Shown: piece after piece, positions 1 to 64,000 of the stretch
Layout of the letters: each line of letters opens with the position of its first letter
How positions within the stretch are numbered: the first letter of the stretch is position 1
Origin: Octopus vulgaris
Lineage: Eukaryota
DNA: 64,000 nucleotides
NCBI GenBank assembly: GCA_951406725.2
Contig: OX597823.1
Coordinates: 28,086,001 to 28,150,000 of the forward strand
Direction of reading: 5' to 3'
Notes under the pieces: generated by a model
What the model was told of the DNA's origin: nothing
The model's database searches: none
Seen by the model: only the letters and a program-made list of their open reading frames with translations
Program-made: the position numbers and the translations under genes

Positions 1-933
1 AAGCAACTAACAAACGCGCATGCTTAAGAAAGCTACTTACTAGACAGCTACTCCTGCGCCTAATGAATTGAAATTTTCTCCTCAGCTAGAGAAGGAAAAT
101 AACAACTAAACGGCGTTCATTAATGATTCACAATGCTAAGAAACAACAGGCACGGTTGGTAATTAGAAACAGATTTTGCGACTAGAATCTATTTGACTGC
201 TTCAGCAGTTTTCTTCTACAACAAAAAAGCTATGGTTGACATGAAACAATGGTAAATAATACTGTCCAAGATACCAAGCAGGTGGATTGAAAACTTGGCA
301 CTTGCGCTTGGGAAGAGAATTTCTTAATCTACAAATGCTTGTTTCTCCACCAATGTATGCAGCTGCTCTATTTCCGAAATGCCCCTAATGCATAATGATT
401 CTACCTCTGTGCATATGTATGTGATCTCTGTGATCTCTTTATTTGGCACTACGGCCATAATACAGAGGGGACAGCACAAATACAGTCAGGACAGCACATT
501 GGGGACAAAAACATAAAACAAATGAAAAATGGTAAAATGTATAATGAAATCGATGGTGGTGAAATGGCTGCATGCGCCCCACTCACATGCAGTACCATTT
601 GAACGTTCTTACTGTCCGTTTATAATCGTTTTCAGTGTATTTTCTATTAGCATCTTTTTGTTTTACTCTTTCTTCCCTTTTCCCCTCCTTTTTAAACCAC
701 AATTTACTCTCTTTTTATAATACCTTATATATGGCTCAATTTCGCTTAGTTCAACTACTGGGGGTAGTTCATCGAACTCCACCACGAATCCCTTCAATTC
801 TTAGTCTATGATTAGAATAAGAATTGAAGGTATTAATTTTAATAATTTTAATATTTAGTCCTATATGTACCTATCGTAGATAATGTTGTTCAACGATGAT
901 TGAGTTGCTTCTGGGTGATTCTGTCTCTTAAAC

Positions 934-1018
<85 letters not shown>
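934..1018. repeat. (TCTA)n microsatellite
   Basis: Perfect tetranucleotide array, followed by (TG)n. Confidence 0.97.
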
Positions 1019-1019
<1 letters not shown>

Positions 1020-1472
1020 GTGTGTGTGTGTATGTGTCTGTGTGTGTTTGTGTATAGTGTACTGTTTCGTTTTTGGTGGTACCAACAAAGATGTACTCGC
1101 TCCAGTGAGCGAAGAATCTCATTTAATGCACAATATTTAGATTCGAGCTACTATTAGTTTCATGCCTCTGTAAATACAATATTTGGAGAAGTCTGTATAG
1201 CGTGCCGAGTATTTCCAAGCAATCGGTCATACTCAAAATACAACATGGCTGAGCTTTTAGAAAAAAGCGAGAAAGAACGAAAAAGAACAAGGAGATAAGG
1301 TAAAAGAAAAGAAGTGAGATAAAAAAAGAAAAAGGAAAATGGAGGTAGTGGAATTAAGATTTGAGCCCCCTTTATCCGTTAGAATCAAAATTACTGTGAA
1401 TGGTGTAATTAATGAAACAGGAAAGTTAATGTTTTTGAGACTTCATACTTAATAGGAAGAGGGAGGTGTTTA

Positions 1473-2020
1473 CTATTTCAGTAATAGAAATTTGTTCGGA
1501 TGCTTACATTTAATGAAAATCTCAGATCTCGAATTCAGTAGGTCATAAACGATTCGAGATGTCTCGGCTAAACAAAGCCTTCATCTTCTTGAACCATTAA
1601 CGTATAGCGTGGATCGTTCCACTATGCTCCATGTGATGGTGTTTGGTGTAATGTTGGCTTTCAGATCCCAAATATGGTTAGCTAACTTTGGGATATTCTT
1701 TTTATCTCCGTGTCGTAAAGAAGACTGATGTTTGTATATCTGTTTGGAAAGTCCCTTTCGCATATACCAATGTACGTTTTCTTTTGAGCCTCATTATTTT
1801 GAAGCACTGAAGTGACTTCAGCTTTATAAACCATTGAGCTAATCATACATACTTGGTTAAGGGGGCGGTTTCTGGGTTTCTAAAACAGCAAATTGCAGTA
1901 GGCATATGGTGTAACTTGCGAGTAATAAAATTTTTGATGCTGAAGCAGCAACTGTATGAATATCTATTAAAAAATTTACGGTATATATGATTATCTGAAA
2001 AATGCTTATGAATTAAAGCC
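1473..2020 (-). pseudogene. Penelope-like element C-terminal GIY-YIG endonuclease fragment (decayed)
   Basis: Manual minus-strand translation across frameshifts and a stop gives ...HKHFSDNHIYRKFFNR...MVYKAEVT...KTYIGICE...HQSSLRH...LANHIWDLK...ITWSIVE...LCLAE...LLNSRSEIFIKCKH. It has the VY...YIG motif and the LNxRSExxxKCxH tail typical of PLE endonucleases. Confidence 0.85.
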
Positions 2021-2125
2021 TTAAATTGTCTTAATACTCAAAGCGAAAGTGGGGATGAACCATGTAATCTTCCTGAATCCTTCTCTATTTCTCTCTCTGT
2101 ATACATATATATGTGTGTATGTATA

Positions 2126-2210
<85 letters not shown>

Positions 2211-2348
2211 TATATAGATACATATGTAATATACATATATATGTTTTTATATGCATATATGTACATATATATATGTATACATACACACACACTCATATAT
2301 ATACGTGCATATGAATGTGTTTATATACACCTATATCTACCTCTCTCC

Positions 2349-2440
<92 letters not shown>

Positions 2441-2796
2441 GCGCGTGTGTATATAAACATACATACATTCCTGCATGAGCGAATACAACGACACAGATAC
2501 ACACACAGACATATACACGTATACGTATTTGTATATATAGATAGATAGATCGATAGATAGATATATTAACTTATAACTATAGAGTTTTGCAGGAGTTTGC
2601 AGGGCTATAAATCAGTAAACATTATTTTATTGCCCTTCGAAACTAATGAGATGTATAAAATATCTGTATGCGTATTGATGAACGGAGAAAATGTAATCTG
2701 TGCCTTCCTTCCTTCATTCCACCCATCCTTACATCTAATCTGCCATCTCTCCTTACATTTTCCTTCATCCATCTTTCAATCATTCCTTTCAACCGT

Positions 2797-2963
2797 CCTT
2801 CCTTCCTTCCTTCCTTCCTTCCTTCCTTCCTTCCTTCCTTCCTTCCTTCCTTCCTTCCTTCCTTCCTTCCTTCCTTCCTTCCTTCCTTCCTTCCTTCCTT
2901 CCTTCCTTCCTTCCTTCCTTCCTTCCTTCCTTCCTTCCTTCCTTCCTTCCTTCCTTCCTTCTT
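2797..2963. repeat. (CCTT)n microsatellite
   Basis: About 40 near-perfect units. Confidence 0.97.
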
Positions 2964-3244
2964 TTCTAGTTTTCTATCTATTTCCCTCCTTCCTTCTAAG
3001 CAATACTTATCAACCAGCATATAGTTTTATATTCCATTAGTTTCCTGCAGACGAGGAAAGATATTTACATACCTGTAATTTAATGTACCCATAAATTTTC
3101 AAATTTAACCATACATTTTGACGTATTGAGTACTACTTATTTAGTCTGTCCATATACTTGTTCCGGCGAGCAAGCACATCCTGATCAAATACACACATAT
3201 AAATATTTACATTCATATAGGCACTCCCACCCATAAATTTATAT

Positions 3245-3284
<40 letters not shown>

Positions 3285-3433
3285 TATGTGTTTGTGTGTG
3301 TATGTGTATATACTTATGTATGTGTTAATATGCATAGAAAACAAGCACCATCAACAGCAAATATACTTTCATTAAAGATGCAACAGGTAAACAAATATAT
3401 AGTTATATATATATATATATATATATGTACGTA

Positions 3434-3556
<123 letters not shown>

Positions 3557-4450
3557 AGAGAGAGAGAGAGCATACTTTTGATAATATTACAAATTATTTG
3601 TTGTAAAAGAAGCATAACTAAAAAATAAATTGTTTGATTTAATGGCGTATATATAGAAAGAAATTTCATACAATACCTTCTCTGTCTGTCTCTCTCACAG
3701 AAACATTCACACACATACACATATATGTATACATGTCTGTCTCAATAGGTTTGCGTGATTCTGTATTTATGCGTATGCAAATGATTAACGATGCAAACAT
3801 AGCCATAGAAACAAGCAGTAGTTTTGTTAGTTTGAGCCAACATGGCGGTTGTTAGCGTGAGATTTAGTTTAAGGTTGATGAATGTAATGTATTCTAGAGA
3901 ATTATCTGCTGTCCCTCGTTTTTTTACACATCGTTCTATTGATTTATGTAATGTAAGATTAATCTATATTGCTTTAGTCTGTAGTTGTTTAAATAGAATG
4001 GTTAAATATATTGAATGTGAGTAAAGAATTGTTTGGATATACATACATACATACATACATACATACATACAAACACACACACACACACGCACACACACAC
4101 ACACACATATATATATATGTATGTATATAAGGAGACTGAGAGAGATGATCAGAGGTAGGGTAAAAAATGGGATTTGGTTTGGTATATGTTTGCAAGTGAA
4201 GAAATAAACAATAGTAGAAGAGACTGTGTTGCACGAAAACAAAGAGCGTGTGTGAAGGAGAGAGAGAGAGAGAGAGGGAAAGAGAGTGAGAGAGAAAGGG
4301 AGAGAAAGAGAGAGAAAGTGATGGATAAATATATAGTTAGCTAGAGAAAGAGAGTGTGAGAGAAAGAGAGAAAGAGAGGGAGAGATACAGAGAAAGGGAA
4401 AGAAAGATAGAGGGAGAAAAAGACAGAAGGATAAAAAGAGATAGATAGAT

Positions 4451-4482
<32 letters not shown>

Positions 4483-5015
4483 GGAGAGAGAAAGGGAGAG
4501 AAAGTTAGAGGGAAAGAGATAGAGAAAGCGTGAGATAAATAGAGAAAGAGAGAAGGAGGGGGACGGGTGGGAAGCAAGAGAACGAATGATAGAAATATCT
4601 CAGAGAATAACAGTAATTGTAGATGCACAGACACACACACACAAACATACATACACACACACAAATATACACACATCCACACAAACATATACACACATAG
4701 ACATACACACACACACAAACATTCATACACACATACAAACATAGACACACACAGACATACACACACATACGCACACAAACAAATATGCAAACAAAGAAAC
4801 ATAAACTGATCTATAAACGAGCCCATCTATCTATTTATCTACCTATCTGTCTGTCTGTCTGCCTGTCTGTCTATCATTAGAATGTGGTCATGCTGGGGCA
4901 CCGTCTCAATGGATTTAGTCGAAGAAATCAACGCTCAGTATTAATCTTCTTAAAGTCTGTTAATCTGGGACTTATTCCATCACTAAAGGACTTATTCCAT
5001 CACATACACACACAC

Positions 5016-5203
5016 ACAAGATAGATCGCTAGCCACTACACATTCTTTATTTTCTCTCTTTGTTTCTTTCTGTGTTCCTTTCTATGGTAGAGCGTAGGCT
5101 CGAAACGTTAAAGTCTTTTTCACTTCCCGAGCGTTATGCTTATACATCTGTTTGTTGTCTACACCACCTGTCTTCGTCTTTTGTTTTTTTTGTGAATTCT
5201 CCC
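5016..5203 (+). mobile_element. Short interspersed non-coding repeat with a hammerhead-like fold (putative PLE pLTR derivative); other copies at 21165-21298, 27122-27273 and 44425-44552
   Basis: The block ttcccgagcgtta...ctgtttgttgt...cacctgtcttcgtcttttgtt...aattctc recurs four times (partial at 44.4 kb). The gagc-gtag-gctc-gaaacgt motif lies at 5090-5108. Confidence 0.6.
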
Positions 5204-7124
<1,921 letters not shown>

Positions 7125-7134
7125 GACGTATATA

Positions 7135-7870
7135 CTGGGTGTTCGGGCTAAATTTGATGATTTTTCGTCGCTTATTTTTCAGCAACAGGTTGATGTATTC
7201 GTGAACATTTCGCGGCGTTGGAGAGCATAAAGTTTAAGTTTGTAGTTGAGAAGGAATTAGTTGATATGTAGGGCTGGAAGTCATCAGAATACTGGAAAAA
7301 GGGTTACCTGTATCATAAGGAATCGCACCGGGTGTCAAAATTCTGACATCATCACTGCTGCTCAGTGTAGCGTGAATATAGCAAAGGCTGTATGATATGA
7401 CTGGGGAGGCTGCAACGGAGACTACGAAACCGTGGCCTGCATGAAAGAACACAAGAAGGGTGTAGTTCCAGTGAAGGTGACGTCATACCGCCATACAACT
7501 TTGAACAGGGCCATAGACTGAATTCAGACTGCTATGTGAAGCTACTGGAGACTGTGATCGAGCCCTAGCTGGAGAGGCATATGTGTGGCAGTAGGATTCG
7601 GTTCCTTGTTATACCTCCGGAAAGAGTCAGATGTGGTTGTTGGAGAATTTCTACGACATTACCAGCGCCAATTTCTGGCCTCCTAATACTCCAAATTGTA
7701 ACTGCATGCTTTAGTATGTGAGGGGGGAGGCTGAGAAGAGTATTAACCAGTCTGTTTGCAACACCAACGACGAGCTAGTTCGAAGATCTACCTAGGGATA
7801 CAATGAGGAACGCAGGCGTTTGGTTCCGAAGCCACTTTGAGGTACGAAGTAGTAGAAACTGAAGGCGGCA
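7135..7870 (+). mobile_element. Decayed IS630-Tc1-mariner transposon (maT/DD37D-like)
   Basis: TA followed by a TIR-like start ctgggtgttcgggctaaatt. Translation AYVWQ*DSVPCYTSGKSQMWLLENF...FWPPNTPNCNCML*YV matches the WQQDGAPAH / WPPNSPDLNPLDY pattern. Confidence 0.65.
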
Positions 7871-8144
7871 GCTTCGAGTTAGCTGTCGTATTCCACCTAT
7901 AATCTTCAACCTGTATACATATATACGTACATATTTCGAGGCCACGTTTTCGTTCATTTCTCATATATATATATACCTACGAACATGGATTTTTTATAAT
8001 TTTATGAGTAAGAATCGAAACAATTGAATATGATTTGTGTTTAATATTTATCAATTTATTATATTATTAACATAATACTATAATATATTATGTTAATAAA
8101 TTTTTATTTTTGTATGAACAATTGTATATCTCTATTTTCTTTTC

Positions 8145-8199
<55 letters not shown>

Positions 8200-8604
8200 T
8201 ATATATATATATATATGCATATATATATATGCTATCGTTCTATTATTGCAGTCCCAATTTGAATTCTAACTGTTGGCCAGTTCGTCCCAAAGTTCGTATC
8301 TCAACGTAAAATTAACGAAGCAAATATCATTTATCTTCCCCTTGATCTCTGACGTCATCTGACAAACGCCACCCATGACGGCGTGAATCAGCCAAGTTTT
8401 ACCTGCTAGAAATAGCAACCCAAATACTTTTAAATCAGATCCCAATGCTGGATGTTCAAGAACCAAATGAAGGACCATTCTGATTCCAGAAAGGTATATA
8501 TCTATGGTGGAACAAATGTAGACTGAGATACAGGGGTCTCAGACGGACAGATAAAATTTTGCTTTTATTGCACACACGCACAAACACACAGGCACAAAAA
8601 TACA

Positions 8605-8663
<59 letters not shown>

Positions 8664-8668
8664 GTATA

Positions 8669-8820
8669 TGACAGGCTTCTTTAATTTTCTGTCTTACAAA
8701 TCCACCCACACGGCTTTGGTCGGCGCGTAGCTATAATATAAGACACTTGTCCAAGGTGCGATGCAGTGGGACTGAACCCGGAAACATGTGGTTGGGAAGC
8801 AAGCTTGCCACTCCTGTGCC
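8669..8820 (-). mobile_element. SINE family A, 5' part
   Basis: Reverse complement of the head seen at 20247 (caggagtggc...ccgggttcagtcccactgc...accttggacaagtgtctt). Confidence 0.85.
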
Positions 8821-8949
8821 TATATATATGTATGTGTATATATATATATAGTTAATCCAAACATGAAACACAAAGAGAAAACACAACAACGCGAGGACGT
8901 GGAACTACTATAGTATTATTAGACGCTCAAGAAAGAAGGAAAGAATATA

Positions 8950-8981
<32 letters not shown>

Positions 8982-9016
8982 CACATATATATATATATAT
9001 ATACATATATATTTAT

Positions 9017-9092
<76 letters not shown>

Positions 9093-9098
<6 letters not shown>

Positions 9099-9722
9099 GT
9101 TATCGCCATACTAATATGGCATTCTTATAAAAATAAGAATAAAGCTGTCCGCTTATTAGCTCCATGTTCGAAGGTTATATGGATACAGTTTGTGTATCAA
9201 ATAGCTAACTTAAGGCGATGGCCTCATGGAGCTAATAAGCGGACAGCTTTATTCTTATTTTTATAAGAATGCCATATTAGTATGGCGATAACTATTATTT
9301 TCCGGGAACGCTGCCGTGTTCTCTTTTAGAGAGACTTAGTAATTTTAATATTTCTATTATTGAAAACAAGTGGATGTATTCCACCGAAACTAGGTAAATA
9401 AAACCTTCGAACAGAGATTGTGGGAAGCGACACCTACTGGTCTGACTACGCTGCATTGAAAAGGGGCAATACCCCGAAACGCGTCTGTAGCTGTCGGTCA
9501 AGTAGTGTGGAGCGACTGACCTCCCTTGTTCGAAGGTTATATGGATACAGTTTGTGTATCAAATAGCTAACTTAAGGCGATGGCCTCATGGAGCTAATAA
9601 GCGGACAGCTTTATTCTTATTTTCATAAGAATGCCATATTAGTATGGCGGTAACTATTATTTTCCGGGAACGCTGCCGTGTTCTCTTTTAGAGAGACTTA
9701 GTAATTTTAATATTTCTATTAT
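9093..9722 (+). mobile_element. Hammerhead-bearing non-coding retroelement: 362-bp monomer in partial tandem plus 5' inverted segment
   Basis: 9165-9360 is repeated at 9527-9722. 9093-9166 is the reverse complement of 9225-9298. (TA)n lies on both flanks. Confidence 0.85.
9450..9491 (+). ncRNA. Minimal type I hammerhead ribozyme-like motif with variant core
   Basis: gctgca-TTGAAAA-gggg caata cccc-GAAA-cgcg-TC-tgtagc. Helix I is gctgca/tgtagc, helix II is gggg/cccc, helix III is the palindrome acgcgt, and the site is GUC. The core deviates from CUGANGA at two positions. Confidence 0.65.
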
Positions 9723-10593
9723 ATATATATATATACATATATGCATGTAGTTAGACAGACGGATATATATACATGGGTGTTTAAAATTTAAAAGTGGTGG
9801 GAGGCAGAATTCGTGGGACATTATAGTAGTGTCCTCAATAGACAATTGGTGCCGCAGAAAAAAAATTTTATTGGTTAGGACGAAATACTGCAGGATTGTT
9901 GCGTTTACAAACACTTATAGATTAAGTATGTGATTTACAAATACACATAATTTGATAATGTTTACATAATCGAGCTGCCTCGAACACAAAATTTGAAAAT
10001 ACATACATACACACACATATACATAGACACATGTACATATACACGTGTACAAATGTATGTGAATGTATATATGTATGTGTCGTATATATTCGGTTTCAAG
10101 GCAATCTCACATATAATGCTATCTCACTCTAACTGTATGAAACCCGATATTCTCGGTTAAATTTCCCGCATTATACACGAATTAATTCAGTATATAACAA
10201 TGAGAGAATTGCTTGCAAAACCAAGCAGATTAAAATCAAACAATGCTAAAAGTACGTGCAAACCTAGCATCGGGGTCAACGGCTTTCTTTCAAAAGTGCG
10301 CAGGGATATAAAAATAATCGAGCAGCATATAGTGGTTGTAAAACCACTAAGATCGATAGACAAGCTTGTGCTCTTTAGTTGTGGTGAAAGTAGAATTATT
10401 TTGAAGAGAAGCAGAGCAAATAAAAACGTGGCAGGTCAAGCCAATATAATCTTTGATCTATAACCATTTGTAATACCTAATTATCGTCGTATTTCTTTAG
10501 CGTTCAGTTATTTTGCATATAACCAAGTTAAGCAATTGCGATGCTGCTTAAACCATATCTTTCATTCATGATTGAAGTATTGTTGCTTGCAAG

Positions 10594-10845
10594 GGCGGTG
10601 AGCTGGCAGAAACGTTAGCATCCCGAGCGAAATGCTTTGCGGTATTTCGTCTGCCGTTACGTTCTGAGTTCAAATTCCGCCGAGGTCGACTTTGCCTTTC
10701 ATCCTTTCGAAGTCGATTAAATAAGTACCAGTTACGCACTGGGGTCGATATAATCAACTTAATCCGTTTGTCTGTCCTTGTTTGTCCCCTCTGTGTGTAG
10801 CCCCTTGTGGGCAATAAAAAATAAGAAACGTTAGCACGCCGGGCT
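10594..10845 (+). mobile_element. SINE family B (tRNA-like head, Nin/Deu-like core)
   Basis: gagttcaaattcc B-box-like motif followed by ggtcgactttgcctttcatcctttc...taagtaccag. Further copies near 50815-51270 and 54040-54440. Confidence 0.8.
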
Positions 10846-11222
10846 TGCTTTCATTTGTCTTTTATTTGTGTCGGATGTTGGACTGCAGCCATACTGGGCA
10901 GCACCTTGAAGGGTTTTCAGTCGAACCAATCGACCCCATTAATTACTCTTTTATGTTTAGTACTTTTTCTAACGTTTGTCTTTGCTGAACTATCAAGTTA
11001 CGGGGACGTGGACGAAACAACACCGGTTCTCATGAAGTGTGTGTGGATCTGATGCAGACATAAGCACACATACAAAGACAAACACGCACACAAACGCACA
11101 CAGATGATTAAACACACACATACATATATACTTACATACGTTATCTATCCATCCATCCATCCATCCATCCATCCATCCATCCATCCATCCATCCATCCAT
11201 ACATCCATCCATCTATCCATCC

Positions 11223-11302
<80 letters not shown>

Positions 11303-12120
11303 GAATACGAAAGTCTTCGACAGCGTGGAAATCAACGCAGTGCTGCCAGCTCACGGGAAACAAGGTGTGACGATGCAGTATGTCACTCTCCCGAGGGAGG
11401 CGAATACCGAGTGCATAACGAATGTGACCCTGTTATCTTCAGCAGTGAATGTTCCAACGGAGAAAGGTGTCAAACAAGGAGACACCATCATTCTCCTAAG
11501 CTCTTCACGGCGTGTCTCCAGATAGTCAATCAAGACATGAACTAGAACGGAGGCATAAGGATAAACGGAGAACTGCTCATCCAGCTAAGATTTGCGGACG
11601 ACATAACGCTGATAGCGTAGAACACCAATCAACTACAGACCATGCTATACAAACTGGATTCCAGGGGTTCGGCTGTCAGCCTGAAGATCAACCGTAACAA
11701 AACCAAGTACATATGGTCTGAGGGCGTACCGATCGGTCGCTTAACAGTCAGAGGTACTGAAATAGAATGGGTGAGCACCTATATGTATCTTGTTGAAGAA
11801 ATGACTGTAGGGCGAGAGATAGAGAATGAAACCACGCGAAGGGTAAGAGCAGGATGGAGAGCATTCAACTCGGTGAAAGATGTGCTGAAGGCGAACCTAT
11901 ACAAGGCAACTCACACCAATCTCTTTAACATCACAGTCTTGCCTACAATGCTATACGCATGTGAGACTTGGGCATTGACGAAGAGAGAACAACAACACCT
12001 GCTTACGGCGCAGAAAGCCTTGGAAAGGTCGATGCTGGGAATCTCGCTAAAAGATCACACCCGGAACGAAGAGATCAGAGATTGAACTGGAGTGAAGGAC
12101 GTCGTCGATGGAGACCGCCT
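11303..12120 (+). pseudogene. RTE-clade LINE reverse transcriptase fragment (frameshifted)
   Basis: KVFDSVE, KGVKQGDTI, LRFADDITLIA, LKINRNKTKY and VLPTMLYACETWALTK motifs spread over ORFs 11325, 11512 and 11642. Confidence 0.88.
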
Positions 12121-12147
12121 TGCGAATATAACAGCTTGGATATGGTA

Positions 12148-12189
<42 letters not shown>

Positions 12190-12368
12190 AAATGGGAAAA
12201 ATTCGTCATCAGCGACGGAATATCCCATACTCTGAGATTTCCCAGAAACAGCTGTAAGACTTTGAAGTTTTTCAAATAATAATGTATATGACTTGAGATG
12301 TTTGCCTTGCCTTAACGTTTGCTGTCCTCTTTAACAATTATACATTATATATATATATATATATATAT

Positions 12369-13170
12369 ACTAGCAGTATTGCCCGGCTCGTGCACTCGTG
12401 CGTTCTATGCACGCGCGAATTAAGCTAAACTTGGATGAAGTTCAATCAAAATTCAATTATTTTGGTTTTAAAATCAAGCATTTAATGCCCTCTATTTTTG
12501 CGCTTATGTGTTCCATTTCCTCAATAGGAAGTACGTAGAAGCGTTTCATGAATTTTGTTGATCAAATAATTGCATTGTTGAATTATTCTTTTAGATCAGT
12601 TTTTCTCAATGGGGATTTCAGGGGGAGAGTTTCAGGGAGTCGCTGGCGACGTATTGTGATGATCAAAAATCCGGCCTGCTAAAATTTGGTTAAAGTGATT
12701 CAAATTGCAGACTCAACGCAAAATGGTCACATTTAATTCAAAGCGTTAAAAATGTTATGAAAACAATTGGTGTGTGTTCACAAAGTCCAAACGATTAATA
12801 CGAAAAAACCCTCCAGGCTACATCCCGAAAATTCATTTCTTTGCCGAATTTCTACAATGTTTACGGCGATTCGTTTTTATATCTTGATTTTATATTTTTC
12901 ACGCAATTTACGCATACATGCACGCGTGGTGAACACAGTTCACGTCAAACAGCTGACTGAGTAAAGTTCACTATTCAATGCATGGGATAAGGCCTAAACA
13001 AACACATTATCGATTTTTGCACTTGCGAGATAAATTTCGGAACAGAAATAGCGCAGTTCAATTTTCATTCGCCTAAACTTTAAGTGACCCATTTTTGGCG
13101 GTTCTACAATTTGTTGGCTAGGAGGAGATGTGCCGGGAAGTTAAACACACAGATACACACAGACACACAA
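12369..13170 (-). mobile_element. Possible non-autonomous Helitron
   Basis: The minus-strand end reads ...gccgggcaatactgCTAGt, a Helitron-like CTAG 3' terminus next to a GC-rich segment. A similar end lies near 41858-41900. No coding capacity is seen. Confidence 0.4.
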
Positions 13171-13575
13171 AGAGTGTCTGTGTGGTAAGTAGCTTGCTAA
13201 CCAATCACATGGTTCCGGGTTCAGTCCCACTGCGTGGCATCTTGGGCAAGTGTCTTCTGCTATAGCCCCGGGCTGACCAATGCCTTGTGAGTGGATTTGG
13301 TAGACGGAAACTGAAAGAAGCCTGTCGTATATATGTATATATGTATAAGTGTGTGTGTATATGTTTGTGTGTCTGTGTTTGTCCCCCTAGCATTGCTTGA
13401 CAACCGATGCTGGTGTGTTTACGTCCCCGTCACTTAGCGGTTCGGCAAAAGAGACCGATAGAATAAGTTCTGGGCTTACAAAGAATAAGTCCCGGGGTCG
13501 ATTTGCTCGACTAAAGGTGGTGCTCCAGCATGGCCGCAGTCAAATGACTGAAACAAGTAGATGAGTAAATGAGTA
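13171..13575 (+). mobile_element. SINE family A, near full length
   Basis: tRNA-like head, internal (TG)n, and 3' ...gctccagcatggccgcagtcaaatgactgaaacaag. Highly similar to 20247-20649. Confidence 0.92.
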
Positions 13576-13580
13576 AATGA

Positions 13581-13644
<64 letters not shown>

Positions 13645-13786
13645 AATATAAGAGAGTGGTCACTATGTGGCTCACTCTAGCACTAGTAAATCCAAAAGGT
13701 TTCAACCACAAAAATACATGTTTCCCATGAAATTCAGTACGATTGTTAGCTCACACGAACAGGGCAAATAAAAAATAACAAAAATA

Positions 13787-13881
13787 CAGATTATTTTGGG
13801 ACAATTGTTTCGCTATTAATGAATTAAATGTAATTTTACTCACAAAAAACTCACTTGTAGCTCCTCAGCCAAAACTATCTG
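13787..13881 (-). ncRNA. Type I hammerhead ribozyme (inverted-arm copy)
   Basis: Reverse complement of 14455-14549. Confidence 0.88.
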
Positions 13882-14454
13882 GATGAAATCCACTCAATCC
13901 CACGCCAGATTTTACCATAACGATAAATACACGTGTGGTTCAATTGATTACATCCGACGTTATAATTCAAATGCCCCTACCAACAGCGCGCCAAACTTTC
14001 ACGGAAACAAATACTACATTTAGAAATAAATGTAGCATAATTATTATTAATTAATAAGGGTGAGAGAATTAGATACTAATTTAATAGTATACCTATTCAA
14101 CACCAAGTGGCCCAGTGCCCTAAGAAACCTGGATTATTATAATATTTTATAATATATTATAATATTTTATACATTATAATATATTATAAAATATTATAAT
14201 AATCCAGGTTTCTCGCGGCACTGGGCCACTTGGTGTTGAATAGGTATACTATTAAATTAGTATCTAATTCTCTCACCCTTATTAATTAATAATAATTATG
14301 CTACATTTATTTCTAAATGTAGTATTTGTTTCCGTGAAAGTTTGGCGCGCTGTTGGTAGGGGCATTTGAATTATAACGTCGGATGTAATCAATTGAACCA
14401 CACGTGTATTTATCGTTATGGTAAAATCTGGCGTGGGATTGAGTGGATTTCATC

Positions 14455-14549
14455 CAGATAGTTTTGGCTGAGGAGCTACAAGTGAGTTTTTTGTGAGTAA
14501 AATTACATTTAATTCATTAATAGCGAAACAATTGTCCCAAAATAATCTG
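14455..14549 (+). ncRNA. Type I hammerhead ribozyme with extended helix II
   Basis: cagata gttttgg-CTGAGGA-gcta-[42 nt, itself paired]-tagc-GAAA-caattg-TC-ccaaaat aatctg. The core is canonical, helix III is the palindrome acaattgt, and predicted cleavage is after C14536. Confidence 0.9.
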
Positions 14550-14903
14550 TATTTTTGTTATTTTTTATTTGCCCTGTTCGTGTGAGCTAACAATCGTACT
14601 GACTTTCATGGGAAACATGTATTTTTGTGGTTGAAACCTTTTGGATTTACTAGTGCTAGAGTGAGCCACATAGTGACCACTCTCTTATATTTATTTTTGT
14701 ATAAAATATTATAATATATTATAAAATATTATAATAATCCAGGTTTCTTGGGGCACTGGGCCACTTGGTGTTGAATAGGTATACTATTAAATTAGTATCT
14801 AATTCTCTCACCCTTATTAATTAATTCATATATATACATATATATATATGTATGTATATATATACATACATACTTGAATGTGAAATTCCTTGAGAGTTCT
14901 GTT

Positions 14904-15000
14904 CATCCTGATGGTGGTGGTGGTGGTGGGGGGGCTTGCCGAGATGCGCTTTAACTTGCAATCGGACCGCAGCAGTGAACTCCCGAAATGGCCATAGGTG
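14904..15000 (+). ncRNA. Degenerate hammerhead interrupted by a (TGG)n expansion
   Basis: catc-CTGATG(g)-(tgg)n-ggg...ccc-GAAA-tggcca-TA-ggtg, with palindromic helix III atggccat. Confidence 0.45.
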
Positions 15001-15317
15001 TGGATTTTGACTTTCCATTTCTTGAAACTCTCTTACACTCCTTGGATATCGAACCTAACATGGATTACTTCATTTTTAAGAACTGACCATTTTGATATAT
15101 TTTTAATCGATGGGTAAATTTTTTAGCCAATTGATATGTGTTAATAATTCTTTTTAACCACCTACTATAATTATTTTTATATTACATGGAAAAATGCGAG
15201 CAAGGGAAATAATATTCCTAAGATTATAAACCTGGAAAAATACAGGACAAGTTATTAGACTTGGAAAAGTTCAACACAAGTTATTACATCTGGTAAAGTA
15301 CAGAAATTTTTAATGGA

Positions 15318-15390
15318 GAGTCAAAACTCCCAATTTATTCATCAGTCTCGTTTTCAGTGAAATTGGTGGATAAGTTGGGGGTTTTGACTC
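15318..15390 (+). other. 73-nt hairpin (pre-miRNA-sized foldback)
   Basis: 29 contiguous pairs, 5 of them G-U on the + strand. Confidence 0.6.
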
Positions 15391-15450
15391 ACTTTTCATG
15401 TAAGCTGGTGTTTCGTGTACCGTCTATTATAATTATACATATATATATAT

Positions 15451-15737
15451 CGAGGTTACCGTGGTCTTTTCCGTAGGCTTTTCTTTCCATGGGTAAACTT
15501 CACCTGTCCTCCCCTTTACACTTCATATTGACATTTCTGTGATAACGATCCCTATTGATCCAATTTTGTCCACCCCCACTTTTTTTTAATCCCACCCCCT
15601 TTTTTGTCCTCTTTCTTTCCATTTACGATCCCTTTTGATCGAAAACCAAATCCCCTTCTTTTACCCACAAAAGAAAAGCTCTACCTTGTAATTTTGTCCT
15701 GTCTGTGTGCAGCCCTGTGTGGATAATAAAGTAACAT
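15451..15737 (+). mobile_element. Tx1-like LINE, 3' UTR-only copy (copy 4)
   Basis: Matches 6709-7010 (cgaggttaccgtggtc...agccctgtgtggataataaag). Flanked by (TA)n. Confidence 0.9.
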
Positions 15738-15777
15738 ATATATATATTTATCTATGTATGTATACAAACAACAAAAC

Positions 15778-16076
15778 AAGTGGCACTCTGACGGTTACGA
15801 TGATGACCATTCCAATTGATATGATCAACTGGTCACGTGCTTTTGGCTGAGTACTCTAAAGACAGGCATACCCTTAATGTAGTTCCCAGAGAGGTTCGTG
15901 GCGACACGGGATGTGACAAGGATCGCCCTTTGAATTACGAGTGGAACTCATTTTTGTCAGTTGAGTGGACTGGAACAACGTGAAATAAAGTATCTTGCTC
16001 AAGGACATAACGTGTCGCCGGGAATTGAACTCACAAAATTATGATTGTGAGCTGAATACCTTAATCACTAAGCCTT
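15778..16076 (-). mobile_element. SINE family C (diverged)
   Basis: Homologous to 48361-48750 (gtggcactc...ggttacga...cccttaa.gtagttc). A tRNA-like head lies at the right end on the minus strand. Confidence 0.7.
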
Positions 16077-16278
16077 ATGATTAAAAGAAAAAAACAAACA
16101 AACCAAAAACGAAGAAAGAAACATTTAGAAAGAGTAAATAAAAGAACGAAAAGAGCGACAGGGCAGGAGAATGAATGGTAGAGAGAAAGAGCAAAAGATA
16201 GACAGACAGATAGATGGATGGATAGATAGACAGACAGACAAATAAATATTTAGTTAGATAAATAGACAGATATATAAT

Positions 16279-16330
<52 letters not shown>

Positions 16331-16607
16331 AAGATAGATTGACAGACACAGACAAAGGTAGATTAGGCAGAGCCAGAAATTAACGGTAGGAAAATATGGG
16401 GGGGAATAGAAAGAAATTTATTAATGTTTTCTGTACCCTTGCCTCATAAATTTGGAGAGCAAAATATGAAAGAAAATAATAGATTTCTGACTAATAAACT
16501 AGATTAGGTAGCATGTGTTGGCGCGATCACATGGCCAGGATACCAACATGTGACTAACTATAGTAGAACTCTAGTTAATTCATTAGCGGACAAGAATTTT
16601 ACAAGAT

Positions 16608-16654
<47 letters not shown>

Positions 16655-16815
16655 TACATACATACATACATACATACATACATACATACATACATACATA
16701 CATACATAGATCTCATTTACTTAATAATGGAATGTTTCTACTCCTAATGATGCATTTAAAGTAATGATCTCTCTGCATTTAATGGATCCTCAATACGAAC
16801 GCACGCTTTCGCAAA

Positions 16816-16894
<79 letters not shown>

Positions 16895-17189
16895 ATATAT
16901 ATGGATGCGCACGCATAAATATATACACTCATTGTTTATGTATACATTCATAATTCATATTCCTGTATATGTAAATATTTTTGCATGTTTGTATGCAAGT
17001 ATGTTTGTCAGTTATGAGTATGGTCGTGTGCATAACTAGCGCTTTGGAATTCACTTTGTAAGCATGTGGATTAGGTTTCAATTTCTCTATGCGTAGAAAT
17101 GCGTAGGAAACAAAACGCTAAAGCCTGCCTCCTGTATATATATGGATACAAATGGATAGATTGATAGATAAATAGATAGATATAGATAT

Positions 17190-17227
<38 letters not shown>

Positions 17228-17229
<2 letters not shown>

Positions 17230-17453
17230 TCTTTTATTCTTTTATTTGTTTCAGTCATTTGACTGCGGCCATGCTAGAGCACCGCTTTAGTCGAGCAAAC
17301 CGACCCTAGGACTTATTCTTTGTAAGCCTAGTACTTATTCTATCGATCTCTTTTGCCGAACCACTAGATGACGAGGACGCAAACACACCAGCATCGGTTG
17401 TCAAGCGATGTTGGGAGAGTGGGACAAACACAGGCACACAAACATATACATAC

Positions 17454-17488
<35 letters not shown>

Positions 17489-17640
17489 CATGACAGGCTT
17501 CTTTCAGTTTCCGTCTACCAAATCTACTCACAAGGCTTTGGTCGGCCCGAGGCTATAGTAGAAAACACTTGCCCAAGGTGCCATGCACTGGGACTGAACA
17601 CAGAGCCATGTGGTTGGGAAGCAAGCAGCTTACCACACAG
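17228..17640 (-). mobile_element. SINE family A
   Basis: Reverse complement of the 20247 copy. Confidence 0.9.
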
Positions 17641-17658
17641 CGAATCAATCCTGCGTCT

Positions 17659-17689
<31 letters not shown>

Positions 17690-17824
17690 CATACATACAT
17701 ACATGCATGCATGCATACATACATACATACATACATGCATGCATACATACATACATACATACATACATACATACATACATACAAACACACACACACATAT
17801 ATATATATAAATGGATGAATGAAT

Positions 17825-18915
17825 TATTCTTTGTTTACCGTTAACTAGGAAAATTCAATAACCAGTTACCAGGGTAGCAAAATTCACGCAATTAACAAGG
17901 ATGTAGCGACCTATTTAAAGGTAGAAACTCCGGGTAAATGTGCAGTAATTTGTATAGTATAAGTAAATAAATGGAGTTGAATGCAGGTGTTATTCAAAGT
18001 CTTTTACTTTCGACATTTGTTTCGAAGACAACATTGGTTTTATTCCAAAGGAATAAAAGGTGTAAAATAATGTAATCTTCTCATCAGGAAAGAAAGAGAA
18101 CCTATCTCAACAACAAGGCATTATAACAATTTTGATGACTGCATAAATGATAAACAGAACACTATTAAGTATTTAAAAAAATTGTTATGAGATCCGACGT
18201 CAAAGGCAGACCCTAGGAAGAGAAGGGGTAAAGAAATAATAAGTAGAGAACAAATAAAGATGGATATATTGGTTGAAAAAATGTTTAAAGGTTTGGAAGT
18301 AGATTTCTATTATAATGTCTTGTTGTTGAGATAGGTTCTCTTTTTTTCCTGATGAGAAGATTGCATTATTTAACACAGTTTATTCATTTGGAATAAAACC
18401 AATGTTGTCTTGGAAGTAGATTTCTCTATTGAAGTAAAGTGCAAGGTGAACTAAATGTTCAAACTATACAGACTGGTAAAATCACTTATATGAGCTAAAG
18501 GTATGTTTCTGCCAGTGCTTACATTTGTAAGATCACTCTAGAAGTGTGTTAACAGGGTGATTCTTAGCGAAGAGAATATGGAAGAGTTGAGAGTTGCAAA
18601 TGTTACAAAAACTTTTGTCCTTGTCATAAGGGAAAGGGATGGACAGGATGAACCAATCTAACTTAAAATCCTTATTGTTGTCTTTAAGATACCAAACCAA
18701 TTTACTTAGCCCTGTGCTATAAGGTTTACTGCTATCCCTAAATGAAGAATAATTATTGAAAATTATCTTAGATAACTGGGAAGAGGACACGCCAATATAG
18801 AATTCTTAATCTTAGAATTATTAGACATAAATTTAATTCTGTTGAGGGTTATCCTCAGAGACCAAAACTATGTTTTCCTAGTAATAGGAAATATCTGCGT
18901 TCAACTCCTTTTATT

Positions 18916-18923
<8 letters not shown>
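17825..18923 (-). mobile_element. Penelope-like element 3' portion: GIY-YIG remnant (18484-18830) plus hammerhead-containing pLTR, with an internal inverted pLTR piece
   Basis: Translation FYIGVSSSQLS...TGLSKLVWYLKDNNKDFKLDWFILS...CNICNSQ...YKCKH. 18310-18415 is the inverse of 18021-18126. The pLTR is homologous to 60630-61100. Confidence 0.85.
18007..18092 (-). ncRNA. Type I hammerhead ribozyme with extended helix II
   Basis: The minus strand reads ctttc-CTGATGA-gaaga-[47 nt]-tcttc-GAAA-caaatg-TC-gaaag, with a canonical core and 5-bp helices I and II. Confidence 0.85.
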
Positions 18924-19009
<86 letters not shown>

Positions 19010-19010
<1 letters not shown>

Positions 19011-19622
19011 CATAATTAAATCTCAGAATGAGATTGAAACAGTAATCGCTCGATAATGTAAAGTATAGAAGCCATCTCATCATGGCTAACCACATTGGGG
19101 AGGGGGTTGTTACTGTAGCTTTATAGCCCCAAGAGATCTTCGTCTCTAAACAACAATATAGGAATGGCCCTGATAGGCCATTCGACTCACTAGAAAGAGC
19201 AGCCAAACTCAAACCGCTAAATAGTTGTAATTCTGAAATTGGAAGAGAAATAAAAGCATTTACCCCTTTTCATCTCTGGACTATGCATAGTTTCGACAAA
19301 CTTAGGTAAACAAATAAATTAAATTAAATTAAATTTGCTTACAACTGGCGAGTCTCATCATTAATTTAATTAATTTGTTTACCTAAGTTTGTCAAAACTA
19401 TGCATAGTCCAGAGATGAAAAGGGGTAAATGTTTTTATTTCTCTTCCAATTTCAGAATTACAACTATTTAGCGGTTTGAGTTTGGCTGCTCTTTCTAGTG
19501 AGTCGAATGGCCTATCAGGGTCATTCCTATATTGTTGAACGTATATTATATAGTCTTTTACTATTTTTTCTTTCTCACTAGAGCGCTGGTAGCGGAGAAT
19601 TTCTTTGCTACCCTGATATTTA

Positions 19623-19625
<3 letters not shown>
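19010..19625. mobile_element. Non-coding element with 177-bp inverted arms and a truncated hammerhead
   Basis: 19151-19327 is the inverse of 19361-19537. The minus strand reads TGATGA-gac...gtc-GAAA-ctatgcatag-TC-cagag (19274-19360). (TA)n lies on both flanks. Confidence 0.75.
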
Positions 19626-19667
<42 letters not shown>

Positions 19668-19975
19668 TCATGTATACACGTATACACACACGCACACACA
19701 TGTTTATATGCATATGTTGACGTTTATTATATTATGCCCTATGCAAGCATAATTTAATGAAGTTCTCCCCTGACGAAACGTTGAGAATCTGCAGGCAAAG
19801 GTATTATGAAGAACCACTGGAGAAGATGCAATTAGCCAATTTTCAAAACGTTCGTGAGGCAGAAAGGGAACGAAGGTCATCTTGTATTCATCATACTTTT
19901 CCCTCGCTCTCACACACATATGCTCTCACGCGCGCACACACATATACACACACGAATATATATCTCTGTCCTGAA

Positions 19976-20041
<66 letters not shown>

Positions 20042-20246
20042 AAGGAATACAAAATTTGGGACAATAAGGCAAAACATCCAGACAGATGATACAAAAAAAG
20101 AAGCATCTGTCTGGATGGTTTGTTGTCCCATTTTTGTTTCATCTAACTGTGAGGATGTTTTACGTTCTTGTCCCATGTTTTGTATTCCTTTTTATATTCA
20201 TATGGCGGCGTACGTACACTTTGGTCTCTCTTATATATATACAATA

Positions 20247-20649
20247 GGCGCAGGAGTGGCTGTGTGGAAAGTAGCTTGCTAAACAACCACATGGTTCCGG
20301 GTTCAGTCCCACTGCGTGGCATCTTGGGCAAGTGTCTTCTGCTATAGCCCCGGGACGACCAATACCTTTTGAGTGGATTTGGCAGACGGAAACTGAAAGA
20401 AGCCTGTCGTATATATATATATATATGTATGTGTGTCTGTTTGTGTGTCTGTGTTTGTCCCCCTAGCATTGCTTGACAACCGATGCTGGTGTGTTTACGT
20501 CCCCGTCACTTAGCGGTTCGGCAAAAGAGACTGATAGAATAAGTACTAGGCTTAGAAAGAATAAGTCCCGGGGTCGATTTGCTCGACTAAAGGCGGTGCT
20601 CCAGCATGGCCGCAGTCAAATGACTGAAACAAGTAAAAGAGTAAAAGAG
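20247..20649 (+). mobile_element. SINE family A, full length
   Basis: ggcgcaggagtggctgtgtgg A-box-like and gggttcagtcc B-box-like motifs, conserved body, and a gtaaaaga tail repeat. Confidence 0.92.
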
Positions 20650-20656
20650 TATACAT

Positions 20657-20703
<47 letters not shown>

Positions 20704-21100
20704 GAGTGGCTGTGTGGTAAGTAGTTTACTTACCAACCACATGCTTCCGAGTTCAGTCCCACTGCGTGGAACTTTGGACAAGTGTCTTCTACTATAGCCA
20801 CCGACCGACCAACCAAAGCCTTGTGAGTGGATTTGGTAGACGGAACCTGAAAGAAGCCTGTCGTATATCTGTATGTGTGTGTATATGTTGTGCATCTGTA
20901 TCTGCCCCTCCAGCATCGCTTGACAACCGATGCTGGTGTGTTTGGGTCTCCGTAACATTAGCGGTTCGGCAATAAGTACTAGGATGGAATAAGTACTAGG
21001 CTTACAAAGCGTAAGTCCTGAGGTCGATTTGATTCGACTAAAGGCGGTGCTCCAGCATGGCCGCAGTCAAATGACTGAAACAAGTAAAAGAATAAAAGAA
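20704..21100 (+). mobile_element. SINE family A, second adjacent copy
   Basis: Diverged neighbour of the 20247 copy. Confidence 0.9.
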
Positions 21101-21116
21101 CATATATATATGTATG

Positions 21117-21164
<48 letters not shown>

Positions 21165-21306
21165 TGTGTTTCTTTCTATGGAATAGCGTAGGCTCGAAAT
21201 GTTAAAAACTTTTTCATTTCCTGAGCGTTATACTAATACATTTGTTTGTTGTTCACAGCACGTGTCTTCGTCTTTTGTTTTTTGGGTGAATTCTTCCTAT
21301 ATATAT

Positions 21307-21386
<80 letters not shown>

Positions 21387-22869
21387 AATAGATACATGCA
21401 TACGTACATATACATGTACATGTGCGTGCACACACGCAGAAACGTATATAGAAAGAAAGGAAAAAAGAGAGAAAGCGAGAGAGAGAGAGAGAAGGAGTGA
21501 AGGCCCTTCTAGGCTAATGGTTATAGTAATGAACTCACAGCCATAATATCATGATTTCGATTCGTGGACCAGGTAGTACATTGAATGAAATACATAGAAG
21601 CAGAAGTATAAAGCTAAATATAACAGCACCGTAACCTATGTCCAATCCAAACGATAGAAGCTGTCACGTTATTTATTGTAATATTTCCTTGTTTTAAAAA
21701 ATACATCAAAATGTCTTTTCTTAGATCGCAAGAATAATTTATATCTTTACAGGAAAAGATAGAAAGATAAATATTGAAAGTTAACTTGTACTTTGTATAA
21801 AATGGCCTCTAACGAACTTTAGTAGACTGTTGAGAAAGCTTGAGGAAATCGGTTCCATCTCGGCAGGTGTTTAGTGTTTCTTCTCCGACTCTTAGGAAGT
21901 CGAGTGTACCTCGCGGTCCTGTTAATGGATTTGTCTTCATCACCAGAGAGTACACTTCACTGCACTCACCTTTTCTACTTCAACGAAGGTTTAATCTATA
22001 AATCACATGACCATCTTTTGCCAGACGTTTGACTCTTCCACTTCCATAATCCGTGATTTTAAGCGTATGTTCGATTACATTTCTCAGAATTAGCAAAATA
22101 GTGATACCACACGTCCCAAAATAGAAATACTAATCTTATCTCTCTAATCCCTCTCAAATCAAATTCTGGCATTCAAAGAAAAGCAACAGCACAATTACTA
22201 GTTAGATACTCTTTGGTACAATAAAACTACAACGGCATGAGAGCGTATAGGAACCAACAACTACACAGTGTTTTGGCCGACTAAAATGTCACGTCAGATT
22301 ACCATTGATCAACTCTTTATCGTTTTTAAAATATTAGTCTACATACTCAAAACCAATCAGGACTACACAACAACCACCACACGTCTCATGGCTTTTCGGC
22401 TTCAATATAAACCAGAAGGTTCGAAACTGCTGGATGGCACCTATACGTGCATACATTGTGCCGTTTTGAGTGTCGTGGAAAGAACAACCTACCAATGGAA
22501 GGTTATGCAATAAGCTTTCAAAAGTATCAGGTTCTATGAATGAAATAACTGTTTGCTTTATGGACGTTTTTGGAGAATTAAAGTGGAGCTGGTTAGTGAC
22601 ATCCTACTTTGGACATCTCATCGTAGTCATCATCGCCCTGCCAAGCTACACGCTGTGGTCATCTGGTCTTTGTGGAAAACCTAATGAATCCAAGATTATA
22701 TCAATAATACCAAAGATATCTGCCTCTTCAACCATCTTTAAGTCAGCAAAATTAGGGTTTAAATGATATTTTGCTGCTACTTCTAGCAGGCTGGCTGATT
22801 ACATGAAAGTGTCCCAATGTCTTGAACTAAAGAATATCAAAAGATTGGTGGCCTAACTTCATTAGTTCC

Positions 22870-22998
22870 AGAAGAACTGAAGGAACGCTGCAATAAGTGT
22901 GTGAATCTGAGAGGGGAATATGTTGAATAAAATCATAATTAACTAATCCCCCTGTATTTTCTTTTACCCAAAGCAGGAACTTTTCAATACCTCCTCGT
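22870..22998 (+). mobile_element. Mariner 3' end fragment
   Basis: Encodes ...RCNKCVNLRGEYVE*, then a TIR-like aggaacttttcaatacctcctcg and TA. Confidence 0.6.
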
Positions 22999-23134
22999 AT
23001 ATTCAAATATGTACATATATATATATATAAGAATATATATAAATATATGTGGATATATACAGATGTATATATTAAGACATATATCATGATTTATTTGATG
23101 AGCCAATACACACACACACACACATATATATATA

Positions 23135-23870
23135 TAGGCTCAACCCATAAACAATGCCTGTTTTTCGGTTGCATGAACTAAAAGTCGGAGGGGGACGGGA
23201 TAAACTACTTGCACCAACTTGCTATAAAAGCCGGTAGTAATTTTACCTTGTACTTATTTTTAATGTAAGATTTGAAGAATGCAGTTCGATTATAACAGTT
23301 AATTTTCCAAAGCTGTAATGGAAGTGGAAAGAAGCATATTTGGCATATTTTGCTTTATGAGTTCAATAATGGCAACAACAGAACGGAAAGTGCGAGGAAT
23401 ATTAATGCAATAAATGGGGATCGGACAATAAGCGTAAGCCAGTGTCAACGGTAGTTCCAGAAATTCTGAGCCGGAAACTATAGCTTAGAAGATGAGCCTT
23501 GTCCTGGAAGATCTGTAGAGCTCAATGAGGACGTCCTGCAAACTCTGGTGGAATAAAATCTCATCGTAACTGCTGAGGAACTAACAGAGAAACTTGGATT
23601 TGGTCAATCAACCATTCATTGACACCGGCGTGCTATCGGAAAAGTCAGCAAAATGGGTCAATGGGTTCCCTACAAACATTCCGAGTCTAATCGCGTGCAA
23701 AAAGAGAATGTGTGCTCTTCTTTGCTGTCACGTCTCACGAATGAACCTTTTCTTTTGGACCGAATAATGACTGGTGACGAGAAATGGGTTCTCTATAATC
23801 TCTATAAAAATGCCGAGCGCCAGAGACAGTGGGTAGGGAAAGGGGAAAGATCGACACCCCAGGCTAACCT
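23135..23870 (+). mobile_element. Mariner transposon 5' half (pseudogenised)
   Basis: HILLYEF...SLEDEPCPGR...GQWVPYKH...DRIMTGDEKWVLY with in-frame stops. Truncated after the first catalytic D. Confidence 0.88.
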
Positions 23871-24659
23871 GTAACCATCCCCCATCCACCCAGGTGACCT
23901 GTGACTATCACCCACCCTGACTATTTTTACACCTGAAAACGAATACTTGATGACAATCGTATTTAAGGGATATATCATTAACGTTTATCATTTTTGGATA
24001 AAAGGAAGATTTTATACAGAAGAATTGCAATTCTTTTTATAACTGCAATACTCCAGCCAGATGAAAGACCCTTAGAAACTAGATCCAAGAACTTTGGATA
24101 TCTCATCGGGATCATCATAGCATTTATCGCCCTGCCAAGGTTTACGCTGTGGTCTTCTGCCTCTTCAACCACCATTAAGTCAACAAAATTCGAGTTTGAA
24201 TGATATTTTGCCGCCACTTCTAGCAGGCTGGCTGATTACGTGAAAGTGTTCCAAATGTGATTACGTGAGAGTGTTCTGAGAACTTTAAATGGTCTGTTAC
24301 ATAGTTTATCGTTTTATCTTCATGTCAAAATCTCTGTTACTTGATCGAGAAATATTCATGTAAACTAATTTTTATCTTCTTATCATTATAAAAAAATTTC
24401 ATGATCTGATCTGAATGTTTTTATGTATATTATTTCTTGACGCTTCACAGAGAATACACAAAGCGTCAAATCATTTTTTTTTTCATTATTCTCCCAGACT
24501 CTATCACTTGATTTGAATACATTTTTGTAAACTAATTTTTGACGCCACAGAGGTTACACAAAACATCATACTTTACTTTTGAAAATCTTTGCAATTAAGT
24601 GAAACCAGTTAAGTTAATAAATACTCTTAAAAGACACCTGCATTTTCAGATTATTTTCC

Positions 24660-24695
<36 letters not shown>

Positions 24696-24922
24696 CGTTT
24701 TTGGAATTGGTTTGCAAGATTCTTTATGTGAGTTCGTGTGTTGAAGCATATACTGCTGTGTCTGGGGAGAGCCATTCTCTTTTAGTGCCTCACTGGTAAA
24801 ATTTTAACTTATTTCTTTTTTATTTTTGTCTCTCTCTCTATATATATAAAAGAAATAAGTTGAAATTTTACCGATGAGTGAGTTATATGGCACTGAAAAT
24901 GATTCTCTTCAGACACAAGAGT

Positions 24923-24971
<49 letters not shown>

Positions 24972-25549
24972 TGTATGTGTGTGTGTGTGTATATGCCTAT
25001 TTGCATTCAGAGAACGATACGAAAGATATTCATCTGCAATGAAAATATATTTGAACTTCTACGCACCCCGTTGTGATAGAAAATGGAAACTGTCTCACTG
25101 TTATACAAATGAGGCAGAGCAATTTAGTTCTGCCCGTATATGAATAAGGTATGAGTGAACAGCTATTGCTTACAGTTCTCTGTTATGAAAGAAAACGGCC
25201 GCACGATCATTGACGAGAATTCAATGAAATTGAAACTATTCACGTTGATCTTTTCTCTGGTCATAAAGAGATAAACAATATCTTTATAAAATTTTTTCTT
25301 TACTTTGGCAACAATACTAAATTGTGTGTGTTTATTAAAACACATACGAGTTAGGTTAATCCTACATTTCAAATTGCACAAGGAAAAAAACCCTCTGTAT
25401 GAGACAATATTTATCAAGGTATACACACGCACAGACAAATACATCCCCACAAACTGACCCCATCATACAAATATAGGCGTACTTATATATCTATATATTC
25501 ATACGCATGCATATATACGTATGTATGTATATATATATGTATGTATGTA

Positions 25550-25585
<36 letters not shown>

Positions 25586-25639
25586 TGTATGTATGTATGT
25601 ATGTATGTATGTATGTATGCATGTATGTGTGTGTATATA

Positions 25640-25835
25640 TTTGTGTGATTGTTTGTCCCCCCCATTATCATTTGACAACTGATGCTGGTGTGTTTGCGTC
25701 CCCGGTTCGGCAAAAGAACCCGATAGAATAAGTACTAGGCCTGCAAAGAATAAGCCATGGAGTATATTTACTCGACAGCGGCCATGCACCAGCATGGCCG
25801 CAGTCAAATGACTGAAACTAATAAAAGAATAAGAG
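25640..25835 (+). mobile_element. SINE family A, 3' half
   Basis: ttgacaactgatgctggtgtg...gcatggccgcagtcaaatgactgaaac. Confidence 0.85.
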
Positions 25836-25840
25836 AAATA

Positions 25841-27109
25841 TTGGGTTGTCCGGAAACTTCGTGCCGATTTTCAAAGGAAAGAAAAAGGACAATATACTTG
25901 CCATTACATTTTTAATCAACCAAGTATGAACCATTTTGTTGCACAATGCGTCTCCTTCTTTCCTTTAACTTGAAATACCCTCTTCCCGGAACTAAGGTGG
26001 ATTCATGGCAAAGAATTCATCAAGGTATCTTTTTACGTCATCCAAGGAATTAAAATTTTTACCATTAAGACTATTCTGCAGAGACCTGAATAAGTGGAAA
26101 TCCGAAGGAGCAATATCTGGTGAATATGGAAAGTGGGGTAACACATCTCAGCCGAACTGCAGCAATTTTTGTCTGGTTCCCAAAGAAACGTGCGGTCTTG
26201 CATTATCATGTTGGAAAACAACACCCTTCCTGTTGGCCAATTCTGAACGTTTCTCTTGAATTGCTGCTTTTAACCCGTCCAGTTGTGTGCAGTATTTCTC
26301 AGAATTAATTGTCTGGTTACTTGGGAGAAGCACATAGTACAGAATTCCTTCCCAATCCCACCAGACACAAAGCAAATCGTTTTTTAGGGTGAAGAGCCGC
26401 TTTTGGGAGTGGCTAAGGGTTGCTTATGTCGCTTACTCCAGGATCGCTTTCTCTGAATATTACGGTAGATAATCCATTTCTCATCACCTGTCACAATTTG
26501 CTTTAAAAAAGGCGCGTTTTCATTCCGTTTATAAAGCGAGTCACGGATGGAAATGCGATCCAAGAGGTTCTCCTCATTCATCTCATGTGGTACCCAAACA
26601 TCGCAGCGATTTGTGTACCCAAGCTTTACCAGGTGCTCATGAACGACGGATTTTGCTAGGTTCAGGCTTTCTGCCAATTCTCGGGCTGTGCAATGTGGGT
26701 TATTCTAAATTAAGTACTTGATGTGGTCATCATCTGTAGTGGATGGTCTGCCTGATCGCTCTTTATCAATAAGGCTACAATCTCCAGGTCGGAACCTTGC
26801 GAACCACTTCCGTACAGTTTTTTCGGATAAAGAAATATCACTATAACCTGCGCATATTTCTTTGGGTTTTCCCTTTATGGAAAAAGAAGAGCATCAAGTG
26901 CCGAAAATGAACTTTCTTATCTTCCATTTTAAAGGGTAACAGAATTAGCAAAGGTTATAGGAACATAAACCTTCTTCCACGAAAAGATAGCTTAAACTCT
27001 GCTCTAAATGGAGGTTTAGTCAAATCCTATTTTATAAACTCAATCATGTTCTAAAATAAGTCGAAATATAAGCTACTATAAATCGGCATGAACTTTCCGG
27101 ACAACCCAA
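25841..27109 (-). mobile_element. Full-length decayed mariner (DD34D) transposon, 1269 bp
   Basis: About 30-bp TIRs ttgggttgtccggaaacttcgtgccgattt / aaatcggcatgaactttccggacaacccaa, with TA on both sides. Motifs WVPHEM, VTGDEKW, HDNARPH and PYSPDIAPSDFHLF are split by frameshifts and stops. Confidence 0.95.
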
Positions 27110-27277
27110 TATATATATATTTGACCCCTAGCTACTAAAGCTTTCTTTTTTTTATTCTCCTTCTGTTTATTTCAACCTTCTCTTTCTCACCTTCCCGAGC
27201 GTTAACCTAACCTAATGCACCTGTTTGTTGTTTATACACCTGTCTTCGTCTGTTGTCTTTTGTAAATTCCAACTATA

Positions 27278-27369
<92 letters not shown>

Positions 27370-27379
27370 TGGGAGATAG

Positions 27380-27446
<67 letters not shown>

Positions 27447-27614
27447 CAATTATGTAGATAAGCAAATTAGATACATCAAATATATCAAATATATTAGCTT
27501 GGGTATGAAATACAAAATATGTTTATATGTGTACATTCAAAACGAGAGGAAGCAAAATGTGGAGATTTCGAATGATGAATTTTAGGTCTAAATATATAGA
27601 TATTTATATAAAAC

Positions 27615-28308
27615 GAGCGACGAAACCGTTCTGCACGCACTCGTGCAGTGTCCAACAATTTCCGACCTGTGGGCTTATGTCGAACGACTGCTGTCATGTG
27701 TGGGACGAGTCGGTTTATCAACCGAGTCTATCGTCAATATTGTCACGCCTCCTTCCTTCAAACGGGAAGGAAAAGCTATTTTTATCGTTTTTGTGGCTAT
27801 GGGAAAAGAATGTATCTGGTGGACGCGTCTGAAAGGATTAGAGACAAATACTTTCCCCTCTGGTCAATCTCTCATTAACTTCTTCAAGTATCACTTGAAA
27901 AGGAAAGTGAGAGTAGAGAGGCAAGTTTTAATCTAGCGAATGTTTCAAAAAAAGAAGATGGGTGAATGTAGCAAGGATGGCATATATGAATGACGAATCC
28001 ACCTTGAACCCGGAAAAATTTAAAACAGAGGGTTATCTACTTGCAAACAAATGTGGTAACATGTAACATTATTGACCGAGGTTACCGTGGTCTTTTCCGT
28101 AGGCTTTTCTTTCCTCGGATAAACCTTATCTGCTTCCCTCTTTATACTTTACGTCATGACATTTCTGTGATACACGATCCCTATTTATAATATTTTTTCT
28201 TTTTCTTTTTTTTCTTTCCCTTTTCTTTTTTTCCTCCCCAAAAAGAAAAGCTCTACTTTGTAATCTGTCCCGTCTGTGTGCAGCCCTGTGTGGCTAATAA
28301 AGAAACAT
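27615..28308 (+). mobile_element. Tx1-like LINE, 5'-truncated copy 2
   Basis: Closely matches 6229-7010 (ETVLHALVQCPTISDLW...YHLKRKVRVERQV). Same 3' end, into degenerate (TCTA)n. Confidence 0.92.
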
Positions 28309-28395
28309 ATCTATATATTTATCTATCTATCTACTTATCTATATGATAATTTTAATAACCAGCATATGACAAAATTTTGAAGTCACTCTATGAAA

Positions 28396-28439
<44 letters not shown>

Positions 28440-28980
28440 GTGTGTGTGTGTTTGTGTGTTTCACTTCCACTTCCACTTTCTGTACACTTTGGTTGGATCT
28501 GTTGATGTATGTCTTTTATGCTTCAACATAAGTAACATTTAATGAGCTAGAAAATAGCAGAAATTATCTCCAATTATGGCAGCTATCTTTCATACGTCTT
28601 CTATCGACACGTGATAACTGATTTCCAGGGAAATCTAGTCTTGAGAAAGAAAGTATGCCAGTACTGATTATATATCCTTTTAAAGTCATCATATATCTCA
28701 TTTTAAAAAGAAATATGAACAACACTGTGTGTGTTTATATACATACGTAATATGTATAGATAGATGCCTAAAAGGTGGGGTAATAGCGTGTTTATGTGTC
28801 AGTATATATATATATTTGTATGTATGTATGCATGTATATATTCATATATTTCCGTAAGTATATAAATAATATATGTATGAACACACACAATACATGTTAT
28901 ATATGTTGTGCGTAGTTATACAAACGTACATATATATTTGCACACAAACACACACACACACAGACACACGCGCACACACA

Positions 28981-29036
<56 letters not shown>

Positions 29037-29091
29037 CAAATATATAAATATTTGCATATAAATATATATATACAGACCCCCCTACATACAT

Positions 29092-29125
<34 letters not shown>

Positions 29126-29923
29126 GCAAATATATATATGTATATACATATATATATATTTATATGCATATGTATATATTTATGTATACATGCATTAGTG
29201 TGTGTGTATATATATATATGCATGTATGTATATGTGTATAGACATATATTTGCATATATATATGTATGTATTCATATGTATATGTATATATTTATGCATA
29301 CATGCATTAGTGTGTGTATGTATGTATATATATATATATATATATATCTGTGTGTGTAAATATGCATGTATGAATATGTGTATGATAATAAATCTATATA
29401 TGGATGAAGGTGCGATTATATATGTATATACGTGTCAGCATGTATATGTATGCGTTTTTATGTGCATTTTTATTTACTGTTGATTGCAATAATCACATTT
29501 CCATTTTTGTATGTGCGACGACAGCTTTTCCCACAAATATCAATCTACAGCAGCATAATGTAAGTAGTAGCACCATACAAAAAAAAAACCCCAAAAAATC
29601 AAAGCAGTTCCATACCGATTCCTGGCCACCATGCCAAAATTTGGTCTCCCGTTTGGCGTCAGCAAAATCTTAATTGATCCACATGACTCGCCTGTGCACA
29701 AACGAAATGATGTCATTTCCGCTCAAGTCGATTACGTGGTAGAGAAGTTGATATCTGTTCACAGCACACAATGAGTTCAAAGTCAACATTTTCTGTGGTG
29801 GTTTGGTAGAATTGTTATTGAAGTAGGCAAAATGATTTGTCTTTGTTCCAGATATAATATCTCTGAAAGTGACTAGTCCTTTCAAGTGCTACTTGTCGCC
29901 TCCATCAAATTTTCAGGTCGTTC

Positions 29924-30345
29924 TTTTATGTTTCTTCATATGTTTCACTCATTTGACAGTGGCTATGCTGGTGCACCGCCTTTAGTCGAGCAGGGCTTAA
30001 TCTTTGTAAGCCTAGCACATATTCTATCACGCTCTTTTGGTTAACCGCTAAGTCACGGGGATGTAAACACATCAGCATCGGTTGTCAAACTATGTTGGGG
30101 CACAACACAGACGCACAAACACACACACACACAGATACAGACAAAAAAACAGACACCCCCCACACACACCCACATACACATACGACGGGTACTTTCAGTT
30201 TCCGTCTACCAAATCTACTCACAAGGCTTTGGTCGGCCCGAAGCTATAGTAGAAGGCACTTCCGCAAGGTGCCACGCGGTGGGACTGAACCCGGACCGAT
30301 GTAGTTGGTAAGCAAGCTACTTACCTCACATCCACTCCTGCGCCT
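29924..30345 (-). mobile_element. SINE family A
   Basis: Reverse complement of the family consensus, including the head ...ctcctgcgcc. Confidence 0.88.
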
Positions 30346-30419
30346 ATAGTAAAAAGAATCCTCCTCCCCTTCTCCCCTCCTCCTCCTCCTCCTCCTCATC
30401 ATCATCATCATCATCATTA

Positions 30420-30762
30420 CTATTGTTTTACTTCTCAGAGCGTTCGGTCAGATTCTATGAGAGCGGACAGCAGCCGTCTGTCAGAAGTCTCACGGGGCCT
30501 CTTTTAGTACATTATAAGCTTTGATATTTGGTTATTAATTATCGTGGGAGATATTCAACATCCAAGCACTAATTTCAAAATCCTAGCTGTCCCCAACAAA
30601 GCAGTTTTTGGGACTTGCTCTGCTCTCATGTCAATTCTGATTTCTCTGACATATTTCTCGAACTTGGTTGTTAGTGTTCCGAGTGCCCCTACAACTACTG
30701 GAATAACAGGTACTCTCCCCATAGTCCACATTCTTGCAATTTCGTCTTTTAGAAATATGTGA
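30420..30762 (-). mobile_element. R4/Dong-like non-LTR retrotransposon 3' fragment (end of the restriction-like endonuclease domain)
   Basis: LKDEIARMWTMGRVPVIPVVVGALGTLTTKFEKYV...PKTALLGTARILKLVLG matches the R4/Dong C-terminus pattern (VVPVVIGALG...KAALLGTAHIL). Bordered by AAT-type microsatellites. Confidence 0.8.
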
Positions 30763-30763
30763 T

Positions 30764-31007
<244 letters not shown>

Positions 31008-31490
31008 GAGTGAGAGAGCAGTGTATGCCATCAAAGTGACACTGGGGTAAAATATACGAAGCCCAGTATACCCATCATGACTACCCGATAAGGGTACACC
31101 AGGCACATGCATCACAACCATATGTGCGCGGCATGGTGTTCTCATATGAAGATAAACAGCGCATGACCATGCAGGTGGGACCCAGTTAAGGATTGTTTAA
31201 GGATGTTGAACGAACCATCCATGTTTGCAAAGGTGAATTATCCAAACCTTTAAAAATTCCTTTAGGACATGGCTATGATGCTCCCCCACTTCTTCTGCTT
31301 GTGATCAGAGATACACATATCGTCAGCCACTAAGGGAGAGGGTCAACTGGTTAAGGTCAAACAACTGACAAGCAAATCTGTGGTATTGAGCAGAATATTT
31401 ACTGTAGCCCATCTTTTATACCAAGACAAAACAACATACATGGTAGCACTTCCAATCAGTTAAGATCAAAAGCCATGAGAGCCACTACCT
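31008..31490 (-). mobile_element. Retroposon 3' region with (AAT)n tail, unclassified
   Basis: Higher-GC non-coding block whose minus-strand end runs directly into (AAT)n. Confidence 0.4.
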
Positions 31491-32712
31491 GAAAATCCAG
31501 ATGGGTCTCATTATTTTTTGTAAATTTAGAACATTTTTATTTCAGGCATTTGTTTTCAGAACTCGGTTGTAGATTGGCATTTGTGGATCTCCTGTAATTT
31601 CAATTGTTCCATTTCTACTATATACAATTGTGCAACCAGAAGATAGAGAACCGGACAACCGTCAATGACAGTGTGAACCATGAATAGATTTACAGCAAAG
31701 CGAATCAGAATTTCAGGTTCTGCAAGTCATCAAATTTGGTTAGAATAATCCCAAGCCATACTTGTAAGTTACCTTTTATTGTAGTTTGTGGTCGTTTATT
31801 TCAATATCAGGGAATCTATTTACTCTCCTACTGAGATTAAGAAAGTGACTAGTTTCTTGATAATGCATGTCTTTGGAAAATCGTTTTATTCCTGAAGCTG
31901 AAAACTGCTTGAGTAAGATCAGAAGCAATTTTGTCCTTTCCTTGGAGAGCAAAGTCGAGAGCTCATAGATCATATATTATATCAGTAAGGAACATCAGAC
32001 CTTCCGTCTATTCATTATATTTCATGGGAGAATAGACTCTTTTCTTTCAGAAAAATAGATCCTCATACGTATTCAAAGCATTGGCGGCTGGCTTTCAATT
32101 TACAATGCAGTAGAATATTACCTAACCTTTTATTAGTCAAGCACTCCTTTAGTCACCATAATAATCACATCACGCTGTTAACCACAAACATGGCTTACAC
32201 AAAATAAAGAAACAATAACATTAACGGCACTTTTGCTGTTGGTCATTTTTCACTAATTTCCTAATGCTTGATCTAGAATTTGTGATTGCCAATCATGAGG
32301 CTAGATTACATTCCGTTTCCGGTTTCATTTTTACAGGAAATAGTCGCAAATGCAGCTTAATGGAGGTAAGTTGTGGAAAAACAATACATTGTTTCTAATG
32401 CTGTTAATACAAGTGAGGGCAAGTAATTTGTTGTTCTAACTAAAATTCTATAAAGAAAAGAGATCAAAAAATAATTATTACTTACTTCCTTTGTAGTTTT
32501 AGCAACTTCCCTTTAAGGTTTTCAGTATAATCCATCTTTTACAAGACTGACTGCCGGATTTAATCAACAGATTACTTCAATATGTACTTCTTTAACATAT
32601 TTCGAATCTCCGACAGATGAATGAAGAAAATGAAGAATTTTCTTTTTCACTTCGGTGCTTCCAAAGTGATACCGTTCTTTTAAATATCTCAGCCCTATCA
32701 AGACATTGCATC

Positions 32713-34700
32713 TAGGCCATGGGATAGTAGGGGGTCATGGTCCCCCCCCCATTCTTGTGATTTACTTTAATGGGTATTTTCATGTAGCCCTGGATCTAAC
32801 GAGTCAGAAAATAATTGATGTTGCCAGCAAAACACTGGGATGGAAGATACCCCCGCCCCATGGACTTTTTGTCCACACTCACTTTTACAGCTGGAGGTAG
32901 GAAATTAGGGGTATGGAAAAATCAAACAGCTCTAACTTTGCAGCCCTTTACCAAAATATTTCAAATGACCACTTAAAATGATTGCCTGGTTAAGATCTAC
33001 AAGTTCATGCAAATGATAAGTAAATTCGTTCTGTAAAAAGGTCACCAGAGGTAAAAAGGTCACGAACTTTGACCTTTACCAATAATATCTCGCATTCACA
33101 AGCTTTACTTAACACCCAGACCATATAATGCTTTTTTTTATTGAAAATTAATCAAAGAAGAAGGTTTACATGTGCTTTTTAATAACAAATGTAAAAAAAA
33201 AATTAAAGAAATAGTGTTTAGCCCGTGGAATGTGAGATATTTCTGTACTTTTACTTACTCTTTTCTGCGTATTACTGAATGTGTCGAAGAGAAGTAAGGT
33301 AAAATCTAGCAATTTGTACTTTGGAATATTTCCTTGAATCATTGCAAATGACCACAAAAGATGATATTTGAGTTGATCTATAAAAATGAAACATTAAAAT
33401 TATGCAAACATTTTCATCAAACATGATTCCAGCTTCCATTGTCCACCCATGTTCTTCGTCTGGCACTGAAGGCTTTGCAATGTTCGCGAGCTTCTATATC
33501 CTTGTCTGAAAGATGCTACGCCGAACATATTATTCGAGGGCGTTTCTACATAGGGGCAGTGAGGCGAGATCGAATTGCTTAGATTTTATGAAATCTTTCT
33601 TCTCACAGCACTTCGCTCCCGAGGTTGTGAAATGTAATGTATTCACCTTTTTCGTCCTTTTGTTACAATACGGCACGCATGTGAACCTCTCCAGTTTATT
33701 CATCACCTCCTCGTCGACTTCACAAGACTCCCCTAACTTGGAGAACGCTTTCTGAATTGATTCAACGACTTTCAGTCCCTTCACTTTTCCCTTCCCTTTG
33801 AAGGCACTGGTACTATCGCACCTGATAAAGGCATGATGACCCAGCAATGCAGAAGATAGAAAAGGCGTGGAAGACATAGCCAGCTTGGTCACATCGATAC
33901 AGTGTTGTGTGCTGCCCTTTCTAATTTCAAATAGAATTTGAAGTTCTTCCAGCAGTCTAGCATGGTGAAGTAAGACGAATGATATGTCTGAATGGTGACT
34001 CTTCATCGAACGGATTCGCATCCCCGTTCTTTGGCAAACATGCAATACAGGATCACACGAGTGTCAGTTTCTTCTTTATGAAGATTTGAGAGAGTGTATT
34101 TCATAACAGAATATATTATGTCCATCCGGTGTCAACTGGGAAGCTTTTCTTTCACATATTCACATATCAGTACGATCTCATGTCCGGTGAGAATGTGGGC
34201 AGACACCTCACTCATCCAAGTTGAGAGCAAAAGCTGAATGAACTGTGTCTTGTTCTCATCATCTGTAAGAAAGATTTTCCAGTCTTCCGGATGCCTTGTT
34301 TTCTCACCACCCAGGCTGAGTTTGTCTCCACCACTAGAACTGCAATACCAGAACGGAGATCAATCAACTCTCGTAAAACATCAGTGCACATAGATCAAGT
34401 ATGCTTTATTCCAGTTCATTATTACATGGTAAAACATCCTCGTAAACATCAATAACTTTAGTAGTGGTAAGAGATGCTTCACAAAACAGATATTGTTCTT
34501 TCATGGTATCATCGTGCTCATATCGGGAACACACGACCAACTGGTTCAGGCATCAAATGTTAGGTGATACAAGCACTGAAATGCTGATGAGACATTGGGT
34601 TATTTCTTTTTGCTTACCCCTTGGATAAAGGCTTCGGTCCATTTTGGCAACTGGTCATACCATGCCATTATGTGAGACAGAGGACTCATTTGGATTTGTT
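32713..34700 (-). mobile_element. Decayed AcademX-like DNA transposon (XPG-like nuclease region and probable terminus)
   Basis: PEDWKIFLTDDENKTQFIQLL, HKEETDTRVILY, HAFIRCDSTSAFKGKGK and LPLCRNALE*YVRR...HGW are ordered motifs of the XPG-like part of Academ proteins. The terminus at TAG 32713 and the right boundary are inferred. Confidence 0.6.
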
Positions 34701-37700
34701 GCTACTTCTTTGATCAAGGAAAAGTTATAACATTTTAGGTCAACACACTTTGACAAAATTTTCTGATGCACATTGAAAGAGATTTTCCTTGATACAATTA
34801 TACGCCACTTCGAAAAGGGTTTGCCAAATAGATTTTGATGGTTGACAGAAGCCAAAGGTGAGGAAGAGTTATTGTATGATCTTAGTGGGCACATTTGATT
34901 TGGAGTCTTTCTGTCGGTAATTCTCATCAGTGTATTTCATTCTTAAATGCTCCTGTAGTCGTTCAGGTTTTCAATTCGCTTTGAACGTGTAGCGTGTAGC
35001 CATTTTCAAATAGTAGCGCCAATTTGTGGTAGCTGGCAATATAACGTAATGTAGTATTGCCGAAGAAATATGATTGTCGTTTTCCCATTGGTTAATATAA
35101 CCACTCATATAGGAATTCTAAAAATTACTTAAAGAATATTTTTATGTGATTTCGATTCTTTAAAGTCAAGTTGAGCAGTTATAAAAACCTTGGATTTTGG
35201 GAAATCTTTAGTGTTTGTGTGATGTAACTAAACTCCACGACACTCATCCTTTGAGACATTGGTTATTTTTTTATGCCATGGCTATGAAAAATCCAACACG
35301 ACTTGTTTGAATTGTTGAGATCTATAATAGTTAGAATGAGGAATTAGTTAGCTAAAATATTAAGTCGTGATTCTCTACGACAAAATTACTTTACTTCAAA
35401 TTATATTATAAATATTAAAAATGCTATATGTATATAATAAAATAATGTAGAAATTATTTTCTCTTTCTTCACGTTCTTCGACTTATTAATGAAATGTATT
35501 TCTGTAATTATGAAACTGTATTTTTTATAGCGGTTAAAAGAACACGAAATTATTCATATTCAACATACATGTACGTTTAATGTCCATTAGCGTTCCATAA
35601 AATATATTTCTCGCTATGGCGTTTATGTAGCTGGAGTCAGAATTTACGTATAATGGTAACACTTATAAGCAAGTTATAAGTGACGGTTTTATCATTATAC
35701 ATCCCTACTTAAAAAGCTAAATATATTTATCTACTTCCAAATAGGAAACATAATAAAGTAGCGTTACACTAACAGTAAACAAACCAACCAGAAAACATCT
35801 GCTATATAAGAAAAACAGGTAAACCGCTATACACTTTATAGAATTACAAAACATACATTGCGGACCACCAAGATTGCCTTGTCAGACGTAAAGCTATACT
35901 CATCATATCTGTTAATTCTATTTTCTGATCTTGATAGCTTTCATCGAACATTAACAGTTTCTCACTAATAGCGATTTGAGACATAGTTGCAATCAAACCA
36001 AATATAACTGTTTATATTACTCGTAGCCTTTGTAAAGACGGGAAAATTGGTACCTCTTTGTTAAGGATTTTGGTTATCTTCTGCTTTTGACAATATCGTA
36101 TTTTTCAAAGATATTTTTCATTACTGAGTTTTACTTTAAATAATGGAATGTTTTGATAGATAATTCTGTATGCTTTTTTACTGTTTCCAGATTTTTCTGT
36201 TGTGATACAAGGCTAGCGCATATAGTGTATTTCAATTGTCTTTGTACTTCATAATTCTTTGGCGCGTTCTATTCTGTTATTAATTAATTTGTCGGTTATT
36301 GTCTTTCAAGTAGAATTGGTCTTAATTTTAAGATGATTTTTTTCGAGTTGTAAAATGAGAAACAATTGAGCATATTTTTTCTTTCCAGATTAAACTGGAT
36401 ATTTACTTTGCTACATTTTAGATGGCAATATGTAAACAACATGTATGGTTTAGAGTTTGTCGAGTTGTAGTATATGTCAGTTTCAATTTCCTGTATACCT
36501 GTATACTTTTGATTATTAACACACCCAGGAAATGTAGTTGATTTAGACTGTATGCTATTCTCAACTGTATATCGTTGTTTATGTTATTAATTAGGGTTTC
36601 AAAATCGTTAAGTTGTTCAAGATTGTGGTTCTACAGAATGAGGCAGCCAATCAAGTAACGTTTCCAATTTTCTAAAACATGTCTGAGGAAGTTGATGCGG
36701 TACATTATTTAGGTTCTTCATATATAATGAACTGCTATATAATGAACTGATTGTCCAAAGTTGGGGAAAACCTCGTTCTCGTCACGGTTCCCATTTACTT
36801 GTAAATGCTTCCATTTAGTCCGGAAAAGTATTTTGTTGGATGAATTTCATTTTTTGCATTTTTAAAATATTTTCCTCCATGTTGGGACCACATGTTTAAA
36901 AAGACTCGTAAACATCATTAAAGACATCTTAGTAATTTACAATTTTAATTATATTTTTGGCAGTCTAATTTCATGTTACTGCAATGCAAATTCACAGTTT
37001 CTAAGATTTTCCCGTAGTTCATTACTGAATCAAAGATGCTAAATGCAATTAACATAATCATCATTTGGAAAACATTTGCAATTTGCGATTACTGAAGCTA
37101 ATACAAATGAGTAGAATAGTTTGAAAACTACACATATATTTCATACAGGGATTTCATAATATTCATGTACATTTTTGCTAAAGAGTGTATATAATGCATC
37201 GCGGCTGTCAAATAGCAGGGGTATATTGTATATAGTTTTATATTAAGCACATTTGCTGATCCCTGATACGCAAAAATGCATACATATATACATACATGCA
37301 TATCCAGTTCATTAAATGTTTGCGTAACTTTATATATATTGTCTAAATAATCACAGTAGTGAATACTACAAGAAACGTCTCTATGTAGTGGAAGATCTAG
37401 CTTGTGTACATCATAGACAATTCGTTGCAAATGAAAGACGCCTTCGAGGATGTGCCAAACAAATGTAGATTATCAAAGAAAGAACATATAATCAAAGCTC
37501 TTATTCTTCTGCCGCAATCCATAGAGATTTAGCGCAAGTGAAAGACTGCTTCAAACAACCGATGTTCTTATGATACTTTTTCGTAAAACTAACGACTATA
37601 AAAGACGAAATATAAAATAGAAGCAAATGAAATAAAATCATGGATGCCATGAGAAAGATCTGCGACAAAATCTTTGTGAAAAATCATCTGCATGTTTTGT

Positions 37701-39125
37701 CACTCAGATAACAGTCAAGGATAACAGTTCGAAGCGGGAACTCGGGCAAGGTACGAAGGCAAGTAGCAGAAAGTTTCCAAGATCCAGTGTTGGTGATTGG
37801 ATTACATAATGCCTGTATAATAGGTCTCGGGTGTTTTCATCAGTTAAACTGGACACAAAGTGTTCAATACCCGCAGGGATCAGAGCATTAGTGAACAGTA
37901 GTAAACCTGCCCTTGTAATTGTCATGTTTGATCGAATTCATCAATTTGGCTGACATAAAAACTCAAAACGAGGCATACCTCACCCTGAATGTCATGCATC
38001 TCAAAGCTTAGAAGTAGCGAGTAGACACGGCAACACATTAAGGCTAAAACAATGGCTGAAAGATAAGATTCTCTAATACTACTCAATTGGAATTGTCGCG
38101 AATCAGAGGACAGAAAACCCTTCTTTCATTCTCTGAATCTTGTGAGGTGGGTACTGTCACCACGTCTCTGATATAAGGCTATGTGAGATAATAGACAATA
38201 CATAGATAATATGAGATACAAGCGGGGTCAAGAAGGAGTATGATGTTTTCAATGACCTCAAGGGAATAGCTTTGATGCAGAAGATAATCAGTTTTACATC
38301 TTCATGACGTATGTATACTTCCTCAAGGGAGCGTACCACAGAATTAAAATGGTGACAAGAATTACCAGAAACTGTATACTGATTTCTCATCAATCGAAAC
38401 TCCAGTCAAGAAGCAGAAAAACGGCATATTCTTCACAGGAATCAAAAACCAAATTATCGATGTCCGTGATTAATCGGTGGATCTGAATGAAGCACAAATA
38501 CTTAATTGTTGATTTACGGTTTTAGCTGGAAGAATGTAGTAAAAAACTACGAGCCTACTCTGATTTCGTGGTATTGTTTTCCTAAGGTTCGAATCTTCCT
38601 TTTAAGTTAAGCTCAAAACAATAATGAACTCCAGTAGAATGCACAACATCCTGTATCTGAGGTGAAGCAGAAACACATTCACTACCTCATCAGAGTCCAA
38701 ACATTATTATTAGCATGAGAATGATGCTGCTCCAACAGACGGGGAAGAAAGCTTGGACAATCGGCACATTACAGAACTTGGCCAATATTTCATTGAGTGA
38801 CTCAGTGACCAGACAAATATATCATTTGATACCATAGTGCGTACGACACTGACATTGGACAAAGCAATAGGACTTTTGTTGTTTCGTGAATATCCGAAAG
38901 CCGATTGAATTGAATACACTTCACAAGAGGTACTTAAGGATAAGGCAACCCCCCCCAAATTTACTCATTAATCTAGTATCAGGCTTCACAAGAAGCAGTG
39001 GCTACTTGCAGTTTAAAGATAACGGCCATGGAGAAGTTCATACATCGATGATCTCCTCAACAGCACTAGCATCAGAAGTGCTATTCTGAAGCAGGGAAGA
39101 TGTTTTTCAGCCCAGACAACAATGT

Positions 39126-39486
39126 CTTGGTTCTGGCTTTTGCACCCTATGATATGTTTTGCAAAAAAAAATTATAAAATCTGCCATATCAGGTACTTCA
39201 GAACTTGAAGTAAATTGGAGTTGATTGGAGTATATAAGACAAGTCATCAGTTTTACCAAAATTCTACGCATTTGCTGGAGGTGACAGTGTTCTAAGACTG
39301 CCAAAAGACAAAATTCTTTCGGTTTCTACAGCACATTATTGACAGGGCCACATCGTCTCCCACAGCTGATGCATTTGATGAGTGTATTGAACATAGGTGC
39401 GTAGAGAGATTGCTTAGTGCTAACTCATCTTTATCTGGCAAAGACTGTTCGTCCTAACCAAAACGTCACTTATCAGAACGATCGTG
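39126..39486 (+). repeat. Dispersed duplication, copy 1 (copy 2 at 42103-42421)
   Basis: cttggttctggctttt...cacttatcagaacgatcgtg is shared. Copy 2 has several short deletions. Confidence 0.9.
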
Positions 39487-40597
39487 GTGAAATGCTATCC
39501 ACTACACGAACATTACAATTTCACCACAGGGCCATTGCAGAGTTCGTCATAACCCAGTAAAAGGCAGCTACAAACCCAGTCATTACACAGACATACAACT
39601 AATATGTAATATTGAAATTGTCGATTAGAATTGGCACGAAGGCCTGTAAAATATATTTATGTGCAGCAGAGATCTAGGAAGCACTGCGTATGGAATCTTT
39701 AGGTCAGTTTGATAACTAATAAAACAGCATTTTCTTTATATATAAATTCAAGTGATTTACAGCATATATTATGTAATAGAGTTATATAAAGACACTGGTT
39801 TTCTATTATTCTTGTTTGTTGCATTTCTTTATCCTATTTTGAGGCGTTTATTAGATTTCTTGTTCCGAAAACTCAGGCTTAACGTACTTAATTAAGTTTA
39901 TATGTAACCTAGGAACGCGATAATGCAAAATATACCTTTTATGAGGAGTATTATGAAAATATATAATGGCGGCCATAGAATTGTCTTTGAATTTATCAAC
40001 ATTGATTTATGAATTTTCCATGCTTTTATGATTCGAAAATTCTACAACTTAGTTAACCTCCAAATATTTTGAACGAAGTTGTATTCGTTAACATAGTGAA
40101 GCTGGTTACATGACTGGTGGATATTTTATTACCACGTAAGTAGATCTTGTTTTTAAGTGGTTCTTCATTTTAGATAATTAATAGCTTTAAGCTTGATATT
40201 TCCCATTCTTACCGAGTATTTTCACTAATTCGTTTGCATAATAAAGTAATTTTCAGTATAAATGCAAAAAATGATGTGTTCACTTATTTAACATTGTGCT
40301 CAGTTTTGCAAGTTTTTATTGACTTTAGCTCCAACCCTCGAGCGAGCCATTTTCTTTCCTTCATAAACGGTTAGTTGGTACATATTCGACTTTTTCGTGG
40401 TTTTTCCGTACAGTATCTTCAATTTGTGGTGTATATAATTCATTAATATACGACTTAATGAAAGATATTTTTAATTTCTCTTCGCTTGGCCAAATTATAG
40501 TTCTAAACACAATATTTTATATTCTTATTGAGCTCCCAAACTAATTCCTTTGTGTAATAAAATGCTCCATACTATAATCCCGGAATATATTTCCTAT

Positions 40598-41127
40598 GAT
40601 ATGCATGCATGTATGTATGTATGTATGTATGTATGTATGTATGTATGTATGTATGTATGTATGTATGTATGTATGTATGTATGTATATATGTATGCATGC
40701 ATGCATGTATATATGTATGTTTGTATGCATGTATGTATGTATGCATCTATGTATGTATGCATGTATGTATGTATGTATGTATGTATGTATGTATGCATGC
40801 ATGCATGCATGTATGTATGTATGTATGTATGTATGTATGCATGCATGTATGTATGTATGTATGCATGCATGTATGTATGTATGTATGCATGCATGCATGT
40901 ATGTATGTATGTATGTATGCATGCATGCATGTATGTATGTATGTATGTATGTATGCATGTATGTATGTATGCATGTATGTATGCATGTATCTATGTATGC
41001 ATGCATGCATGCATGTATGTATGTATGCATGCATGCATGTATATATGTATGTATGAATGCATGTATGTATGCATGCATGTATGTATGCCTGTATGTATGT
41101 ATGTATGCATGCATGTATGTATGTATG

Positions 41128-41199
<72 letters not shown>
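40598..41199. repeat. Compound (TATG/CATG)n and (TA)n microsatellite
   Basis: About 600 bp of low complexity. Source of the long spurious ORFs here. Confidence 0.97.
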
Positions 41200-41202
<3 letters not shown>

Positions 41203-41237
41203 ACCCAGGCGGCCCGGGTTCGATTCCCGGCATGGGA
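41203..41237 (+). pseudogene. 3' half of a tRNA-Glu-like sequence, fused to a SINE-like tail
   Basis: acccaggcggcccgggttcgattcccggcatggga closely matches the anticodon-3' arm, T arm and acceptor strand of metazoan tRNA-Glu. The 5' half is absent and (TA)n lies in its place. Confidence 0.7.
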
Positions 41238-41356
41238 ACGTATCATGCTCAAGTTATGGTACAGTTTTTTACAGCGGTGGTGCCCCAGCATGGCCGTGGC
41301 CTTCGGGCTGAAACATTTTAAGGATTTAAGTTTAAGGATATATATATATATATATA

Positions 41357-41800
41357 CATTGAGAAAAAAGTTGTCAGAATTTTGGAAAAAAAAAACTTTT
41401 TATTTCTCCATTATTATTAGCTCTTTCGTTCGTTTCTCGAACAACCTGTCAGATAAAATTTTGTGAATGTACAAACAGCTTGTTCATTTATATAAAGCAA
41501 ATGTTTTTTTTGAGTGTTTAGTTCAGAAGAAGAGAACATTGTTTATGTTTCCTCGGATCAGGTTCCATCTATCTCAATTGTCATGGAGCCCCACTAAAAA
41601 AGATAAATAAAATAATGTTATCTTCTTCTAAACAACATCCTCCCCCCCCCCCCAAAGAAGTCTGTTTTATATAAATGAAAAAGCTGATTGTACATTCATA
41701 AAATTGTATTTGACAAGTTCCAGAAACGAACGAAAGAGCTAATAATAATGGAGAAATAAAATGTTTTTTTCCAAAATTCTGACGACTTTTTTTCTCAATA
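41357..41800. mobile_element. MITE with long (~190 bp) imperfect TIRs
   Basis: attgagaaaaaagttgtcagaattttggaaaaaaa... is the inverse of ...tttttttccaaaattctgacgactttttttctcaat. TA context, non-coding. Confidence 0.85.
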
Positions 41801-42696
41801 TTCAGTTTCTGTACATCACACCTAACACTCTACACACACACACACACACTCACGTATGCTAGATGTTGAACCCGACGTTACTCGTGTTTTCCGGGATTTT
41901 ACCCGGTTAACGCTTTTGATATATTCCTACATACTGAACCGTCTGAAATCGCAGTCAAACTTTTGGGTGTACCTCGACTCATTGAGAGTGATGTTTGTTT
42001 ATTTCTCTCCCCTTAATGCAAGCCTCTGTACAAAATTGATCAGCGTCTGTAATCTCAGCAAAATCCGCAGAAAAGTGTTAAGGTTATGTCATAAAATACA
42101 GGCTTGGTTCTGGCTTTTGACATGTTTTGCAAAAATAAAATTATGAAATCTACCATATCAGGTACTTCAGAACTTGAAGTAAATTGGAGTTTATTGGAGT
42201 TCACAATTTTACCAAAATTCTACACATTTGGTGGAGGTGACAGTGTTCTAAGATTGCCAAAAGACAAAAATCTTTCGGTTTCTACAGCACATTTTTGACA
42301 GGGCCACATTTGATGAGTGCATTGAACATAGGTGCGTACAGAGACTGCTTAGTGCTAACTCATCTTCATCTGGCAAAGACTGTTCGTCCTAACCAAAACG
42401 TCACTTATCAGAACGATCGTGACAAGAAGTGATCAAGATGGCATGAACCCAATGTATTATGTTACATGTTTTCTTCTGCGTGTCTCCGCTAAGATAGTCG
42501 GAGTTTAAAACTCGGAGTGTTCCGTCTTGAATGAGAATGTTTCAAATTTAAGCAGTTCAGTTTTACATAGGAATACGTGTATCCGCATGAGAGTGTGTAA
42601 GTATGCATATAGGTGTGTGTGTGTGTGTGTGTGTGTATGTATATACGAATGTGTGAATCCGCTTATATACATTTGTAAACATGCATATATATGTAT

Positions 42697-42728
<32 letters not shown>

Positions 42729-42796
42729 TCTTTTATTCTTTTACTTGTTTCAGTGATTTGATTGCAGCCATTTTGGAGCACCCCTTTGTTTATATG

Positions 42797-42870
42797 CAGG
42801 GGTTGGACAAAATAATTGTAACACCTTTAAAATTCAAATAAATTCATTTTAATATGGGGTAGGACCATAT
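42797..42870 (+). mobile_element. Tc1-like 5' terminal fragment
   Basis: caggggttggacaaaataattgtaacacct TIR-like start. Confidence 0.4.
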
Positions 42871-42989
42871 TGAAAGGTTGCAAGACGCAACGAAAATTTT
42901 AGGACAATAAAAATAAGAAAAACGTGGAAATTTTACCGGTGAGTGCGTTGCATAATAAGGCACAAAAAGAAAATTACTCTCCCCAGACA

Positions 42990-43710
42990 CAATAGAATAT
43001 TGACTCACCTAGTTCAAATCGGTAAAGTGAAAAAGTAGGATAAGTGCGTTCCACCAGAACTCAATGAAAATCAGAAACAGCAACGTGAGGAAGCCTGCAT
43101 TATGGATCCAACAAACGTAAACGTTCAGCACAATGGCTGGACAAACACGAACCACCAAGACACAGTTCAAAAAGCAAAATTCATCAAAAGAAGCTGATGG
43201 TGTGTGTTTGGTGGTATGGCGCAGGTGTGATCCATTATGATTTCGTTAGACCTGGTTCATCAATCACAGCCGAATTATACTGCAGTCAACTGGACTAAGT
43301 GGTGCAGAAACTTACAAAAAAAAAAGCCTAGATGAGTCAGCAGAACCACTCCTATTTTATTGCAAGACAACACCAGACCACATATCGCAAAAATGACATT
43401 GGCGAAACTACAGGAGCTGGACTTGGAAGTTCTCTGTGATCCACCATACTCACCTGATCTTGCCCCCACTGACTACCACTTCTTTATAGGAAAGCTTAAT
43501 TCCGACGATGCTGCAAAACAAGCCTTCCAAGATTTTATTGACTCTAGATTGCCAAGCTTTTACAGTTCCGGGATGGACAAGCTACCGCTGAAATGGCAAG
43601 AGTGAAATGACAATATGGGTGCACACTTTGATGAATAAAACTATTCCTTGTATTTATAAAACATTAGCAAACTTTTATTTCTTTCCTACAAATTTCATAC
43701 ATGGCAACCT
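42990..43710 (+). mobile_element. Mariner transposon 3' part (decayed)
   Basis: KLMVCVWW, QDNTRPH and PPYSPDLAPTDYHFF motifs; ends in a TIR-like catggcaacc and TA. Confidence 0.88.
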
Positions 43711-44148
43711 ACTATTTCTTCCGACTAGCTAACGATTCTGCTAGCCCGCGGCCCTCTTAATATTACTATTAATTAAACCTCTTTATATTAGAAGTCAATT
43801 AACGGTGTCAGCCTCTAGCAAAAGAATCGGCTAACTCGCTGTTTCAATGTTAATAAAATGTTATATCAATATATTTTATATCAGAAATCAGTATGATGAC
43901 ATGTTATTTCGGCAGTGATTTTAATCTAGATATTAAATCTATACTTCTAGAATTATCTAGCAGTTTCTCATACTTTATTTCACGTTGAATATCCCATTAT
44001 ATCTATAACATGTAGAAGCTTGGCTCTAGGTTTCATGCTTATATGCATATGCTTAAATGTACACGCCCAAACACATGTATAAATATACTTGTTCCTGTCA
44101 CATACACACAAATATATTTATATATATATATATACATGTAAACACACA

Positions 44149-44221
<73 letters not shown>

Positions 44222-44549
44222 TTATATATATTTATATACACACATATTTTTTTAATCAACAAATGTATATGCAGTGTGTACATGCGCGTATATGTGTGCA
44301 ATTACAATACGCATTCACACCATCACACATACAAACAAACATGCATACATACGTACATACATGCATACACACATATACGCATATATATATGCGTATATAT
44401 ATATATATATATGTATATATATTTTCTATTTTCTATTTTCTCTCCCTGTTTATTTCTGTGTTCCTTTCTGTCGAAGAGCGTAAAAGTCTTTCTCACTTCT
44501 CGACCGTTAATGTAACATACTCTTATTCCTCATTTGTCTTCTTGTAAAT

Positions 44550-44583
<34 letters not shown>

Positions 44584-45055
44584 TCTGTCTCTCTCTCTCT
44601 CTCTGTCTCTCTCTCCATATATATAGTTTAACCATAAATTACCTTTACACTTTGAGAAATACAGAAAAAGGTGTAAGAAAGAATCCCTCAGTAGAGTTTA
44701 TTGGAAAACAGGTAAGGTTTTAAGAGATATATTAAAACACTTCCAGCTGGGCGCTATTGGTTGCTCGCAGCGTATCTAGGCGATAAATTGTGGAAGTTGT
44801 ACAGACAATTTATGGTCATCCTGTATAGAAATATGGAACGAGTGGGTTGAGAGCAAAATCAGCTTAGTACAGGTCGCACAGGTTACTGTTCAAATGCATG
44901 TGAACTTAAACTCTACTTTCTTCATACAAGACCAGCTCTTCGGTAGCGAAAGTTAGAGCAATACTTATCGAGCTGTTATGGAGGTAGTAAGATGCGTAAA
45001 TACAGTTAGGGCTGAGACATATGGAGCACAACATATAGGAAAAATTATGTAATGT

Positions 45056-45120
45056 CTTATCTCGACAGCTGTTTCAAGATGGCCATAGCTTACGTAATAA
45101 CCATATTCATCTAAATATAA
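45056..45120 (-). ncRNA. Degenerate hammerhead remnant downstream of a PLE fragment
   Basis: The minus strand reads ttatatt-TAGATGA-atatgg...ccatctt-GAAA-cagctg-TC-gagataa. Helix III is palindromic and the core is damaged. Confidence 0.45.
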
Positions 45121-45225
45121 ATCTCAAGCCTAACTGTCTATATACATATGTGTGTGTTTGCTTGCATTGTGTATATGCATGTACTTATACATAATTACAT
45201 ACATAGATACATACACACACACACA

Positions 45226-45276
<51 letters not shown>

Positions 45277-45639
45277 GTATGTATGTGTATGAGTGTGTGT
45301 ATGTTTGTGTGTGTATGTATAAGAAAAGCAGTCTGTAATTCACTTCATTGTTGCGCAGAACTTCATACAAGCGCGCAAGTATAATATGAATTTATGTTAC
45401 CTTTGAAACAATATTGCGGACGAAGAAAATGATAGTGTAAGTTTTACGTCAGTAGATCCAGTTACAAAGTCAGATTTTATGGGATAAGATTCATGATATA
45501 ATTGGATATGTTGTATATTGGAGATAGAATGTTGTAGAGAGAGGAAAATAGGATAGCTGCCTCCAAGGTAATTTATGTTGTGACACTGGTTGGAACCAGT
45601 CTACATTTTCAAATGAAAATCTCAATATTTTGCATTATC

Positions 45640-46220
45640 TCAAAGTGAAATAAACATCATGATGTGAATTCGATAAAATTAGTGTCATCCGGCTAGTTCA
45701 GAAATGATGTAGGTTGCTCCAGGATCTGGAACTTTTAGGTTAGGTGATGTACCGTGGCTCATAAAAACCAAGAGGGTTCATATAGTTTAAAATATTACAG
45801 CTGATAAAGGGCGGCCTATGTTATTGTCAGAAATGCTAAGGCATGATCGTTAAATTGCCTGAAAAATTATGATAGAAACATAGAAGATTTGACTACATGA
45901 AGGCGGTGGTGATTTCGTTGCTCTATATAGGACATCTATGGAGGAGTAGGATTACTTAGGTCGATTTGCAGATGGATTTCGACAATTACAGAGAGATGAT
46001 GTCTGTGAAGAGATTTGTTGGCATGGTAATATATCATTTGTCGACACGTTGTCCTTGCAGGAATAGCTGATCTTTATTTTGTGTAAGTTGAAGTAATTAT
46101 TGTATTTGTGCGTGAGTGGAAAAATGATGACTTTTTTTAAACCGATAACCAAAGTGGGCTCGTTAGCCTGACAAAGAGCAAACCTGTTGTAGTTTACTTG
46201 CGTTAATAAACAATTTCTTT
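45640..46220 (-). pseudogene. Highly decayed Penelope-like C-terminal fragment
   Basis: FPLTHKYNNYFNLHKIKISYSC...CNCRNP...VLYRAT parallels the region preceding the GIY-YIG at 1473-2020. Confidence 0.65.
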
Positions 46221-46257
46221 TGTTATATTCAGTTTAGAACTTTTTGAACGTTTTCTT

Positions 46258-46289
<32 letters not shown>

Positions 46290-46423
46290 TTCTGAGAGTC
46301 TTGGCATTTCACCATTTTCTTATATTCTTCATCCTCTTTTATCTTAATGCGAATTTTTCTCTTCAGTCAGTCTCTATATTAATCATAAACCTTACACTTT
46401 ATTATTCACCCCACCCATCTCCT

Positions 46424-46470
<47 letters not shown>

Positions 46471-46480
46471 TACATACATG

Positions 46481-46605
46481 GGAGACTTTATAACGTAGTA
46501 TCCAAACCTAGTTTTGAGAATGTCCCTAGTAGTGTGCCTTCCTTGAGAGCACACTGCCACTGACATACCAAAAACAAGGTTTGGAGACTACGTTTTAAAG
46601 TCTCC
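46481..46605. mobile_element. 125-bp foldback (MITE-like)
   Basis: ggagactttataacgtagtatccaaacct is the inverse of aggtttggagactacgttttaaagtctcc. Inner pairing gtgtgc/gcacac. Confidence 0.6.
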
Positions 46606-46682
46606 TATCTAAACTTTAATTTTAGCCATAACCTACACCCCCACAGACATCGGTATCTGTATATATATCCATATATATCAAT

Positions 46683-46792
<110 letters not shown>

Positions 46793-47456
46793 GGCTGACT
46801 GTCTGTCTGTCTGCATGCCTGTCTGTCTGTCTGACTGTCAGTCTGTCTGTCATCGTCTGGTCCATCTCGTTTCCTAATATTTCTTCCTTCGTTTAAGTTT
46901 CTTTTTAAACATCGGTAACTCTGATAGCTGGCAAGACAGATTGTTGCATAGGAGAATTGCCCACAGAAGTCACTTCTTGTGGTCAGTGGAGATCTTGTGG
47001 TCAGTGGAGTTGGAAGATCTTTCGTCGTAGAAGTTTATGTTCTTCGTTTCTTTGTCGATGATTTTCAAAATCTTCTTCGTCAGTCTTGACGTCATGCCAA
47101 GCTGTTCCGTCCTTAGTGTGTTACCCCCAGGATTTAGTCATCGCATGTCTGTGACCAGATCATTTAAACATTTTTACTTTATATATTGAAAATCAGTTAG
47201 CAGCCAGTTCTTCAGAGCTCTTGGACAATTCCTCCGCTCTTCTGTTTGTTTTGGTACTATTTTAAAACAACTACAAAACTCACAATGCACTAGCAAAAGA
47301 ATATCTCAAAGAATTATCACAGATATAATACGGAACTACACTGAGCTAATGGAATGGACTCAAAGTACGATGTTGTAAATTAGTGTTTCTATTTCTTATT
47401 TAAAATTCTCACCAATCTTCTTGTTTGCTTTTTCGAAGCCAACTCAAGGCAAAATC

Positions 47457-47502
<46 letters not shown>

Positions 47503-47608
47503 TACACACATATATACATATATATATATGTATATATAAACATATATATATATATATATACATATATATACATACATATATATGTATATATGTATGCATA
47601 TATGTATT

Positions 47609-47641
<33 letters not shown>

Positions 47642-47708
47642 GCATGTATATATATAAATATGTATATACAGATATATATATATAAATCTCTCTCTCTCTA
47701 TATATATA

Positions 47709-47764
<56 letters not shown>

Positions 47765-48360
47765 CATATATATACATATATATACATATATACATAATAT
47801 TTATATAGACATATACACATATATGTACGCACACATATATGCATATGTATGTGTATGTGTTTATACGTATAAATGGGTGCATATATATATGCATGTATAT
47901 TTGAATGAGTGAATGAGCATGTATATATGTATGTGAGTGCATGTGCGTGCGTGCGTGCGTGTGTATCTATATATATATACTTATATGCATATAATTACGT
48001 ATATGTTTATGCATGTGTAAATGTACAACGTATATCTATGAAGCCGAAACGCAGCTCGTAAGCTGAAAGTAACATTTTCATTGACATGCCTGTCTATTAA
48101 GCATCTTCCTCATTCATTTTCTTTCATTTGCCGTAAAGGTCAAATCCACAGCACGTGCAGTTTATCGCTTGGCTGAATGAATAGTTGTCGCTGTTGCAAG
48201 CAAACAAGCAAGCAAGCCAGTAAGGCGGAATGGAATAAAGTAGAAAGATGAGAAGTTTATAGGAACAAAAGAACAGCGAGGATTTCGCATTTCGTGATAG
48301 GGGTTTTAATGTGTTCTTTTGCCCTTATCATGGATATATTTCATCTTAGTTTGTGTCTAT

Positions 48361-48750
48361 TGTGGCACTCCGTCGGTTACGACGACGAGGGTTCTAGTTG
48401 ATCCGATCAACGGAACAGCCTGCACGTGAAATTAACGTGCAAGTGGCTGAGCAATCCACAGACACGTGTACCCTTAACGTAGTTCTCGAGAGAGATTCAG
48501 CGTGACACAGAGTGGGACAAGTCTGGCCCTTTGAAATACAGGAGCAACAGAAACAGGAAGAAAGAGTGAGAGAAAGTTACGATGAAAGAGTACAGCATGG
48601 TACGGCATCCACACCACACCCTGCCCGTGCCTCGTGGAGCTTTAGGTGCTTTCGCTCAATAAACACTCACAACACCCAGTCTGAGAATCGAAACCACGAT
48701 CCCACGACCCTGAGTCTGCTGCTCTAACCTCTGGGCCATTACCTCTCCAC
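48361..48750 (-). mobile_element. SINE family C
   Basis: Minus-strand tRNA-like head (ggttagagcagcagactc...ggtttcgattctc). The body is homologous to 15778-16076. Confidence 0.8.
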
Positions 48751-48922
48751 TTTGTGTCTATAATTGTTCATCAAAAGTGAGTTCTCGTAGAAACTATTTT
48801 ACAAAGTAGAAAAGTTATCGCGCAGTTTGGTTGGATATGAAGAAAATAGTTTAAAAAATCTCCAAGAATATTGACTTTATTGTCAACACACACGCACACA
48901 CATATATCTCTATCTATCTATC

Positions 48923-48994
<72 letters not shown>

Positions 48995-49011
48995 GTCAGT
49001 CTGTCTGTCTG

Positions 49012-49042
<31 letters not shown>

Positions 49043-49077
49043 ATGTATGTATGTCTGTCTCTCTGTCCGTCTGTCTA

Positions 49078-49109
<32 letters not shown>

Positions 49110-49114
49110 TCTAT

Positions 49115-49843
49115 CTGGTTCGGTCCGGACCTCCAAATGGAGAACTGGGGAGAAATAACGACTAGAGTGGCTAGGCATGCCGTGGTTGATGATGCGCAGA
49201 TATGCGCTGAGACTGCGACATTTCCGGCGCTTCATAGACAACGGTGAACAGGTGTGGTCGCTTTTTGTGCGACGCGCTTTCCCGCAGCTCGTCTCTTTGG
49301 CCGAACTACAGTCGTGGATCAAACAGAGGCCGAGGCTAGGCGAATGGCACCGCGAGTGCCGCGTTGCTCTCAAGCAACTCTGCCGTCCGGGACCAAACTT
49401 GTGCGACTTCATTACAACAAAAGCGTTCTATAGAGGATTAGTGGAGGGGAGGTGCGACGACGTTCTCGGGCAGAATCTGGGCGTCGAAGAGGAACACCTG
49501 ACCCGCCTGTTCAGGACAACTTTCGGGTCGGTACCTATGGACAATCACCAAAGATCCCTGGCCTGGCATTACCTGTTCGGGATAAGCTCTACAGGCACGG
49601 TTCGAGACACACTGGACTGACTTTCCCGAGATGCAGTCAGAACGACGTAACTTCCTTTAAAATAAATTTGTCTCTGTGATACACGATCCCTTTTGATCGC
49701 TTTTTTTCCCGATCCCTTTTGATCGGAATTTTACATTTGTTTCCTTTTTTGTTCCTTTTTTCTTTTTTCATCTTCGAAAAGAAAAGCTCTACATTTGTAT
49801 TTGTCCCCTCTGTATTCAGCCGTGTGTGGCCAATAAAGAAAGT
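49115..49843 (+). mobile_element. Tx1-like LINE, internally deleted copy 3
   Basis: Matches 5461-5520, then 5743-6240, then the 3' UTR (gtgtgtggccaataaagaaa). (TCTA)n-type arrays lie on both sides. Confidence 0.92.
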
Positions 49844-49901
49844 TATCTATGTATGTATGTACGTATTTGTCTGTCTGTCTATCTATATGTCTGTCTGTCC
49901 G

Positions 49902-50016
<115 letters not shown>

Positions 50017-50094
50017 GTCTGTCTGTTTGTCTGTCTGTCGTCTGTCTGTCTGTCTGTCTATCTGTCTATGTATGTATGTATGTATGTATGTATG

Positions 50095-50139
<45 letters not shown>

Positions 50140-50462
50140 ATGTATTTGTCTGTCTATACATACGAACATACAAACATATACACGTATATTTATACACTAA
50201 ACTTATGAACTGTGAGTATATTATTGTCCAGCTTATAGTTACATATTGGTACAGCGCCACATACATTTTAGTTACAAATATTATACATTCACATACACGG
50301 GAAGCATTGCATTTCACACGTTTCTAAATACCGCACCACCTATATTTCTATCAGACATCATCAACACATAAAAGCTCCATTTGCATATGAGCCAGCCAGT
50401 GAACTTTTAATCTGGTAGAAATATCAGTCAAATCTCCCTTAAACTTCTCAACAGTGTGGGAA

Positions 50463-50538
<76 letters not shown>

Positions 50539-50814
50539 AGAGTACTGTAGCCCTACATATGTTATGCCTGAGAGAAAAACAGGGTGATAACGCCTGAAAT
50601 ACTCTTCTTTCTCTTCCATTTTTATGGTAACTAAAATATTTAAGTGAAATATCTTGCACCATGAACTAATATGGTGTCGGATGAGCAGATTCATTTTTGT
50701 TACAAAGACGCTCACTTCCAGCTTCCCATGATATTGCTTGCAACTCTCGCATTTAAAACGCTTAAGAAAATATTTTAAAAGATAGAAAACAGTATGCTTT
50801 TATATGTTTAGCAC

Positions 50815-51270
50815 CAGAATTGGCTAAAGCATCAGAGAGCCAGAGAAAACGTCTTGCAGTATTTACTCCGGCTCTTTATTTTTCTGAGTTCAGATCTCGG
50901 CGATATTCAAATTTGCTTTCCATTCCCCTGAAGTTGATGACAATAAAGTATCATTGACGTTCTGGTGTGGATGTTATCGACCGGCCTCTTTCTCGAAATA
51001 TCAGACCTTCCGCTTATCCTAAAATATAATTATTCACTAACAATCAACTGAGATGGAATAGCAAAATCGTTAAAGCCTGGGGAGAAAATGTTTGCTATAT
51101 TTGTTCGGGGTCTTTGAATTCAGAATTGAAATTCTGCTGTGGCCAATTTCGCCTTTCATCCTTTCCGTGTCGATAAAACAAAGCAGCAGTTAAGTTCTTG
51201 GGTCGATTCTATCGAGTAACTCCTAACTCTTAAAATTGTTGACCCGTACTTAAATTAAAAATTATTATTT
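50815..51270 (+). mobile_element. Two old SINE family B copies
   Basis: ttctgagttcagatctcgg...tttgctttccattcc and gcctttcatcctttccgtgtcgataaa. Confidence 0.65.
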
Positions 51271-54039
51271 AGTACCAAAATGGTCATTTTATTTCTATTC
51301 CTGTGAGCAAAAATGTTCCACATATGATCGTTTTGCTTTTCTTCAGACATAACAAACATTATCCAATATGTTTGCCTATCCGTTTCTTTTTAAAGCTACC
51401 TGCGATTGAATTACCAACGGTCTGGCAGCTGTTGCAAAATGCCCTTTTGTTGGCTTCAGAACCCATTTTGTAGTTTTCCTAGATCCCGCTCAAAAATTTA
51501 CTAAAATCTCTTCTCGCAATTCATTTCGGTAGATTTCTATGAACGCTTTCATTTGCAGACCACAAACAACTTCTACAGTTTGTTACCAACCACCATTCAT
51601 TGTTTCTGGTTTTTGAAACCAAACATCTCATAAATTATTGAGTATTTTGACAAACAGACTAATAAAACGGTGAATAAGTCACGTATTGATTTCACATATT
51701 CCTACCAAACCAAAAAAGTTATTATTAGCCTCACTGGTTACTTTAATGGTAATCGATTGGTCAAGTGTAAGATTCTATAGTCAAATAAAAGCCCCCTAAT
51801 CGAAAAATACTCGTATAAATCAATGACTATTATAGCTAAAGTAATTATCTTGATAGAGTTGGTCTCAGTGTGTTTGCAAAAAAAAAAAAAAAAATGGATT
51901 GAGGTCAACAGCGCTTTAGTTGCTTGGTTATTATTTCGCTTGAGCCATTTTCAATAATATCCTTGTTCTGATGGAGGTGTGTTTTTGGAAATCTGAGTCA
52001 AATTTCAAAGAGGTAGATGTGTAATCGATAATGTAGAAGTGACGGTTAAAAGATTAGACATTAAGAAAAGCGAAGGCAAGTGGAAAAATTGACGCTGTTT
52101 TCCGAGAGAAAGAATCGGTGGTATTAGTAGCATGAGATTAAGCTTGTCCAAATCCTGTCAGTTTTGGTTAACATGGACAGTTTTGGTTAACATGACAGTG
52201 GCAATGGAAGATTATTTCTTCTTGCGAATGGGAATAGCAAGAGGACGATTCATAATGGAAAATAATAATAATTTAGCATGAAGAAACAAATATATTACTG
52301 ACTGATATTGGATAATGTAGATGATATTGGCGACGAATGATGGTGATGATGGTGATGATTGGAATTGTGGTGTTGATGGCAATGGTAGAGATGCTGGTGG
52401 ACATAGTGGGTGGTGGTAATAGCAGTGTTGGTGATGGTGGTGGGGCCAATGTGGAAGGCGAATTTTTAGAGTCCTTAGGGTGGAATGTTTCGCGTTAATT
52501 ATTACATCGCTCTGCAGGTTGAGATCAAACTCTGTCGAGACCAACTTCGCAGAAAAAGTACCAAATCAGGTCTTTGAATTAATGGAACTGTAACAACTCC
52601 GTACTTTATGCGTGGCGGTACTTGTATTCTGAGTTCAAATCTTGCGAAGGCCTACTTTCATGGTAGATTTAATTCCCTGAATGGGGTTTAATGTCACAAC
52701 CACGGGGCATACTGAATACCTTTATCGGAGTTCACTGTGTTGTAAGTATTCAGGTTTGGTCTTTCGTTTGAGGATGTATTCCTTCTTGCAACTTATATTG
52801 GAAGCTCTGTAAAGTGTCATGTCTGCTGATTTCTTTCTCGAATAAAAGAAAAAAAACACACGTGTGGCAGATAAAGTAAATCTTGTTTAATAGGACAGGG
52901 GCCTTCTTAGTATACACTTAGAATAGGAAAGTGAACTATATTAATAACAATCATGAATTGCTAACACGGACACAATATTTCGTTTAGTAGCCACAATATA
53001 CCATCAAGTATTTTTATGAATCAATATTGTGCTTCACTTTGTGTTAGCAGTGCCTTATTTTCTATTTTTTAAGTCTATCTCTACTGATTTTCTATTGCGT
53101 TCAGAGCCAACATCGAAAGTTACGACGCTTCATATACGAATACGTCTATGTAAACAATCCGATCGAAGGTAGAAAAAATAGTTAATAGGTGTTTATGCAT
53201 ACTTCAAGAGTTGTTGCTCTTTCTAATATAGGCAGAAGGCCATTTTTTTAAATGAAGAGATTAGTCGATTAAATGGCTTCCCAGTATTTGACCCAAGAAG
53301 GATGGAGTGTAAAGTTAGTCTCAGCAGTATTTGTAATACGACCTTCTCTGATGACACTACATCATTACCCGACTGGTAGAGGACTATAAGCACATGACGG
53401 CATTTTAGATCCCAAGCATTAGAACTCGGCTTTTGCTTGATACAGAATGGTATGTAGGTTTATATTTGTGAATGTGTGTGTGAGTGAGTGCATGTGTGTG
53501 TGTGTGTATGTATGTGTCATCGTGCGTGTGTGTATAGTTAGACAATTAGACTAATCTAGGAACACATCCGGAATTTAAAACTATTTATTAACAAGTCGAC
53601 TCAATCCGAGGCACATAGCATAGATTTTTTCCACACGTAAATTCCAGAAACTTTACGTGAAGTGGGGCTTCTCAGATGTCGATGATCAGACTATGACCCA
53701 CAGTAATTTTTTAAACCATCATAGCACACTAGTTATGTTTATTTATACTACAAGAGTACTGATGTCATTATAAAGCTAAAAGTATATTTACAGTTGATAC
53801 GCAATCTCTGAAAATTTGCTAATGCATCAGTTTATAAAGCTTTCCCCTAAATAGCAGATAGTATTGTTAACGAAAAACGCGTAACATGACGTACCTAAAT
53901 AATTTATGAACAAATTCTCGAAATCTTTTGTCTATATGTAATTTTTGATCTTTTTAATTATGAAGATTGTAAAAGAAACTTGAGCTATAACATGGGTTCT
54001 CTTCGTAGTTTTCTTTTTCAATATATAAGGTTTAATTAA

Positions 54040-54440
54040 GGCATCGTGCTGGCAGAAACGTTAGCACGCCGGGCGAAATGCTTAGCAGTATTTCGTCTGT
54101 CTTTACGTTCTGAGTTCAAGTTCTGCCGAGGTCGACTTTGCCTTTCATCCTTTCGGGGTCAATTAAATAAGTACCAGTTATGTAATCGACTGAAACCCTT
54201 TGTCTGTCCTTCTTTGTCCACTCTTTGTTTAGCCCTTTGTGGGAAATAAAGAAATAAATATATAAGGTTTCATTATTTCGTCTGTCTTTAGGTTCTGAGT
54301 TCAAATTCCGCCGAGGTCGACTTTACTATTCATCCTTTCGGGGTCGATAAGTTAAGTACCAGTTGCGTACTTGGGTCGATCTAATCGACTGCCACCCCAC
54401 CCAAAAGTTTCGGGCCTTGAGCCTAGAGTAGAAAAGAATA
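54040..54440 (+). mobile_element. SINE family B, full copy plus 5'-truncated tandem copy
   Basis: Homologous to 10594-10845; the internal block is repeated at 54274-54390. Confidence 0.85.
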
Positions 54441-54519
54441 CAAATTTTCACACAGTGTCCTGTATACTCGTTATATGTCATGCAATGGAAATTCAAATCC
54501 CACAACTACATATATACGT

Positions 54520-54780
54520 GAAAGCACATGACCTAGTAGTTAAGGCAGCGGACTCGTGGTGGAGAGATCGCGGGTTCGAATCTCAGACCGGGTGATGTGT
54601 GTGTTCATTAGCGAAAAGTTATGGCGAACTTCTGCTAACTTTTTCGTCATATCTTTCTCTTATTCTTTCCACACATGTGACGGACCAGCGTCCTGTCCAG
54701 GTGGGTAACCTATGCGCCAATGAAACGAGGAAACCGGCCCTTATAAGCGAGGCATGGCTGGAGAAGGAGCAAACAACAAC
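54520..54780 (+). mobile_element. tRNA-derived SINE (head related to family C)
   Basis: A-box-like tgacctagtagttaagg and B box gggttcgaatc at 54572-54582. Confidence 0.7.
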
Positions 54781-54814
54781 ACACATATATACATATTTCA
54801 ATGCATAAGTGCAT

Positions 54815-54872
<58 letters not shown>

Positions 54873-55281
54873 TAACGAATGTTTTTATGTCAAGTTATAT
54901 ATAAAAGCAATTTAATGTTAAATTAAAGAATTAATACTTTTTAGAGCATAGGTTTATTGAACCTTGAAGCCATTGTCACACCTCTTGTAAAATTTGAGTG
55001 AGCATGCACACACACGCGCACGCAAGCACATATACACATAAATGCATGCGTACATATAGCTTGTTGAGAGCGCATAGCATTATCAAGGTATTGAAATAAA
55101 ATAGTAATTTTTTACAAAAAAGTATGGTAGATCGAACGGAAGAGATGGAGAGTGATACAGATGCACACACACACACACGCACACACACAAACACACACAT
55201 TTATGTATGTAAGTATACATATGCGTGTGTGTGGGTGTCTATGTATATACACTCATATATAGATGGTAGTTATTTCTACTT

Positions 55282-55313
<32 letters not shown>

Positions 55314-55593
55314 CTGAGGAAGTGTGTATGTGTATGGAGAGTCAGAGGGGCAATTAAACGCATTTTAATGATAGAAAATTCAGAACGGATATGCCGTATA
55401 CAACATGAAAATCTGAAATCAGAGATGCGATACGAAACAGTTCAAAATCAAATTAATGTCACAAATTGTCTCCAATCCCGATGAAATAAACAACTTAATT
55501 GCGGCACCATACATTAAAATTGGTAAAGCATCAAACTGAAATGCATCATCGATTGGAAAAGCTCAAATGTGTTCCTCATATATATATATATAC

Positions 55594-55716
<123 letters not shown>

Positions 55717-56023
55717 TATACACATATATATATATACATATATATGTGTATATATATAAACATATATGAATATATGTATATATATATATATATCTATAAA
55801 AATATATAGATATAGACATTTATACATACATATATTTATATATATATATGTATAAATGTCTACATCTATATCTATCTATCTATATATATGTGTGTGTGTA
55901 TGTGTCTGTATGCGTACATATATCCATGAATATAGATATATATAAAAAATGCATATGTATGTATCTCTCTCTCTTTATATATATACACACACACATATAT
56001 ATATATACACCTCTATATATATT

Positions 56024-56055
<32 letters not shown>

Positions 56056-56060
56056 CACAG

Positions 56061-56109
<49 letters not shown>

Positions 56110-56292
56110 AAGAAAGAGAGAAATAGTTTCAATCATCGAAACTAACACCATACTCTCGCCTATTGAATTTGAACTAATGAAGACGGCCAGCGTATGCGTG
56201 TATATACGCACATACATATGTACATACATGTATACACATCTATATTTACATATATATATGTATATATATATATATATATACATATGTATATA

Positions 56293-56323
<31 letters not shown>

Positions 56324-57089
56324 CTGTGTGTAGTATAAATAATCATGGGTAAAGCCAAAGCAAGCGAAGTCAATGCAAGAAAATAAATATGTGAATTAAT
56401 GTAGACTTACCTTGTATTCAATATTTCGGGGTTATGAGCCCATTTTCAAGAAATTGACGAATATTTTAGCTTCACCCACTATCCTTTATACAATATATTC
56501 TACACAACGCTTCATAGTAATTTTTCCAATGGTACGTATAATAGATCCCGGCGGGTACTGTTGTTCAAGCCCTCTAATATAATCCAAGTTCTGGTCAACT
56601 TCACTGAATTGTATGGAATAACTTGGGATTATTGAAGGTAAACAATCAAGCGATATTTCACCGGATAAGTAAACCCCTGACGCTTTATTCGTTTATAAGT
56701 AGTTTACTGAGTGTATATACAAGATATCACAATAAATAAAAACAGCTACACAGTTTTTATAATTACTGTCTTTTATTCGGAATATTCTCTTTAAAACTCT
56801 GTCCGCATATATTTCTGCTACATGGATATCTTACTATGTGGTGTTCATTTGATTTTGTCGGTTCTGAAGCATCCTAGTTAAAAACGAATCCATGCATCTT
56901 TATTCAAGCTGTTGCCACTTGTAGAGTTTCTAAAAGTGTATGTTTTTACTATTGGAAAGCTATATTTCAAGTGTTCACATGAAGAGAACATTTTTTCTCA
57001 TTGTGAGAAATATAGTTTGGTGACGTATCCTGCCATCAAAGGTCGTTCGCTGTTTGTAAATAGTGTGTATTTTACACCTTCGTTGGAAA

Positions 57090-58200
57090 GCTGTATTTCA
57101 AGTGGAGCACTCCCGGTTCTAATTGGAGTACCATAGGGCTCGGAGTACCTGAGTGCCCAGAAGATCTTTTTGCTGTGTTTTTTTAACTGCTGTTTTCTTC
57201 TATTGTGAGTTATTTTATTGAACTGACTGTTTTTTTCTTCTTCCCTTTTGTTTCCTTTTGAATTCTCTCTTTCCTTTTTGTGAATATTGTTTTGGACTTT
57301 TTTATTTTTTAATTTAAAACATGGCAAAAAAATACGGATAAGATGGTAAAATGTGAGGTTGCCCTACCTAAGGAGTGGCTTGGACAGCAAGAAGAGAGGA
57401 CGGTGGTGTTGAGAGTAAAGGGTAAAGAAATTTTTTAGGGTAAAGAAATTTTGTTTCTTCCCACTTATTGTGGGAAAAATTGACGAGGGCTTGGGTCTGT
57501 GGATTTCCACCCGGAATCGAAACCCAGTGGATAGAGGATACTATCCGTCGGGGTCTGGGTGACAGCGGAGCCAGTCTCCTCAATGTAAAAATTCTCCCTG
57601 TGGCTGATTGGGTTGGGTCAAAAGCTATTTTGACCCTGTGGACCCTATCAGCCATGAATCTGGTTATGCCAGATTTTTTGAAAATGGCCGGGTGCAGGTA
57701 CCTGGTGATTCTTGAGGGTCGCCCCGCCCAGGTGTTATCGGTGTCTGAAGCCTGGCCATATAAAGAAAAACTGTCCTCAGGAACAAAGCAAATTCCTGGA
57801 GCAGTCAATTGAGACCTCTGTAAAAGAGGGAAGGAAGGCGGCTGAGGTGACGGAGGACTCCTCAGGGAAGGGCCGCAAGAGGAAGAAGGTGAGCAACAAT
57901 GGGTGCTCATAGAAGGATCCTGGGGATGAGGGAGGGGAGGTGAATCTCCCGGTCACGGAGAAGACGCACCCTCCCTCAGTTGAGATGAAAAAAAGAGGAA
58001 GAGGAAGAGAAACAGGACATTGCCGGCAGTCGGTGATATAGCATCGGAATGTTCCGAAACCTTGCCGGTAGGGGTTGTGCCACCGGCAGAGGAAGAGACA
58101 CCGTTTGGGTGAAATTGTGCTGCCAACGGTAGAATTGACTACCTCGAATCCGAAGGAAGAGGAACTATTGGTCTTCTACAGAGGCGGCGACTTAGAAGGG
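57090..58200 (+). mobile_element. 5' portion of a LINE (Tx1/L1-like ORF1 with gag-type zinc knuckle), frameshifted
   Basis: A T-rich 5' UTR, ATG at 57321, TRAWVCGFPPGIETQWI...ILEGR joined by frameshift to PPRCYRCLKPGHIKKNC (CX2CX4HX4C at 57733-57774), and a basic low-complexity tail. Confidence 0.75.
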
Positions 58201-58405
58201 GTGGTGTAAAGGCACCATAAGGGAGTACCTTTAACCTTCACACAGGATCCCGAATGGCCTCCGCAGATAGCTGTGGAGGTCATAACGGTGGCTGTGGGGT
58301 GTAGGCTGCAGGGACTCCGACGAGGAATATTGCTTGGTCTTGAATAAGGCGTGGAGGATGGTGGAATATACGGGCACAAGTGATGTCGGGGAGAAATAAT
58401 GTGAA

Positions 58406-58740
58406 GAGCCTTGGGCAAGTGTTTTCTACTTTAGCCTGGGGCAGACCAAAGCCTTGCCAGTGGAATTGGTAGACGGAAACAGAAAGAGGCCCGTCGTATA
58501 TATATATTTATATATGCATGTGTGTGTATATGTTTATGTGTCTGTGGTTGTCCCCAAACATCGCTTGACAACCGATGCTGGTATGTTTACGTCCCCGTAA
58601 CCTAGCGGTTCACTAGAAGTAACCGATAGAATAAGTACTAGGCTTACAAAGAGTAAGTCCTGGGGTCGATTTGCACGACTAAAGGCAGTGCTCCAGCATG
58701 GTCACAATCAAGTGACTGAAACAAGTAAAAGAGTAAAAGA
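58406..58740 (+). mobile_element. SINE family A, 5'-truncated
   Basis: ccttgggcaagtg...gctccagcatggtcac...gaaacaagtaaaagag. Confidence 0.88.
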
Positions 58741-59029
58741 ATATATATATGTATATGCATAAATACATAGATACATGCATACACATAAGTAAAAATATAT
58801 GCACATATAAATACATACATATTCACACATACAATATAAATACGCACATACACATTGCATACGGATACATATACATGTATATATATATGTGTGTGTGTGT
58901 GTTATTGTGTATGTATGTATAGATATATATATATATATGTATGTATGTATATATGCGTATATATATATATATATATATATATATGCATGTACATGTACAG
59001 AGATAAACAAATACACAGACCCAGACATA

Positions 59030-60249
59030 CACAGACATGACAGAAGTAAACAGGCACCTCATGAAACATCTTTTTATGTATATTCTAACTTGTAAAGTTT
59101 TATATTTTTTACTAATTGACATTTTTATGTTTTAGGTTCTGTATGTGACTATTTAATCATGACATGTAGAAGAGAAGCCTTGAAACTGTCTGAATTTCAA
59201 AGAGGCCGTATTGTGTGTCATTCTGAACGTGGATACAGTCAACGTAAAATCGCAGAAAAACTTTGGGATTACACTTTCTACAGTTAATAGAGTGATTCAC
59301 CAGTGAGGGGAAGGAGTCCACATTACCCCACCCAGATCAACCAGGGCCCTCTGACAGGACCCTTCTCTTTGCTAAGCTAAGTGTGGAGGATAATCTTCGT
59401 TGCGAGGACTCTGACATAGCAGAACAAGTTGATGTCAGTCCCAGAACAGCTGTCAGGTATCTCCACAAACTTGGTTACTACGGCAGAGCAGTAAGAAAGA
59501 AGTTACTTCTTTGATCAGCCAGTATCAATTGGAGAAAAGATTAGGTCAGTGAGATGGTGGAGAGGCCATTAGCATTTTGGGATACTGTCATATTCTCTGA
59601 TGAGTTCAGATTTACTGTATTTCCTAACATTTGTCGAGTGTGTGTCTGGAGACTCCGTGATCAAGAATTTGATGTGAAAAGATTGCAGCCAATAATGAAA
59701 CCCGACAGCTATTCTGTGATGGTCTGGTGAGCAATTTGGATCAATGGTCGATCATGGTGGAACATGAGGGAAATAGAAACTCAGATAAATAAGGATTCCT
59801 TCCAATCTTCTCCAGTGATGAAATGATAAAAAAAAGAGACTCGTTATTTATGGAAGATAGGGCTTCTTGTCACACAGCTAAAATGACCCAAAATTTGTTG
59901 TATGAGAATGGCATTAAAATGCTTCCATAGCCAAGTCAGACACCAGATATGAACGCTATTGAACACCCCTGCGACATAATGGACAGGATACTTCATGAAA
60001 AGCATCTTCAAAGCCAGATATTTTGAGATTACTGCATAAAACTTGGCAAGAAATTCCACAAGAGAATATTCGTCATCTGATCAGTAATATGCCTAATAGG
60101 GTCCTTGCATTGAAAAATGCAAAGAGCATGTCTACTAAATATTAAATATTCATATTATAACATTTGATAATGAATTTGAATATATAATTTCCGGTTTAAA
60201 TAAATTTTAATGATTATAAGGGTGTCTATTTACTTCTGTTATGTCTGTG
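59030..60249 (+). mobile_element. Full-length decayed Tc1 (DD34E) transposon, 1220 bp
   Basis: TIRs cacagacatgacagaagtaaacaggcacc / ggtgtctatttacttctgttatgtctgtg with TA flanks. Motifs LSEFQRGRIV, FSDEFRF, VMVW, MEDRASCHTAK and PSQTPDMNAIEH. Confidence 0.92.
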
Positions 60250-60629
60250 TATATACATAGTAAATCCATGGAAGAAGGTTCCGAAATGGCCATAACTCAT
60301 AGGATTACAAGTGATTAAATATATTCATCTCTCATACCTCCTGACATTTTATAAATTATATATTCCCTATGAAGCAATTTCATTGATAGGTGACACTTTG
60401 CGCTACATTTCTCGGTACCGGGTTACTTTGCGATCTGATAGCGGAGTCCTTTAGATGAGCTTTCTGCGATAGCCACACGATTTTCCGAATCCATATCTTA
60501 TACTACAAATGTATGTATATCATTATTCAGTTTTATTTCAAGATTTCTTGTCAATAGAGAAAGAACCGGTTTCTAACCTAGATCCAAGGCTCCTTCATGC
60601 GTATGTATGTATATATATGTACATATATG

Positions 60630-61100
60630 AATTAATAAATGGAGCTAAAAGCAGGCGTTATTAAAATATTTATACTTCCGACATATGTTTCGAAGAAAAC
60701 ATTGGTATTATACCTGAGGGAATAAAATGATGTAAAAGAGTGTAATCATCTCGCCAGTGGAAAAAAAATGTGTTTTTAAAAGATAACTTGCCATCGCTTC
60801 CTTCATCATATGCGCGGTAATCACATTCGGTTAAAATGGCTTATTGATGTGTTTTGTTTCTCTTTTTTCCCTGATGAGATCATTACATTGTTTTACATCA
60901 TTTTATGCCCTCAGGAATAATACCAATGTTTTCTTCGAAAGATATGTCGGAAGTATAAAGATTTGAATAACACCTGCGTTTAACTACATTTGTTAATTTA
61001 TCTGTTATACAAAAACATTTCACTGGAATTTCTACCTTTATAAGTAGGCTGTAGCATCCTTGGCACTTACGTGAAATTTTGTTACTCTGATAACTATTTA
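60630..61100. mobile_element. Inverted pair of Penelope-type pLTR fragments, each with a hammerhead
   Basis: 60630-60768 is the inverse of 60863-60998. Homologous to 17860-18095. Confidence 0.8.
60867..60952 (+). ncRNA. Type I hammerhead ribozyme (helix III mismatch)
   Basis: ttcc-CTGATGA-ga...tc-GAAA-gatatg-TC-ggaa. The inverted partner at 60677-60762 has helix III acatatgt but the core CTGGCGA. Confidence 0.7.
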
Positions 61101-62192
61101 TTTATTTTTGTAGACATTGAAAAATACACATACAGTTATCTACATATATGTGTATATGCATATATATATACATATGTACATATGTGTGTGCATGTATATA
61201 TATATATGTGCATATTTGTTATGTTTTTATATACATTTATGTATTGAAGTGTAATTTTATTTGTCGACTTAACGTCCTTTCAGACTTGGAGCTGAACTTC
61301 AACAACAACAACAACAACAGCAGCAAGAATAACATGGAATTAGAAAGAAACCATGGATTAAAAACCCTTCTATAGAAGACACAAATTTCCATTAAGAGCA
61401 AGGCATCCTTCCCTTTAAACATTCGGCCATCTTGTGCTCTCTAGAGTGCGAGAACTAAGCTTATAGTCTACATTCAATAGCAAAGAAAGAGAGCCAAGTT
61501 ATTGATGGCTTAATGACAAACTGTCGGAAAACGTGTAAATTATGAAGAGATTCTTAGCATGAACAGATTCATTCTGAAAACACTTCTTAAGAGGAAGAAA
61601 CTGGCCAAAATCAAATAGGCAGAACTGGAATTGTCTGGACATTTCTAGAATGTTCTGCTCGGTATTTGCGTTAGCTATAGATAAAAGCGAAATTATTTTT
61701 AAATGTAATAGTCAAACTAGAGTTAGTTTACTTAAGATTCAGTCAAGCGACTGAAACCAACTGAATGCTTCTGTTATAAATTTATTAAACAAGATATGCT
61801 ACATATGTCATGTGCATCATTGTGTTGCTAATGTCAGATGTGTTAAATATCAAATTCTTTCGATTAGGCTTCAGACGCAATTGAATTTGTTAAGTTTAGC
61901 AATGATCAAATAGACTCGTATTATAACTGCTTATAACTGTTATATAACTACATATTATAATTGGTGCATATTTGTGTGTGTGTGCGTGCGTGTGCGTGTG
62001 TGTGTGTGTGTGTATGATAACTCCTCGTTGTACATATTAATGTATCATACTTGCTTGAAAGACGACGATATGACAAGTTCGTTGGTGCGTTGCTATACTT
62101 CACCTTCAGTGTTCAGTTCTGGCAAAGGTCAATGTTTAGCTGACTTTCTTTTTCGGTGTCGATAAAATAATATCCAAACACACACACACACA

Positions 62193-62281
<89 letters not shown>

Positions 62282-62379
62282 CACACACACACGAACACAC
62301 ATGCAGGTACACGCACGTACATTCACACACATATAAAGCTTTGGATTAATCCAAGTAAATCAGAGCTTGCTTTCTACGA

Positions 62380-63089
62380 TGGAGTACCTAAGACGGAAAG
62401 TATGCAGAAGAAATCTAACTGGATCCGCGCATGCCTACCTGCTTCCACCTAAATACCTGCAACAAGCTCATACTCATTTGCAAGCAAGTTAGCTCAGATC
62501 TTTAAACTCATTTTAAAACTGTTGGTATAGAAATTGTCGTTGGCATCCCTCGTTTATGCGCCACTTTATAGGTAGAGCTTTTTCCACAACGCAACACTGC
62601 AGCAGAAGAGGTACAACATCGTGTTGTCTACTGTCTACGCTCCACTCCAATAGAATACTTATACTGTCGGACAAAGTGCAGACGGATATCAGCAAATATC
62701 TGCCTTGAATTAAGTAATACATGCGCTTAGTATTCCATCAAAGTCCTAGCTGTTGTTTCGTTACCAGGTCAGATGTCAACGTATTTCACTCATCGTGCGT
62801 ATCGAATGATTTTGTCTCGCTCGAATCGAAGTCTACTCGCTTTTGCTCCGACAACACAACCTTCATATTTCACCTCAAATAACAGCCCCATACACTTTTA
62901 ATGGATTTATAAAGTGTTTCACCATTTCTCGTGTGATCTTCACAGAAGTCTTACTGCTGTAATCTTTGAGAGGATTATCATCTATTCAATGACTATTTTC
63001 TCTGTAAATTTGAGGAACATGTCTACACAATGTCGCCTTTCTCAACACATCCAACGACTAGGTAGCAGAACTCTGCTAGCTCTTTCTTC

Positions 63090-63090
<1 letters not shown>
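62380..63090 (-). pseudogene. Old RTE-like reverse transcriptase remnant
   Basis: Heavily degenerate minus-strand matches to GVKQGC-like (agtggcgcataaacgagggatgc) and FADD-like (tttgctgatatc) segments. Confidence 0.35.
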
Positions 63091-63135
<45 letters not shown>

Positions 63136-63199
63136 GTATGTATATAAACTTAGATAAACTTAGATATGTTTCGACTAAAGATTGGTCCAGGCTGTGTCT

Positions 63200-63460
63200 A
63201 ACTTAATAGCATCATATGCACCTGATAGGATTATCTAAATCCTGTTTAAATCAAGTTTAGTTTTGTTCATGGTCCATTCAAGTAGTGAGTTCTTGTTGAG
63301 TGAGTTGTATCCAGGTATGGGTGGCTTATCCGGTATTCCTTGAAGAAATCTGTCCAGACTCCGTTTAAAGATTATGGGATCCTTTTCCTCTTTGATCCCT
63401 TTCAGGGACAATGTTAAACAGGGCAGGGCCTGTTGAGGAAAATATATTGTGTTGCAGTGT
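63200..63460 (-). mobile_element. CR1-group LINE 3' end
   Basis: FSSTGPALFNIVP / IKEEKDPIIFKRSLDRFLQGIPDKPPIPGY...NSLLEW, the GPxLFN...FKxxLDxFL pattern of ORF2 C-termini. Confidence 0.7.
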
Positions 63461-63488
63461 ACATATATGTTGTGATCCTCGATGTGTG

Positions 63489-63540
<52 letters not shown>

Positions 63541-63689
63541 TGTAAGTGTGTGAATACGTGTCTGTACTTGTCTGTATTAACACACACAGAAACACACACA
63601 CGATGGACTTTGCCAAACGACCTGCACAAATGATTGGTTTATGGTGATCAAATGTATGTGCCGCCATATTAGATCGCTCTCTTCATCAA

Positions 63690-63850
63690 ATCGGTGTCGC
63701 CTGAACAGGCGCAAAGTGAGTCACACGTCGACGAGATCGCACATCAACGCGAGATTAAGTGTCTTGCTTAAGAACACAACTCACCACCCAGTTTAGGAAT
63801 TGAAACCACGATCACGCTGTCGTGAGTGAAACACCCTAACCACTAGGCCA

Positions 63851-63853
<3 letters not shown>
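63690..63853 (-). mobile_element. tRNA-derived SINE head (family C-related)
   Basis: Minus strand gcatggcctagtggttagggtg...ggtttcaattcc...cttaagcaagacactt. Confidence 0.7.
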
Positions 63854-63889
<36 letters not shown>

Positions 63890-63901
63890 TTACACACATA
63901 C

Positions 63902-63935
<34 letters not shown>

Positions 63936-63936
63936 G

Positions 63937-63987
<51 letters not shown>

Positions 63988-64000
63988 ATATATATATATA

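What the first reader, a model, noticed from the sequence alone, without database searches (positions are those of the whole stretch)
13642..14825. 1.05-kb near-perfect palindrome built from a 535-bp non-coding monomer with an intact hammerhead on each strand
Seen: arms 13642-14163 and 14173-14694 differ at only a few bases. The right arm continues into a second round of the same unit (period 535 bp). The left arm, including the 9-bp spacer, is an almost complete monomer in a shifted permutation. The canonical ribozyme core is CUGAGGA/GAAA/GUC and there is no ORF. Inference: more-than-unit-length and permuted copies are what reverse transcription of a circular or concatemeric RNA would leave, so this looks like a young retrozyme-like insertion. 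Only one ribozyme is present per strand, so this locus alone could not excise a monomer by double cleavage. Read-through transcription would give ~500 bp of dsRNA, a possible ADAR or siRNA substrate.
Basis: partly seen in the sequence, partly recalled or inferred. Interest (0 to 1): 0.85.

Follow-up and report, generated by a model that had tools for sequence, protein, structure and literature searches.

The report
Hammerhead mini-retroelement inserted head-to-head
This 1-kb palindrome is one insertion of a young, high-copy, protein-free repeat that carries a predicted self-cutting hammerhead RNA, and its mirror shape is likely the routine footprint of Penelope-like retrotransposon enzymes, whose two-armed insertions in this genome almost always end at two different fixed sites, one per arm.

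Summary
The palindrome, the 535-bp period and a type I hammerhead motif on each strand are confirmed. The locus belongs to a young, dispersed, non-coding family (771-1,291 candidates per search; tandem arrays up to 5.2 units). It fits an animal non-LTR retrozyme, that is, a non-autonomous Penelope-like element (PLE).

Copies are not freely permuted. 3' ends fall at two fixed sites 130 nt apart (A and B), next to (TA)n (125 of 130 ends), and 5' ends vary. Of 87 loci, 40 are head-to-head palindromes with their own junctions, so this is not a foldback artefact.

In 38 of 39 independent two-armed loci one arm ends at A and the other at B. The same holds in an older subfamily (12 of 12) and in a coding Hydra-type PLE (28 of 29). 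The two arms share a haplotype (5 of 286 discordant comparisons, against 36% between loci). The likely mechanism is a PLE enzyme dimer priming both ends of a (TA)n break at two sites of one RNA.

Inverted pLTRs and a one-sided tail are in print; I did not find the strict pairing there. A circular RNA, cleavage and the exact partner element were not shown.

The parts
13582..13641 (.). (TA)n microsatellite, left part of the likely target site
   Evidence: sequence; 125 of 130 family 3' ends abut a TA run
13642..14173 (-). left arm: 532 nt of the unit (u526 round to u522; u1 = 14173), outer 3' end at fixed site B
13787..13881 (-). type I hammerhead motif of the left arm; predicted cut 13800/13799
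   Evidence: mirror of 14455-14549; 100% over 116 nt
14164..14202 (.). head-to-head junction (9-nt spacer 14164-14172) inside the unit's AT-rich hairpin
14173..14825 (+). right arm: 653 nt = 1.22 units, outer 3' end at fixed site A (u118-119)
14455..14549 (+). type I hammerhead motif: core 14468-14474, stem II with long loop, GAAA 14525-14528, helix III with palindromic loop, GUC 14534-14536; predicted cut 14536/14537
   Evidence: stem I covaries between young and old subfamilies
14687..14698 (+). site B (u515-526), read through in this arm; a fixed 3' end in 64 of 130 family arms
14699..14825 (+). 'tail' of about 128-130 nt between sites B and A; site A is the 3' end in 66 of 130 arms
14826..14870 (.). 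degenerate TA-rich run, right part of the likely target site
   Evidence: sequence

Best explanation
The locus is one insertion of a young, non-coding 535-bp repeat with a predicted type I hammerhead ribozyme, likely copied into a (TA)n microsatellite by the enzyme of a Hydra-type Penelope-like retrotransposon acting in trans. Shown: the family, its two fixed 3' ends (B at u522-526, A at u118-119), variable 5' ends, TA context, head-to-head arms with one A and one B end, and a shared haplotype between arms. Inferred: (1) a more-than-unit RNA (an uncut multimer transcript or a re-ligated circle) is bound by the RT/GIY-YIG protein; (2) the protein, probably a dimer, cuts both strands in (TA)n; (3) each DNA end primes reverse transcription on the same RNA, one at site A and the other at site B; (4) both cDNAs stop at variable points and are joined 5' to 5', giving a palindrome. 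Here both cDNAs ran about one unit or more (532 and 653 nt) and met in the AT hairpin, which makes this an unusually long palindrome. Family identity about 0.92; the two-site, one-RNA mechanism about 0.65.
For: Family: 1,291, 830, 771 and 913 candidates in four DNA searches, of which only 39-40 were scored each. Tandem arrays at period 535 reach 2,767 nt. Ends: 130 arms end at A (66) or B (64); 125 of 130 abut TA runs. Pairing: 39 A+B, 1 B+B and 0 A+A among 40 two-armed loci. Older, about 78%-identical subfamily: 12 of 12 clean pairs A+B among 29 loci. Coding 717-aa family: 28 of 29 pairs, chosen only by endonuclease hits, are A+B, with 1 ambiguous and none homotypic (P = 6e-8). Arms differ at 5 of 286 comparisons over 11 common polymorphic sites, tandem units at 4 of 541, different loci at 35.7%. 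In 9 of 40 loci neither arm contains the other. Co-resident coding PLEs carry Hydra motifs (RW[K/R], DKT, CxCX5C, CxxC, CxH). The 980-1090-aa family has a hammerhead of the same build and two 3' ends about 120 nt apart at (TA)n. In vitro, a PLE protein cuts and extends both strands, starts at two internal RNA sites that bound the tail, and is predicted to be a dimer (PMC11167929).
Against: No autonomous parent was found. The best match to a coding element is 66% over 129 nt at the hammerhead, and only 150 of 6,136-21,124 candidates were scored per family or protein search. The tail is 130 nt, not the published 30-40 nt. One locus (L045) is B+B. Inner ends of the two arms coincide within 25 nt in 11 of 40 loci against 5.1 expected (permutation P = 0.007), which suits fold-back for some loci. 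The shared haplotype could come from later gene conversion, and linked sites are not independent. The in vitro study saw no difference in start site between strands. All loci were top-scoring matches to the window copy, so the sample is biased to young and long copies. Neither transcription nor cleavage was shown.
Confidence: 0.7

Rival explanations
1. Same family and enzyme, but the second arm is made by fold-back (self-priming) of the first cDNA or of an antisense template, not by a second priming event on the RNA. Self-priming on an antisense template was proposed for head-to-head Penelope palindromes in PMC3846280.
For: It explains the shared haplotype of the arms and the excess of coinciding inner ends (11 of 40 against 5.1 expected; 3 exact). 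The window's junction lies in an AT hairpin.
Against: Simple copying needs one arm to contain the other. In 9 of 40 loci each arm has at least 10 nt that the other lacks, 23-130 nt in 6 of them; in L181 the arms do not overlap at all. It does not by itself explain why the second arm stops at the other fixed site in 38 of 39 events.
Confidence: 0.17
2. Template form only: the RNA copied is a hammerhead-cut, re-ligated 535-nt circle copied in rolling-circle fashion. This is compatible with the best explanation and concerns one step of it.
For: The monomer folded as a circle is strongly self-paired (-146 kcal/mol; z = -6.3 against 60 shuffles). Tandem units are nearly identical within a locus. 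78 of 130 arms read through the cut site and 45 exceed one unit. One run guessed to be RNA holds the unit in a single 565-nt contig, one period plus 30 nt, the length a closed loop would give at word size 31 (X10).
Against: Linear transcripts of genomic multimers (9 arms over 1,000 nt) would give the same copies. Rare variants shared by adjacent units in L033 and L041 point to a multimer source or later amplification. The X10 contig was not shown to be cyclic or to be RNA, only 128 nt of it were laid, and it comes from a different organism label than most holders.
Confidence: 0.4
3. The unit is only the truncated 3' end (pLTR) of a coding PLE that was not sampled, with no life of its own.
For: Truncated ends of coding Hydra-type elements form similar palindromes in this genome (L107, L077, L037).
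Against: 45 arms run past one full period back into the unit and arrays reach 5.2 units. In 87 young and 29 older loci no PLE reading frame joins the unit; the PLE protein hits there are separate neighbours.
Confidence: 0.05
4. The palindrome is an assembly foldback artefact.
For: No contig from the other runs bridged this locus's own junction; no raw or long reads were available.
Against: The arms differ at 4 sites, have different lengths and different unique flanks. 40 of 87 loci show such inversions, each at its own junction and obeying the A+B rule. Independent runs hold head-to-head joints at other positions, 13 of the 15 listed in run X15, at depth 27-92.
Confidence: 0.02

Closest known systems
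Animal non-LTR retrozymes (Cervera & de la Pena 2020, PMC7229834; Li, Clavereau & Pollet 2026, bioRxiv 10.64898/2026.07.22.740005)
   Same: Non-coding repeat, one type I hammerhead per unit with a short palindromic helix III, GC under 50% (32.5%), tandem and solo copies, predicted highly self-paired monomer, co-resident PLEs proposed as the source of enzymes.
   Different: Unit of 535 bp, above the 150-450 bp of the 2020 paper but inside the 51-972 bp of the 2026 preprint. Mostly dispersed short insertions with mapped PLE-type ends. Circular RNA and cleavage not shown here.
Insertion architecture of endonuclease-bearing PLEs (Arkhipova et al. 2013, PMC3846280; Craig et al. 2021, PMC8557442)
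   Same: Fixed 3' end, 5' truncation, partial tandems, an inverted 5'-truncated copy joined head-to-head, a tail on only one of the inverted ends, microsatellite targets. Hammerheads 100-700 bp apart on opposite strands are noted in PMC4209133.
   Different: No reading frame. Tail of 130 nt (about 70 and 120 nt in the coding families here) instead of 30-40 nt. The papers call the tail optional or often one-sided; here it is an almost strict A+B rule.
Hydra clade of PLEs (PMC8557442)
   Same: (TA)n targets and canonical hammerheads. Coding elements with the diagnostic motifs are abundant in this genome and show the same two-end pairing.
   Different: The unit encodes nothing and matches no sampled Hydra-type 3' region beyond 66% over 129 nt. 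No tree was built.
Poseidon element PAc in vitro (Frangieh et al. 2024, PMC11167929)
   Same: Two internal start sites bounding the tail, both strands cut and extended, predicted dimer, uncut RNA used as template.
   Different: PAc start sites are adjacent, AC-rich and not homologous to the target. Here they are 130 nt apart and AU-rich, so they could pair with a TA primer (inference).

Membership tests
Animal non-LTR retrozyme | type I hammerhead motif in each unit | tested here: met
   motif at 14455-14549; stem I UUUUGG/CCAAAA in young copies and GUUCGG/CUGAAC in 23 of 30 old-set matches; Rfam gave no hit
Animal non-LTR retrozyme | no protein coding | tested here: met
   longest stop-to-stop frame 66 codons; no PLE protein match within the finding
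Animal non-LTR retrozyme | tandem copies with at least two consecutive hammerhead units | tested here: met
   met by the family (9 arms over 1,000 nt, up to 5.2 units), not by this locus
Animal non-LTR retrozyme | no LTRs; GC below 50% | tested here: met
   no terminal direct repeats in the locus maps; GC 32.5%; primer-binding site not searched for
Animal non-LTR retrozyme | unit of 150-450 bp (typical range in the 2020 paper) | tested here: not met
   535 bp; within the 51-972 bp reported in the 2026 preprint, so not treated as defining
Animal non-LTR retrozyme | highly self-paired monomer | tested here: met
   prediction only: z = -6.3, 68% paired; substitutions against the old subfamily 14-15% in paired and 22-25% in unpaired positions, with 4-5 two-sided compensations but 15-20 one-sided breaks
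Animal non-LTR retrozyme | expressed as circular RNA | tested here: inconclusive
   contigs only, RNA status guessed; one 565-nt contig is a hint
Animal non-LTR retrozyme | self-cleavage activity | not testable with these tools
   needs in vitro transcription; 5' ends are not enriched at the cut site (4 of 123, P = 0.80)
Non-autonomous PLE insertion | fixed 3' end, variable 5' truncation, inverted head-to-head copy | tested here: met
Non-autonomous PLE insertion | tail on one of the two ends | tested here: met
   38 of 39 independent two-armed loci; 130 nt, longer than published
Non-autonomous PLE insertion | (TA)n target | tested here: met
   125 of 130 ends
Non-autonomous PLE insertion | 3'/pLTR homology to an autonomous family | tested here: inconclusive
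   66% over 129 nt to the hammerhead region of a 980-1090-aa Hydra-type family; other sampled families gave nothing beyond short or AT-rich hits
Autonomous PLE | RT plus GIY-YIG reading frame | tested here: not met
Hydra clade (co-resident coding elements, not the unit) | RWK, DKT, CxCX5C linker, CxxC and CxH, C-terminal endonuclease | tested here: met
   L247, L263 (RWR variant) and L354-L357 against the list in PMC8557442 section 11; no phylogeny built

The most novel reading that the evidence does not exclude
PLE integration is an asymmetric two-ended reaction. One enzyme dimer holds a single RNA, here a 535-nt hammerhead-made circle, and its two subunits must start at different sites (A and B), one on each end of the cut target. 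The tail, the inverted pLTR and the partial tandem would then all be products of one reaction, and this family would be a direct genomic record of a circular retrozyme RNA hijacking a Hydra-type PLE.
Probability: 0.3. Interest if true: 0.72.

Novelty: new member of a known kind. Interest (0 to 1): 0.44.

Why it matters
The element itself is a further member of a described class, and the palindrome is ordinary for that class. Two points add value. First, the end mapping ties a retrozyme-type repeat to PLE enzymes by insertion signature (target, tail, inversion), a link so far argued from shared ribozymes, co-occurrence and pLTR similarity. Second, the near-strict A+B pairing in three families, with arms of one haplotype, turns an open question named in PMC8557442 (how PLE tandem and inverted structures form) into a sharp test. 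An apparently intact, very young 717-aa coding family is at hand for that test. Many long inverted repeats could also give dsRNA on read-through, but that is untested.

Tried and rejected
Rfam: no hammerhead hit at gathering threshold over the window or at E<=1 over 13500-19700; only hairpin-type miRNA models below cut-off.

Parent element: not found among GIY-YIG loci, two Hydra-type families or the in-window Hydra-like family. A search with the L064 fragment was not run to completion.

Hammerhead-cut linear monomer as template: rejected. 5' ends are not enriched at the cut (4 of 123 in u355-375 against 4.4% exposure, P = 0.80; u365-390, P = 0.09), and 78 of 130 arms read through it, though the sample favours long copies. 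A stop site at B or the AT hairpin: not significant (20 of 123, P = 0.09).

Expression and editing: no RNA holder on record was listed. A>G differences in the RNA-guess runs mostly also stand in the large runs presumed to be DNA, so they show nothing about editing. No contig bridged this locus's junction, which proves nothing. Summed depth in those runs was not used as a copy number.

Rows dropped: L186 (same flanks as L068) before all counts; L044 and L068 counted as one event; L295 left out (same place as L294). In one search, 5 young and 3 old loci were unclassified by the motif rule. One search, with a different end caller, gave 39 A+B and 1 B+B among the young loci. By eye two of the three old ones (L278, L283) are A+B; they are not counted.

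Literature: 7 searches found no description of this family or of strict end pairing. Repbase, Dfam, subscription papers (e.g. Arkhipova 2006) and all supplements were not seen and may hold either. Earlier scan notes: nothing by sequence or in this genome.

Full report
Observation. The window lies in a 2.8-Gb, microsatellite-rich animal assembly (G000, C10:28086001-28150000); a cephalopod is my recalled, untested guess. The palindrome is as described: arms 13642-14163 and 14173-14694 differ at four bases around a 9-nt spacer, and 14708-14825 repeats the start of the right arm at period 535. With u1 = 14173, the right arm runs u1 to u118 of the next round (653 nt) and the left arm, on the minus strand, u526 round to u522 (532 nt). 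Both outer ends abut TA runs. No frame exceeds 66 codons.

Ribozyme. The + strand has a full type I hammerhead motif with the predicted cut at 14536/14537, and the left arm an identical copy. Rfam does not detect it, probably because loop II is long (inference). The catalytic fold is 2.7 kcal/mol above the predicted minimum, which lacks the 2-bp helix III. Such short palindromic helices are reported to work as dimers (PMC4209133). Conservation supports the motif: stem I is UUUUGG/CCAAAA in young copies and GUUCGG/CUGAAC in an older subfamily, with core, stem II and helix III kept (these counts come from partly overlapping loci). Activity is untested.

Family. Four DNA searches gave 771-1,291 candidates each, of which 39-40 were scored. 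I mapped 87 loci including the window, all top-scoring and so biased to young copies. Full-length matches are 97-99% identical to the window copy, and the median rare-variant rate is 0.3%. Arms reach 2,767 nt, and 45 of 130 exceed one unit. Public runs under five organism labels hold the unit. An older subfamily at 78-80% identity has the same build. PLE proteins hit these loci only as separate neighbours.

Ends. Copies are not free permutations of a circle. The 130 arms with a called end stop at site A (u118-119; 66 arms) or site B (u522-526; 64 arms), about 130 nt apart, and 125 abut a TA run. A few arms with other ends, some apparently from internal deletions, fall outside this count (L056, L176, L191). 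5' ends are spread over the unit, with no excess at the ribozyme cut. Forty loci have two arms head-to-head, each with its own junction. Independent runs hold such joints at further positions. This is the architecture published for endonuclease-bearing PLEs: 5' truncation, partial tandems, an inverted 5'-truncated copy and a tail often at one end only (PMC8557442, PMC3846280).

The pairing rule. Of the 40 two-armed loci, 39 have one A and one B end, one has B+B and none A+A. Counting L044 and L068 once gives 38 of 39 (P = 7e-11 for independent choice, 3e-6 allowing for search bias). The older subfamily gives 12 of 12 clean pairs. A coding 717-aa Hydra-type family, with pairs chosen only from opposed endonuclease hits, gives 28 of 29, with one ambiguous. 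At 11 common polymorphic sites the two arms of a locus disagree in 5 of 286 comparisons and tandem units in 4 of 541, against 35.7% between loci. In 9 of 40 loci neither arm contains the other, so simple fold-back copying cannot make them. Against a pure two-primer model, inner ends coincide more often than chance (11 of 40 against 5.1), and gene conversion could also homogenise arms.

Partner. The genome is rich in coding PLEs that end at (TA)n. Two families bear Hydra motifs. The 980-1090-aa family has a hammerhead of the same build (long loop II; the same helix III in many copies) and two ends about 120 nt apart. It matches the unit only at 66% over 129 nt, so it is a relative and not a proven parent. 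Sampling was shallow: 150 candidates scored per search.

Mechanism. Most likely a more-than-unit RNA is bound in trans by a Hydra-type protein, which cuts both strands of a (TA)n run. One end primes at A and the other at B on the same RNA, and the cDNAs are joined at their variable 5' limits. This rests on the genomic pattern plus the in vitro behaviour of a Poseidon protein (both strands cut and extended, two internal starts, predicted dimer, uncut RNA used; PMC11167929). Whether the RNA is a circle is open. The monomer folds strongly as a circle (z = -6.3), with modest support from comparison with the old subfamily, and one RNA-guess run holds a 565-nt contig. Genomic multimers could equally supply linear templates. 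A read-through transcript of this locus would pair over about 520 bp and bury its one sense ribozyme (inference), so the locus is more likely a dead-end product than a source.

Comparison and verdict. The family meets the sequence criteria for animal non-LTR retrozymes (PMC7229834; bioRxiv 10.64898/2026.07.22.740005, which argues these are non-autonomous PLE derivatives) except the typical size range; circular RNA and cleavage are untested. It is a new member of a known kind. What my seven searches did not find in print is the near-strict A+B pairing with one haplotype, seen here in three families; the one-sided tail itself is known qualitatively.

What I read: the preprint, parts 1-3 of 5; PMC11167929, parts 1-2 of 4; PMC8557442, passages and section 11; PMC4209133, part 1 of 4 and passages; PMC7229834, parts 2-3 of 6 and passages; PMC3846280, passages; no supplements. 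Two earlier scan notes on other genomes agree in kind but are unchecked and not used as evidence. Interest 0.44.

Noticed in passing
window 17810-18760 (-): Truncated Hydra-like PLE: endonuclease remnant 18757-18485 (32% to L263, one stop), a canonical type I hammerhead with core at 18087 and predicted cut near 18012, ending at a TA run. The family has 3,480 candidates, about 91% identical.
   Followed up: partly
window 19151-19537: Second near-perfect inverted repeat (177-nt arms, 98%, 33-nt spacer) just upstream of that fragment; no hammerhead noticed in it; origin unexplained.
   Followed up: no
L354-L357, L326-L353: Very young coding Hydra-type family: 717-aa frame, 150 near-identical endonuclease hits among 21,124 candidates, a hammerhead variant with CCGAAGA core read by eye, 3' ends about 70 nt apart, frequent head-to-head pairs.
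   Followed up: partly
L099-L114: Young PLE family with a 781-aa RT plus GIY-YIG frame and an overlapping upstream frame of up to 479 aa, ending at (TA)n; relatives carry a U3-A8 hammerhead variant. Neptune-like by its zinc finger (recalled label, untested).
   Followed up: partly
L213:4736-5450; L266-L295: Older subfamily of the same unit, 78-80% identical, with a shorter AT hairpin and 1,675 candidates; same architecture.
   Followed up: yes
run X10, record 1: A single 565-nt contig (one period plus 30) holding the unit in a run guessed to be RNA; possibly a closed loop.
   Followed up: no
L044, L068, L186: One insertion present at three places on contig C1 with a shared junction and flank, likely a segmental duplication.
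   Followed up: partly
window 5033-6574 (+), 49159-49620 (+): Related coding remnants that look like the C-terminal part of a LINE protein (label recalled, not searched).
   Followed up: no
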